From Eledone cirrhosa (taxonomy: Eukaryota): a stretch of 64,000 nt of DNA. Positions 1 through 64,000 of the stretch are shown in pieces. The first letter of the stretch is position 1. Each line of letters opens with the position of its first letter. Below the pieces are notes generated by a model, which ran no database searches, had not been told where the DNA came from, and worked only from the letters and a program-made list of their open reading frames with translations. Both the position numbers and the translations under genes were made by a program. The DNA lies in contig OZ024746.1 in NCBI GenBank assembly GCA_964016885.1, positions 868,001 through 932,000 on the forward strand, given 5' to 3'.

Positions 1-18
1 TCAGTATCTCTTTGTACA

Positions 19-46
19 GCTGACCACAGCCAGTGAGCTGAGCAGC
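19..46 (+). promoter_or_regulatory. IRE-like stem-loop A
   Basis: gctg-ac-C-acagc-CAGTGA-gctga-g-cagc; one A-A mismatch in the upper stem; enclosed by an outer stem agtatc(3-8)/gatact(53-58). Confidence 0.45.
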
Positions 47-359
47 ATCTGTGATACTTATTAATATAATTATAAATGATCTATGGGCTTTTTTTTTTAT
101 ATATGCCCTAAGGTCATTATATAATTTTATATTATTTTTCATTTTTTTTTCTCTGTGTTAAGTTAGAGTCTCAACATTTTTTGTGGGGAGAGTCAAACTT
201 GGACACAGCCATATTGATACCACTCACATTCATACTTCATATTTTCATATATTTATTGGTCCTTGTATGCTATTATTTTTATAAGTTATTTTTATTTTGT
301 ACCATCTTCCCATCTTTAATAAAGAGGGATTAGATGTCCCTTATGTATTAATGGCTATG

Positions 360-389
360 CCTGTGTCAACCAGTGTTTTGTTGAACAGG
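360..389 (+). promoter_or_regulatory. IRE-like stem-loop B
   Basis: cctgt-G-tcaac-CAGTGT(ttt)-gttga-acagg. Confidence 0.5.
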
Positions 390-589
390 AAATATCAACA
401 TTTTTATTATATTTTATACAGTTTTGTTTTCTCTGGTTTAAACAATATATTAAAATTTGTTTAGAAAATAATTTTGATGATAATACAACATTGATTCATT
501 TTTGATTATTTATTATTTGAAATCTTGTAATTAATTTAGTTGACTCAAATTTGGGATTTCATTTTTTAAAAATTTATTCTTTTTCTTGA

Positions 590-880
590 GGCTTGTGGAG
601 GCAGTCCTCAGTCACTCCTTGTAGTGGGTCCTGTCAGAAGCAACTGTTTCCAACTAATTCAGCTGGATTCCCAACACCAGCCAAGCTCATGGATGTTATC
701 CAACCATCTTGCTCGGAGTCTACCCCTGGGTCTCTTGCTGGTTGGGTTTACCTGTAAAATCTGTCCCGTGATTCTGTCCTCAGACATTCTAACCACATGT
801 CCATAGTATCGTAGTTGCAACTCTCAATTCAGAGAAGTAGCAGCTCTACCTGGAGTAACTCTCTCATCTCCCAGCTACAC
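590..880 (-). mobile_element. Old RTE-like LINE 3' fragment (related piece at about 6045-6175)
   Basis: Shared segment taaaatctgtcc...ctaaccacatg.ccatagtatc...gagaagtagc.gctctacctggagt in both places; degenerate RT C-terminus on the minus strand. Confidence 0.5.
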
Positions 881-942
881 TATTCAGTAATTGAATGAGT
901 TTTTAACATTTTAGACAAGAAAAATCTCTCAATAACTAAATA

Positions 943-1078
943 TATAGAACCCCTCTATACTATTGGAATTACCATAGAAACCCTCTATACTATTGGAATT
1001 ACCATAGAACCCCCACTATACTATTGGAATTACCATAGAACCCCCACTATACTATTGGAATTACCATAGAACCCCACT
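943..1078. repeat. 30-31 bp tandem repeat, about 4.5 copies
   Basis: atagaacccc(c)(t/a)ctatactattggaattacc. Confidence 0.9.
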
Positions 1079-1107
1079 TTATTTCAATCCACAAATGAGC
1101 TTTAATA

Positions 1108-2611
1108 TCTATATATATATAAAACTGAGGATGTCTGTCTGTGTGTGTGTGTGTGTGTGTGTGAGTTTGAATCCCTAAAACTCGAGAACCACCCAACCAA
1201 CTGTTTTCAAACTTTACACATGTAATACTTATGTTTCAGGGAGTGTTCTGAGCAAAAAAAATTTCAAATTTTCTATGCCCTAGGGACCACATTAGGCGAT
1301 TTAGCGATCTCGCTCTATAATTCTTAGTCTTTCTCTTTTTAGATAGATACATACATATAACGTTGCGCCCTTATAATATCTGTCTGTATGTCTGGCTGTC
1401 TGCATTATGTCACTTCCCACAATTCCGTCTGCGTCCAGAACGCGCCCTTATAATATGTCTGTATGTCTGGCTGTCTGCTGCCTCCGGTTATTCTACCACC
1501 CGTGCTCAAGACAAATCTCACACTCATTCCCCAAACAGTTGGTAAGTGCACACAACTTCTTCCTCACGTTTTAAGCCAGTGTTGCTTAGTTGCACACCAC
1601 CAGACCCTTACTTCTTTGCCAGCCGTGGTTGTGGCAATACTAAGCTTAGCTAAGGCAGTTATATATTTCACACAACACTAAACATTAAAGCCGGTAAAGA
1701 AAAACGCTGCAATAGCTTCAGTTTGTTTACTTACGTGCCTTGACGAGAACAAAAGTTACTATTTTACTGCTTAGTATTGTAGAGAAGCACCAAACCGACT
1801 GTTTTCAAACTTTCCACATGTAATACTTATGTTTCAGGGAGTGTTCTGAGCAAAAAAAATTTCAAATTTTCAATGCCCTAGGGACCGCATTAGGCGATTT
1901 AGCAATCTCTCTCTATAATTCTTAGTCTTTCTCTTTTTAGATAGATAATAGATACATATAACATCGCGCCCTTATAATATGTCTGAATGTCTGGATGTCT
2001 GCATTACGTCACTTCCCTGAAGATGTCTGTCTCTGAGTTTGAATCCCTAAAACTTGAGAAGTACCCAACCGATTTTTTTCAAACTTTACATGTGTATTAC
2101 TTATGTTTCAGGGAGTGTTATGCACATAAAATAATTCAACTTTTTTTTATCTCCCAGGGCCCGCATTAGGTGAAAAACTGCGTTTTTAAAGATTTTTAGG
2201 GTTTTTTTGAGGTGTTACGTCAGACTGATTTCCTTGAAATTGTAACTATGTATTAGTCAGTCTCTTCTTCATACCGTAAGCAAAGAAAATCCAACTTTCT
2301 TAGGTGAAAAACTTCATTTTTTCAGCTTCTTAGGGCTTTTTTGAGGCGTTACGTCTAGCCTATTTTCCCGAAATTTCAAGGCATATTATGCAGATAAAAA
2401 AAATTCCTTTTCTTGATCCCCTAGGGCCCGCATTAGGTGAAAACCTGCATTTTTCCTGCTTCATCGAGGAAAATCTTAAAGATTATCCAGCCATCAGAGT
2501 ATTCGGTTTATTTTCTTTATATATTGTCCAGGCATGCAGTTTTTCCATGATCTGTTGGCGGCTTGCATTCCAAAATACCTTATCCCTTGCAACGCCGGGT
2601 ACCACTGCTAG
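1108..2611 (+). mobile_element. Non-autonomous Helitron
   Basis: 5' A|TCTATATATATAAAA followed by (tctg)/(tg)n; 3' cccttgcaacgccggg hairpin remnant then CTAG|T; internal ~250-bp duplications. Confidence 0.8.
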
Positions 2612-3748
2612 TAAATAATAAAAAATACAAGCCTGATGTTTTCTGAAGAAGAAAATATTTTTTTAAAAAACTAATTCTAAGATTTGTTGCCTCTTCCTGG
2701 AACTTATTATTATTAATCACAGTTTAAAATAAAAAATAAAAAAAGATGAAAAACTGATTATTTTTACAGCATCAACAGCAATAGTAGTGATGGTAGTATC
2801 AGTAGTAGTAGTATCAGTAAAATCTATTTCAATTAGTTAATGAAGAATTTTGAGGGATTTACTAAAATTATTATTTTATTACTAAGATAGTAACTTAATG
2901 TAAGGTTCTTATATAAAATTATGTTGGAGGATTTTTATTTAAAATGTGTGATTTTATTTAATAGAACCAGAGCTGGTTTTAGCTGGGTTGGCAATAAAAG
3001 GGTAAAAAAGGGAGGAATATGGACCCTGTTCTTTGGGAACCATGGCAGTCTAATAAATTTATGACCTTTCAATAAGTTGATTCACTTGGCCAGCTCCTAA
3101 AAATAAAGTTCACTTTTCTTTTTTTAATAGTACATCTTAAGTTAATCTCATTAAAACTCCCCCAGATACTTCAGTATGAACGTTACACAATATAGACAAA
3201 AGCCTTTCTATAATTTAAAACATTTGTATAAACAGAAACGAAGAAATAATACTTTGTCACTTTTAAACTAGAACAAGTATGACCAACACTAGGAAAAAGA
3301 GGAGAAATTTGAAAAGATTTATTTGATTAATCTAACACGTGTTTCATTATGTAAACTGTTCTTTCACTATTGTTTATATATTCATTCCACACAGAAATTT
3401 ACCAACATAATTAAAAACATTTACATAGAAATAACAACAAACAATACTATGATACTTTTAAACTGGAATTATGTCATTTTGCTTGACATTTCATATTATT
3501 TCTCCTTGCTTTTTTTTAATGAAAAACAGAATCTTCCCATTATAAAATAGATGGACAGATTCTAGTTGTGAGAATTGAACCATACATCTGCCATACATAT
3601 GTGTGTGTATATACGCACACATATGCGTGTGTGTGTATAACTACCACCACCACCACTACTACTACTGTTGCTGCTGCTTTCTGTTAATGTTACTTCCTCT
3701 TAAGATCTCTATTGTATTGTTTAGAAATGTCCAGTTACCATATATGGT

Positions 3749-3781
3749 GTTCTGTCCTTAGCCAGTGATGTTAAACAGAAC
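3749..3781 (+). promoter_or_regulatory. IRE-like stem-loop C
   Basis: gttctgt-CC-ttagc-CAGTGA(t)-gttaa-acagaac. Confidence 0.6.
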
Positions 3782-5183
3782 TCACTAGCTGTCTATTTTT
3801 ATACAGTCACTAGCTGTCTATTTTATTTTCCTTTGTTATTTACAGTATTTAATGTGATATTATTCCTTTTATTTTCAGTGACTTGCAAGTCAAATATTTA
3901 CACCTTACATAATTTAGACTTTCAAATGTAGTTTGCCAAAATTGGTAAAGAAAGACCTTAAAACATTTACTAAAACACACACACAGTTATATACATACAC
4001 ACACACATATATATCATATATATATATATATATATATTTTAAAATTTGTCAGAAATATACTCTCCCTTTCACCTTCGCAGCACAACCACTGCTTTCTTTT
4101 TCCAACATGAAAATGGGAAACCAACCTGCATAAAAACTTAATATGTGATTTGGGATTTTATAGGCTAAGATAATAATAAAGAAAAAGGCAAACTAACAGC
4201 ATATGTGTTGTTTAAAATGGCCTATAATGACTGCCATGGTGCAATTGCTTTAGCCCCAATTCAGGATCTTAGAACAAATCACTTACTAAATGTGTGTAAC
4301 TCATGTATTTCTTTATTAATTCTGCTTTAGCTAAATTACTGATCATTTTCAATGAGAAATAGCAGAAAAGTTAGATTTATTCATTGTAAATCAATGAAAA
4401 TATGTGAAACAAAAACTAGTTGCTTCCTTTTGAGAACAATTAGACATGATATAGGAAGGATGATTAAAATAAATATAAGAAATATCTTATGGAGTGCTAT
4501 TAGTTTACAGTATAAGCTATCTCATGGAATATTTTGAGATAAAATTTTGATAAACTTGATGCTTAATACTAAAACTGTTTGAAAGCTTTTCATGAATTTT
4601 TATATAATTTCTGACTTGTAGTTCTTTGAATATTGAATTTCTTTTTTTTTTTTTTGTTTTCTTAATGGAAAAATGCTTATAAAATGTACCATTTGAGGGG
4701 CTGTGATAAGAAAAAACTATTGTTTTACAGTAAACTGAAGGCTTGTCTTAGTACTTCAGTATCTGCGATTGTGACATCAGAGTTTCCTTGATGTCATCAA
4801 ATTGTGGCTTTCTAGGTTGGCCTCTGTCTTTATAATAAAACATTTTTGTATTATTTACACACAATACACTGGGTTGGTTGGTTCGTTAACATTCTTCTTA
4901 CGTGTTAATTGATTTTAAAATATTCCTGTTGATGTTTTACATTAATTCAACTGTTTTTGTTTTAAATTTTGTAATATTTCATTTTAGGGAGATTATTTTA
5001 GAAATGTCTACATGTTTTTGTGAAATTTGTATCTTTGTTTTTTTACATTTTTTTAGTTAGGAAAGAATTTTGTTGGTGAATGTGTTTTAGTTTTGAATTT
5101 TTATTCTCCAACTTTCCATTTGATTTGTAACACAAAGTTTAAAAAAAAATTTCCTGTCAGGATAAATTCCTGTTTTACTATGG

Positions 5184-5216
5184 CATCGATGCGTCAACCA
5201 GTGAGTTGAGCAGATG
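5184..5216 (+). promoter_or_regulatory. IRE-like stem-loop D
   Basis: catc-ga-tgc-G-tcaac-CAGTGA-gttga-gca-gatg. Confidence 0.55.
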
Positions 5217-5652
5217 ACAATTTTCTGTTATCTTGGTAACATCTCAATCTCCAATGACCAACTATAGTTTCTTTGTATTCATAACCTACATAACCATCAT
5301 TACTAATTTACCTTAAAACGTCTTTTTTAATTACTCATTTTAACTCGTACAATTCCTTTTACATTTATTAGTGAAAAAAAAAAAAATATTAAAGAATGAC
5401 CGTATTTCCTGTTATCGAAGTCGCCTCTCCCCCTCAAGGACTTACTCCCCTCAAAAAAATAAGTTTTGTTATTAATATTTGCTTGTAAACCCTTTTAACA
5501 TAGCACAGTTTTACTTTTGTCACTTAATGTTACCTGAAAATCTGGTTGTTTGAAGAGTGACAATACCAGTAATACATGTAAATATATCACTCCTCAGTGG
5601 TCTCGTCTATCAGATTCTGCCCATACTGAGAATGAAGTTTTGGGATTGCTTT

Positions 5653-5691
<39 letters not shown>

Positions 5692-6390
5692 ATGTATGTA
5701 TATATATATATATATGTATGTATATATATATATATATATATATACATACACATATGATATTTTGTTTATTTACTACTTTAACTAATTATAATTTATAAAC
5801 TTCATTGAGAGGTCATATACAGGAGTTCAGATTACTGTCTAGCAGAGATAATTTTCCTCTGGGGTTAGGATATGCCTATGACAAACACAACCTTCGGCGT
5901 TCAGGATACACGATAGATTTTTGAGACTTATTTTAGGGAAAAAAATAGCGTCTTTGGCGCTGGGAAATATGGTCATAATTTATAACCTTAATCTATTTTG
6001 TCATAAGTTTTAATGTTCCTCTTTTATTTAGATAATACAGTTTTGCCTGTAAAATCTGTCCAGAGATTTTTCCCTGAGACAGTCTAACCACATGCCCATA
6101 GTATCAGAGCTGTAATCTCTCAATTTGGAGAAGTAGCGGCTCTACCTGGAGTGATTCTCTGATCTCCGAGCTCTATTTAGTGTATTGTTCATCACAAACA
6201 TAAATCTGTTAATATAATACAGTCACAACTTCTTGTTAGTATAGTGGTAAAAGTCCTTGTCATACACGGGACTGGGGTTCTTGTGCCACTATAAAAGTCA
6301 CTCAGAATCTCAGTTATCTTTATTTAAATTTTTAATATATTTTAAGTAAAATAAATATTGGTCATTGGATAGATTAACGCCATTATGAAC

Positions 6391-6428
6391 GGGTTTCTGT
6401 CCTCAGCCAGAGACGTTGAACAGAGCTC
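6391..6428 (+). promoter_or_regulatory. IRE-like stem-loop E
   Basis: gggtttctgt-CC-tcagc-CAGAGA(c)-gttga-acagagctc. Confidence 0.6.
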
Positions 6429-6564
6429 TTTTATTCTATCTGATTTTATTCAGAAATAAATTATAACCCACAGATATACAGAAAGAACCATATTTTTTGA
6501 TACAGAATTTTATCCAAAGCTGTTATGTATTTATTTTTTTCTTAATTTTGTTTTTACTTTAAAA

Positions 6565-6570
6565 AATAAA
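6565..6570 (+). terminator. Candidate polyA signal closing a long upstream 3'UTR
   Basis: AATAAA followed by GU/U-rich tract tgtttttgttatgtttttattg; region is very AT-rich, so the match is weak alone. Confidence 0.35.
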
Positions 6571-6611
6571 GCAATGAAAAAAAATGTTTTTGTTATGTTT
6601 TTATTGTATAA

Positions 6612-7600
6612 AAAGGACAGATCCTGAACACTAGATCTTGCTTGCAGTCTGACCTGGACACAATGCAACAATGGATCTCAGACTGGCAACTCAAGCTAGC
6701 TGTGGACAAGTGCACCACCATGCATTTTGGGAGTAAAAACCCAGCGTCCACATACTCCCTCCACAGCACTAATATCAAGAAGTCTTCTTGTGAACGTGAC
6801 CTGGGCATTACGGTCAGCAGCGATTTGCGTTGGACGAAGCACGTCTCTAAAATTGTCAAGAAGGCCGAGGGTGTCTTAACATCACTCAGCAAGACCTTTG
6901 TCAGCCGCTCTCCAACTATCTATTTAAGGCTGTATATGGCTATGGTGCGGCCACACTTAGAATTTGCATCACCAGTCTGGAACCCCTATCTTGCTCAGAA
7001 CATTGACTGCCTGGAAACTGTTCAGAGACGTGCAACCAAGCGAATACCCTCCATCAGGGATCTACCATACTCTGAACGCCTTGCTTCCCTGGGAATGGAT
7101 ACATTGAAGCTCCAACGCCTGGCAACTGACTTGGTAAACACCCCAAAATTGTTAACCATCTTGCCAACAACAACCCTGAGTACCTTTTTGATTTCCATGT
7201 GTCTAACACACGTGGACATATCCAGAAAGTCAGAAAACAGCACAGTTCCCATGACTTTCGGAAATATTTTTTCACACTCAGAGTTGCTGAAGCATGGAAC
7301 AAACTACCTGCATCAGTTGTTAGCTGTTGAGACTCTGCATCCTTTAAAACCTCCATGGAACAAACTCCCTGCATCAGTTGTTAGCTGTCGAGACACTGCA
7401 TCCTTTAAAACCTCCATGCTTCCTGAGATTCGCCAACACTACACCTAATGTTCCCCCTCCATACACATACACACATGTATATCATGACTCATACACTATT
7501 CACTTCCCTGACATTTGTATATTATTCTATGTACTATACATGCACCTTTGACGAGTTGTAGTGCACCTGAGCACTTTATACAATAATTTCATTATTATTT
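6612..7600 (+). mobile_element. CR1-group LINE, 5'-truncated 3' portion
   Basis: RT C-terminus (LQSDLD...MVRPHLEFASPVWNPY...QRRATKRIP), frameshifted, with (tta)n tail. Confidence 0.92.
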
Positions 7601-8656
7601 TATTATTACTAGTTATCTCAAAGTGATAAAAAAGAGATTATTTTTAAGAAGAATCTCTATCTAAAAACACTTGTCAGATTGGGGGTAATATTTCTGTGAA
7701 TTTCCAATACATTTACTGTAAATAACTGGCATTAGGAAGGACATCCAGCCATAGAAACCAAACCAGGAATAGTTCTGTATGAGGAAGACATGGTCATCTG
7801 ATCTGGCTTGTCTCTCAGAAGGACAACTCGTCCAACCCATGCTGGTTGAAAAATGGAGGTTAAATAGTGATGATGATGATATATAAAATGTGTATGTATA
7901 TGTAAATGTAGTTGGCATTAGGAAGGGCATCCAGCTGTAGAAATCAAGACATGGTCACATGGCTTCATCTAACTCATAACATTACAACTTGTCTAACCCA
8001 TACTAGCGTGGACAAATGGACGTTAAACAGTGATGGCAATGATTTATATGGAGTTGAGTTTCTTGGCTACAGTGTGGTGCCCATTAAGGGATCAAACAAA
8101 ATGCCTTGTAGTATTTGTTACATCTCTCTATGTTCTAAGTTCAAATCCCACTGAAGTCAACTTTGCCTTTTGTCTTTTGGGTTTATATAAAATAAAGTAC
8201 CAGTCATGTACTGCTCACCACAAACTTCTGGCCTTGTGCTTAAATTAGAAACAATTATAGAAATTGCAGCCTGTCTGAGGAAGGAGCCCTGTGAGGTTAA
8301 GTGGCTGGTGCAGTGGGTGTTGCCATATTGTTCATGGGGCTCGGCTGAAACGCTGCTCTGACCTAAGTGTATCGTCTGTCACCCTCCCTTCTTTTCCTCT
8401 CATGGCATTTATACTCCTTTCCAATGCTGCTTTTTTTTTCTGTATGTTTAACCAAATAAAAATAAAATATTTTCTCATTATAGAAATGTTAAAAAGGAAA
8501 GCTTTATAAAAATAATTGGTTTATTTCATAACTACAAACAATTTTCCACCAAATCTTTAACATTATTGTTACTATATTCCTAATGAAAATAATCAAGAAT
8601 TTGAAAGGATTTAGTTAAATAACTTTCTCCTTATTTATCTGGTGTAGTATAACAGG

Positions 8657-8870
8657 GTGGTGGATTGGCAGTAGAATCGGTAGAATGTCGGACAACATGC
8701 TTTGAGAACATATAGTTACAGCCCTTTACGTTCTGAGTTCAAAACCCGTCTAGGTTAACTTTGCCTTTCATCTTTATGGTGTTGATAAAGTACCAGTAAT
8801 GCACTGGGTTGATTTAATTGACTATCCCCTCCTCCCAAATTGTTGGCCTTGTGCTTAAATCAGAAACCAT
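8657..8870 (+). mobile_element. tRNA-derived SINE (many further copies, e.g. 12620-12810, 35380-35550, 37180-37340, 42730-42920, 50395-50600)
   Basis: A-box-like tggcagtagaatcggtaga, B-box-like gagttcaaaaccc and shared body ctttgcctttcatc...gataaa..aagtaccag. Confidence 0.75.
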
Positions 8871-9380
8871 TATTAAGCTGGTGTTTGAACTCTAACAAAA
8901 GTCCTTATATTAAATCGTGATGGGAGGTTCTTCATGCATAGTCCCACAGCTCCTGATGCTATCATAGGGGTGCTGTATTGGTGTTTCTTGGGCATTTTAA
9001 GCCTGGCAGAGCCCATCCCTCTCTGAACACAATAGATTTCTTCCAGAGAAGGAGGATAGAAAGTGAGAAAGAGATATAGAAGTATCGACCCAGTACTTGA
9101 CTGGTACTTTTTTTTTTTATCGACCTCGACGGGATTTGAAACAAATACCACAAAACATTCTATCTGACTGTGCCAGTTTGCCACCTAAAAGGTTCTTCAA
9201 GATGTAAACACTTCAAAACAAATAGTTTTGTATCACAGAACCAGGGGGCAGTTTCATGCAGGTTTCAAATAAAAAAAAGACCAACACGTGGGCCCCCATT
9301 TGCTCATAATAGTGAGAGGTAGAGGGAGTTTAGTTCCATTTTTGTTTGGATCTGGTGTATATATATTTACCACACCGCAG

Positions 9381-9386
9381 TTTATT
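9381..9386 (-). terminator. Candidate polyadenylation signal of GSTK1
   Basis: AATAAA on the minus strand about 127 nt after the stop codon. Confidence 0.5.
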
Positions 9387-9512
9387 CACCATTAACAGAA
9401 CTTAACATTATTATGACGAGGGTTAAGAAAAGGCCTGATCAGGAATAAAATTGTTTGAAATTACATATCAAATGATTGTTCGACCATTCCACTGTTGATT
9501 CGTTGCTAAATG

Positions 9513-9562
9513 TCACAGTTTACTGTGGTTAGTGACTGGGTAAGGACCATTCCACTGTTCAT
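9513..9562 (-). CDS. GSTK1: GSTK1 exon 8 (50 nt, ends SKL-stop)
   Basis: ttttccttgcag|AT GAA CAG TGG AAT GGT CCT ... AGT AAA CTG TGA; phase 1 matches exon 7. Confidence 0.92.
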
Positions 9563-12500
9563 CTGCAAGGAAAAAATAGAAAAATAACATAAAGCTATTT
9601 CAAAAACAGACAAGATAGAAAAAATTTATCACTTAAAAAAAATAATTTGGTGTAAGACTTCCTGACTTCCAATAATTTCATGTAAACTATTTTTTTGTTA
9701 CTCTTGACACCACAAAAATAGTCAACTATATCTGACATGCCTACCTATCAGTTCTCTCTGTATCTCTTGGATTGATGGGTTCCTGTCAGGTCTTATCATT
9801 GTGGCATATGTTGATGGAGCTATCAACTACCCCCCACCCAACCACCACCACATCACTACCCAGTTTCATTTTGTCCCCACCACTTTTTCTCCAACATGTC
9901 AATGACCTAGTTGCTACCACTTCCAACAACACTAATGATACCAGCCTCCAGTCTTCCCTAACCTTCCATTTATCCATTGTCTAACTAGAGAGACTTATCT
10001 CCTTCAACAGCACAAAGACAGTCACTCCACATATCAAGAAAACATAAACCCCTTCCCTGTAAATATGTTGGTGACACCCAGTCCACCCTGTTAGATGATT
10101 GTTTTGGTGCTATGATAAACGTGGTTGGCATTAGGAAGGGCGTCCTGCTGAAGAAATCAAGCTAAAATACAGATAACCATTGTGTGGTCACCTGACCTAA
10201 CTTTTCTCACAACGTGACAACCCATCTAATCCATAGATGTTAAATGATAAATAGGTACCTAGTACACTGTAACAAATAAACTCTCAAAGTTAATTCAAAC
10301 TGAGGATCTCTTGTCAAATGGACAAGAACTGCATAACAAAGACCAGCTTTTCTCATCAAGGCCAGAAAATACTTCAGCTCTCAACAATTATAAAGCTCAA
10401 GTGAAACTCACAATGGAGTACTGCTTTTACATCTAGAATGGGGCTGCAGCCATACACACAGTCATCCTATACTGCTTCCAAAAAAGGGCCATTCTACTGG
10501 TTGGCATGGTGAAGCTATCATTACATTCTCTGGTCTACGTATATGCTGTCTCCTCTCCTGACCTACTGCTACTAGAATGACCCTTGCCTTTAGATCTGGC
10601 TAGTCTCAGACTCCATTTAGGCAATCTTCTCAGCTATGTTGTACCAGATGCTGTACAATGAACCCCTGCATCTGGTCCTTTCTGCCTAGAACAATGGTTT
10701 TCCAGAACTTCTTCCCTGCTCCATAATATTTTCTACATTAGAATATGTCATGAATCTTTCCATTTTGGAAGGACTGGGAAGGCCTTCAGCTCTACCCCTC
10801 CTTACTCAACAACAAATATGGCAGCTTGTCTCCTCATACAATCTGTCACAATTCCTCTCAACACACATCTTGCCTAGGGATTGACACAGACTGAGGCTTA
10901 CTGTGTTTTTTTAAATCTATGTGAAAGGTCAAATATTTATGTGACAACTACACACACTGGAGTGACACCTGTTCAGAGATAGACACATGTGTGGTTTACA
11001 CCTCTAGAAACATACAAGCTAGTTACATAGCTTGTATAGTTGTATAACCTGACCAGGTGAACAAACAAATCTTCCACCTCAATTTTTAAAATGTTTTAAA
11101 TATCAAACATTTGAAGAGCATGCTAGCGAGGGTTGGACAGGTCTACATAGACCAAGCTAGCACTGAAGCAGGCCAGGGATCTAACAGACCAATACATATA
11201 TATATATCATCATCATCATCATTTCATTTTACGTCCGCTTTTCCCTGCTTGCAAGGGTGGGACGGGAACTGATTCTGGCTTGATTTCTACAGCTGGATGC
11301 CCTTCCTAACACCAACCTCATTTACAGTGAGTGCTGGGTGCTTTTTTGCCGTGGCACCTACACGACCACTTTGCAGTGGAATGATAGGGACCCCAGTCCC
11401 TATCATCTCATTTCTACAGCTGAGTAAACAGGAGCAATGTGAAATAAAGTGTCTTGCTCAAGGAAACAAGGAAACGGTCTGAGAATTGAACTCACAATCT
11501 TTTGATTGCAAGGCCAATGCTCTAACCACTAAGCCATGTGCCTCCATATATAATATAAAATCAAAAGATGGTTAAAAGAGTTCCATGTATTTTATTATGT
11601 GCATTTCAAAAACAAATATCATGGGATGATATTTGCGTTCTCATCAGATAAAATAGGGAGACATGATATGAAGCTTAAAAAACACTTGCGAGCAGTGAAG
11701 TGTTAAATCAACATGAAAAATAAAATAAGATGGATATATGAGATTAGGAAAAAAAAGGAAAAGGTAAGGAAGAGGAAGAAAGAATATAATAAGGAAAGGA
11801 TGACGGAGGAGATCATCATTTTCGTTTAATGTCCATCTTCCATGCTAGCATGGGTTAGACGGCAGTGTCCCACTTGAGGCAAGATTGGTCAGGTGACTGT
11901 CTTGCTCGTATAGGACTATTTGGCAGGTTTTCTTTGGCTGGATGCCCTTCCTAACACCAACCACATTTACAGTGTGGAACTGGGAACTTTTTACCGTGTT
12001 ACCTACACGACCACATTACAGTGTAGACTGTTTTTTCTCATGACACCTACACTATCTCGATCTCATTTATTTGGACTGGATGTTGTGGTACCAACTTTAC
12101 AGAGAGAGGGTGGTGTTGGTGGGAGTGGGAGGATAGGGTAGGGTAGTGGATCGGGGTGTATATTTGGTTAAGAGGTGCCTACTGACTAGGTTTTGCCTTG
12201 TACATAGGCAAGGCATATATATATATAAATATATATAACAAAGTGGTGTGGTAATGAACCGGGTGGGCCATAACGCACCAGAGTACTCAATACTTAGGGT
12301 AGTAGAGTGGGTAATAGGAAAATGTTTAACCCCGACGACTGTCCAGAGAAATAGCCGTTGAAATGGCTTGAGCTCTGCCGTTGGGGTTAAACATTTTCCT
12401 ATATATATATATATATGTGCTTGGTGGTCAATGATCTGTTCCAGCTCGTTTGTCTACCAACATATGAAAAATTATACATCTCATGTATTTTGTCTGAAGA

Positions 12501-15500
12501 GGACATGTTTTGATTTATGTTATACATAAAACTTTGCATCTTCGAAATATATATAATGAAATAAATAGAGATGATATAAAGTATATATCTTTCGTTTATT
12601 ATTATTATTATTATTATAAGGGCGGTGGATTGGCATGATCGGTAGAGCGTCAGACACAATGCTTTGCAGCATAGAGTTACGGCCCTTTATGTTCTGAGTT
12701 CAAATTCTGCCAAGGTTAGCTTTGCCTTTCATCCTTATGGGGTCGATAAAATAAAGTACCTGTAATACACTGGGGTAATTGCTGGCCTTGTGCCAAAAGT
12801 AGAAACAATTATTATTATTATTATAATATATATATATGTATTATCATCATTTAACATCCACTTTCCCTGATAGCAAAGGTTGGACAGGTCTACATAGACC
12901 AAGTCAGTACTGAAGTAGAACCATTCATCTCCCAGACAGGCCACAGATCGGGGATTTCAGTATCATCATCATCATCATCATCATCGTTTTACGTCCGTTC
13001 TTCCATGCTAGCATGGGTTAGACGGGTTGTCCTGTTGTGGGCAGTGTCTGGTCGGTTGACCATGCCTTGCTCATACAGGAACTGATATTGGCTTGATTTC
13101 TACAGCTGGATGCCCTTCCTAACACCAACCTCATTTACAGTGAGTGCTGGGTGCTTTTTCTGTGGCGCCTACACGTCCACTTTACAGTGTGGGCTGCGTG
13201 CTTTTTTGCCGTGGCACTTCCACGACCACCTTGTGGTGGGGTGTGTGGGGGCATATTGTCTATATGCTTTAGCTTGTACCCATGGGAAGTTGGGTACTCT
13301 ATTACTGCGTGACACCAGAGGTCACGGTCGTGTGTCATCGCCTTTGAGAGGTGTAATTGGGTAAGGTCGGCTTTTATCAGCTCATCCCAGGTCTTCTTGG
13401 GTCTCCCCACTCCGCGGCTTCCATTGACTTCTAGTGCTCTACACCATTTTATGCAGCTGTCATCCTTCATACGCATCACATGTCCATACCAACGCAATCT
13501 CCTCTCCTGCACACAGCATTTGATTCCTCTTATGCTCAGTCTCTCTCTCAATTCATTTATACTTTATCGTTCGCGTATATTACTATTACACATCCATCGG
13601 AGCATGTAAGCTTCGTTTTTTTCTAATCTACGCAAGTCTTCCACAGTCAGCGCCCAGGTCTCACTACCATGTAACATTGCTGTTCGTATACACGCATCAT
13701 ACAGTCTGCCTTTCAATTTGAGGGAAAAGCCTTTTGCAGCTAGCAGTGGCAGTAGTTCCCTGAACTTCTGCCATCCCGTTCTTACCCTAGTTATTGTACT
13801 TTCCGAACACCCACCTCCGCTGTATATATATATATCATCATCAACATTTATCATCCACTTTCCCAGCTAGCAAGGGTTGGACAGGTCTACATAGACCAAG
13901 TCAGTACTGAAGTGGTGGCTACTGATCTCCCTGACAAGTTGGGGATTTGTCATCTCACTTATTTACAGTCAAATGATCTCATATTCGATCTCAAACGATC
14001 ATGATATAATAATAATAATTGTTTCTACTTTAGGCACAAGGCCAGCAAAATACAGGATTGAAACCCGATTCAGTGATAAAGTCCCCCCCCCCCCCCCACT
14101 TAACATGTTATCACACCATATTACTACACATCAAGTAAAACTGACATGGGATATACTCTCGGGTCCCAATTAATAGGAGGGTGGAATAGAATAAGTGGGG
14201 GTGGGTGAAAATCGGTAACTTTTCTAGGTTGTCTCCATTGATTAAAAAAAAACAGAATAGTTGTCTAGTTTACATATTGAGACCCCAACCCATCCTATTT
14301 ATTTTATAACATGTGGGATTTCTAGTAATGTACTTCTTTTGTCATGTATAATCTTTTTAAATGTCTAAAGAAAATTGATTGTCGCAGGAATGCTGCTACT
14401 TAAAATAAAATTTCGCCAGAGATAGATTAAGAAAATTTAATAAGCGGAGGGAGAGGGCATTATTGGAGAGCCGGGAGTATGTGTAGGCTTCTAGTATACT
14501 CTGTAAAGTGTTCAGCATTGAGAGGATCATCCAGACATATTAATCATGCCAAAAAAATGAAACAAAGCAAGATGTGGTTCTCCTAGTAGTCTAGTCTCGG
14601 ATACATCTCCAACCCATGCTAGCTTGGAAAACGAACATAAAACGATGATGATTCTATATATAATTATGGAATGATTCTATATATAATTATGGAATGATTC
14701 TATATATAATTATGGAATGATTCTATATATAATTATGGAATGATTCTATATATAATTATGGAATGATTCTATATATAATTATGGAATGATTCTATATATA
14801 ATTATGGAATGATTCTATATATAATTATGGAATGATTCTATATATAATTATGGAATGATTCTATATATAATTATGGAATGATTCTATATATAATTATGGA
14901 ATGATTCTATATATAATTATGGAATGATTCTATATATAATTATGGAATGATTCTATATATAATTATGGAATGATTCTATATATAATTATGGAATGATTCT
15001 ATATATAATTATGGAATGAAGCTTATTGAATAGAATGGACACAACTTCGGTGGTTTCTTCACTCACTCAATAATTTAATTAAGTCCGTATTATTAATATA
15101 TACTTGTTCGGTAAACATCTTTCTAAAGCAACACCGCTAACTATCCGGTGATATCTAAGACACTATTAAGTAATTTTATAATTTAATATGCCATAACCTA
15201 GGACAACATTTGACTGGGAACTGTATAAAGACGAACACCGCTTTAATTGGTAGTGCCAATTCCAAAAGTCTAATTACTGCCAAAGGAACATGATGTCAAC
15301 TTTTTATGTCCATTTACCTTCAAAAGATGAACCGGGCTAACAACAATAATAACAACAATGGTAACAAGTATGTTTTTTTATATATAATTTAATATGTAAA
15401 CTAATTATTTTTGTTTCTTCTGTCACTTTCCTGGTTTACTTAACAATATCTCAATAATTGTTAATTATTGAGGTGAGCTTTACCTTTTATCTTTACACTG

Positions 15501-18500
15501 TCAATAAAATAAAGTACCAGTAATGAACTGGTTCTATTTAATCGACTTTCCCCTCCCCTAAAATAGCTATCCTTGTAGAAACCATTATCATTGTTAATAA
15601 TTGTTTCTACTTTTGGCACAAGGCCAGCAATTGCCCAGTGCATTACTGGTACCTTATTTTATCGACCCCGTTTAATAATAATGGTATGCTGCTCCTCACC
15701 TAATAACAGTATTTTACAACTTTTCACCTACTCTCACTTATTAAATTTTACTAATCTTTCTCTGGCGAAATTTTATTTTAAGTAGCAGCATTCCTGCGAC
15801 AATTAATTTTATTTAGACATTAAAAAACATTATACATGACAAATAAAGTACATTACGTTTGTTTTTTTTTAAAATCAATGGAGACAACCTAGACCCCCCC
15901 CCCCCCCGATACTTCGTGTGTTTTTAAAATGTGAATTTAGTTAAATTTTAACCCTTTTTATAATTCCTTTAATTTTTTTGTGAGTGTAATTAACTGTTTC
16001 TGATTAACTTATTGTTTACATATGTATGTATTATCACCTCTATAGAAACGTACGTAGAAATTCAAAATGGATTTAAGTTGTTAACTTTGGTTTAAATATT
16101 TATGCTCTGCTATCCTCATTTCCTAGACAAAGACCTTCAATGTGTATTTCTTGTTTTCAATTCCTGATGTATTGAGGCAGTGTGCACTGAGCTTCTGTCA
16201 CCTTACTGGAATACTGCATTATAATCTCTATATATATATACACACACGAGGTCTAAATCTAAAGTCTGTCTTAAGCCAGAAGGCTCGTTAGGCTGGTGCT
16301 TATCAATGTTTCATGGCGTGAAGTGACTGAGAGTACAAGACTTTCCCCTAGACAGGACACCAGTCCATCGCAGGGTTCAACCACCAGCTTGGGTAGCATG
16401 TGCTATCGGAGCCTCGAGAAAACATCAAAATTTCAGCCCGGAGCATACCAATGAATTGAAAAAACAAAAGTAAGCTTTATTTCATTATTTTTCTGGGTTT
16501 TTTTTCTGTTCAACTTCTAGCTGTCTGATGAGGTCATAGCTGTTGCATAACAGTTATTACCAAAATATATATAACAGCGACTGAATAAACGGAGTTAATT
16601 TTAACCTGTTGACTTCATTTTTATAAATATACTCCAGAGTAAACAGACCCACCTGCGCACTTCGTTGAGTGCTCTACCTTGCACACTGAAGTGTCGGTGA
16701 TTAATCAACACATACTCAAATTAATATATATCATCATCATCATTTTACGTCTATTTTTCCATGTCTGACTCATATAGAACTGTTTTTGACTTTATTTCTA
16801 CAGCTGGATGCCCTTTCAGCTTCTGCCTGTGGGCAGTCAGGTCTTCTGTATTACTGTGTAATGCCAGAGGTCACGGTCCTGTGTCATTGCCTTTGAGAAG
16901 TGCAATTGGGCAAGGTTCGCTTTTATCACCTCATCCTAAGTCTTCCTGGGTCTCCTCACTCCAACGCTTGCATCGACTTTTAGCACTCTGCACCTTTTTA
17001 TGCAGTTGCCATCCTTCATACACACCACATGTCCATACCAACGTAATCTCTGCTGCACACATAATTTGATTCCTCTTATGCCTAGTTTCTCTCTTAGTAT
17101 ATGCTTTGCCATTCACGTATATTACTATTACACATCCACCGGAGCATGTGAGCTTCATTTCTTTCCAATCTATGCAAGTCTTCTGCTCACAGCACCCAGG
17201 TCTCACTACCATGTAACATTGTATATATACTACCAATAAAGATTCTAACTTCATTGTTTCTGAAGAAGACAGTCTGATCGAACCTATATATTAAATCTGA
17301 TAGTATACAGTCATATAACTGCTATAGATCAGTCAATATGTCAATATGATCAAACCTCCAAAACGATCGTAAAACAATGATATGATGAATAGGTAAAATA
17401 ACTTGACTTTGTTATTATTTTCATTGTTAAATATCTAATATATATATACTATATGTATATAAACTCTGACATCCTGTGTACAAATGCAATATTCAGTATT
17501 TGTCTTTCACCATTTCACTCATTAATTCACTTTATCTCCGTCAGCCCCCCCCCCCCCCCCCTCATTGTTCTAACAAACATTTATTGCCTCTCATTTTACC
17601 TCCTCCCACACTTTCACCACTACACTACTTCACCTACTCCCATTACCACTCACAAATTACATTTCCCTCTTATTCCACCGTAATGTAGTGTGTATAGTTA
17701 TATATATATACCTATATGTGTATATATATATAAATATATATATTATTCAGAATATTAATAAATGAAGACATTCACATAATCAAAATATATACTTTATTAT
17801 ATATATTTCGAAGGTACTGTGCTGTTTTTTCAGTACGTCCTCGTCAGATAAAATACATGTATTGATGTATGACATACCTCAACAGTCTTGATGGTTCAAT
17901 TCCAGTATTGGCAGCCAATATATAAATATATATATATATATATTTGTTTTGCAAAGGGTTTTGATATGAAATCGTGTGTTGAAACAAATATTGTTATATT
18001 TGGAGAGGGTCATATTGTAATAATATTGGCAGAAATAATAAAAGAACACCCTCACTGTTTGGTTTGGGTTGGTTTTCGCTTCTGTATCTTTTATATCTCC
18101 ATAGTTAATTTATCTGGCAATCAATATTTATCATTGATTGGCCAACGGTTAAAAAATACAGATATATAAATATATATATATATATATAGTCTATCAAAGT
18201 TCTTTTGTCGCACATCTGTGACATCATCAGTGGTACTATTGTTTCCTCCCGTTGTATTGTAATGTCTACACCATTTTTATTTTATTTATTTATTCTTGTC
18301 TCTGTGTGTTTGTGTTTGTGTGTTTTTGTATTCTTTGTTCACTAGTGTGTGTTTGTTGTTATTGTGCTTGTGCATATATTTATTTATATTTTCCTTAGGT
18401 CAGTATTGTTTGTTTGGGTATGGTTGTTGTTGTTATTTCATTTGTTCTTTCCGTGCAACTTTGGTTTTCTTAGTTCTGTCCCGGTTGCTTCTCTGATTTG

Positions 18501-21500
18501 CTGTTGAGTCATTTCTATGTTTAGATATGACATGATGGTAATGTAGACAACATAGAAATTAAAATATCTACTTGGGGTAGTAGAGTATGGCTATATTATA
18601 AAGATTTGGGACCCCACGGTTGAGCTTTTACTGTTTCAACAGCTAGTTCCAGAACTTGCTGTTGAAAGCTCAGCCGTCAAGACCCGAATCTTATCATTCA
18701 TCATTTTCATTTTACGTCCGCTTTTTCCTTGCTTGCAAGGGTGGGACGGGAACTGATTCTGGCTTGATTTCTACAGCTGGATGCCCTTCCTAACACCAAC
18801 CTCATTTACAGTGAGTGCTGGGTGCTTTTTTGCCGTGGCACCTCCACGACCACTTTACAGTGGAATGATAGGGACCCCAGTCCCTATCATCTCATTTCTA
18901 CAGCTGAGTAAACTGGAGCTATGTATATATATATATATTTTTTTTTTTTTCTAGGGTCTCGAATGATTGTCCTTTCCTGCTTCTTAATAATCCTCCGCCC
19001 CCTTATTAAATTTTGCAACACATGACCCAACCATCTCACTCTCTCTTCACAGAATTCATCACTAATTCTATAGCCATGCTATAATAAAGCAATATCAAAC
19101 TAAACAATACTTACTGAGAATTAATGCAAGAACAGGAAATCTGTCGCAGCCAAAAAACATCTGTTGCTCATTGTTGATGTGAGTAACTATTGTTGGGAGA
19201 CCAAATGCCTGTTGAATATGTTTTGAGAAATAATTTGGAAGACAAAATTGGAATTTCAAAAACCATTTATTTACTGTCAGAATATAATAATGGTTTCTGG
19301 CACAAGGCCAGCAATTTGGGGGAGGGGAATCAACTAAATTGTCCCCAGTGTGTTGTACTTTATTTAATTGACCCCAGTGGATTACTGGTACTTTATTTAA
19401 TTGACCCCAGTGTGTTACTGGTACTTTATTTTATCGACCCTTTAAGGATGAAAGGCAAAGCTAACCTCAACGAGATTTAAACTCAGAATGTAACGGGACG
19501 TACTAGATGCTGCAAAGCATGGTGTTCAATGCTCTACTGATTCTAGTGCCAATCCATTGCTACTGTCATCATAATGGTTTCTTTATTTACTGTCAACGAT
19601 TTTAAATATAACTTTATTATCTCAGCCAACATGTCAATGTTTTAATAGAAATTTGGAGAAAAAATATTGTTGAAGACAAATAATTTTGGCAGAAGAAAAG
19701 AAAAGAGGCAATCATCAGATTGGACCAAAGAAACAATGTTTCCATTGGTCTTTCCATTGTTCGTACTATTTATCTGTCAGTCACAGTTCCTGGCAGAAGA
19801 AAGGAGCTGATCATCAGATCAGGGAAACAATGTTTCTATTGGTCTTTCCATTGTTGATACTATCTGCTGGTCACAACTCCTGGTAAATGGAGGTGAGATT
19901 TGAACTCGGTAGACACTGAACCAGATCAGATACTGCAAAGTATTCCATATCTGAATCTTATTTTTAACAATTCTGCTAATCTACAGCTGCTGGTATTTTG
20001 TTGAGCCTGGGATGGTGAAAGGCAAAGTTGAGCTTGGGATGGTGAAAGGCAAAGTTGAGCTTGGCAACATTTGAACTCAAAACACTGAGAGCCAGAATAA
20101 TAAGTATTTAACTTGATTCCTTAACAGCTCTGCCAATTCTCCTCTTTTATATCATCATTATTGTTTAATGTCAGCTTTACTTTGGTTGACTTTGCCTTTC
20201 ATCCTTACGGGGTTGATAAAATAAAGTACCAGTAATGCACTGGGTAATTGCTGGCCTTGTGCCTAAAGTAGAAACAATTATTGTTTAATGTCAGCTTTCC
20301 CTGCTAGTAATGCATACTAATACATTTACATACCCACACTTCCTCTCTCACGCAAACACATGCACACACTCTCCCTCCCTCTCACACACTCTCCCTCCCT
20401 CTCACACGATCTCCCTCCCTCTCACACTCTCTCACACGATCTCCCTCCCTCTCACACTCTCCCTCACTCTCACATTCTCTCCCTCCCTCTCACACTCTCT
20501 CCCTTGCTCTCTCACACACTCTCTCTCACACACACTCTCCCTCTCACACACTCTCTCCCTCTCACATACACTCTCTCGCTCACACACATATATATAGAAT
20601 ATATAATATTATATTTGCATGTTTGACATTCTGTTATAGAGACTAGTCATCCTACTTACCCCCTTTTCTACAGCTTCATCCGTATATTCCTTCAATCGAT
20701 TCTTTACTTCAAGATCAGTGATACTAGAAAGTGCTTTTGTTAGGATATCTGGTGGCATTCCTGCTTGTTCACCGACCTAGAAGGAATTTAGTTAAGACAA
20801 CTGTATCTAGTGTTAAAGGAAACTATGTGGTGGCATTCCAGTTTCTTCATCAAACTAGACGGAATTACTGTCATAAAAAAGCTAGTCTGGGCAATCATGT
20901 GATAACCTCCTTGATGTTGGTTGATTTGGTAAAGAAGTAGAGTTGGTGTTATAAAATACTCCCAGTCCACTCTGTAAAGTGGTAGTGCTGGTGCCATGAC
21001 AAAAGGCACCCTCTTAACCCCTTGTAAGGTGGTAATGCTGTTATTATGAAAAACAAAGTACCTAGTCCACTCTGCAAGAGCGTCAGTCATACTGGTGGTT
21101 GGCATTAGGAAGGGCATCCAGCAATAGAAAACTGGAACCCCAAATGGAGTGTATGAGCATGATATTGTCACTTGACCTGTCTGGCTTCATAATGTGACAA
21201 CCTGTCTAACCCATACTTGCTTCCACACCCACACCTCATTTTTTTGTCTTGCGTTTGTGTTCCTAAGTAAAGGATCCTTCTCAGCACTGGTCTCTCCACT
21301 CATCACAATCCTTTGTCATCTCCCCTGTGACTTTCACTGATTTGAGGTCAGCTCTTGCAACTTCTGCCCAGGTCTTCCTTGGTCTACCTTTACTGCAACT
21401 TCGTTCCATTGGCATTTCCTGGCATTTCTTCACCCAACGATCCTTGTCCATATACACACATACATCTCCTGCAGTTTCTACCTATCGAAGTCCACTCACA

Positions 21501-24500
21501 AGGCATTGGTCAACTCAAAGCTATAGTAGATGTGTCAAAGTTATGTAGTGAGACTGAACTTAAAACCATATTGTTGTGAAGCTAACCCCTTAATTACACA
21601 GTCATGCTTGCACCTATCATTTTCATGAATTTTGAAGGATTTAGTAGTATATTAGTTTTCACATTAAGTTAGTGTTTGGAACAAAGATTCTTACATAAAA
21701 TTTTAATGTAAGTTTTTTTTTTAGATAAGCACTTTAAAATAAACAGTTTAGTATCGTAGGATCAGGGGCAGTTTCAGGCAGTTTAGTATCAATTTGGTTC
21801 AATCATCATCATCATCATCATATATTTGGTAACTTCCAACTAACAAATCTGACAAGAAGTACTCAACCCAAAATGCTTTCTAATTTAGGCAAATTTGGGG
21901 AAGGACAAAGTTGATTATATGAGCTGTACTACTTATCTGGTACTTTATTATATGAGCTGTACTACTTATCTGGTACTTTATTATATGAGCTGTACTACTT
22001 ATCTGGTACTTTATTATATGAGCTGTACTACTTATCTGGTACTTCATTTTATTGACCCTTTCTCTCCAAAGGATGAAAAGCAATCTGTTTAGCTATTTTT
22101 TCATTACGCTAGATAAACTTATTATTTGTTAAAGATAGCATTTAAAGTTGTTTAATGAAATACCCTCTATTGAATTTTGAGGGATTTACTAAAATTATTA
22201 TTTCATTCCTAAGATAGTATAATATAGTATGAGATGTTTAGAGCTAAAGGGAGAGATTAATACTTTCAGTTGTAAAAGCATGGCTTGGACGCTGCAGGCT
22301 TCCCCTCCCAGCTTGAGCCGGTGGGGCTGGACCAAGGGGAAGGCAAAAGGCCAGACGGTATGACCATCTTCCCGTTCCACTTGCAGCGACACTTTCTCCA
22401 GCCCCAATCTGGTGCAGTCTGTGACTAACCCAGGTTCTGCTGAACTTCGGGCTGAGGAGGCCAAACTCTCCAAGTACCGGTCACTCTCCAACAGGTTCGC
22501 GGTCATGCCCTTGGCAGTGGAGACTTCTGGTGTCCTCTGCCCTAGGGCTACCTCCCTACTCACCACCATAGGCGCTGAGCTGGCCAGCCGCAGGTGTGTG
22601 CCTCACGAGTTGGAATGGCTCTTCCAGCACATCTCCCTTACCATCCTTCAGGAAAACGCTGTCTCCATTCTGTCTGTTGGGGCTGTAGGGAGGCCAGCAC
22701 ATGGGACCCCATTTGTTCACCATACGGAGAGATGGAGAGGGCGAGGGAGATGGAGGCGATGACAGTGGGAGTTCGGCTCTTCCACGTTCGGACCATATCC
22801 TTGTGGGTTGTGTTCATCAAGCCCTACTCCAGTAATGAAATATATATAAAAATAATTAACCACATGAACAGGAACAACACATGTTTAAAGAAGAAAAAAG
22901 AGAATTCTGTGAAAGAAATAGTAGTTAGGAGTGCCTATTACAGCATCCCACTATCTCTTCTAGGATTTTTATACATAAGTGGGTTGTACTTACCTCTTGA
23001 AAACTTTTCATTTCTGTAATATCTTTATCCTGCAATAAGGAACAGAAACTATTCTCAGGTCTTGCATAATCTCCCCCCCCCCCCCCCCCACCTGACCTGC
23101 ACCTATTAAATTTTACTAATCTATCTGGTGAAATTCTATTTTAAGTGGTAGCATTCTTGTCACAATTTTCTTTATACATGACAAAAAAAGTATATTACTA
23201 GAAATCCCATACATTATAAAATAAATAGGATGGGGTGGAGTCTCAATATGAAAGCTAAACGACTAATCCTGGTTTTAAAAATCAACGGAATCAACTTACA
23301 AAAATTATCAATGTTCCAACCCCCAACCCTATTATCTGGGACCCGAGAGTACTTAAGGAAATGACAAATAAATATCTACTTTTCCTAGCTGCCATCAGAT
23401 TTTCAATTACTGTCAATACTTGAATATAAGCTAACTGCCCTGTCTGAGAAATGGGCAACAATCCAAACATTGTTAATAAACATTGTATATAAGCCAACCT
23501 CCCATTAAGGTGAGTTGTTTGTAAAAATAGTTTTATAGTGTTCTTAACATACTGTACCACATGAAACTGTATTAAGACCTTGTAGGAAAGTAAAACGCAG
23601 CACTATGGCTGCATCACATTAAAGATTAAAGCATTTATCTAACTCTACAAATTTTCACAACAATCTTTCCATTAGTGAAGATACTATAAACATTTAAATT
23701 AACAAACCTCCTTTTAGATTTTTTTTCTATATTATTACAGGGTGTTAAGAGATAACCCTGCACATTTTCACAGCAATCTGTCCCCTAGTAAAGATACTAT
23801 AAGTATTTGAATTAACAAACCTGTTTTTAGGTATTTTCTACTGAATCATATTAAGTTAACATTCTTTAAAAACATAATTCCTGCCATACCTGATTGTGTA
23901 TTCTCATCCACAACAACTGTGAAATATTTCCTGTAAATTGTGGTTCCATCATATCAATAGCCGTAATAAAGCGTTGAGCACTTAACGAACCTTTACCAAA
24001 CATTGTTGTGAAGGGATCCTGACAGAAATAAAGGAAACAGAAATGGTTTTGATAAATTTAATGATTGAAATTCTGAGGAAGCTATTGTAACATGGAGAAG
24101 TTGTCAGGTGTTTCACAACGGTTCTCCTTGGTTTGGCATTGTGTGTCTGTTGTGTAGTGTGTAGTATGGTGGTAGTGGTGGTAGTGTGTAGTGTGGTGGT
24201 AGTGTGTAGTGTGGTGGTAGTGTGTAGTATGGTGGTAGTGGTGGTAGTGTGTAGTGTGGTGGTAGTGTGTAGTGTGGTGGTAGTGTGTAGTATGGTGGTA
24301 GTGTGTAGTATGGTGGTAGTGGGTAGTGTGGTTGTAGTGTGGTGGTAGTGTGTAGTGTGGTGGTAGTGTAGTGTGGTGGTAGTGTGTAGTGTGGTGTTAG
24401 TGTGTAGTGTGGTGGTGGTGGTGGTGTGTAGTGTGTAGTATGGTGTGGTGGTAGTGGTGGTGATGTGTGTAGTATGGTGGTAGTGTGTAGTATGGTGTGG

Positions 24501-27500
24501 TGGTAGTGGTGGTGATGTTAGTGTGTAGTATGGTGTGGTGTTAGTGTGTAGTATGGTGGTAATATGGTGGTAGTGTGTAGAGTATGGTGTGGTGGTGGTG
24601 GTAGTATGGTGTTAGTGTGGTGGTGGTAGTGTGTAGTATGGTGGTGGTGGTAGTGTGTAGTGTGTGTGGTGGTGGTAGTGTGGTACTGTTGTAGTGGTAG
24701 TGGTGGTGTGGTGGTAGTGTGTAGTATGGTGTGTGTGTGGTGGTGGTAGTGTGTGTTTGTGTGGTGGTGGTAGTATGGTAGTAGTGTGGTGGTGTGTAGT
24801 GGTGGTGGTAATGTGGTGGTGGTAGTGTGGTTGTGGTAGTGTGGTTGTGGTAGTATGTGTATAAATTACTCACAGCCGGTAACTTTAATGGGACATCAAA
24901 GTATTCACTCATTCTCTGTACATCCACAAATAAATATTTGGCCTTTTCAGGTGAGACCAGGGCAGGTGGTTTATTACCTGTAACATCAAACAAAATATCA
25001 TTTAAATCCATCCTACTCCATTTTATTTTATTTAACCTCCCCGAATATGAACTAAGGTGTAAACCATGTATTGTAGCTATTCTAGTTTGTGTCACCACCT
25101 CTCCAACCTTGTGTAAAGGACTCTATCATGTCCCCATCACCATACTCCATTTGGGATTACTTTTGTAAAGGAGAGGGGAGGCCTTAAAATATGAAATATA
25201 TAAACTGTTGTTTTGCCCTACTCCCCCTTTCCACTCCATTATTTCTAACAACCATCTCTCCTAAAGCAATTCTCACCATATGAGATGTCATCTGGTGTAC
25301 CACAGGGATCTGTTCTTGGTCCCCTTTTGTTTGTTGCATATATTAATGACATAGATGCCAACTTAAAGAATGCCACAGTACTGAAATATGCTGAACCTTG
25401 AGATAAAAAGGACAGATCCTGGACACAATGCAGCAATGGATCACAGACTGGCAACAAGCTGGCTGTGGACAAGTGTACCACCGTGCATTTTGGGAGGAAA
25501 AACCCAGCGTCAACATACTCCCTCTACAACACTAATATCAAGAAGTTTTGTGAATGTGACCTGGGCATTACTGTCAACAGCGAATTGCGTTGAACAAAGC
25601 ACATCTCTAAAACTGTCAAGAAGGCCGAGGGTGTGTTAGCATCACTCAGCAAGAGCTTTGTCAGCCCTCTCCAGCTATCTATTGAAAGCTGTATATAGCT
25701 ATGGTACGGCCACACTTAGGGGTTCCAGACTGGTGATGCAAATCTATCTTGCTCAGAACATTGACTGCCTGGAAACTGTTCAGAGACGTGCAACCAAGCA
25801 AATGCCCTCCATCAGGCATCTACCATACTCTGAACACCTTGCTTCCCTGGGCATGGATACATTGAAGCTCCGACGTTTGGCAACTGACTTGGTAAACATT
25901 CACAAAATTATTAACGATCTTGCCAACAACAACCCAGATTTCCATGTGTCTAACACACGGGACATGCCCACAAAGTCAGAAAACAGCACAGTTCCCATGA
26001 CTTTCAGAAACATTTTTTCACAACAAAGTAGCTGAAGCATGGAACAAACTACCTGCATCAGTTGTTAGCTGTCGAGACACTGCATCCTTTAAATTTTCCT
26101 GAAATTCGCCAACACTACACCTGATATCCCCCCCCTCCATACACACACACACACATGTATATCATGACTCATACACTGTTCACTTTCCTGACACTTGTAC
26201 ATTATTCTATGTACTATACATGTACCTTTGATGAGTTGTAGTGCACCTGAGCACTGTACACAATAATTTCATTATTATTTTTTATTTAAACCATACATCT
26301 CACAATGATTCACATAAACTATGATTTAACCCTTTTCCATTTACATTTCTCTATATTTACTATTGTAGTTTCACGGTAAACACTTTATCTCACTTTGGCT
26401 GGTTTAAATGCTAAAGGGTTAAACCTTTAAAATAACAACACATAAAGAAAAGGTAACTGATTTTAGTGGGATAAGCTGGAACAGGTAAAGAATTGGAGGT
26501 TTCTAGAGAGAGGACTATATTTATTGTGACATCAGCACTAGAGAGGTTGTCATGTATTTGACATAAACGAAGGGTCCTCCTTTGTTTGGTAATGTATAGT
26601 GTGTGTGTGTGTGTGTGTGTGTGTGTCTGTGTTACATTGTGTAATATGTGGAGGAAGAATTGACCCCTGTACTGGTACTTTTTTTTTTATCAACCTCGAA
26701 AGGATGAAAGGCAGTTGACTTTGGTGGGGAACTTAGCAGAAAGCCAGAATGAATTCCTCAAAGGATTCTATCTGATGTTCTAATAGCTCTGTCAATTTTG
26801 CTGCATCAGTTGAAGCAAGATTTGAACCTATAACCACCATCACCATCATTGTTTAACGTCCATTTTCCATGCTAGCATGGGTTAGATGAGTTCCCCCATT
26901 GTGAGACAAGCCAGGTTGGAGGACCATGTTTTGCTCACACAGAATTGATTTTGGTTTGGTTTGTACAGCTAGATGCCCTTCCTACTGCCAGCCACATTTA
27001 CAATGTGAACTGGGTGCTTTTTGTCATGTCACCTACACAACCACTTTACAGTGTGGGCTGGGCGCTGATTGTCGTGGCTCCACAGTAATCCAGCACCTTA
27101 ACAAGATACCCATTATTTGAGAAAGAGGAAAACCAACAAAACAATTATAGTAACATGCTACGTGTTATTTTTTAGAATAAGATGAAATCAACTTGTATAA
27201 TTAAGTTTTAATATGAAACTACTTTAGAAAACATACAACCACTTTACTCACTTCCTCACACCACGCTCTTCTTAGGCCAAGGCCAACTAATCTTTAGTAC
27301 AATCTATAATTTAATTATATTACCATACATACTTCACAACAATAATGACTTTGATGCTTGAAAAAGAAAGAAGACGTGGTTTTTCTCTCATTGTAAATTA
27401 AATATTTTATAGCAGTCATTGAACCAACTGAAGCTTTTTATGAAAACATTGCATAATGAAATAAAATTTACAGCTCTCACCTACACAGGTTGTATCTTAC

Positions 27501-30177
27501 AGAAGGTTTCTCAGGTGTTTTGATGATATGGGGGCCCAGTCCTATGGTGCTGTTGTTACAGCTCCCACCAATGCAGATTAAGCTGACCTTATTTATGAAG
27601 TTGTATCTCACAGGAGGTTTCTTGGGTATTTTAATGATAGCAGGCCCCAGTCCTATCATACTATTCTGGTTATAGCACTACCTATGCAGGTTGTATCTTA
27701 TAGGAAGTTTCTCAGGTGTTTTAATGATAGGGAACCTCAGTCCTACATGGAAATCAAAATGAAATGGAACCATGCTCAGTTCAAAAGTTGAACCCATAGT
27801 CAAATCCAACACCTTAACCCAGAGGTGGGGAACCTTCTCATGTTGAAATGCCACATTAAGTTGTGATATAATAAGGCTACACTAAGTTGTGATATAATAA
27901 GGCTACATTAAGTTGATATAATAAGGCTACATTAAGTTGTAATATAATAAGGCTACATTAAGTTGTGATATAATAAGGCCACATTAAGTTGTGATATAAT
28001 AAGGCTACATTCAAGAAACTATAATCACTGGTGTACTAAGTCCCCGCAGGTTCTCACCAGACCAAGATGATAGTGGCTACAGTCAATCGGGAATATAAGG
28101 AACATTCTAGAATCACATTAGAACTAAAACATGAGCATAGAAAGTGCTGAAATGTTCCTTATGATCTCCTAATTCTTTAATTCTGACTGTCTGTCAGTGT
28201 GGATTATTTCATTGAATTTTCTTTTACTCTTTGGTATTTAAAATATGATTATCTTATGGTTTAAATTAAAATAAGAGATAGACAAAAATATATTAATAAA
28301 AATAAAAAATGTATTGGAAATTTTTATTTTTTCAAAAGGTCACATAGAATAGTATAGAAGACCACATAGGGCCTTAAGACCACGCAGAATAGCATAGAAG
28401 ACCACATAGAGCCTTAAGGCCGCAGGTTTCCCCATCTCTGTCCTAACCACTAGGCCACAACATGTATTCTTGATAGCAAATATTAGAGAGTAAATGTCAA
28501 ATTATAATTTAGGTTAGAAAATTTGCTAACGTTTGAATTAGGAGTTCTGTGGTTGATATCTTTTAAAGGTTAGTGTCAGGAGATGTAACCTGTTTCTGTC
28601 AATTGTAAAAAGAAAGGTCAGAGAATGTGATGATAGTTGAAAGAAAGAAGATATAATACTGTAAAAAACCTTGCAGCTTCACATACTGATAAGAGCAGGA
28701 ATGAGATATGTAAAATAATACGATAGAGTGACAGGGTCGGGGATGTGAAAATAATCAAAATAACTGTAGCAGTTGTCTAAGAAACATGTTTTACATAACA
28801 CAAGCATTGAAAGAGTTACTTTTGGAGGGGGTTGGGTGTATATTGCTCTGTTACCTTCTCTAACAACTATACCACTGAACTGAAGGTAAACTCAAAGTCA
28901 CAATGAAAATCAATAAATGGCCTTTTGTTTCAGTTGCTATATATTTGAAAGAAATAGAAGTATTTCAAATCTCTCATCTATCTCTCTATTTCTTCTTCTG
29001 ATGAAGGACTAACGTGTGAAACTTTACAACTCTTTTCCTACTATATCAAGTGTTAAACTAATATATATCTTCATTGCACTGTGTCGTTTTGCTTAATTGT
29101 TTCTCTGTTGACTTTTTGCACATACAAATTCTCTCTCTCTCACACACACACAAGGAAGCTGCAGTTGAGGTAGATTAAGAAAGACCTGGGAAGAGGTGAG
29201 TGCTGACCTCAAATCACTGAGACTCAGAAGATGACAAAGAAACGTAAGTAGAGAGATGCTGCACTGAGAAGGACCCATCTAACCCATGCAAGTGTGGAAC
29301 AAGTAGAGAGATGCTGCATTGAGAAGGACCCATCTAACCCATGCAAGTGTGGAACAAGTAGAGAGATGCTGCACTGAGAAGGACCCATCTAACCCATGCA
29401 AGTGTGGAACAAGTAGAGAGATGCTGCACTGAGAAGGACCCATCTAACCCATGCAAGTGTGGAACAAGTAGAGAGATGCTGCACTGAGAAGGACCCATCT
29501 AACCCATGCAAGTGTGGAACAAGTAGAGAGATGCTGCATTGAGAAGGACCCATCTAACCCATGCAAGTGTGGAACAAGTAGAGAGATGCTGCACTGAGAA
29601 GGACCCATCTAACCCATGCAAGTGTGGAACAAGTAGAGAGATGCTGCATTGAGAAGGACCCATCTAACCCATGCAAGTGTGGAACAAGTAGAGAGATGCT
29701 GCACTGAGAAGGACCCATCTAACCCATGCAAGTGTGGAACAAGTAGAGAGATGCTGCATTGAGAAGGACCCATCTAACCCAGGCAAGTGTGGAACAAGTA
29801 GAGAGATGCTGCACTGAGAAGGACCCATCTAACCCAGGCAAGTGTGGAAGAACAGATGTATAAATGATGATGATGAACCTCTCTACGCCACTGATGTTGT
29901 CCAAGGGAAAGGCAATGGCTGGTACAGCTTGGCACCAGTGACGTCGCAACTCATTTCTACAGCTGAGTAAACCGGAGCAATGTGAAATAAAGTGTCTTGC
30001 TCAAGGAAACAACACATCACCCAGTCTGAGAATTGAACTGACAACCTCCTGATTGCAAGCCCAATACTATATTTGGAGTCAGGCCTAACAGATTCTAAGC
30101 TCAGTAAGCTTCATTCATCATTCCATGATAATACTATTTCTCATGACATCCTTTCAGTAGCAATGTTAAATGATGAC

Positions 30178-30223
<46 letters not shown>

Positions 30224-31663
30224 GATCTGTCTCTCATTTACTGGTGTGTACAAGGCCAGTCTGGTGTGTATATAACGACAGTCTGTTGTATATAAGGCCT
30301 GTCTGGTGTATATAACGACAGTCTGGTGTATATAAGGCCTGTCTGGTGTATATAACGACAGTCTGGTGTATATAAGGCCTCACTACATTAACAAGGTGAC
30401 TGTCATTAATGGAGATAATGTTGAGATGTCTTTCATTTCACCTCTCACAGCCCCTGGTAGATATGTAGAGATAAACTCACTCAGGTGAAAAATAGACATT
30501 AAACGATGATGATGTTTTTGTTATGATATTGTTGAGAAAAGTGTCACTGTTGTTTATGTCCACACTAAGATTATTCCATCCCAGACTTTGATTGAGGTAC
30601 CTTATCAGTTAATAACATGTCTATTTCACTCACTCTCTCAATGTGACACACGCAAACAAATTTCTACTTTTGTTCCTTGTCATCATGAGTAGAGACTCTC
30701 ACTCGACAAGTTGTTACATTGAGTAGAGACACTCTCTTAACTAGTCGTTATATTGAGTAAAAGCTGTCACTCAACTTGTTACAACTGTAAACACCTCTGC
30801 CCAGGCCTTCCTTGGTCTACCTCTACTGCAGCTTCCTTCCAGTAGGATTTCTTGCCACTTCTTCACCCAACCCTCACTATCCATACTTATCACATATAAT
30901 CAGATGCTCACAACACATGCCAGGACAACCCATCATGAGGCTGTGGGGGACCCATGTTGTTTAGGATTCCCCCCAGACGTCTTCCTGGCGGCCTGGAGGC
31001 AATCCATAATACTATGACGACATGGTCTGGCTGACCAGGTCAAAGAGGGCAAACTGTCCAAGTATTAACCACTCTCTGATAGGTTTTTGGTAGAACCTGT
31101 AGCAGTGGAGACCTCTCCAGCGTTCTTGACCCCCCAGACCACATCCCTACTCACTGCTATCAGAATGGAGCTAGCTGGCCACATGTATGAACCCTGCAAG
31201 GTGGAGTGGCTGTTCCGGCATATCTCCCTTGCTGTCCTCTGAGGCAATGTCTTCTCCAGCCTGTCAGCCGGGACCCAGAGGTGGAGGATACTCATTGAGA
31301 CATCACACATACACAACTACTTACAGTCCAAGGACTTTTAGGAACTTTAAGCCAATGCCTATGAGAAAAATCTAAACACTACACAAAATTCTTAAAAATA
31401 TTTTCTCTCAATATCAAAATATAGTGGAACCTCGGTTCATGAATGCCTCTCATCACAAACAATTTTTCCTAACATAAAACAGTTGGCAACAAGCTGAGAG
31501 TATCAGCAGGAAAGTCACTTGCTGTGTAGTTAGTTACTATGATGATATCTGCCTTTCACAGTCTCTCTTTTTCTCAACATGTCATATGGGAAAAATAATT
31601 TTGGTTTACGAACATTTTGGGTGACAAACGACCTTCAGGAATGAATTAAGTTAATAAACTGAG

Positions 31664-31715
<52 letters not shown>

Positions 31716-31965
31716 TGGGGAGGGTCATATTGTTATAATATTGCCAGAAATAATAATAAAACATCATCCCTGTTTGGTTTGGATTGGTTTTCGTTTCTGT
31801 ATATTTTATATCTCTATAGTTAATTTAGCTGGCAATTAATGTTTATCATTGATTGACCAACGGTTAAAAAAATTATATATATACAAGTGGAAGCTTAGTA
31901 AAATCGAAGCTTTGGCTGTGGCCAAGCAAAGTCAAATATATATATGTCTATGAAAGAACTTTGAT

Positions 31966-32017
<52 letters not shown>

Positions 32018-35000
32018 AAAATGTTCAAGGCCTCGACGGCAGAGCTCAAGCCGTTTCGACGGTAGCCGTCAGGGTCTTGAACATTTTCCTATTACCCACT
32101 CTACTACCCAAAGTATTGAGTACTCTGGTGCGTTATGGTCCACCTGGTTCCTTACCACACTTCCTTTGTTATATATAACATCTTCCTAGCGGGTCCGGGT
32201 ATGCTTTTTACATTCATTTAATTTATTGATTTATTGAGATTTTTTATCTGAGTGTCCCGAATCTTCCGGATGGCAAATTTTCGATCGTGCGGTTGATTAT
32301 AGACTTGTTCTGTGTGTGACGGTATTTTAACGACAGTTATAGCTCTGATTTATCTAAATTATAGAGCACTCTGCCGCTCATATCGAATTTTGTTTATCGT
32401 GAACTCGTGCGCCGATTTTTCGATACTCGATTATTCTACTATATATATGTATATATATATATAAGTTTTGATATAGATGAGATTCTACAGGACTAGAACT
32501 GTTCTAGTCCTGTAGAATCTCATCTATATTAAAACTTTTATACTCTGCAATGTATTGAGTACCTTACTTACTGTGGTTACCTCCGATTCAACCCGGAATA
32601 ATGTACTATATATATATATTTGACCCTCTCCAAATATAACAATATTTGTTTCAACACACGATTTCATATAAAAAACCTTGCAAAGCAAATATTATATATA
32701 TGTCCCACCCTTGCAAGCAGGGAAAAGTGGACGTAAAATGATGAAAATGATGATATATATATATATCTCATGTAAAACTACTCATACTTGAAATTATTCC
32801 GAAATTATATCGCATCCGTATATCTAGTACAAGGGAAATAACTCTCAGTATATGTTCTGTTTCCTATTCTGTCTGCTGATAACATGAGCTTACATACATT
32901 TGGGGATCTACTGGGCGATGTATTATGCCCTTGAGAAAGACACTTGTTGCGACTGGTAGATAGTATCAGCATTGAAAAGACAAATGGAAACAGTTTCCTT
33001 GGTCCTATCCTTCCAACAGATGTAACCTGCAGATAATATCAGCAATGGACGCATTATCTCTATAGATTTGATGAGTTCCACCTCACTTGGTAATCGAATG
33101 GGATCTTGTTTCTATACTTAAAATTGAACAGATTGTCACAGTAGTGTAGAGTCTAGTAAGGTTATAGTTGTTTCTTCATATCCCTAATAGTCCTTCATAT
33201 CACAGAAGTCTGTTACTTTTTGAAAATATTTCCCAACATTCATTTGAAACTCCAATGTAAATTATATTTCTCTAACTAGAAAATTTTCTGCATTCTTTTT
33301 AAATAGTTTTATCAGTTTTACTGTAGACATAGAAATCATGTCCCCCCCCCCCCCCTTCAACTGATAGGACTCTACAGTCACATCAAGGGCATGACAACCT
33401 TCCTATTGTTGGTGTCATGATACACATAGTACAATCTGTAAAGAGGTTGGTTTAGGGAGAGACCCAGCTGTAGTAACCATGCCAAAAGTGAGAAATAATT
33501 CTTTGACTCAACTATAAGAACAGTAACTTAGTCGAGAAAAAGAAAACGTGATATAACAATGACACATCGATGAGAACAATGACACACCAACGACATAACA
33601 ATGACACAACAATGACATAACAATGATATTCCAATGACATAATGACACAACAATGACAACAATGACATAACAATGACACATCGATGACAACAATGACACA
33701 CCAACGACATAACAATGACACAACAATGACATACCGATGACATAATGACACAACAATGAGATACCAATGACATAATGACACAACAATGACATAGCAATGA
33801 GATACGAATGACAATAATGACATAGCAATGAGATACGAATGACAATAATATAACAAGGATGTAACAATGCAACTTTACCAGTTATCGCCATGATTCCTCC
33901 CAAGAAAACAGGCTTTAAATGTAAATTGATGTTCCAGTAGTTCTTATATCGGCTTAACACCTGAAACAAATAGTTTTGTAATATATTCTTAACTGAAGGA
34001 GTATCATGAGGTCCTGAAAGATAAACAAAAATTATGAAGTGTAAATGAAGAGAAGGTAGAGGGCCATATATTTTTTGTTAACGTCAAAAGTTGTGATGAA
34101 AGACTTTTGACAGACCAATTAATTAATTAATTAGTTAACTAATCAATCGATTGATAAACTAATTATTTGAATGATTAATAAAGCTGAAGAGAAATACACC
34201 CAGTGCATGTGTTTTTGACTGACAATATGACCCACCCCTAATACAATATAGGTATCAACATATGATTTCATATCAAGAATCTTGCAAAACAAATACAAAA
34301 CCAGTTTTTAACATCTAATGATAAGGAATACCTTATAAGTGAAGAGTGAACCTTAATGTGTGACACACTGGAAGTTAAGGGAGCTGCTTAGTGGTGGTTG
34401 ACACACTGGAAGTTAAGGCAGCCCCTTATATGTGATGACATTGGTAGACGGGGAATAACTCTGGTTTAATAACAAAAGGAGACTGCTTCCTTGAGTGGTA
34501 ATGGTGGTTACCTTCAAGAAACTACAGCCACTGTAGTGATGTAGGAATAATTAGAAATATTTTGTGGTTTCGTGTTGAAGACAGTAAAATATCTTTAGGC
34601 AAGATATCCAGTTACACAGCCTGGAGATGGAAGTAGCTGGTCTGCTGACATCAGACTTCTTGGAATCATTGATGCCTGGCTTTACTCAGGTGTCGGGTGC
34701 TTAGTTATTCCAGGGTCCTACTTAGCCTCACCATCACCTGCGGTAATACTGCCTATGTGTTGGCTTGCCTCAAAAATTTCCATTGATCCTTGTGGTGTGA
34801 CCTATTGACACACTTGGTGTGAAGTTGACCCTTGATGTGTGGTGCGTGACCTATTGACACACTTGGTGAAGTTGACCCTTGATGTGTGGTGTGTGACCTA
34901 TTGACACACTTGGTGAAGTTGACCCTTGTGGTGTGGTGTGTGACCTATTGATAAACTCAGTGGTGAATTGATGGTTGTTTACATTTGTTATTTTTTCTGT

Positions 35001-36791
35001 CGGTCAGATATATTTATGTACATTATATTTGTGAGGTTCCTAGCGATAATTCTATTTATTACATATATTTATATCTGCGTTTATACTTTCGTTCTGTAAC
35101 AGTTATAAACAATGTTTAATGTTATTTATAATTACCTGATTTTAAATTACATGTTCTTTCTACTTTGATTGAAACGAAAATAAAATTTGGTGGAAAATTT
35201 GAAAATATATTCACCATAAAGTGAATGCGGCAAATCGAACAAGATATTTTCATTTTCTTTGAATGAGATCTATTGTCAATGAAATCCCACCTCATATATG
35301 ACGGGATTATTCTACTGAGATGACTTTAAAGAGGCTTTTTGCATAATTACAAACGAATCGAATATCATTATTAATATTGGTGGATTGGCAGTATCGGTAG
35401 ACACCATGCTTTGAAGCATAGTTACGACCCTTTATGATCTGAGTTCAAATCCCACCGAGGTTAACTTTGCCTTTCATCCTTACGGGTCCATAAAATAAAG
35501 TACCAGTAATGTACTGGTTAATTGCTGGCCTTATGCCAAAAGTAGAAACAATTATTAATATTCAAAAAACTCAGAGTACATTTATTGTATTCAGCCATGT
35601 AGAGTGATAAACTATTTGTTATCATCATCATCAGGTTTAGCGTCCGTGTTCCACGCTTGCATGGGTTTGGACGGGGGTTTTCCCACTTGAGGCAAGAGTG
35701 GTTGTCTTGCTCGCATAGGACTGTCTGGCGTTAGTTTTATATATATATATATATAAGCAGAAGGGTTATTCAATTTGTTGGTAATTCAACAAATATAAAT
35801 GTTTATAACTGATTCAGAGCACTCGACATGTTTTATGGAGTATAATATACAATGATATTAATAAATGGAAACTATTTATAAAACCATATTTATTCTATTA
35901 TATATATTTCAAGGGTACCAAAACTTTGGTGCGCTCTCATCAGATAAAATACAAAGTTTGTTTTATAAATTTTGACATAACCAAGAAAAACTTGAACAGT
36001 TAAGGTATCTTTTCTTGGTTATGTCAAAATTTAGAGGCGCTCCCAGGGAGAGGCTGGATTGATGACTCAACATGGACCATGAATGAGTTTGGACTTGATG
36101 GTTTCAAAGAGCTCTGGATCACCACCTTTATCAGACAACTCTGCTGAAATGATCTTATCAACATCATCTGGTCTTATCTTCTCCTTGCACCAGATTAGTG
36201 TGTGAGAGTGAGGAAGACCTCTCTTCTGCCACTCAATAGTGGTCATCCTAGCACTAAGCTCATCAAAGATTCTTCCTTCTTTTAGAGCCAGATGAGTTTT
36301 TTTTTTTGCTTTTCATGGAAAACCCGAGCAATGAGGTCATGTCGATCCTTTGGTTTTTGATTTTGAAATAATTCATTTGATATTTCTGACCAGTTTGAAT
36401 TGCATGTAAATGTAATGAAGAGATCTGGCCGACCAAATTTTCTGACATAGGCCATTGCATCTTGCCTGCGTTCATGCATGTAACGTGGTTCAAAATAGAA
36501 GAGGTGCTCCCAGTCGCTGGGTCGATTGGAGTCCAGAGCACTCTCGATCGAGGAAGCGAGGGCATCGGCTACCGGCACCCGGGCCCCTCTCGAGATCCTG
36601 AGCGGAATCAACAATGAATATAATAGCAACAAAGTTAAATTATTTTACCTATTCATCATATCATTGTTTTACGATCGTTTCGGAGGGTTGATCATATTGA
36701 CATATTGACTGATCTATAGCAGTTATATGACTGTATACTATCAGATTTAATATATAGCTTCGATCAGACAGTCTTCTTCGGAAACAATCAA

Positions 36792-36822
<31 letters not shown>

Positions 36823-37029
36823 TTATAAATTTTCGTACTTCATGTTATGTAGTGCCCGAGAAAGGAATGGGGCGGTTGCAAGTGGCTTTCACCATTGGTC
36901 TGTTGAACCAAGATTTACCTGGGGCTAAAAAACAACAATGTTTATACTTACCTCGAAAGCCAACCATGAATAAGGTGAAATAACATCATAAAATAGTTCG
37001 ACAAGTTTACGAGGTGCTGAGTTCGCCAT
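9513..37029 (-). CDS. GSTK1: Glutathione S-transferase kappa 1 (DsbA-like), 8 coding exons, 690 nt, 229 aa
   Basis: Exons 37029-36952, 33960-33879, 24977-24874, 24018-23890, 23029-22994, 20776-20660, 19208-19115 and 9562-9513 all have GT-AG borders and join in frame: MANSAPRKLVELFYDVISPYSWLAFE/VLSRYKNYWNINLHLKPVFLGGIMAITG/NKPPALVSPEKAKYLFVDVQRMSEYFDVPLKLPA/DPFTTMFGKGSLSAQRFITAIDMMEPQFTGNISQLLWMRIHNQ/DKDITEMKSFQE/VGEQAGMPPDILTKALSSITDLEVKNRLKEYTDEAVEKG/AFGLPTIVTHINNEQQMFFGCDRFPVLALILN/EQWNGPYPVTNHSKL*. Kappa-class motifs are present: FYDVxSPYSW with the catalytic Ser, GNKPP, GSL, AFGLP, FGxDR and WxGP. Confidence 0.96.
9760..10720 (+). mobile_element. Degenerate CR1/L2-group LINE RT fragment interrupted by a SINE piece
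   Basis: Remnant YKAQVKLTMEYC motif near 10390 with multiple stops. Confidence 0.55.
11205..11547 (-). mobile_element. tRNA-head CORE-type SINE with RTE-like (atg)n tail (copies at 18700-18920, 45170-45505; pieces at 29900-30065, 39060-39225)
   Basis: Minus strand reads ggaggcacatggcttagtggttagagc...gagttcaattct, then ccttgagcaagacactttatttcacattgctcc, ending aaatgatgatg. Confidence 0.8.
13270..13820 (-). mobile_element. RTE LINE 3' fragment
   Basis: LKGRLYDACIRTAMLHGSETW and RRLRWYGHVMRM...GRPKKTW. Confidence 0.9.
14156..14479. mobile_element. TA-flanked MITE (related copies at 15690-15895, 23050-23350, 52925-53217)
   Basis: Imperfect TIRs tactctcgggtcccaattaat / attattggagagccgggagta and shared internal sequence. 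Confidence 0.65.
14648..15018. repeat. 23-bp minisatellite, about 16 perfect copies
   Basis: gattctatatataattatggaat. Confidence 0.97.
16845..17222 (-). mobile_element. RTE LINE 3' fragment
   Basis: Nucleotide similarity to 13300-13680. Confidence 0.8.
19115..19208 (-). CDS. GSTK1: GSTK1 exon 7 (94 nt)
   Basis: tcaacag|GCA TTT GGT ... CTC A|gtaagt; AFGLPT...FFGCDRF. Confidence 0.95.
20340..20590. repeat. CT/CA compound microsatellite
   Basis: (ctctccctccctctcacacact)-type units. Confidence 0.9.
20660..20776 (-). CDS. GSTK1: GSTK1 exon 6 (117 nt)
   Basis: ccttctag|GTC ... GGG|gtaagt; AGM...VKNRLKEYTDEAVEKG. Confidence 0.95.
21915..22045. repeat. 33-bp tandem repeat x4 inside a SINE
   Basis: ttatatgagctgtactacttatctggtacttta. 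Confidence 0.92.
22277..22830 (+). mobile_element. CRE-like non-LTR retrotransposon 3' fragment (restriction-like endonuclease); related piece at about 31040-31270
   Basis: GC-rich island encoding GKRPDGMT and AEEAKLSKY...PLAVETSG...LFQHISLTILQENA. Confidence 0.7.
22994..23029 (-). CDS. GSTK1: GSTK1 exon 5 (36 nt)
   Basis: ttattgcag|GAT ... GAG|gtaagt; DKDITEMKSFQE matches the kappa xDITE segment. Confidence 0.92.
23890..24018 (-). CDS. GSTK1: GSTK1 exon 4 (129 nt)
   Basis: tctgtcag|GAT ... CAG|gtatgg; KGSLSAQRFITA...LWMRI. Confidence 0.95.
24150..24856. repeat. GTG/GTA low-complexity repeat in GSTK1 intron 3
   Basis: (gtagtgtgtagtgtggtg)n. Confidence 0.95.
24874..24977 (-). CDS. GSTK1: GSTK1 exon 3 (104 nt)
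   Basis: gttacag|GT AAT AAA CCA ... GCT|gtgagt; GNKPPALVSPEKAKY... Confidence 0.95.
25250..26280 (+). mobile_element. CR1-group LINE 3' portion
   Basis: SGVPQGSVLGPLLFVAYIND...YA; same family as 6612-7600. Confidence 0.92.
26330..26418. mobile_element. Tiny piggyBac-like MITE
   Basis: TTAA|CCCTTT ... AAAGGG|TTAA. Confidence 0.6.
27820..28440. mobile_element. hAT-like MITE with an internal ~26-bp tandem repeat
   Basis: TIR cagaggtggggaacct / aggtttccccatctctg; near-TSD ccttaacc / tcctaacc. Confidence 0.65.
29247..29848. repeat. 55-bp minisatellite, about 11 copies, derived from an RTE/SINE 3' tail
   Basis: aagtagagagatgctgca(c/t)tgagaaggacccatctaacccatgcaagtgtggaac. Confidence 0.95.
32013..32175 (-). 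mobile_element. Penelope-like terminal-repeat remnant with hammerhead-like fold (opposite-strand copy at 12230-12402)
   Basis: Shared taacgcaccagagtactcaatactt.gggtagtagagtgggtaatagg; long terminal stem enclosing CTGACG..GAAA-cggc..gccg-TC. Confidence 0.5.
33548..33860. repeat. acaatgac-based minisatellite next to GSTK1 exon 2
   Basis: Repeated (ac)aatgaca units. Confidence 0.9.
33879..33960 (-). CDS. GSTK1: GSTK1 exon 2 (82 nt)
   Basis: ttgtttcag|GTG ... ACTG|gtaaag; VLSRYKNYWNINLHLKPVFLGGIMAIT-G. Confidence 0.95.
34787..34955. repeat. About 44-bp tandem repeat x4
   Basis: gtgtgacctattgacacacttggtgaagttgacccttgatgtgtg. Confidence 0.85.
36034..36490 (-). mobile_element. Helitron Rep (HUH endonuclease) coding fragment
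   Basis: PRYMHERRQDAMAYVRKFGRPDLFITFTCN...DLIARVF, then after a frameshift IEWQKRGLPHSHTLIW...IISAEL...IHGPC. Confidence 0.9.
36952..37029 (-). CDS. GSTK1: GSTK1 exon 1 (MANSAPRKLVELFYDVISPYSWLAFE)
   Basis: ATG at 37029; donor GAG|GTAAGT; contains the catalytic DVISPYSW motif. Confidence 0.95.
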
Positions 37030-37955
37030 GTTTGTTTTGGACTTTAGACAGCGGAAATGCCATAAACATAGAGGATAGGGGCAGATAACAACGTTGTTGC
37101 TAGATGATGGATTTACAGTTAAGAGTTACTTCCCTTCTCAGATAAACTTAATGCATTAACAGATATGTTAGGTATCCAAGGCGGGGATTGGTAGTAATCG
37201 GTAGAGCGTCGGACATGCTTGGCGGCATATAGTTACGTCCCTTTGTGTTCTGAGTTCAGATCCCGCCGAGGTTAGTTTTGTCTTTCGTCTTTACAAGGTC
37301 GATAAAATAAAGTACCAGTAATACACTGGAGTTGATTTAACCCCCCCCCCCCAAAAAAAAAGGTGGTGAATTGGTAGAGTTGTTAGGACGTCTGTTAGAA
37401 TACTTTGTGGTATTTGTTCTGACTCCCTGTTCTTTGAGTTTTAATCCTGCCAAAGTCAACTTCACCTTTCATCCATTTCTGGTCGATAAAAAAGTACCAG
37501 TCTAATACTGGGGTCGATTCTTTCTCTATATCCCTTTCTCCCATTCTCTCTCTCTCTATCCTTCTCTGGAAGAAATGTACTGGAATAGGCTCCGTCATGT
37601 TTTAAAATGCCCAAGAAACGCTGTATGTGAATACGGCGCCTCTGTGACCCCCCCCCCCCCCAGGAGTTACGGGACTATAGATACAGACATATTTAATGTT
37701 ACAATATCATTTGAACATTTAATTATTAGTATATTGTCTCATTATATATAGAACGTGAGACGGCGTTATTTTTATGAAAGAAATTTCGTTTATATTCTGA
37801 TCCTTTAATCAATATTTAGGGGATGCCCTTATGTATCACAAAGAACATGACAGTGTATTGCTAAGTGTTAGTATTATCTCAATATGACTTTGAGCTTTAA
37901 CATATATCAAGAGAGGCTATATCTAATGTGGAGGACGTGTCGAGGTTTTGTTTAA

Positions 37956-38162
37956 CCCTTTCATGACCACATTTTAACTAATTAATGAAGAGTTTTGATA
38001 CATTTACTAAAACTATTATTTTATTACTAAGATAGTAACTTTATGTAAGGTTCTTATATAAAATTATGCTGGATGATTTTAATTTAAATTGGAAACCTTT
38101 AAAATGGGTGGTTTTATTTCATAGAACCAGAGCTGGTTTTGACTGGGTTGGTAACTAAAGGG
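37956..38162. mobile_element. piggyBac-like MITE (partial copy at about 2830-3005)
   Basis: TTAA|CCCTTT ... AAAGGG|TTAA; internal sequence shared with 2840-3003. Confidence 0.75.
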
Positions 38163-38696
38163 TTAAATGATAAAGAATTACTATTTCTTTTTTTTACTAA
38201 TCTAGCTATTGGAGTTGATTTTATTTCAAGAAATGGGTTCATACATACATGGATGACACCTAAATTGTATCTGTTGACACGAGATACATCTTAGTAGCAA
38301 TAAAAATAAATATTACTCATCAAAGCAACAAGTTCCCATCAATTTGTCTCAAGAACTACAATATTATCATAGTTTAACACATCATCACCGTTTTACGCCC
38401 ATTTTTCCATGCATGGGTTGACTGGCTCCCTTCCAGCACAACATTTGTGATTATATTCATCATCATTGTCATCATTTTAATGTCCGCTTTCCCTGCTAGT
38501 AAGGGTTGGAGGGGTCTACATAGACCAAGTCAGTACTGAAGTGGTGGCTACTGAGCTCCCAGACAAGCTAGTGATCTGCATCTCGTTTATGTACAGTTGT
38601 GCACAAGGGAGGTTGTCATGTCTTTAATACAACTGAGGGTCCTCTCAATCATTTGTTTGGTAAGATTTCTACAACTGGATGCCCTTCATATCACCA

Positions 38697-38759
<63 letters not shown>

Positions 38760-40469
38760 ACAGGAGAGGATTGGGTTCTGCCAGGTTGAAAAATCCCCAT
38801 GATCCTCTCAGGAATAAGTGGGCAAAGAAGAAAAGGGTTTAAAAATATCCTAGAAACGTCATATATGAATATGGTGCCCTTTGTCTTCCTCAGGAGTTAC
38901 AGGACCATATTTAAAGGGTAAAGAACCCCCCCCCCCCCCCTCACGACTGACCACGTGTTTTGCACCTAGAAACACAAGCCTGTGCAAGTTGTTTTTTGTG
39001 GAAGCAGTCACTCTTGTATACCAGTCTTCCTTTAACACATCCCTATAAGTTGACTCAAGGAAAAGCAATGGCCAATACAGCTTGGCACGGGTGATGTAAC
39101 AACTCATTTCTACAGCTGAATGAATTGGAGGAATATGAAATAAAGTGTCTTGCTCAAGGACATCACCTGGTCTGGGAATCAAACTTACAACATCCTGATT
39201 GTGAATCTCTAACCACTGAGCCACCTAGCTCTCTCTCATCATTTTACGTCTGCTTTTCTCTGCTTGCAAGGGTTGGACGGGTCCTATTCAGCACACTCTC
39301 CATTCATCATGGTCCTTTGTCATCTCCTCCATGAGCTTCAGTGATCTGAGGTCAGCTCTCATCACCTCTGCCTGTGTTTTTCGTGGTCTTCCTCTACTAC
39401 TTCTTCCTTTTGTTGGTTGGTTCGATAACCGGAAGGTTGTTTATTTATTATCAAAGCTCTTTCGTCACACATTCTATGACCTCCTCAGTGACTAGGTTTT
39501 TATTGTCTCTCTCCTTTGTTCTGTTCTACACTCTCTTGTTTTTGTTTGTTGTGTGCTTAGTTTTCGCATGCATTACATTTGGGTGTGTGTGTTATTATTT
39601 ATTTATTTATGTGTTTATTTATTTGTCACTGGTTGGTTGTTCTATCTGTGTGTATCTGATTTGTTTTGTTAGTTTGGTTTTTGCGTGTGTCTGTATGTCT
39701 TCATTTTGTCCTTAATTACTAGTTGTGATGTTGCTATTCCACTCGTGTTTTCTGTTTAATTTTGGTTGGAGTTTATATTTGTTGCCTCTGTAATTTGTCT
39801 GAGCATTGCATCTTTCCTGTCTGTGTGTGGATATAATTTTTATCTCTATGTTCTCTAATGTGTCTCTATGTTCTATTTTGTCATGTTGGTGGAATACTGA
39901 TGAGTTTTTCCCATCTTGGAGTCCTCGCCAATGTTCACTTTTCCTTTCTGTTATGCTATGGGCTGTTTCACCTATGTATGTTATGCTCTTATTCCTATAC
40001 TAGTAATTGTATATTTGGTTAAGTTGTCTACTGACTATAGGTTAACTTTGTACATAGGGAAGGTGGGTCTTCTGTATTACTGTATAGCGCCAAAGATCTC
40101 GATCCAGTGACATTGTCTTAGAGAGGTGTATATATATATAATTATATAATGCTTATCTGGCAACGCTATTTCTGTTTGTGATGAGATACAACCCCATCTA
40201 AAGCCAACTTGGGCTAAATTGAATAATCTTGATCTTCATAAAATGTTCTTGATAGATAAATTGATTGATAGGTAGAACAACCCCATCATAATTTAATGTT
40301 TGGTAATGATTAAATAACATGAAATATGGAGATGGACAGAATGAGAAGAGGGAGAAGGATTTAAGCATCTTTACACAGAAGGTTGTAATCAAGGAATTAT
40401 TATATTAAATATCTTTTACTATAAACCCCCACCGTCATTTTTAAAAGGTACTATGCTAGTACATAAAAA

Positions 40470-41626
40470 TAATAATAATAATGAAAATATTGTGTACAGT
40501 GCTCAGGTGCACTACAACTCATCAAAAAGTGTATGTATAGTACATAGGGTAATGTACAAACGTCAGGAAAATGAACAGTGCATGAGTCATGATATACACA
40601 TGTGTGCATGTGTATGGAAGGGGTACATCAGATGTAGCTTTGGCGAATTTCGGGAAGCATGAGGGTTTTAAAGGATGCAGTGTCTCGGCTTTTAACAACT
40701 GACGCAGGCAGTTTGTTCCATGCTTCAGCAACTCTGAGGGTGAAAAAATGTTTCCAAAAGTCATGGGAGCTGTGCTGTTTTCTGACTTTGTAAGCATGTC
40801 CACGTGTGTTAGACACATGGAGATCAAAAAGGTGCTCAGAGTTGTTGTTGGCGAGATGGTTAATAACTTTGTGGGTGTTTACCAAGTCCATTGCCAGACG
40901 TCGGAGCTTCAATGAATCCATGCCCAGGGAAGCAAGGCGTTCAGAGTATGGTAGGTGTCTGATGGAGGGTATGCGCTTGGTTGCACGTTTCCGAACAGTT
41001 TCCAGGAGGTCAATGTTCTGAGCAAGATAGGGATTCCAGACTGATGATGCGAATTCCAAGTGTGGTCGTACCATAGCTGTATACAGCTTTAAATAGATGG
41101 CTGGAGAGCGGTTAACGAAGGTCTTGCTGAGTGATGCCAAGGCACCCTCGGCCTTCTTGACAATTTTAGAGATGTGCTTTGTCCAACGCAAATCGCTGCT
41201 GACAGTAATGTCCAGGTCACATTCACAAGAGGACTTATTGATATCAGTGTTGTGGAGGGAGTATGTGGATGCTGGATTTTTCCTCCCAAAATGCATGGTG
41301 TGGTGGTACACTTGTCCACAGCCAGCTTCAGTTGCCAGTCTGTGATCCATTGTTGCATTGTGTCCAGGTCTGATTGTAGGAAAGAGTTATAGATTTCAGG
41401 ATCAGTCCTTTTGATTTCAAGGTACAGCTTGATGTCATCTGCATATTTCAGTACTGTGGCATTCTTTAAGTTGGCATCTCTGTCATTAATATATGCCACA
41501 AACAAAAGGGGACCAAGATCAGATCCCTGTGGTACACCAGATGACATTTCATATGGTGAAGAATGCTGTCCTAGAACCGTGACTACCTCTTTTCGGCTGA
41601 GAATGAAGGATTTCAACCATAGATAG
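40470..41626 (-). mobile_element. CR1-group LINE 3' portion
   Basis: SGVPQGS.LGPLLF...KYADDIKLY and VRPHLEFASSVWNPY; poly(att) tail at the left end. Confidence 0.94.
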
Positions 41627-42989
41627 TTACTATAGAGAGATAACTATAGATTGACAGTCAGACAGATAGATGGACTAGCAGATAGCTAGGTAGATAGGTA
41701 GACAGACAGATGGGTAGGTAGATAAATAGATAAGATAGGCGGATGTATTCATAATCTGACAATACATAGATATATAGGTAGTTATAGATATATTTCTTTA
41801 TTTGCCACAAGGGTGCACAAGAAAAGGGAACAATACAAAGACATACGGCGGGTATTTTACATAGTCGTGTAAAAAAAGGTTTGAACATAAAAATATAACA
41901 ATCGAAGTCCCCAATAGGGGGGAGGCGTTACAAATGGGTTGCTTTATACTCCGTAGATAGAACAACCCTCAATTAACTATTGTTTCACTACTCGCTATCT
42001 TGCCAACACTTTTGTGAAAGAGAGAGTTGTAGGGAGGGTAGAAGATATCAATATTATCATTTCCTTAAATACATTTATCACAAAGTAGTTGTCATTTGAC
42101 ACTTGTGTTTTATTATAAAGATATATACTGGCAAATAGCTTGGTTGGTGGGTCAGTTGATATGGAACTGTAGTTTTAAGACAACGGGGCTCTACTTGACA
42201 TAGATTTTAGTTAATTTATTCTGTTGTTATAGAAAATTATGCCAGTGTACACTACATATGTATGTAATTATCAGTAAATGATAGCAATAAAGAAATAGAT
42301 TTAGGATTGATTAGTAAAATATTTAATAACTACTTCGGTATAGACATTGTATATCTGGGACTATTACCAAATTTATATGGGTCTTTTCTTCTCTCTTTCT
42401 CCCCCTCTCTCTCTTTCTCTCTTTCTATACACACACATATACATACGTATATCACATATATACATACGTACATATGTACATATATATGTACATATATACA
42501 TACATATGTACATATATACACATGTATATATGTGTGTGTGAGTAGAGAGACCTTATGAAGGCATTTATTACAATAATGGATTGTTCATATTTCAAAGAAG
42601 CAAATAATGACATCTTTAACTTTGCTGATTAACACACTCCATATTGCCAAATGATAAAATGCACTGAATTAGGGGCAAATGCTGTGCTAGATAAACAGCA
42701 GAATTATTTAGTTAAAATACACTAAATAATTGTTCCTACTTTTGGCACAAAGCCAGCAATTATCCCAGTGCATTACTGGTACTTTATTTTATCGACCCCG
42801 TAAGGATGAAAGGCAAAGTTAACCTCGGTGGGATTTGAACTCAGAATGGCAAGGGGCGTAACTCTATGCGTCAAAGCATGGCATCCGACCCTCAACCGGT
42901 ACGGCCAACCCACCGCCCTAAAGTACACTAAATAATGAGGTTAAATAAAACATATTACAAAGTATTAAAGGAACTGCACTGGTTAGATG

Positions 42990-44794
42990 TCACATTACTG
43001 TTAACTGGTGGTAGACATTACTGTTAACTGATGGTAGACATTACTGTTAACTGATGGTAGACATTACTGTTAACTGATGGTAGACATTACTGTTAACTGA
43101 TGGTAGACATTACTGTTAACTGATGGTAGACATTACTGTTAACTGATGGTAGACATTAATGTTAACTGATGGTAGACATTACTGATAACTGATGGTAGAC
43201 ATTACTGTTAACTGATGGTAGACATTACTGATAACTGATGGTAGACATTACTGTTAACTGATGGTAGACATTACTGTTAACTGATGGTAGACATTACTGT
43301 TAACTGATGGTAGACATTACTGATAACTGATGGTAGACATTACTGTTAACTGGTGGTAGACATTACTGTTAACTGATGGTAGACATTACTGATAACTGAT
43401 GGTAGACATTACTGTTAACTGATGGCAGACATTACTGTTAACTGATGGTAGACATTACTGTTAACTGATGGTAGACATTACTGTTAACTGATGGTAGACA
43501 TTACTGTTAACTGATGGTAGACATTACTGATAACTGATGGTAGACATTACTGTTAACTGATGGTAGACATTACTGATAACTGATGGTAGACATTACTGTT
43601 AACTGATGGTAGACATTACTGTTAACTGATGGTAGACATTACTGTTAACTGATGGTAGACATCACTGTTAACTGATGGTAGACATTACTGTTAACTGATG
43701 GTAGACATTACTGATAACTGATGGTAGACATTACTGTTAACTGATGGTAGACATTACTGTTAACTGATGGTAGACATCACTGTTAACTGATGGTAGACAT
43801 TACTGATAACTGATGGTAGACATTACTGATAACTGATGGTAGACATTACTGTTAACTGATGGTAGACATTACTGTTAACTGATGGTAGACATCACTGTTA
43901 ACTGATGGTAGACATTACTGTTAACTGATGGTAGACATTACTGATAACTGGTGCTAGACATTACTGTTAACTGATGGTAGACATTACTGTTAACTGATGG
44001 TAGACATTACTGATAACTGATGGTAGACATTACTGTTAACTGATGGTAGACATTACTGATAACTGATGGTAGACATTACTGTTAACTGATGGTAGACATT
44101 ACTGATAACTAATTAGGTGGAAGACATCAGTGTTAACTGGTGGTAGACATAACTGTTAACTAGTTAGGTGGTAGACATTACTGTTAACTGGTGGTAGACA
44201 TTACTGTTAACTAGTTAGGTAGTAGACATTACTGTTAACTGATGGTAGACATTACTGTTAACTGATGGTAGACATTACTGTTAACTGATGGTAGACATTA
44301 CTGTTAACTGATGGTAGACATTACTGATAACTGATGGTAGACATTACTGTTAACTGATGGTAGACATTACTGTTAACTGATGGTAGACATTACTGTTAAC
44401 TGGTGGTAGACATTACTGTTAACTGGTGGTAGACATTACTGTTAACCGGTGGTAGACATTACTGTTAACTAGTGGTAGACATTACTGTTAACTGGTGGTA
44501 GACATTACTGTTTACTGGTGGTAGAGATTACTGTTAACTAGTTAGGTAGTAGAGATTACTGTTAACTTATGGTAGACATTACTGTTAACTGGTGGTAGAC
44601 ATTACTGTTAACTGGTGGTAGACATTACTGTTAACCGGTGGTAGACATTACTGTTAACTAGTGGTAGACATTACTGTTAACCGGTGGTAGACAATACTGT
44701 TAACTGGTGGTAGACATTACTGTTAACCGGTGGTAGACATTACTGTTAACAAGTTAGGTGGTAGACATTACTGTTAACTAGTTAGGTGGTAGAC
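42990..44794. repeat. 23-bp minisatellite array 1
   Basis: gtagacattactgttaactgatg. Confidence 0.98.
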
Positions 44795-46436
44795 AATAGA
44801 TAAGATAGGCGGATGTATTCATAATCTGACAATACATAGATATATAGGTAGTTATAGATATATTTCTTTATTTGCCACAAGGGTGCACAAGAAAAGGGAA
44901 CAATACAAAGACATACGGCGGGTATTTTACATAGTCGTGTAAAAAAAGGTTTGAACATAAAAATATAACAATCGAAGTCCCCAATAGGGGGGAGGCATTA
45001 CAAATGGGTTGCTTTATACTCCGTAGATAGAACAACCCTCAATTAACTATTGTTTCACTACTCGCTATCTTGCCAACACTTTTGTGAAAGAGAGAGTTGT
45101 AGGGAGGGTAGAAGATATCAATATTATCATTTCCTTAAATACATTTATCACAAAGTAGTTGTCATTTGATATCATCATCATTTTACGTCCACTTTTCCCT
45201 GCTTGCAAGGGTTGGAGGGGAACTGATTGTGGCTTGATTTCTACAGCTGGATGCCCTTCCTAACACCAACCTCATTTACAGTGAGTGCTGGGTGGTTTTT
45301 GCTGTGGCACCTCCACGACCACTTTGCAGTGGAATGATAGGGACCCTAGTCCCTATCATCTCATTTCTACAGCTGAATAAACTGGAGCAATGTGAAATAA
45401 AGTGTCTTACTCAAGGAAACAACACATCACCCGGTCTGAGAATTGAACTCACAACCTTTCGATTGCAAGGCCAATGCTCTAACCACTAAGTCATTAACCT
45501 CCATGTTATATTATAAAGATATATACTGGCCAGGCAAATAGCTTGGTTGGTGGGTCAGTTGATATGGAACTGTAGTTTTAAGAGGAGGGGGTTCTACTTG
45601 ACATAGATTTTAGTTCATTTATTCTTTTGTTATAGAAAATTATGCAGTGTACACTACATATGTATGTAATTATCAGTAAATGATAGCAATAAAGAAATAG
45701 ATTTAGGGTTGATTAGTAAAATATTTAATAACTACTTCGGTATAGACATTTTATATCTGGGACTATTACCAAATTTATATGGGTCTTTTTTTCTCTCTTT
45801 CTCTCTTTCTCCGCCTGCCTCTCTTACTCTCTTTCTATACACACACATATACATACGTATATCACATATATACATACGTACATACGTATATATATATGTA
45901 CATATATACATACGTATATACGTACGTATATACGTATATATGTACATACATATGTACATATATACACATGTATATATGTGTGTGTGAGTAGAGAGACCTT
46001 ATGAAGGCATTTATTACAATAATGGATTGTTCATATTTCAAAGAAGCAAATAATGACATCTTTAACTTTGCTGATTAACACACTCCATGTTGCCAAATGA
46101 TAAAATGCACTGAATTAGGGGCAAATGCTGTGCTAGATAAACAGCAGAATTATTTAGTTAAAGTACACTAAATAATTGTTTCTACTTTTGGGACAAAGCC
46201 ACCAATTATCCCAGTGCATTACTGGTACTTTATTTTATCGACCCCGTAAGGATGAAAGGCAAAGTTAACCTCGGCGGGATTTGAACTCAGAATGGCAAGG
46301 GGCGTAACTCTATGCGTCAAAGCATGGCATCCGACCCTCCACCGGTACTGCCAACCCACCGCCCTAAAGTACACTAAATAATGAGGTTAAATAAAACATA
46401 TTACAAAGTATTAAAGGAACTGCACTGGTTAGATGT

Positions 46437-48625
46437 CGCATTACTGTTAACTGGTGGTAGATATTACTGTTAACTGATGGTAGACATTACTGTTAACTGA
46501 TGGTAGACATTACTGTTAACTGATGGTAGACATTACTGCTAACTGATGGTAGACATCACTGTTAACTGATGGTAGACATTACTGTTAACTGGTGGTAGAC
46601 ATTACTGTTAACTGATGGTAGACATTACTGTATGGTTACATTACTGTTAACTGATGGTAGACATTACTGTTAACTGATGATTACATTACTGTTAACTGGT
46701 GGTAGACATTACTGTTAACTGATGGTAGACATTACTGTATGGTTACATTACTGTTAACTGATGGTAGACATTACTGTTAACTGATGGTAGACATTACTGT
46801 TAACTGATGGTTACATTACTGTTAACTGGTGGTAGACATTACTGTTAACCGATGGTAGACATTACTGTTAACTGATGGTTACAGTACTGTTAACTGGTGG
46901 TAGACATTACTGTTAACCGATGGTAGACATTACTGTTAACCGACGGTTACATTACTGTTAACTGGTGGTAGACATTACTGTCAACTGATGGTAGACATTA
47001 CTGTTAACTGATGGTTACATTACTGTTAACTGGTGGTAGATATTACTGTTAACTGATGGTAGACATTACTGTTAACTGATGGTAGACATTACTGTTAACT
47101 GGTGGTAGACATTACTGTTAACTGATGGTAGACATTACTGTTAACCGATGGTTACATTACTGTTAACTGGTGGTAGACATTACTGTTAACTGATGGTAGA
47201 CATTACTGTTAACTGATGGTTACATTACTGTTAACTGGTGGTATATATTACTGTTAACTGATGGTAGACATTACTGTTAACTGATGGTAGACATTACTGT
47301 TAACTGGTGGTAGACATTACTGTTAACTGATGGTAGACATTACTGTTAACCGATGGTTACATTACTGTTAACTGGTGGTAGATATTACTGTTAACTGATG
47401 GTAGACATTACTGTTAACTGATGGTAGACATTACTGTTAACTGGTGGTAGACATTACTGTTAACTGGTGGTAGACATTACTGTTAACTGGTGGTAGACAT
47501 TACTGTTAACTGATGGTAGACATTACTGTTAACTGATGGTAGATATTACTGTTAACTGATGGTAGACATTACTGTTAACTGGTGGTAGACATTACTGTTA
47601 ACTGGTGGTAGACATTACTGTTAACTGGTGGTAGACATTACTGTTAACGGATGGTAGACATTACTGTTAACTGATGGTAGACATTACTGTTAACTGATGG
47701 TAGACATTACTGTTAACTGGTGGTAGACATTACTGTTAACTGGTGGTAGACATTACTGTTAACTGGTGGTAGACATTACTGTTAACTAGTGGCAGACATT
47801 ACTGTTAACTGATGGTAGACATTACTGTTAACTAGTGGTAGACATTACTCTCAACTAATTAGGTGGAAGACATTACTGTTAACTGGTGGTAGACATTACT
47901 GTTAACTAGTTAGGTGGTAGACATTACTGTTAACTGGTGGTAGACATTACTGTTAACTGGTGATAGATATTACTGTTAATTAGTTAGGTGGTAGACATTA
48001 ATGTTAACTGGTGGTAGACATTACTGTTAACTGGTGATAGACATTACTGTTAACTGGTGGTAGACATTACTGTTAACTGGTGGTAGACATTACTGTTAAC
48101 TGGTGGTAGACATTTCTGTTAACTGGTGGTAGACATTTCTGTTAACTGGTGGTAGACATTACTGTTAACTGGTGGTAGACATTACTGTTAACTGGTGATA
48201 GATATTACTGTTAACTAGTTAGGTGGTAGACATTACTGTTAACTGGTGGTAGACATTACTGTTAACTAGTGGTAGACATTACTGTTAACTGGTGGTAGAC
48301 ATTACTGTTAACTGGTGCTAGATATTACTGTTAACTAGTTAGGTGGTAGACATTACTGTTAACTGGTGGTAGACATTACTGTTAACTAGTGGTAGACATT
48401 ACTGTTAACTGGTGCTAGATATTACTTTAAACTGGTGGTAGACATTACTGTTAACTGGTGGTAGACATTACTGTTAACTGATGGTTACATTACTGTTAAC
48501 TGGTGGTAGACATTACTGTTAACTGGTGGTAGACATTAGTGTTAACTGGTGGTAGACATTTCTGTTAACTGGTGGTAGACATTACTGTTAACTGATGGTA
48601 GACATTACTGTTAACTAGTTAGATG
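46437..48625. repeat. 23-bp minisatellite array 2
   Basis: gtagacattactgttaactg(a/g)tg. Confidence 0.98.
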
Positions 48626-48639
48626 TCAGATATTGCTTT

Positions 48640-49620
48640 CACCTACAAGATTTAACAATCGAAGCAGAAACTGCTGCACTGAACAATCTCCACTCCATCT
48701 CAACATCCTCAGTTTTCTCAGGGACTTCTTTGAATTTGGATGCAATAGTATCTGCATACTTAGTCCTGACTTATCCACCAGTACTTTTCACTTTATCCTG
48801 TAGGTCACCCTAGACCTGCCAGGTTGGTGGCTTCTTTGGCTTTAGGTAGTCTCAAGTTGTAGATAACTAGATGGTGATCAGTTGTCAGCTCAGCCCCTCA
48901 CTTAACACAAACATTCAGCACAGAATCAAAGAGATCATAGACAATTATAAATTCAATTATTGATCTCTATCCTTGATTCCCCTTTATACCTTATATTTTT
49001 ATGGATGCTTCTGTGCTGGAAGAAGGTGTTTATAATAGAGATTCTATTGCTAGAACAGAAGTCTAGCAAGGCCTCTCCATTTGTATTTAGATTGGGGTTA
49101 CCATTCCTTCCAACCACTCCTTACCATGTCAGGTCATCAGAACCAATGTATTGAAGTTTGCCATCAGGTTATATGACTCGCTTTTAACTACATCTAATGC
49201 TGCAGTGACTTCATCAAGGAAGGACCTGTATTCAGACTCCTTGTTTGGTGTATAAACTTGCACCACCTACAGCTTGAAGAGACAAACTTTCCCTTCTAAA
49301 GGATTAAGTTTGTAACACATTCTGACAGCTGAGTGCTTGTATCCCCACTCTCACCTGTGCAGTCATTTCTGGTGCCATACCTGAATAGTGGAGTTTTCAT
49401 CATCCATTCAAATCTACAGTATCAGAGTCATGGAACTTTGTTGAGGAAATTCCAACTTTATCTAGCTGGTAGCATCTAGCCTCTTCCACTAGTTCCTACT
49501 TCCTATCTGTAATGGTTGTAATGTCCCAGTTGCCAATTGCTAAGATTTGCTCTCTACCAGACTTTGGGGTCTTGGGATATGCAACCTTTTGTGCTCCATC
49601 TCCCCTAGTAGCTGCCCACT
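48640..49620 (-). mobile_element. Degenerate RTE-like LINE endonuclease region
   Basis: Minus strand reads IGNWDITTIT...LVEEARCYQLDKVGISSTK, typical of the APE N-terminus; many stops. Confidence 0.55.
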
Positions 49621-50614
49621 TATATCACAGCTAACCATCATATCTGGTGGCCGTATCACTATCCGCCACCTGTGACCCATTCTCTAGCAGAACAGCTCTT
49701 CCAAGAATTTGCTGAAGTTAACAAAAATAAAAACCGAGTCTAGATTACAATATTTGGTTTCTTCAATTATTTTACATAGTGTCAACATTTAGCTGAGTTG
49801 AACGAGCTGCCTGGAAGCCATTCTGATGTCTTCAAAAATAGATCAACAGGAAGGACTCAATTTAATATAGATTTTAGCTGCAGTGAGCAGAAGAGATATC
49901 TCCTGTTGGGGGTACAAGGATTATTTGAGATTCCTCCAGATGGCAGGGCTTGGTTTATTTTGTGGGCTTAGGGAGCCGGAAGTGCTGGTGTGTAATCAGG
50001 ACGAAATACTTTTCAGGATTTGGTAGATTTTAATTCTGTTTTAAGGTCATCAAAAGAAAAGTTGTTGGAACATGGAAGGTATCTAGACTTTTGGTAAAGA
50101 TGAGATCTGTTGGTTACCTAACAATAAAAGGGTCAGTCCTGTTGGATGAACACCTGTAGAACCACCTTTTAATGGTTCACATTCAGTGTTTACCAGATAT
50201 TTCAGAAATAATTCTCTATGTAGCACAAGGCCAGAAATTTGGTGGTGGGAAATCACTTATATCAATTCCAGTGTGTTACTGGTACTTTATTTTGACTGTG
50301 GAAGGATTTAAACTCAGAACGCAAAGGGACGTAACTCTATGCCGCAAAACATGTCCGACGCTCTACTGATTCTGCCAACCTATTGCCCTGAATAATGGTT
50401 TCTGATTTAGACACAAGGCCAGCAATTTTGGGAGAGAGGAAAGTTGATTAAATTGACCCCAGTGCGTGACTGGTACTTTATTTTATTGACCCCGTAAAGA
50501 TGAAAGCAAAGCTAACCTCGGCGGGATTTGAACTCAGAATGTAAAGGGATGTAACTATATGCCACAAAGTATCGTATCCAATGTTCTACCAATTACTGTT
50601 AATCCACTTCCCTT

Positions 50615-51189
50615 GCTACCACTACCACCACTACCACTACTACTACCACTACTACTACTACCATTACCTCCACCACTACTATTACTACCACTACCACTAC
50701 CACTACCACCACCACCATCACTACTACTACTACCACTACCACCACCACTACTACTACTACCACGACTACCACCACTACTACTACTATACCTACCACTACT
50801 ACTACTACCACCATCACCACCATTACTATTGCTACCAATACTACTACCACCACCACCACCACTACTACTACTACTACTATAACTACCACTACTACTGCTA
50901 CTACTATTGCTACCACTACCACCACCACCACTACTGCGACTACCACCACCACCACTACTACTACTACTATAACTACCACTACTACCACCACCACTACTAC
51001 TACTATAACTACCACTACTACTATCACTACCACCACCACCACCACTATTACTACCACCACCACCACCACTATTACTACCACCACCACCACCACCACTACT
51101 ACTATTACTACCATCACCACCACCACCATCACTACTACTACTACTACTACTACTACTATCACTACTAGTATCACTACTACTACCACTAT

Positions 51190-51228
<39 letters not shown>

Positions 51229-51320
51229 CATCACCACCACCACTACTACTACCACTATTACTACTACTACTACCACCACTGCCACCACTACTACCACCGC
51301 CACCCTACTACTACTACTAC
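50615..51320. repeat. (ACT/ACC)n trinucleotide tract
   Basis: Directly visible. Confidence 0.97.
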
Positions 51321-51554
51321 TCCTAATAATAATAATAATATAATTGTTTCTACATTTGGCACAAGGCCAGCAATTATCCCAGTGTATTACTGGTACTTTA
51401 TTTTATCGACCCCGTAAGGATGAAAGGCAAAGTTAACCTTGGCGGGATTTGAACCTGTAAAGGGACATAACTCTTTGCTGGAAAGCATAGCATCTGACTC
51501 TCTACTGATACTGCTGATCCAAATAATAATAATAATGGTAATAATAATAATAAT

Positions 51555-51745
51555 CCTTAAAACAGATTTGGGACTGTCATGAGATGAAGGTCGTCCCGAT
51601 TGTCATAGGAGCACCAGGTACTATCTCAAAGAGTTTTCAAGGATGGTTAAAGAAGATTAGTCTGGCCCCCATCCTTTTTGGAACACTTCAAAAAGCATGC
51701 TTGCTGGGAACAGCAAGAACCCTCTGATATGTCCTGAATATTTGA
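51555..51745 (+). mobile_element. R4/Dong-like non-LTR element 3' fragment
   Basis: VVPIVIGAPGT...LQKACLLGTARTL. Confidence 0.6.
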
Positions 51746-52276
51746 GGCTGCTGTTAAATAACTGTTTCTACTTTTAGGCACAAGGCCATCAATTACCCAG
51801 TGCATTACTGCTGTTAAATAACATCAATGACTGAGACTCAAAGAAAAATAATAACAATGGTAATAATCATAAGCCAAAAATGAAATCGACAGTAGTGGAA
51901 ACTGAACTCACGAAGTACAAAGTTAAAAAGTCTAATAAAACACTGTTAATCATATTTTTATAACGTGACTTTTCAACATAAACCAAGTTGAGGAAAATAC
52001 AAGCAAAATGTTAAAGAAATTATAAGAAATTGTTGCCAAATGATTTCCAATTCTACTAAAATTACGTGTGATAATTGATATGTAATTAATATGAAGGAGA
52101 TGATGGGGTGTGTAATTAAAGGGGGAGGAGGGGAGATTGAATAGTAATTTAGAATATCAAACAAATTGGTGAGAATATATTTATGCATAGTTTTGAGATT
52201 TTGTGTTGGTTTTTAATGACAGGCGCTTCCCTTGAAGCTTCCGTTAAATTATGTTCAATTAATTAGCCTTTGGGTC

Positions 52277-52339
52277 TATAAAAACCAATCCAAATTCTCT
52301 TGTAAAATCACAACTCTGAAGACTTTGTCGTACTACAAG
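52277..52339 (+). promoter_or_regulatory. TATA box plus short non-coding first exon of the EF-hand gene
   Basis: TATAAAAA at 52277, initiator-like TCA at 52308-52310 about 30 nt downstream, donor-like AAG|gtaata at 52339/52340. Confidence 0.6.
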
Positions 52340-52409
52340 GTAATATTGTTTTTCTTTCTTCAGACTTTCATCTAACGCCTATTTCGTTCTTGTCTAATGT
52401 TTGTGTGCA

Positions 52410-52825
52410 ACAGTACCACACTAAACACTACAACACTACAACCATGCTAAACACTATAACAGTACCACACTAAACACTATAACACTACCACGCTAAACAC
52501 TATAACACTACCACGCTAAACACTACCATGCTAAACACTACAACAGTACCACGCTAAACACTAAAACAGTACCACGCTAAACACTAAAACAGTACCACAC
52601 TAAACACTAAAACAGTACCACGCTAAACACTAAAACAGTACCACGCTAAACACTATAACACTACCACACTAAACACTATAACACTACCACACTAAACACT
52701 ATAACACTACAACACTACCATGCTAAACACTACAACAGTACCACGCTAAACACTAAAACAGTACCACGCTAAACACTAAAACAGTACCACGCTAAACACT
52801 ACAACAGTACCACACTAAACACTAC
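52410..52825. repeat. About 23-bp minisatellite in the EF-hand gene first intron
   Basis: acagtaccacgctaaacactaa(a). Confidence 0.9.
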
Positions 52826-53778
52826 AGGATGACTGAACCATTTACCCTATTACCATTACTGAATTCAGTCATCCTACAGTAACAATGGGGTTCTTCAACC
52901 AAGTTTATTTCTCGATCTTTATAATATTCTCGGGTCCCAAATAATAGGGGAGGGGTGGAATAAGCAGAGTGGTTGGAAAGACGATAATTTTTCTAGGTTG
53001 TCTCTGTTGATTTAAAAAAAAACCCAGAATTAGTCATTTAGTTTACATATTGAGGCCCCAACCCTATTTATTTTATAACATTATTTTGTCATGTATGTTT
53101 TTTAATGTCAAAAGAAAATTGTGCCAGGAATGCTGCCACTTAAAATAAAAATTCACCAGAGATAGATTAGTAAAATTTAATAAGGGGGTGGGGGAGATTA
53201 TTGGAGATTGGAGAGTATATTGAACTTATGACATGTGTGCTGATCAAAGGTGCGATCACTATATCTGATGGAAAGGAACAATGTCAGTTAATTGACACTC
53301 TTTTTCTTGATTTGGGCGGGCGAGCGAGCATTACTGAAGAAGATGAGAGAGAAGGGGGAGTAAGTCTATGGCCCCAGAAAAGAAGACATGTGAAACTCTA
53401 ACAATTCTGCCAAGCTACCTTCCTCAACCACTATTTATTGACCCAGGAGTAGACTCCAAACAGAATGATTGGATAACATCCATGCGATGGGATGGTCTTG
53501 CTTGGGGATCCAGCCGGATCAGTTGGAGATGGTTGCTTCTGACAGGACCTGTTGGAAGGAGTGTTTGAGGACTCTAGTCCTATGACCCTGAAAGGACAAA
53601 ATGTCAAGTTGACATTGGTGGGATTTGAACTCCCAGTACAGAGGTCTGGCACAACTTCCATTTGTTGCCATAATTTTAATTACAATAAATTACAATAATA
53701 TTTAGTATTTATTTGTTTATTTTTATTATATTTTTATATAGAATTATCATTGTTCCAGTAATAACTAATTTTCTGAAA

Positions 53779-53880
53779 ATGGCTAAAGGTACCTTGGCTG
53801 CTATGTTGATAGCTTGCATGGTTTTAATGGCATATGCCACCCCAGTGAAACAGGCCCGAGCTGTGAAAGCCATAAAACAA
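53779..53880 (+). CDS. EF-hand protein coding exon 1 (signal peptide)
   Basis: aaaATGG start context; donor CAA|gtaagt; AT-rich acceptor candidates at about 53741 and 53757. Confidence 0.85.
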
Positions 53881-56800
53881 GTAAGTACTGAAGTTGTATT
53901 ACAATCATACACTCTATCACCCCTTGGATATAGTCCAGACTCTCTCTATTTCCAGGCCAATGACAGACATAATATATGCCAAACTCTCTCTATTTCCAGA
54001 TCAATGACAGACATGATATATGCCAGAGTCTCTCGATTTCCAGACCAATGACAGACATGATATATGCCAGACTCTCTCTATTTCCAGACCAATGACAGAC
54101 ATGATATAGTCCAGACTCTCTCTATTTCCAGACCAATGACAGACATAATATATGCCAGAGTCTCTCGATTTCCAGACCAATGACAGACATGATATAGTCC
54201 AGACTCTCTCTATTTCCAGACCAATGACAGACATAATATATGCCAGACTCTCTCTATTTCCAGGCCAATGACAGACATAATATATGCCAGACACTCCCTA
54301 TTTCCAGACCAATGACAGACATGATATAATCCAGACTCTCTCTATTTCCAGACCAATGACAGACATGATATAGTCCAGACTCTCTCTATTTCCAGACCAA
54401 TGACAGACATGATATAGTCCAGACTCTCTCTATTTCCAGACCAATGACAGACATGATATATGCCAGACTTTCTCTATTTCCAGACCAATGACAGACATGA
54501 TATAGACCAGACTCTCTATTTCCAGGCCAATGACAGACATGATATACTCCAGACATGATATAGTCCAGACTCTCTCTATTTCCAGACCAATGACAGACAT
54601 GATATAGGTCAGACTCTCTATTTCCAGACCAATGAGATGCTCTGGTTGATTCTCTGCTGATTTGATCTCAGAAACTATGAAGTGGAGATTATTAAATAAT
54701 GTAGAAGATAACTTTCATTGAGTTGTTGACTGTAGAGAGTAACAAGACACTCACACTCCACAACAAGACACTCGCTCCACATAACAAGACACTCACACTC
54801 CACATAACAAGACACTCCCACTCCACAAGACACTCCCACTCCACAACAAGACACTCACACTCCCACTCCACAAGACACTCCCACTCCACAACAAGACACT
54901 CACACTCCACAACAAGACACTCACACTCTACATAACAAGACACTCACACTCTACATAACAAGATACTCACACTCCACAACAAGGCACTCACACTCCACAA
55001 CAAGACACTCACACTCCACAACAAGACACTCACACTCCACAACAAGACACTCACACTTCACAACAAGACACTCACAGTCCACATAACAAGACACTCCCAC
55101 TCCACATAACAAGACACTCCCACTCCACATAACAAGACACTCACACTCCACATAACAAGACACTCACACTCCACAGCCAACACTCCACATAACCAGACAC
55201 TCTAACAGCTATTCTCTATATTCCAGTTACAGGCTGTTGCCAAGAAGAATACAGCTAACAGCGTCAAGTTTATCCTTAATCTTTTTGATGAAAATAAAAA
55301 TGGAGGTCTTGAAGAAACAGAACTGGCCACTATGCTTGGGGCTATTGGTAATATAGAACCTGAAGATGCCCTAACATACGCTTCTATGGCGATGTTAATG
55401 GACGCGAATGAAAATGGCAAATTGGATGAAAATGGTACAGTATAAGAAACCAATTTTTTAAAGTACATATGTGTGTGCTTGTATGTGTGTGTGTGTATGT
55501 GTGTGTGTGTGCTTGTATGTATGTATATTTAACCATCTTTAACAACAACCCTGAGCACACTTTTGATTTCCATGTGTATAACTCCTGCGGACATGCTTAC
55601 AAAATCAGAAAACAGCAGCTCCGATGACTTTCAGAAACATTTTTTCGCGCTCAGAGTTGTTGAAGCATTGAACAAACTGCCTGCATCAGTTGTTAGCTGC
55701 TGGGACACTGCATCCTTCAAAACTTCCATGCTTCCTGAGATTCGCCAACAGTATACATGATATTTCTCCTCCATATATACACACACACGTGTGTGTATAT
55801 GTATGTGTGTATATCATGACTCATACACTGTTCACTTACCTGACATTTGTACATTAATCCATGTACTATACATGCACCTTTGATGAGTTGTAGTGCACCT
55901 AAGCACTGTACGTAATAATCATCATCATACGTCTTTTTTTACCTGATTGCAAGGGTAGGATGGGTCCTCTTCAGCACAGCATGTGTATTTTTGGTTAAGA
56001 GGTGCCTACTGACTGTAGGTTTTGCTTTGTACTTAGGCAAGGCGGGTCTTCTGTATTACTGCGTAGCGCCAAAGATCTCAGTCCAGTGACATTGTCTTGG
56101 AGAGGTGTAAGTGTGTGAGGTCGGAATTTGTCAAATCATCCCAGGTTTTTTTGGGTCTGCCTACTCCGTAGCTACCGTCTATTTTCATCGCCCTGCATTT
56201 TTTTATACAGCTGTCGTCTTTCATGCGCATCACGTGACCAAACCAACGTAGTCCCTCTTATTCTTTATTTCTCACTTAGTTCATTTATGCTTTGCCATTC
56301 ACGTATATTACTATTACACATCTGCACAGATCCTCTGCACACAATGCCCATGTAACATTACTGTTCGTATGCAGGCATCATACAGTCTGCCTTTCATTTT
56401 TAGAGAGAAACCTTTAGCGGCCAATAGTGGTATAAGCTCTCTAAACTTTTTCCATCCCGTTCTGACTCTAGCAACTGTATTTTCAGAGCACCCTCCACCA
56501 CTGCTGATTTTGTCACCCAGGTAACGGAAGGTGTCCACTATTTCTATAGAACCATCTGGGCAATGGAAGGAGCTAGTATTCTGTGGGCACTTGCTGCTAC
56601 TTATTGCACCTGAGCACCAGCCACATATAAAATCTATGTTCTTAGTTAGCTTACCTGTGATCCCACTACATCTTTTATGCACCCATACTTTGTATTTGGG
56701 ACATAAAATGGAGTTTCTGCCTACTCCTTTCCTTCACACTGAGCATGGCCATTTCCCAGAGGGGACCAGTGCCCTATTTTCCTTCCTACATACTAGAACT

Positions 56801-59156
56801 TTAGTCTTAGACAAGTTAATTTTAAGGCCTTTTGATTCTAGGCCATGTGTCCAAGTTCGGAATTTCTTCTCTAGTTCGGCCATTCATTCAGCTATGAGCG
56901 TTAGATCATCTGCGTATAGAAGTTCCCATAGGCAGTCAGTCTTGAACTCCTCTGTTATAGCCTGAAGGGCAATAATAAATAGGAGGGGGCTAAGGACAGA
57001 GTCCTGATGAACACCAACTTTTACACTAAATTCTTCACTATATTCGTTGTTAATTCTAACCTTGCTGACTCTTTCTTTATACATAGCTTGTATAGCTCTC
57101 ACAAGCCATTCATCAACACCTAGTTTTCTAAGAGCCCACCAGATAATGGAGCGGGGGACTCTGTCAAAGGCTTTCTCCAAGTCAACAAAAGCTAAGTATA
57201 GGGGTTTACTTTTAGCTAGGTACTTCTCCTGTAGTTGCCGTAAAGGAAAAGCGCGTCTGTGGTACTTTTACCTGACACAAAACCCAAACTGCATTTCATC
57301 TAGATCAATTCGCTCTCTGATTAGTTGCGCTATAACTTTTTCTGTGACCTTCATGACCTGGTCAATTAATTTAATGCCTCTATAGTTTCTCCTATCTAGG
57401 GCATCTCCTTTACCCTTGTAGCAGTTAATGATGATGCTGCTACGCCAGTCATTTGGTATGACCCCATTCTGTATGACTTGGTTTACTATCCGGGTGACCA
57501 TAGTGTGTCCCACCGATCCAGATGCTTTCAGCATTTCAGCAACTATCTCCAAAGGCCCAGCTGCTTTGCCTGTCTTCATATCTTTGATTGCCTTACTTAT
57601 TATACTACCTTCAACTTGCACTGCTGGTCTCTCTATTGGATCGATTTGGGGCAGACTATCTTTTTCCCACTTATTCTCCTCATTTAGTAGCCTCTCGTAG
57701 TGACACTTCCAAGCTACCTTCTTATCAGTATCAGTGACGGCAAGTATACCATCATCATTATGTACACACTTCGCCCCGACAATATCACAATTTTCCTTGA
57801 CACATTGCCTAGCAATCCTGAACACCTCACATTTTTGGTCCTCACGTAGAACATGCTTGAACTTTCTTTCCTCTGCTTCCCTTCTTGCAAGGTACACTTG
57901 TCTCCTAGCTTCTCTCCTGGCCACTTGATAGTGTTCTCTACTTCCCCCATCCCGCCACACTTTCCAAGCTTGCTTTTTGGCCTTGATTGACTCCTCCACC
58001 TTACTGTTCCACCACCATGTTACTCTCCTCCTGTCTATAGGTCTGCTCCAGCCACAGGTTTCATCTGTTGCCTTCAGCAGGTTAACTTTCAAGAATTTCC
58101 ACTGTTCCTCTATACTGTACGGCTCTAATTGTTCTTCCTTACTGTGAAAAGCATCAAGTAATATGCTTTTAAATTTGTTACTGACTATGGGGTCCTTTAA
58201 CTTTCATATTCTTCTTCTCAGGGTAGTCCTCCTCTGTTGTCGAATACGTCTCGTCCTGACTATGAGGTCACTAACTCTGAGGCTATGTTGGGAGGTGTAT
58301 TCTTCATGGGGGAGGGATTTAGTGTTTACAACAGACACTTTGTCCCATCTTCTAGTAAGGATATAATCTATCTGACTGGCGTGTTACTCTGATCTATAGG
58401 TGATCAAGTGATTGTCTCGTTTTTTGAAGTTTGTGTTACAGATAGTTAGGTTATTAGCGTCACAGAATTCCAGGATTCTGAAGCCTACCTCATTCCTAAT
58501 ACCAAACACATAGCCTCCATGGATTCCATCATAGCCATCACAATGTTGTCCAACGTGACCATTTAGGTCGCTAGCAATAATTATGTAGTCACTGTCGGTT
58601 ATTTGTGAGGTAGTGAGCATTAGCGACTCATAGAATCTGTCTTTTATAACGCCAGGCAGTCCAGATTAGGGTGCGTAAGTGGATATTATTGTCAGTAGTT
58701 CTATTTAGGACAAGTCTTATTTTGATTATTCTGTCGTTCACTCTATTTACGGCAATTACCTTATCTACCCATTTTTCTGCTAACATAATTCCTACTCCAC
58801 CCAGCCCATTGTCATTTCCCACCCAGAAAAGTTTATAGCATCGTTTTTTACCCACAATGAATCTAGCAGACCCACCCCTCCACATAGAATCTTGGACGCA
58901 ACAAGCATCAACTTCCTTACGTTCAAGCATCTCTACAACTTTATTAGAGTGACCTTTAAAAGTGCCTACATTCATGGTACCAACTCTGAAGTTTTGGATT
59001 TCGTTTGGTGGGTGGAAGGGATGGGTTGGAGGTGTAGGGAGGGGTGAGGGAGATGGGGTTATGTTAGCCATCCGTGTCTGAAATAAAGAGGAGTCCTTGC
59101 ATTTTCGTCCGGCCACATGAGGTGAATTTATCGTTATCTTTGACATTGTCATTTGA

Positions 59157-59190
<34 letters not shown>

Positions 59191-59590
59191 CATCATCATC
59201 ATCATCGTTTAACGTTCATCTTCCACGCTAGCATGGGTTTAGACGGGAATTGCCCCACTTGAGGCAAGATTGGTTGCCTTGCTCGTATAGGACTGTCTGG
59301 AAGGTTTTCTACGGCTGGATGCCCTTCCTAACACCAACCACGTTTACAGTGTCGACTGGGAGGTTTTCACCGTGTTACCTACACGGCCACATTACAGCGT
59401 GGACTGTGTGTTTTTTTGTCGTGACCCCTACACGATCTCAATTATTTAGGACTATGTTGTGGTACCAACATGTATATATATACCTGTTACTATTTTCAAA
59501 ATGTTTGTTCTCACCCAACTTCTGATATTTTTGTTTCCTGTTTTGTTTTCCCCAGAACTGGCCAATTTAGTGAATATGAGTAACCCTTGA
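53779..59590 (+). CDS. Secreted two-EF-hand calcium-binding protein, 3 coding exons, 114 aa
   Basis: Exons 53779-53880, 55227-55434 and 59556-59590 splice in frame: MAKGTLAAMLIACMVLMAYA-TPVKQARAVKAIKQ/LQAVAKKNTANSVKFILNLF-DENKNGGLEETE-LATMLGAIGNIEPEDALTYASMAMLM-DANENGKLDEN/E-LANLVNMSNP*. Hydrophobic signal peptide with an A-x-A cleavage motif and two canonical 12-residue EF loops; the final Glu of the second loop is completed by the splice. Confidence 0.88.
53930..54635. repeat. 44-bp minisatellite, about 16 copies
   Basis: ccagactctctctatttccagaccaatgacagacatgatatagt. Confidence 0.95.
54740..55200. repeat. 21-23 bp minisatellite
   Basis: acaagacactcacactccac(a/ata). Confidence 0.93.
55227..55434 (+). 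CDS. EF-hand protein coding exon 2 (EF1 and most of EF2)
   Basis: ctaac branch point and ttctctatattccag acceptor (in-frame alternative AG 6 nt later); donor AATG|gtacag. Confidence 0.9.
55529..55915 (+). mobile_element. CR1-group LINE 3' end
   Basis: NKLPASVVSC...SMLPEIRQ plus the same 3'UTR as the other CR1 copies. Confidence 0.9.
55916..59155 (-). mobile_element. Near full-length, disrupted RTE LINE (APE endonuclease plus RT)
   Basis: GTMNVGT, DLNGHVG, CYKGKGDALDRRNYRGIKL, DLEKAFDRVPR, LSPLLF, LYADD and LYDACIRTVMLHG; frameshifts and deletions; (atg)n tail. Confidence 0.95.
59556..59590 (+). CDS. EF-hand protein last coding exon
   Basis: Long polypyrimidine tract then ccccag|AA CTG GCC ... 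TGA; completes the EF2 Glu12 and exit helix; AATAAA at 59679. Confidence 0.85.
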
Positions 59591-59678
59591 AGAGTAAGAA
59601 AGAATACTATCAATATCGAAAAGCTATTGAAATGAATTATCTATATCTGTTCTAATGCCTTATAGCTGTATTGCAAAC

Positions 59679-59684
59679 AATAAA
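59679..59684 (+). terminator. Polyadenylation signal of the EF-hand gene
   Basis: AATAAA about 90 nt after the TGA, followed by U-rich sequence. Confidence 0.65.
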
Positions 59685-60281
59685 ATTGGTCTTCAAAGCT
59701 ATACATTGTTTATTGTTTTCTCTTTAACTCTTAATATCCTGTAATGATTGAGTAGAAAACAGGTTTGTTAATTCAAATGTTTATAGCAACTTTACTAGTA
59801 GATAGATTGTTGTGAAAATTTGCTGTTTTGGAGTAAAAGACATTAGTTTTTAATGTGATTCAGTCATAGTACTGTTTTGTACTTTTCAAGAATGTCTTGC
59901 TAATGTGGTTTCATGTCGGGTCTTCACACACACTCACACCCACACCCACACACATACACCCACTCACACACACACACTCACACACACACACACACTTACA
60001 CCCACACACTCACACACCAACACAATAATGGTTTCTACTATAGACACAAGGCCAGCAATTTTGGGGGAGAAAAAAGTCAATTAAATCCACCCAGTACATT
60101 ACTGGTACTTTATTTTATTGACCCCTAAAGTAATGCTAACTTTGTGGGATTTGAACTCAGAAAGTAAAGGGCCATAACACTACCAATTACTGCCATATAA
60201 TAGTGGGATATCCAAAACAAAAACAACTTCTGACATTTTATTGCAAGCGTGGAATATGGACGTTAAACGATGATGATGATG

Positions 60282-60313
<32 letters not shown>

Positions 60314-60607
60314 GTATATGTCATCTTGGTTAAGAGAGTGGGACTGGCTTTGTGCAGTGCCTTTGCTCACTATAAAAGCTTCACGGCACAGGCATTGCTT
60401 TATATCTGGAGATCTCTCTGCACTTGTCGTCACATGGTACCAAGGGCAAAGCACTGTGTGTCAATAATTGTCACAAGTGTAGTGTTTGTATCAGAGTTTT
60501 CAACTCGCTAGCTGCCTAAAAAGTCACACTTGTTCAGCGCATCGGTAGGGGTTCTCCTGCATGGATATAAAGTAGTGGCCGTACTCGAAAACGAGTTGGC
60601 AGCCACC

Positions 60608-61216
60608 ATGTATATGTATATATATATGTATATATATATATGTATATATATATGTATATGTATATATGTATATGTATATATGTATATGTATGTATATATA
60701 TGTATATGTATATATGTATGTGTATGTATATGTATATATATATTTATATATATATGTATATATATGTATATGTATATGTATATATATATGTATATGTATA
60801 TATATATGTATATGTATATATATTTATATGTATATGTATATATATTTATATGTATATGTATATATATTTATATGTATATGTATATATATTTATATATATA
60901 TGTATATATATTTATATATATATGTATATATATTTATATATATATGTATGTATATGTATATATATTTATATATATATGTATATATATTTATATATATATG
61001 TATATATATTTATAGATATATGTATATATATATATGTATATATATATGTATATATATATGTATATATATATGTATATATATATGTATATATATATATATA
61101 TGTATATATATTTATATGTATATGTATATGTATATATATATATATATGTATATATATTTATATGTATATGTATATGTATATATATATGTATATATATATG
61201 TATGTATATGTATATG

Positions 61217-61247
<31 letters not shown>

Positions 61248-61648
61248 GTATATATATATGTATATATATATGTATATATATATATGTATATATATATATG
61301 TATATATATATGTGTATATATATATGTATATATATATATATGTATATATATATATGTATATATATATATGTATATATATATATATGTATATATATATATG
61401 TATATATATATGTATATATATATGTATATATATATGTATATATATATATATGTATATATATATGTATATATATATATGTATATGTATATATATATATGTA
61501 TATATGTATATGTATATATATATATGTATATATGTATATGTATATGTATATATATATATGTGTATATGTATATGTGTATATATGTATGTGTGTATATATG
61601 TATATATATGTATATGTATATGTGTATATATATGTATGTATATGTATA

Positions 61649-61683
<35 letters not shown>

Positions 61684-61949
61684 GTGTGTATATGTATATG
61701 TGTGTATATGTTTGTGTATATATGTATATGTATATGTGTATATATATATATGTATATGTGTATATATATATATGTATATGTATGTGTATATATATATGTA
61801 TATGTGTATATATATATGTATATGTGTATATATGTATATGTATATATATATATATGTATATGTATATATATATATATGTATATGTGTATATATATATATA
61901 TGTATATGTATATATATATGTATGTATATGTGTATATATATATATATGT

Positions 61950-61981
<32 letters not shown>

Positions 61982-62475
61982 GTGTATATATATATATATA
62001 TGTATATGTGTATATATATATATATATGTATATGTGTATATATATATATATGTATATGTGTGTATATATATATATGTATATGTGTGTATATATATATATG
62101 TATATGTGTGTATATATATATATGTATATGTGTGTATATATATATATGTATATGTGTGTATATATATGTATATGTGTGTATATATATATATGTATATGTG
62201 TATATATATATATGTATATGTGTGTATATATATATATGTATATGTGTGTATATATATATATGTGTATATATATATATGTATATGTGTATATATATATATA
62301 TATGTATATGTGTATATATATGTATATGTATATATATATATATGTGTATATATATGTGTATATATATATATCTGTATATGTGTATATATATATAAATGTA
62401 TATGTGTATATATATATATGTATATGTGTATATATATATGTATATGTGAATATATATATGTATATGTGTATATCT
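60608..62475. repeat. About 1.9 kb (TA)n/(TG) compound microsatellite
   Basis: Directly visible; a pure (TA)n tract follows at 62626-62734. Confidence 0.98.
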
Positions 62476-62623
62476 GTTAGAACACGAAAAGTGTGAAACA
62501 ACAGAATGTTCACTTTTCGTGTTCTAACATATATGCCTAGCTTCTTCATAAATTTTTCGGGAATAGCCGTGGTGGTGGTGATCGTATGTCATTGGCTAAT
62601 TTTCAACCAATCAGAGTAAGTGT

Positions 62624-62735
<112 letters not shown>

Positions 62736-64000
62736 TATTGCCCCTCTCTCTATATATATCTTACGCTTTCGCTTTACACTTCTCCCCTTCAATAACACAT
62801 TTCCCCCTCTCTATATATCTCTTCCACTGTTACTTACGCCTGTTTCTCTCTATCTGTTCCGTCTCTATATATATCTCTCTTACTCTTTCGCTTTGCACTC
62901 CTCCCCTTCAATACCATCTCTCCCCCTCTCTATATATTTGTTACTCTATCGCTGCACGCTCCTCTCCTTCAATATATCAATTACACACGCTTTACACTTC
63001 TTTATCCCCAGCGCCCCTATATACACCCCCCCCCCTCCCGCATCTATATTTTAATGTTCCGTTGCACCGTGAATATATGTGTCTATATATATATATACAT
63101 ATATATTGTATATACACATTCATGTATGTGTATACACACTCATGTATGTATATACACTGGTTTTATGTGTGTATTGTAAATTTGTACTGTTAAAACACGA
63201 AACTAACATTCGATTGACACTTTGATTACCTGTACAGGCAATAGTTATTAGAATGCTGTTGAAGTGTGTATATATTTTTGGGGGACATCCTGTATATACA
63301 CACATTATATATAATACAATAAACAGATAAATACACACATATATATATGAGCTTATTTAATTATAAATATTGTGAATTTTTAACTCAGTTCAATTATATA
63401 TATAAATGGCTTCTACAGGACTAGAACTGTTTCATTCGAAAGAAATCATCATAATATTGAGACGGGGGACTAGATAAAATATTTCAAATCAAATGTGTAT
63501 AAGTTATAAGTTAAAATGTATAAATAGAGACGATAGTGGAGGTATATCTGTTTAGTGGAACAGTAGACGATAGAATTAAATACAGACGAGAATCTCCCTT
63601 TAATGAAACAGCAGACGATAGAATTAAGGCAATTTAAATTTTAAGCATTTGCATTTTTGCCTTTCATCGTTACGGGGTCGATAAAATAAAGTACCAGTAA
63701 TACACTGTCACTATAAGTAGACGACTTTCAAATTGAATTGTTGGTTCCATTTCTTTAGTATTTTCAATTGTAGTTATCTACTTAAAAAGCGTTACACGGT
63801 TAGAGACATAATTGGTAAGTTATATCTTCCCTATTAAACCATTGCATTATTTCGCCTACAATAGAATAAAAATGAAATGTTCTTTAAAGAAACAGGAATA
63901 TAACTTTATAAAAAAAAAAGTTGCATCCGCTTCTTTTATCATTGATAATTTTTTCGTTTTAATATTAATTGTTTTTTGTAGTTGTTTATATTAAAAATCT

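Follow-up and report, generated by a model that had tools for sequence, protein, structure and literature searches.

Five related hairpins with a CAGWG loop were found 4–10 kb downstream of a PXYLP1-like gene in a cephalopod genome, in an array spanning 6.4 kb; they are real, far above chance and specific to this locus, and are regarded as a selected, repeated RNA element. In the reading that we favour, at a probability of about 40%, the hairpins in the extended 3'UTR of that gene are predicted repeated IRP1 sites that would tie the mRNA to iron, by analogy with vertebrate TFRC. Positions are given for the analysed window, a stretch of 64 kb, unless a genome coordinate is stated.

A repeated hairpin specific to one locus

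All five hairpins of the initial annotation were present where it had placed them and folded on the plus strand as it had described (table 1). The IRE-like layout (CAGWG, C or G at position 8, an upper stem of five positions) was kept in every copy, and the five base pairs it had assigned to each upper stem were recovered in hairpins 2–5; hairpin 1 has four. The hairpins sit in unique DNA, with repeat insertions separating the copies. Complete divergence marks their flanks, described earlier as unrelated, but not their cores, and about a third of positions 1–6600, between the hairpins, is high-copy repeat.

Table 1. Features of the locus, in window positions or, for the gene, genome coordinates.
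Feature	Position	Strand	Remarks
PXYLP1-like gene, coding exons	about G000:C6:856222-856325, 862143-862334, 862987-864173	+	stop codon 3.8 kb ahead of window position 1
Distal part of the 3'UTR of the PXYLP1-like gene, putative	1..6590	+	presumed single transcript
Hairpin 1	19..46	+	C bulge; upper stem 4 bp plus A.A mismatch; loop CAGUGA
Hairpin 2	360..389	+	G bulge; upper stem 5 bp; 9-nt loop CAGUGUUUU; lower stem 5 bp
High-copy repeat insertions	580..2620 (about 580-890 and 1100-2620)		separating hairpins 2 and 3; outside the element
Hairpin 3	3749..3781	+	CC bulge; upper stem 5 bp including one G-U; 7-nt loop CAGUGAU; lower stem 7 bp
Hairpin 4	5184..5216	+	G bulge; upper stem 5 bp, perfect; loop CAGUGA; layout of G8-type invertebrate IREs
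Hairpin 5	6391..6428	+	CC bulge; upper stem 5 bp including one G-U; 7-nt loop CAGAGAC; extendable lower stem
Candidate distal poly(A) signal AATAAA	6565..6570	+	last before a LINE fragment; LINE-like ORF from 6612

Pairing was scored over 50 cells, of which 46 were paired on the plus strand (exact permutation P = 0.005, the five paralogs not being independent); the upper stem alone reached only 59 of 500 shuffles. The compensatory changes reported previously for upper-stem pairs 2 (C-G/U-A) and 4 (A-U/G-U/G-C) were confirmed and pairs L1 and L5 were found to covary too, giving four pairs that have changed on both sides, G-U intermediates being present. Such changes, and the retention of the cores within fully diverged flanks, argue against an inverted-repeat motif acting at the DNA level (an enhancer or a protein-DNA site of another kind) and against drifting remnants of a local duplication long past, either of them lacking an RNA function, an explanation that we consider decidedly improbable. 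What speaks for it is the small strand bias: 44 of the 50 cells pair on the minus strand and the isolated hairpins have the lower MFE there in three of five cases, so that the earlier use of G-U pairs to assign the plus strand proved weak.

Hairpin density in shuffled and background DNA, the comparison proposed with the initial annotation, was far lower than at the locus. Under a rule of CAGWG, an upper stem with 5/5 pairs and at least three lower pairs, four matches were obtained in 1–6600; 1000 dinucleotide shuffles averaged 0.047 matches and gave at most 2. A second rule, post hoc and without any fixed stem sequence, recovered all five hairpins, one overlapping spurious match at 6421 and, of the two ferritin IREs in the genome, one; applied to both strands of 995 kb of background it gave six matches, one being the real ferritin IRE, with an expectation of 0.04 matches per 6.6 kb. 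The consensus YARCCAGWGN{1,4}GYTRARCAG matched nine times in the 3.0-Gb genome (46 times for the reversed-pattern control) and five of the nine matches are these hairpins; the element is therefore no dispersed repeat, and a transposable-element family, already doubted from the window, was rejected. The four matches outside the cluster were treated as chance: two hardly differ from one another, a third is an AT-rich unit duplicated locally, and the match on C3 has a partial lower stem and no second copy within 40 kb. Two looser upper-stem patterns yielded 25 and 50 matches; among the 55 of 75 inspected, the RCAG lower stem was seen in three cluster members and was absent from all 52 others.

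The upstream gene and its 3' end

The plus-strand gene postulated upstream exists. Like PXYLP1/ACPL2, its product has a PF00328 match (Pfam histidine phosphatase branch 2, 5.6e-07) and an N-terminal hydrophobic segment; unlike PXYLP1/ACPL2, it carries SPGQT in place of RHGDR, has lost GHD and falls in a separate clade. The catalytic motifs RHGxRxP and HD, absent here, are present in the paralog at C6:87.9 Mb, and the O. vulgaris ortholog shares 25% identity with the genome's intact PXYLP1. In a quick tree with SH-aLRT support alone, built with 53 of the 150 matches listed, the separate clade comprised 28 of the 59 rows, the catalytic motifs occurring in none of the 28. By its sequence the gene is a paralog of PXYLP1 (2-phosphoxylose phosphatase, ACPL2) in a clade found across molluscs from which both catalytic motifs have been lost, and not the metal/iron-uptake gene first proposed. 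It has no known iron role. Its orthologs include O. vulgaris CAI9724621.1, O. bimaculoides XP_052824878.1 and O. sinensis XP_036359722.1, with others in squids, Nautilus, Haliotis and Mya. An AlphaFold model of the product, from a 3-sequence alignment, was unusable (pLDDT 32). No such hairpin array was found in the 28 kb downstream of the catalytically intact paralog. For an alternative host gene, 157 minus-strand ORFs were listed, and a Pfam scan of 150 of the 202 plus-strand ORFs of at least 42 aa in unique DNA, a scan that short exons would escape, gave RRM exons 70–80 kb upstream as its sole match.

Hairpin 1 lies inside a 66-nt block (G000:C6:867993-868058, window −7 to 58) that is conserved in Octopus vulgaris. 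The O. vulgaris gene model P0004 joins coding exons of the PXYLP1-like gene to this block, its terminal one, and in a tblastn search of the genome 20 of 22 translated codons were identical there, against 70% for the real protein part. Because P0004 ends in the matching block, hairpin 1 is conserved and linked to the PXYLP1-like gene, as read from one translated O. vulgaris gene model. Conservation is higher in this copy than in the coding sequence; neutral drift is thereby excluded for it, which counts further against a DNA-level motif or relic.

P0004 exits the large coding exon at NNPK (GT in this genome) and enters just before hairpin 1. Every hairpin has a CAG in its loop and another in its 3' arm, and the 5' arms of hairpins 3 and 5 are pyrimidine-rich; on these grounds the hairpins could be thought to influence how the pre-mRNA is spliced or which 3' end it receives, for instance through masked AG acceptors, and so to make or avoid a truncated P0004-like isoform. 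This is judged highly improbable: the two bases preceding the P0004 exon start are AA, not AG, in this genome, a search for a second protein with the P0004 junction found none, no joint was listed in 1–701, and the loops are without the UACAGAG of METTL16 substrates. The joint-free segment comes from sequencing run X3 (kind unspecified), in which one 879-nt contig spans window 1–701 with hairpins 1 and 2 inside; that assembly covered 1–2700, in contigs free of strand, end or level information.

The polyA-like site marked at 6565 is indeed an AATAAA, but 29 AATAAA/ATTAAA hexamers follow the stop codon and this is the final one; of the 28 that precede it, two lie within 40 nt of the stop. The hairpins are likely to lie within a long (10-kb) 3'UTR of the PXYLP1-like gene, and all five would then be carried by one mRNA.

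Fit to IRE rules and candidate readers

Judged from their letters, the hairpins are IRE-like in shape. The C14-G18 cross-loop pair is available in 5/5, the CAGWG loop varying at U/A only with C14 and G18 kept throughout. The AGU triplet at 15–17 is present in 4/5; hairpin 5 has AGA, which has been argued to be non-functional (PMC8466369). A six-nt loop with a single non-G N19 is found in hairpins 1 and 4, where N19 is A as in 16% of classic IREs (PMC8466369); the other loops measure 7, 7 and 9 nt, and N19 is G in none of the five. Position 8 is C in hairpins 1, 3 and 5 (a CC bulge in 3 and 5) and G in 2 and 4, the same two bases that natural IREs have at this position (PMC8466369); G8 IREs have been described in annelids, brachiopods and arthropods (PMC8466369, PMC4184891), with IRP1 binding in vitro for a G-bulge IRE of crayfish (PMC4184891). 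CAGWG stands exactly five positions from the bulged C or G, a spacing that matches the geometry of IRP sites (PMC8466369). Four of the five upper helices are fully paired; the one mismatch of hairpin 1 is allowed by SIREs, which also flags its G at n25 as able to pair with C8.

In our own implementation of a SIREs-style rule (C8 or G8 accepted), hairpins 1 and 4 were the sole matches on both strands of the window, hairpin 1 passing the motif 1 rule with one mismatch and hairpins 2, 3 and 5, whose loops have 9, 7 and 7 nt, failing; eight further matches were obtained in the 200 kb upstream. A metagenome scan gave one locus (L038), a PXYLP1 with intact motifs and not an ortholog, which had no SIREs-style match in about 790 nt of 3' flank. 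The Rfam IRE_I/IRE_II covariance models gave no match on the hairpins, a silence that is uninformative because the control, the genome's canonical ferritin IRE, was missed too.

The invertebrate host supposed from the window is a cephalopod whose genome holds an IRP1 gene and canonical ferritin IREs. The IRP1/ACO1 gene keeps all nine RNA-contact residues of a literature list (R269, S371, K379, S681, P682, R713, R780, D781, W782). An IRE is present 5' in two ferritin genes, and in one of them its upper stem has a mismatch, as in hairpin 1; both IREs are C8, not G8, and lie about 30 nt downstream of the TATA box. Unlike the array they are single elements with a UGCGU/ACGUA stem and a strict hexaloop.

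Under the IRP1 reading one element would have been duplicated locally into five copies, with selection acting on the fold; IRP1 would bind the repeated predicted sites of the extended 3'UTR, and iron would then govern mRNA stability or translation as the five IREs of TFRC do. Hairpins 4 and 1 are the best predicted sites, and binding to hairpins 2, 3 and 5 would require additional nucleotides to be tolerated at the extruded N19 position. This reading is favoured by CAGWG, C or G at position 8, the non-G N19, the IRP1 contact residues, the ferritin IREs, the P0004 junction and the joint-free 879-nt contig. Against it stand the long loops of hairpins 2, 3 and 5, the AGA of hairpin 5, the CC bulges of hairpins 3 and 5, the G at n25 of hairpin 1, the C8 of the host's own ferritin IREs, a gene without known iron role and an intact paralog without an array, the 28 hexamers before 6565, the eight other SIREs-style matches upstream, and a second-species comparison that covers hairpin 1 through a translated gene model. 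No single binder is a better candidate than IRP1, another protein being nearly as likely.

Among the nine core pairs all three mismatches come from changes in the 5' strand, and the 3' strand GYURARCAG is fixed, which suggests a sequence read-out not known to be needed by IRP1. The array may possibly, then, be a selected cis-element of the same 3'UTR read by another RNA-binding protein through the CAGWG loop and this 3' strand, with iron-independent control of decay, localisation or translation. The 3' strand is invariant beyond the needs of pairing, loop length (6–9 nt) and bulge (C, G, CC) are less uniform than in any classic IRE, iron has no connection with the host gene, and the 66-nt conservation around hairpin 1 runs well past an IRE core; on the other side, the exact five-position spacing is that of IRP sites, a literature search turned up no other binder of a CAGWG loop and we know of none.

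That the hairpins are clustered genes or precursors of small non-coding RNAs, miRNA-like or of another type, or belong to a separate non-coding transcript merely following the gene, is unlikely. Five paralogs in unique DNA with repeat insertions between them, a hairpin-1 block of precursor size that folds as one long hairpin, and a 3' arm more conserved than the 5' arm would suit it; however, folds of 76–81 nt are weak, at −12 to −20 kcal/mol, and not alike from copy to copy, the loop is conserved beyond any candidate seed, no Rfam family reached threshold, and no C/D or H/ACA box layout common to the copies was seen by eye. A pre-miRNA cluster was rejected: in place of a stable 55–70-nt hairpin with a conserved seed arm, the long folds were weak and inconsistent and no seed was common. 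The arm strings were absent from the readable supplements of PMC9699675 and PMC11701709, which may list no miRNA sequences.

Known arrays and significance

If IRP1 binds, the locus would provide a multi-IRE 3'UTR outside vertebrates, a TFRC-style array in an invertebrate, of which the literature searched yielded no other; a natural test set for the flexibility of IRE rules (G8, CC bulge and 7–9-nt loops in one mRNA); and a first connection from iron sensing to glycosaminoglycan-linker chemistry. A further-reaching and doubtful proposal is that cephalopods independently evolved a TFRC-style five-IRE 3'UTR in relaxed form (expanded N19, bulges of G8 or CC) on a dead paralog, specific to molluscs, of the glycosaminoglycan-linker phosphatase PXYLP1, a pseudoenzyme through which IRP1 would link proteoglycan synthesis to iron status. 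Without IRP1 binding, the hairpins would still be an apparently undescribed, conserved, repeated RNA element offering five natural variants for pull-down of its reader; either way they give a handle on an uncharacterised mollusc-wide pseudophosphatase.

The MAT2A 3'UTR carries a hairpin array read by METTL16, in which the loop requires UACAGAG. The likeness is that one 3'UTR, putative here, of a metabolic gene holds several paralogous hairpins whose loops are conserved; unlike in MAT2A, RC precedes CAG in 5/5 copies here. TFRC IREs span a few hundred bases, whereas the present array extends over kilobases with repeat insertions, 6–9-nt loops and C, G or CC bulges, as predicted sites on a non-iron gene. 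Like TFRC IREs A–E it consists of five related CAGWG hairpins with the bulge five positions under the loop, 3' of a stop codon. Among invertebrate ferritin 5'UTR IREs, those with G8 (crayfish, shrimp and an annelid; PMC8466369, PMC4184891) share the layout of hairpin 4, and hairpin 1 has the bulge layout of this genome's ferritin IRE. One copy, hairpin 5, has the AGA also carried by TFRC IRE A (PMC8466369).

Structure and genomic distribution of the hairpins

Five hairpins had been described in the initial annotation, and all were found at their coordinates by sequence inspection, folding on the plus strand in the claimed order, with a lower stem followed by a 5′ bulge, an upper stem and the CAGWG loop. 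Across ten stem positions of the five copies, 46 of 50 cells were paired (exact permutation P = 0.005), and the reported compensatory variation was recovered as double-sided changes at upper-stem pairs U2 and U4 and also at lower-stem pairs L1 and L5. This covariation is modest evidence for a paired RNA fold, since it compares paralogous copies in a manually chosen register and since 59 of 500 shuffles reached the upper-stem pairing taken alone. The argument that pairing works on the plus strand only proved thin: 46 cells pair on that strand versus 44 on the minus strand, and three of the five hairpins, taken in isolation, fold better on the minus strand. Use of the hairpins as small-RNA precursors is considered improbable, and a DNA-level or relic motif, set against the covariation, slightly more so.

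A strict scan of window positions 1-6600 gave four matches, against a mean of 0.047 and a maximum of 2 in 1000 shuffles. A post hoc rule that fixed no stem sequence recovered 5/5 hairpins; applied to 995 kb of background it gave six matches, among which is a genuine ferritin IRE. In the 3.0 Gb genome searched, the consensus YARCCAGWGN{1,4}GYTRARCAG had nine matches, five of which are hairpins 1-5, and no sixth copy was found with a relaxed consensus from 12 kb upstream through the window end; the array is thus locus-specific and, as had been argued, no transposon family. A solitary hairpin resembling hairpin 1 was seen on another contig, and the 20 kb to each side of it held no further copy. 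Separately, a 32-nt tandem array, each unit of which comprises a 5-bp stem and a CAGTGY loop (11 matches), is probably a minisatellite.

Coordinates of features in the E. cirrhosa genome (G000; C, contig; L, extracted locus; window = G000:C6:868001-932000)
Feature	Location	Strand
Hairpin 1	window 19-46	+
Hairpin 2	window 360-389	+
Hairpin 3	window 3749-3781	+
Hairpin 4	window 5184-5216	+
Hairpin 5	window 6391-6428	+
Block covering hairpin 1	G000:C6:867993-868058	
PXYLP1-like 397-codon frame	L003:4986-6173 (G000:C6:862987-864173)	+
Cys-rich uORF	L004 ~8225-8278 (G000:C6 ~856225)	
Candidate first exon	near L004:4570-4650	
hnRNP L/PTB-like RRM exons	L011:6467-6766, L010:5399-7652 (G000:C6:784-796 kb)	+
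ORF, candidate secreted peptide exon	window 53689-54048	+
Ferritin IREs	L049:6882, L046:6019 (G000:C20)	
Intronless ferritin-like gene	L039 (G000:C11:42354473-42354889)	-
Solitary hairpin	L024 (G000:C3:149715454)	-
32-nt tandem array	G000:C22:23976670-23977152	

The upstream gene and the extent of its transcript

The expected upstream plus-strand gene was located as an open frame of 397 codons ending 3.8 kb before the window, which matches PF00328 and shares 70% identity with the Octopus vulgaris protein CAI9724621.1 (2-phosphoxylose phosphatase 1), in keeping with an octopod host. Two more coding exons, which contribute a hydrophobic N-terminus, are located further upstream, the in-frame joins having been judged by eye. 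When 150 of the 202 plus-strand ORFs were scanned with Pfam, nothing else matched apart from RRM exons lying 70-80 kb upstream. The PXYLP1-like gene is thus no iron transporter, and the proposed iron- or metal-uptake function did not hold. The protein is without the RHGxR and HD motifs, both present in a paralog at C6:87.9 Mb; the hairpin array was absent from the 28 kb downstream of that intact paralog. In a quick tree, 28 of 59 rows formed one clade (SH-aLRT 99) with neither catalytic motif in any, five of these rows lacking or partly covering the first motif's region; named members are Octopus, Haliotis, Patella, Mya, Mercenaria, Mactra and Potamilus. This mollusc-wide clade is likely a conserved pseudoenzyme. 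The gene and the homologous proteins P0001-P0003 and P0008-P0045 are mollusc-wide PXYLP1 paralogs (cephalopods, gastropods and bivalves among those named) annotated as phosphatases. A Cys-rich uORF of 17 codons, with three Cys within the first five residues after Met-Tyr and four in total, overlaps the likely start codon out of frame, and a candidate first exon holds a second short ATG ORF.

The O. vulgaris gene model CAI9724620.1 (P0004) tracks the PXYLP1-like gene up to NNPK and then continues with 23 other residues to its end; 20 of the first 22 match the translated block covering hairpin 1. This block is better conserved against O. vulgaris than the real protein, and the E. cirrhosa genome has no AG acceptor before it. 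On these grounds it is read as a putative conserved non-coding stretch that a rare splice, or a wrongly predicted one, brought into the model, and the predicted model would place hairpin 1 on the same strand, downstream of the same gene, in a second species. Splice control by the hairpins appears very improbable.

Window positions 1-701 were spanned, with no joint, by one 879-nt contig of sequencing run X3, which gives no strand. With an assembly of just 88 million letters and a repeat-to-unique depth ratio ~fifty-fold below that of run X1, this run may be an RNA library, though the indication is weak. The polyA-like site proposed at 6565 is present, but it is preceded by 28 other poly(A)-type hexamers, a point against a single 10-kb UTR; such a UTR is favoured by PMC9699675, which reports that long 3′UTRs characterise the octopus transcriptome.

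Resemblance to iron-responsive elements and candidate readers

Five features of PMC8466369 served as IRE criteria. The C14-G18 pair was present in 5/5 hairpins, the AGU triplet in four, the five-pair upper helix, claimed for every copy, in four (an A.A mismatch interrupts the base of the upper stem in hairpin 1) and the six-nucleotide loop in only two; position 8 is C in three hairpins and G in two. G8 is a natural IRE variant of annelids, brachiopods and arthropods (PMC8466369), and PMC4184891 describes a crayfish IRE with a G bulge bound by IRP1 in vitro. Because three copies depart from the six-nucleotide loop, the array is treated as IRE-like in layout and not classed as IREs. Insertion tests at N19 were not found in the accessible text of PMC8466369 or the yeast three-hybrid preprint 10.1101/524991, which in that text disagree on N19 deletion.

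Under a SIREs-style rule, whose core motif was re-implemented from PMC2896125 with CAGUGA assumed as the loop of the G8 motif, hairpin 1 passed and hairpin 4 passed only with G8 and CAGUGA allowed; these were the sole matches in the 64-kb window, and eight more lie within 200 kb upstream. An Rfam scan gave no match to the hairpins and missed ferritin IREs of the same genome as well: two neighbouring ferritin genes carry a C8 IRE in the 5′UTR just after the TATA box, and both went undetected at E up to 10. The one at L046 has a G.A upper-stem mismatch adjoining the loop. The IRP1/ACO1 gene retains 9/9 RNA-contact residues checked. An intronless ferritin-like gene was also seen, with no SIREs-style IRE upstream.

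Within the open-access literature, to which the search was confined, no description was found of the element itself, of PXYLP1 UTR structure or of an invertebrate multi-IRE 3′UTR. In a chiton IRE survey (PMC7850002), 3′ IREs are predicted in large number for molluscs, and the PXYLP1-like family might be among those listed in the supplement of that survey.

Given the exact bulge-to-loop geometry in all five copies and the occurrence of only natural IRE bases at position 8, the strongest single candidate for reading the array is IRP1, at a probability of roughly 40%. Close behind it, at a somewhat lower probability, comes a different protein that would recognise the loop together with the invariant 3′ strand. 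The nine core pairs contain three mismatches, each of which stems from a 5′-strand change, with the 3′ strand GYURARCAG kept. Local duplication of one element most likely produced the five copies, whose flanks would then have diverged and taken up repeats, the cores being retained as predicted protein-binding hairpins of a distal 3′UTR. Were IRP1 to bind them, low iron would stabilise the PXYLP1-like mRNA, by analogy with TFRC, whose mRNA is stabilised in low iron.

Near the locus, an hnRNP L/PTB-like gene with RRM_8/RRM_5 exons is followed by ~15 kb of mostly unique DNA, possibly a long 3′UTR. Within the window, an ORF with a signal-peptide-like start and then a short basic segment may represent one exon of a gene for a secreted peptide.
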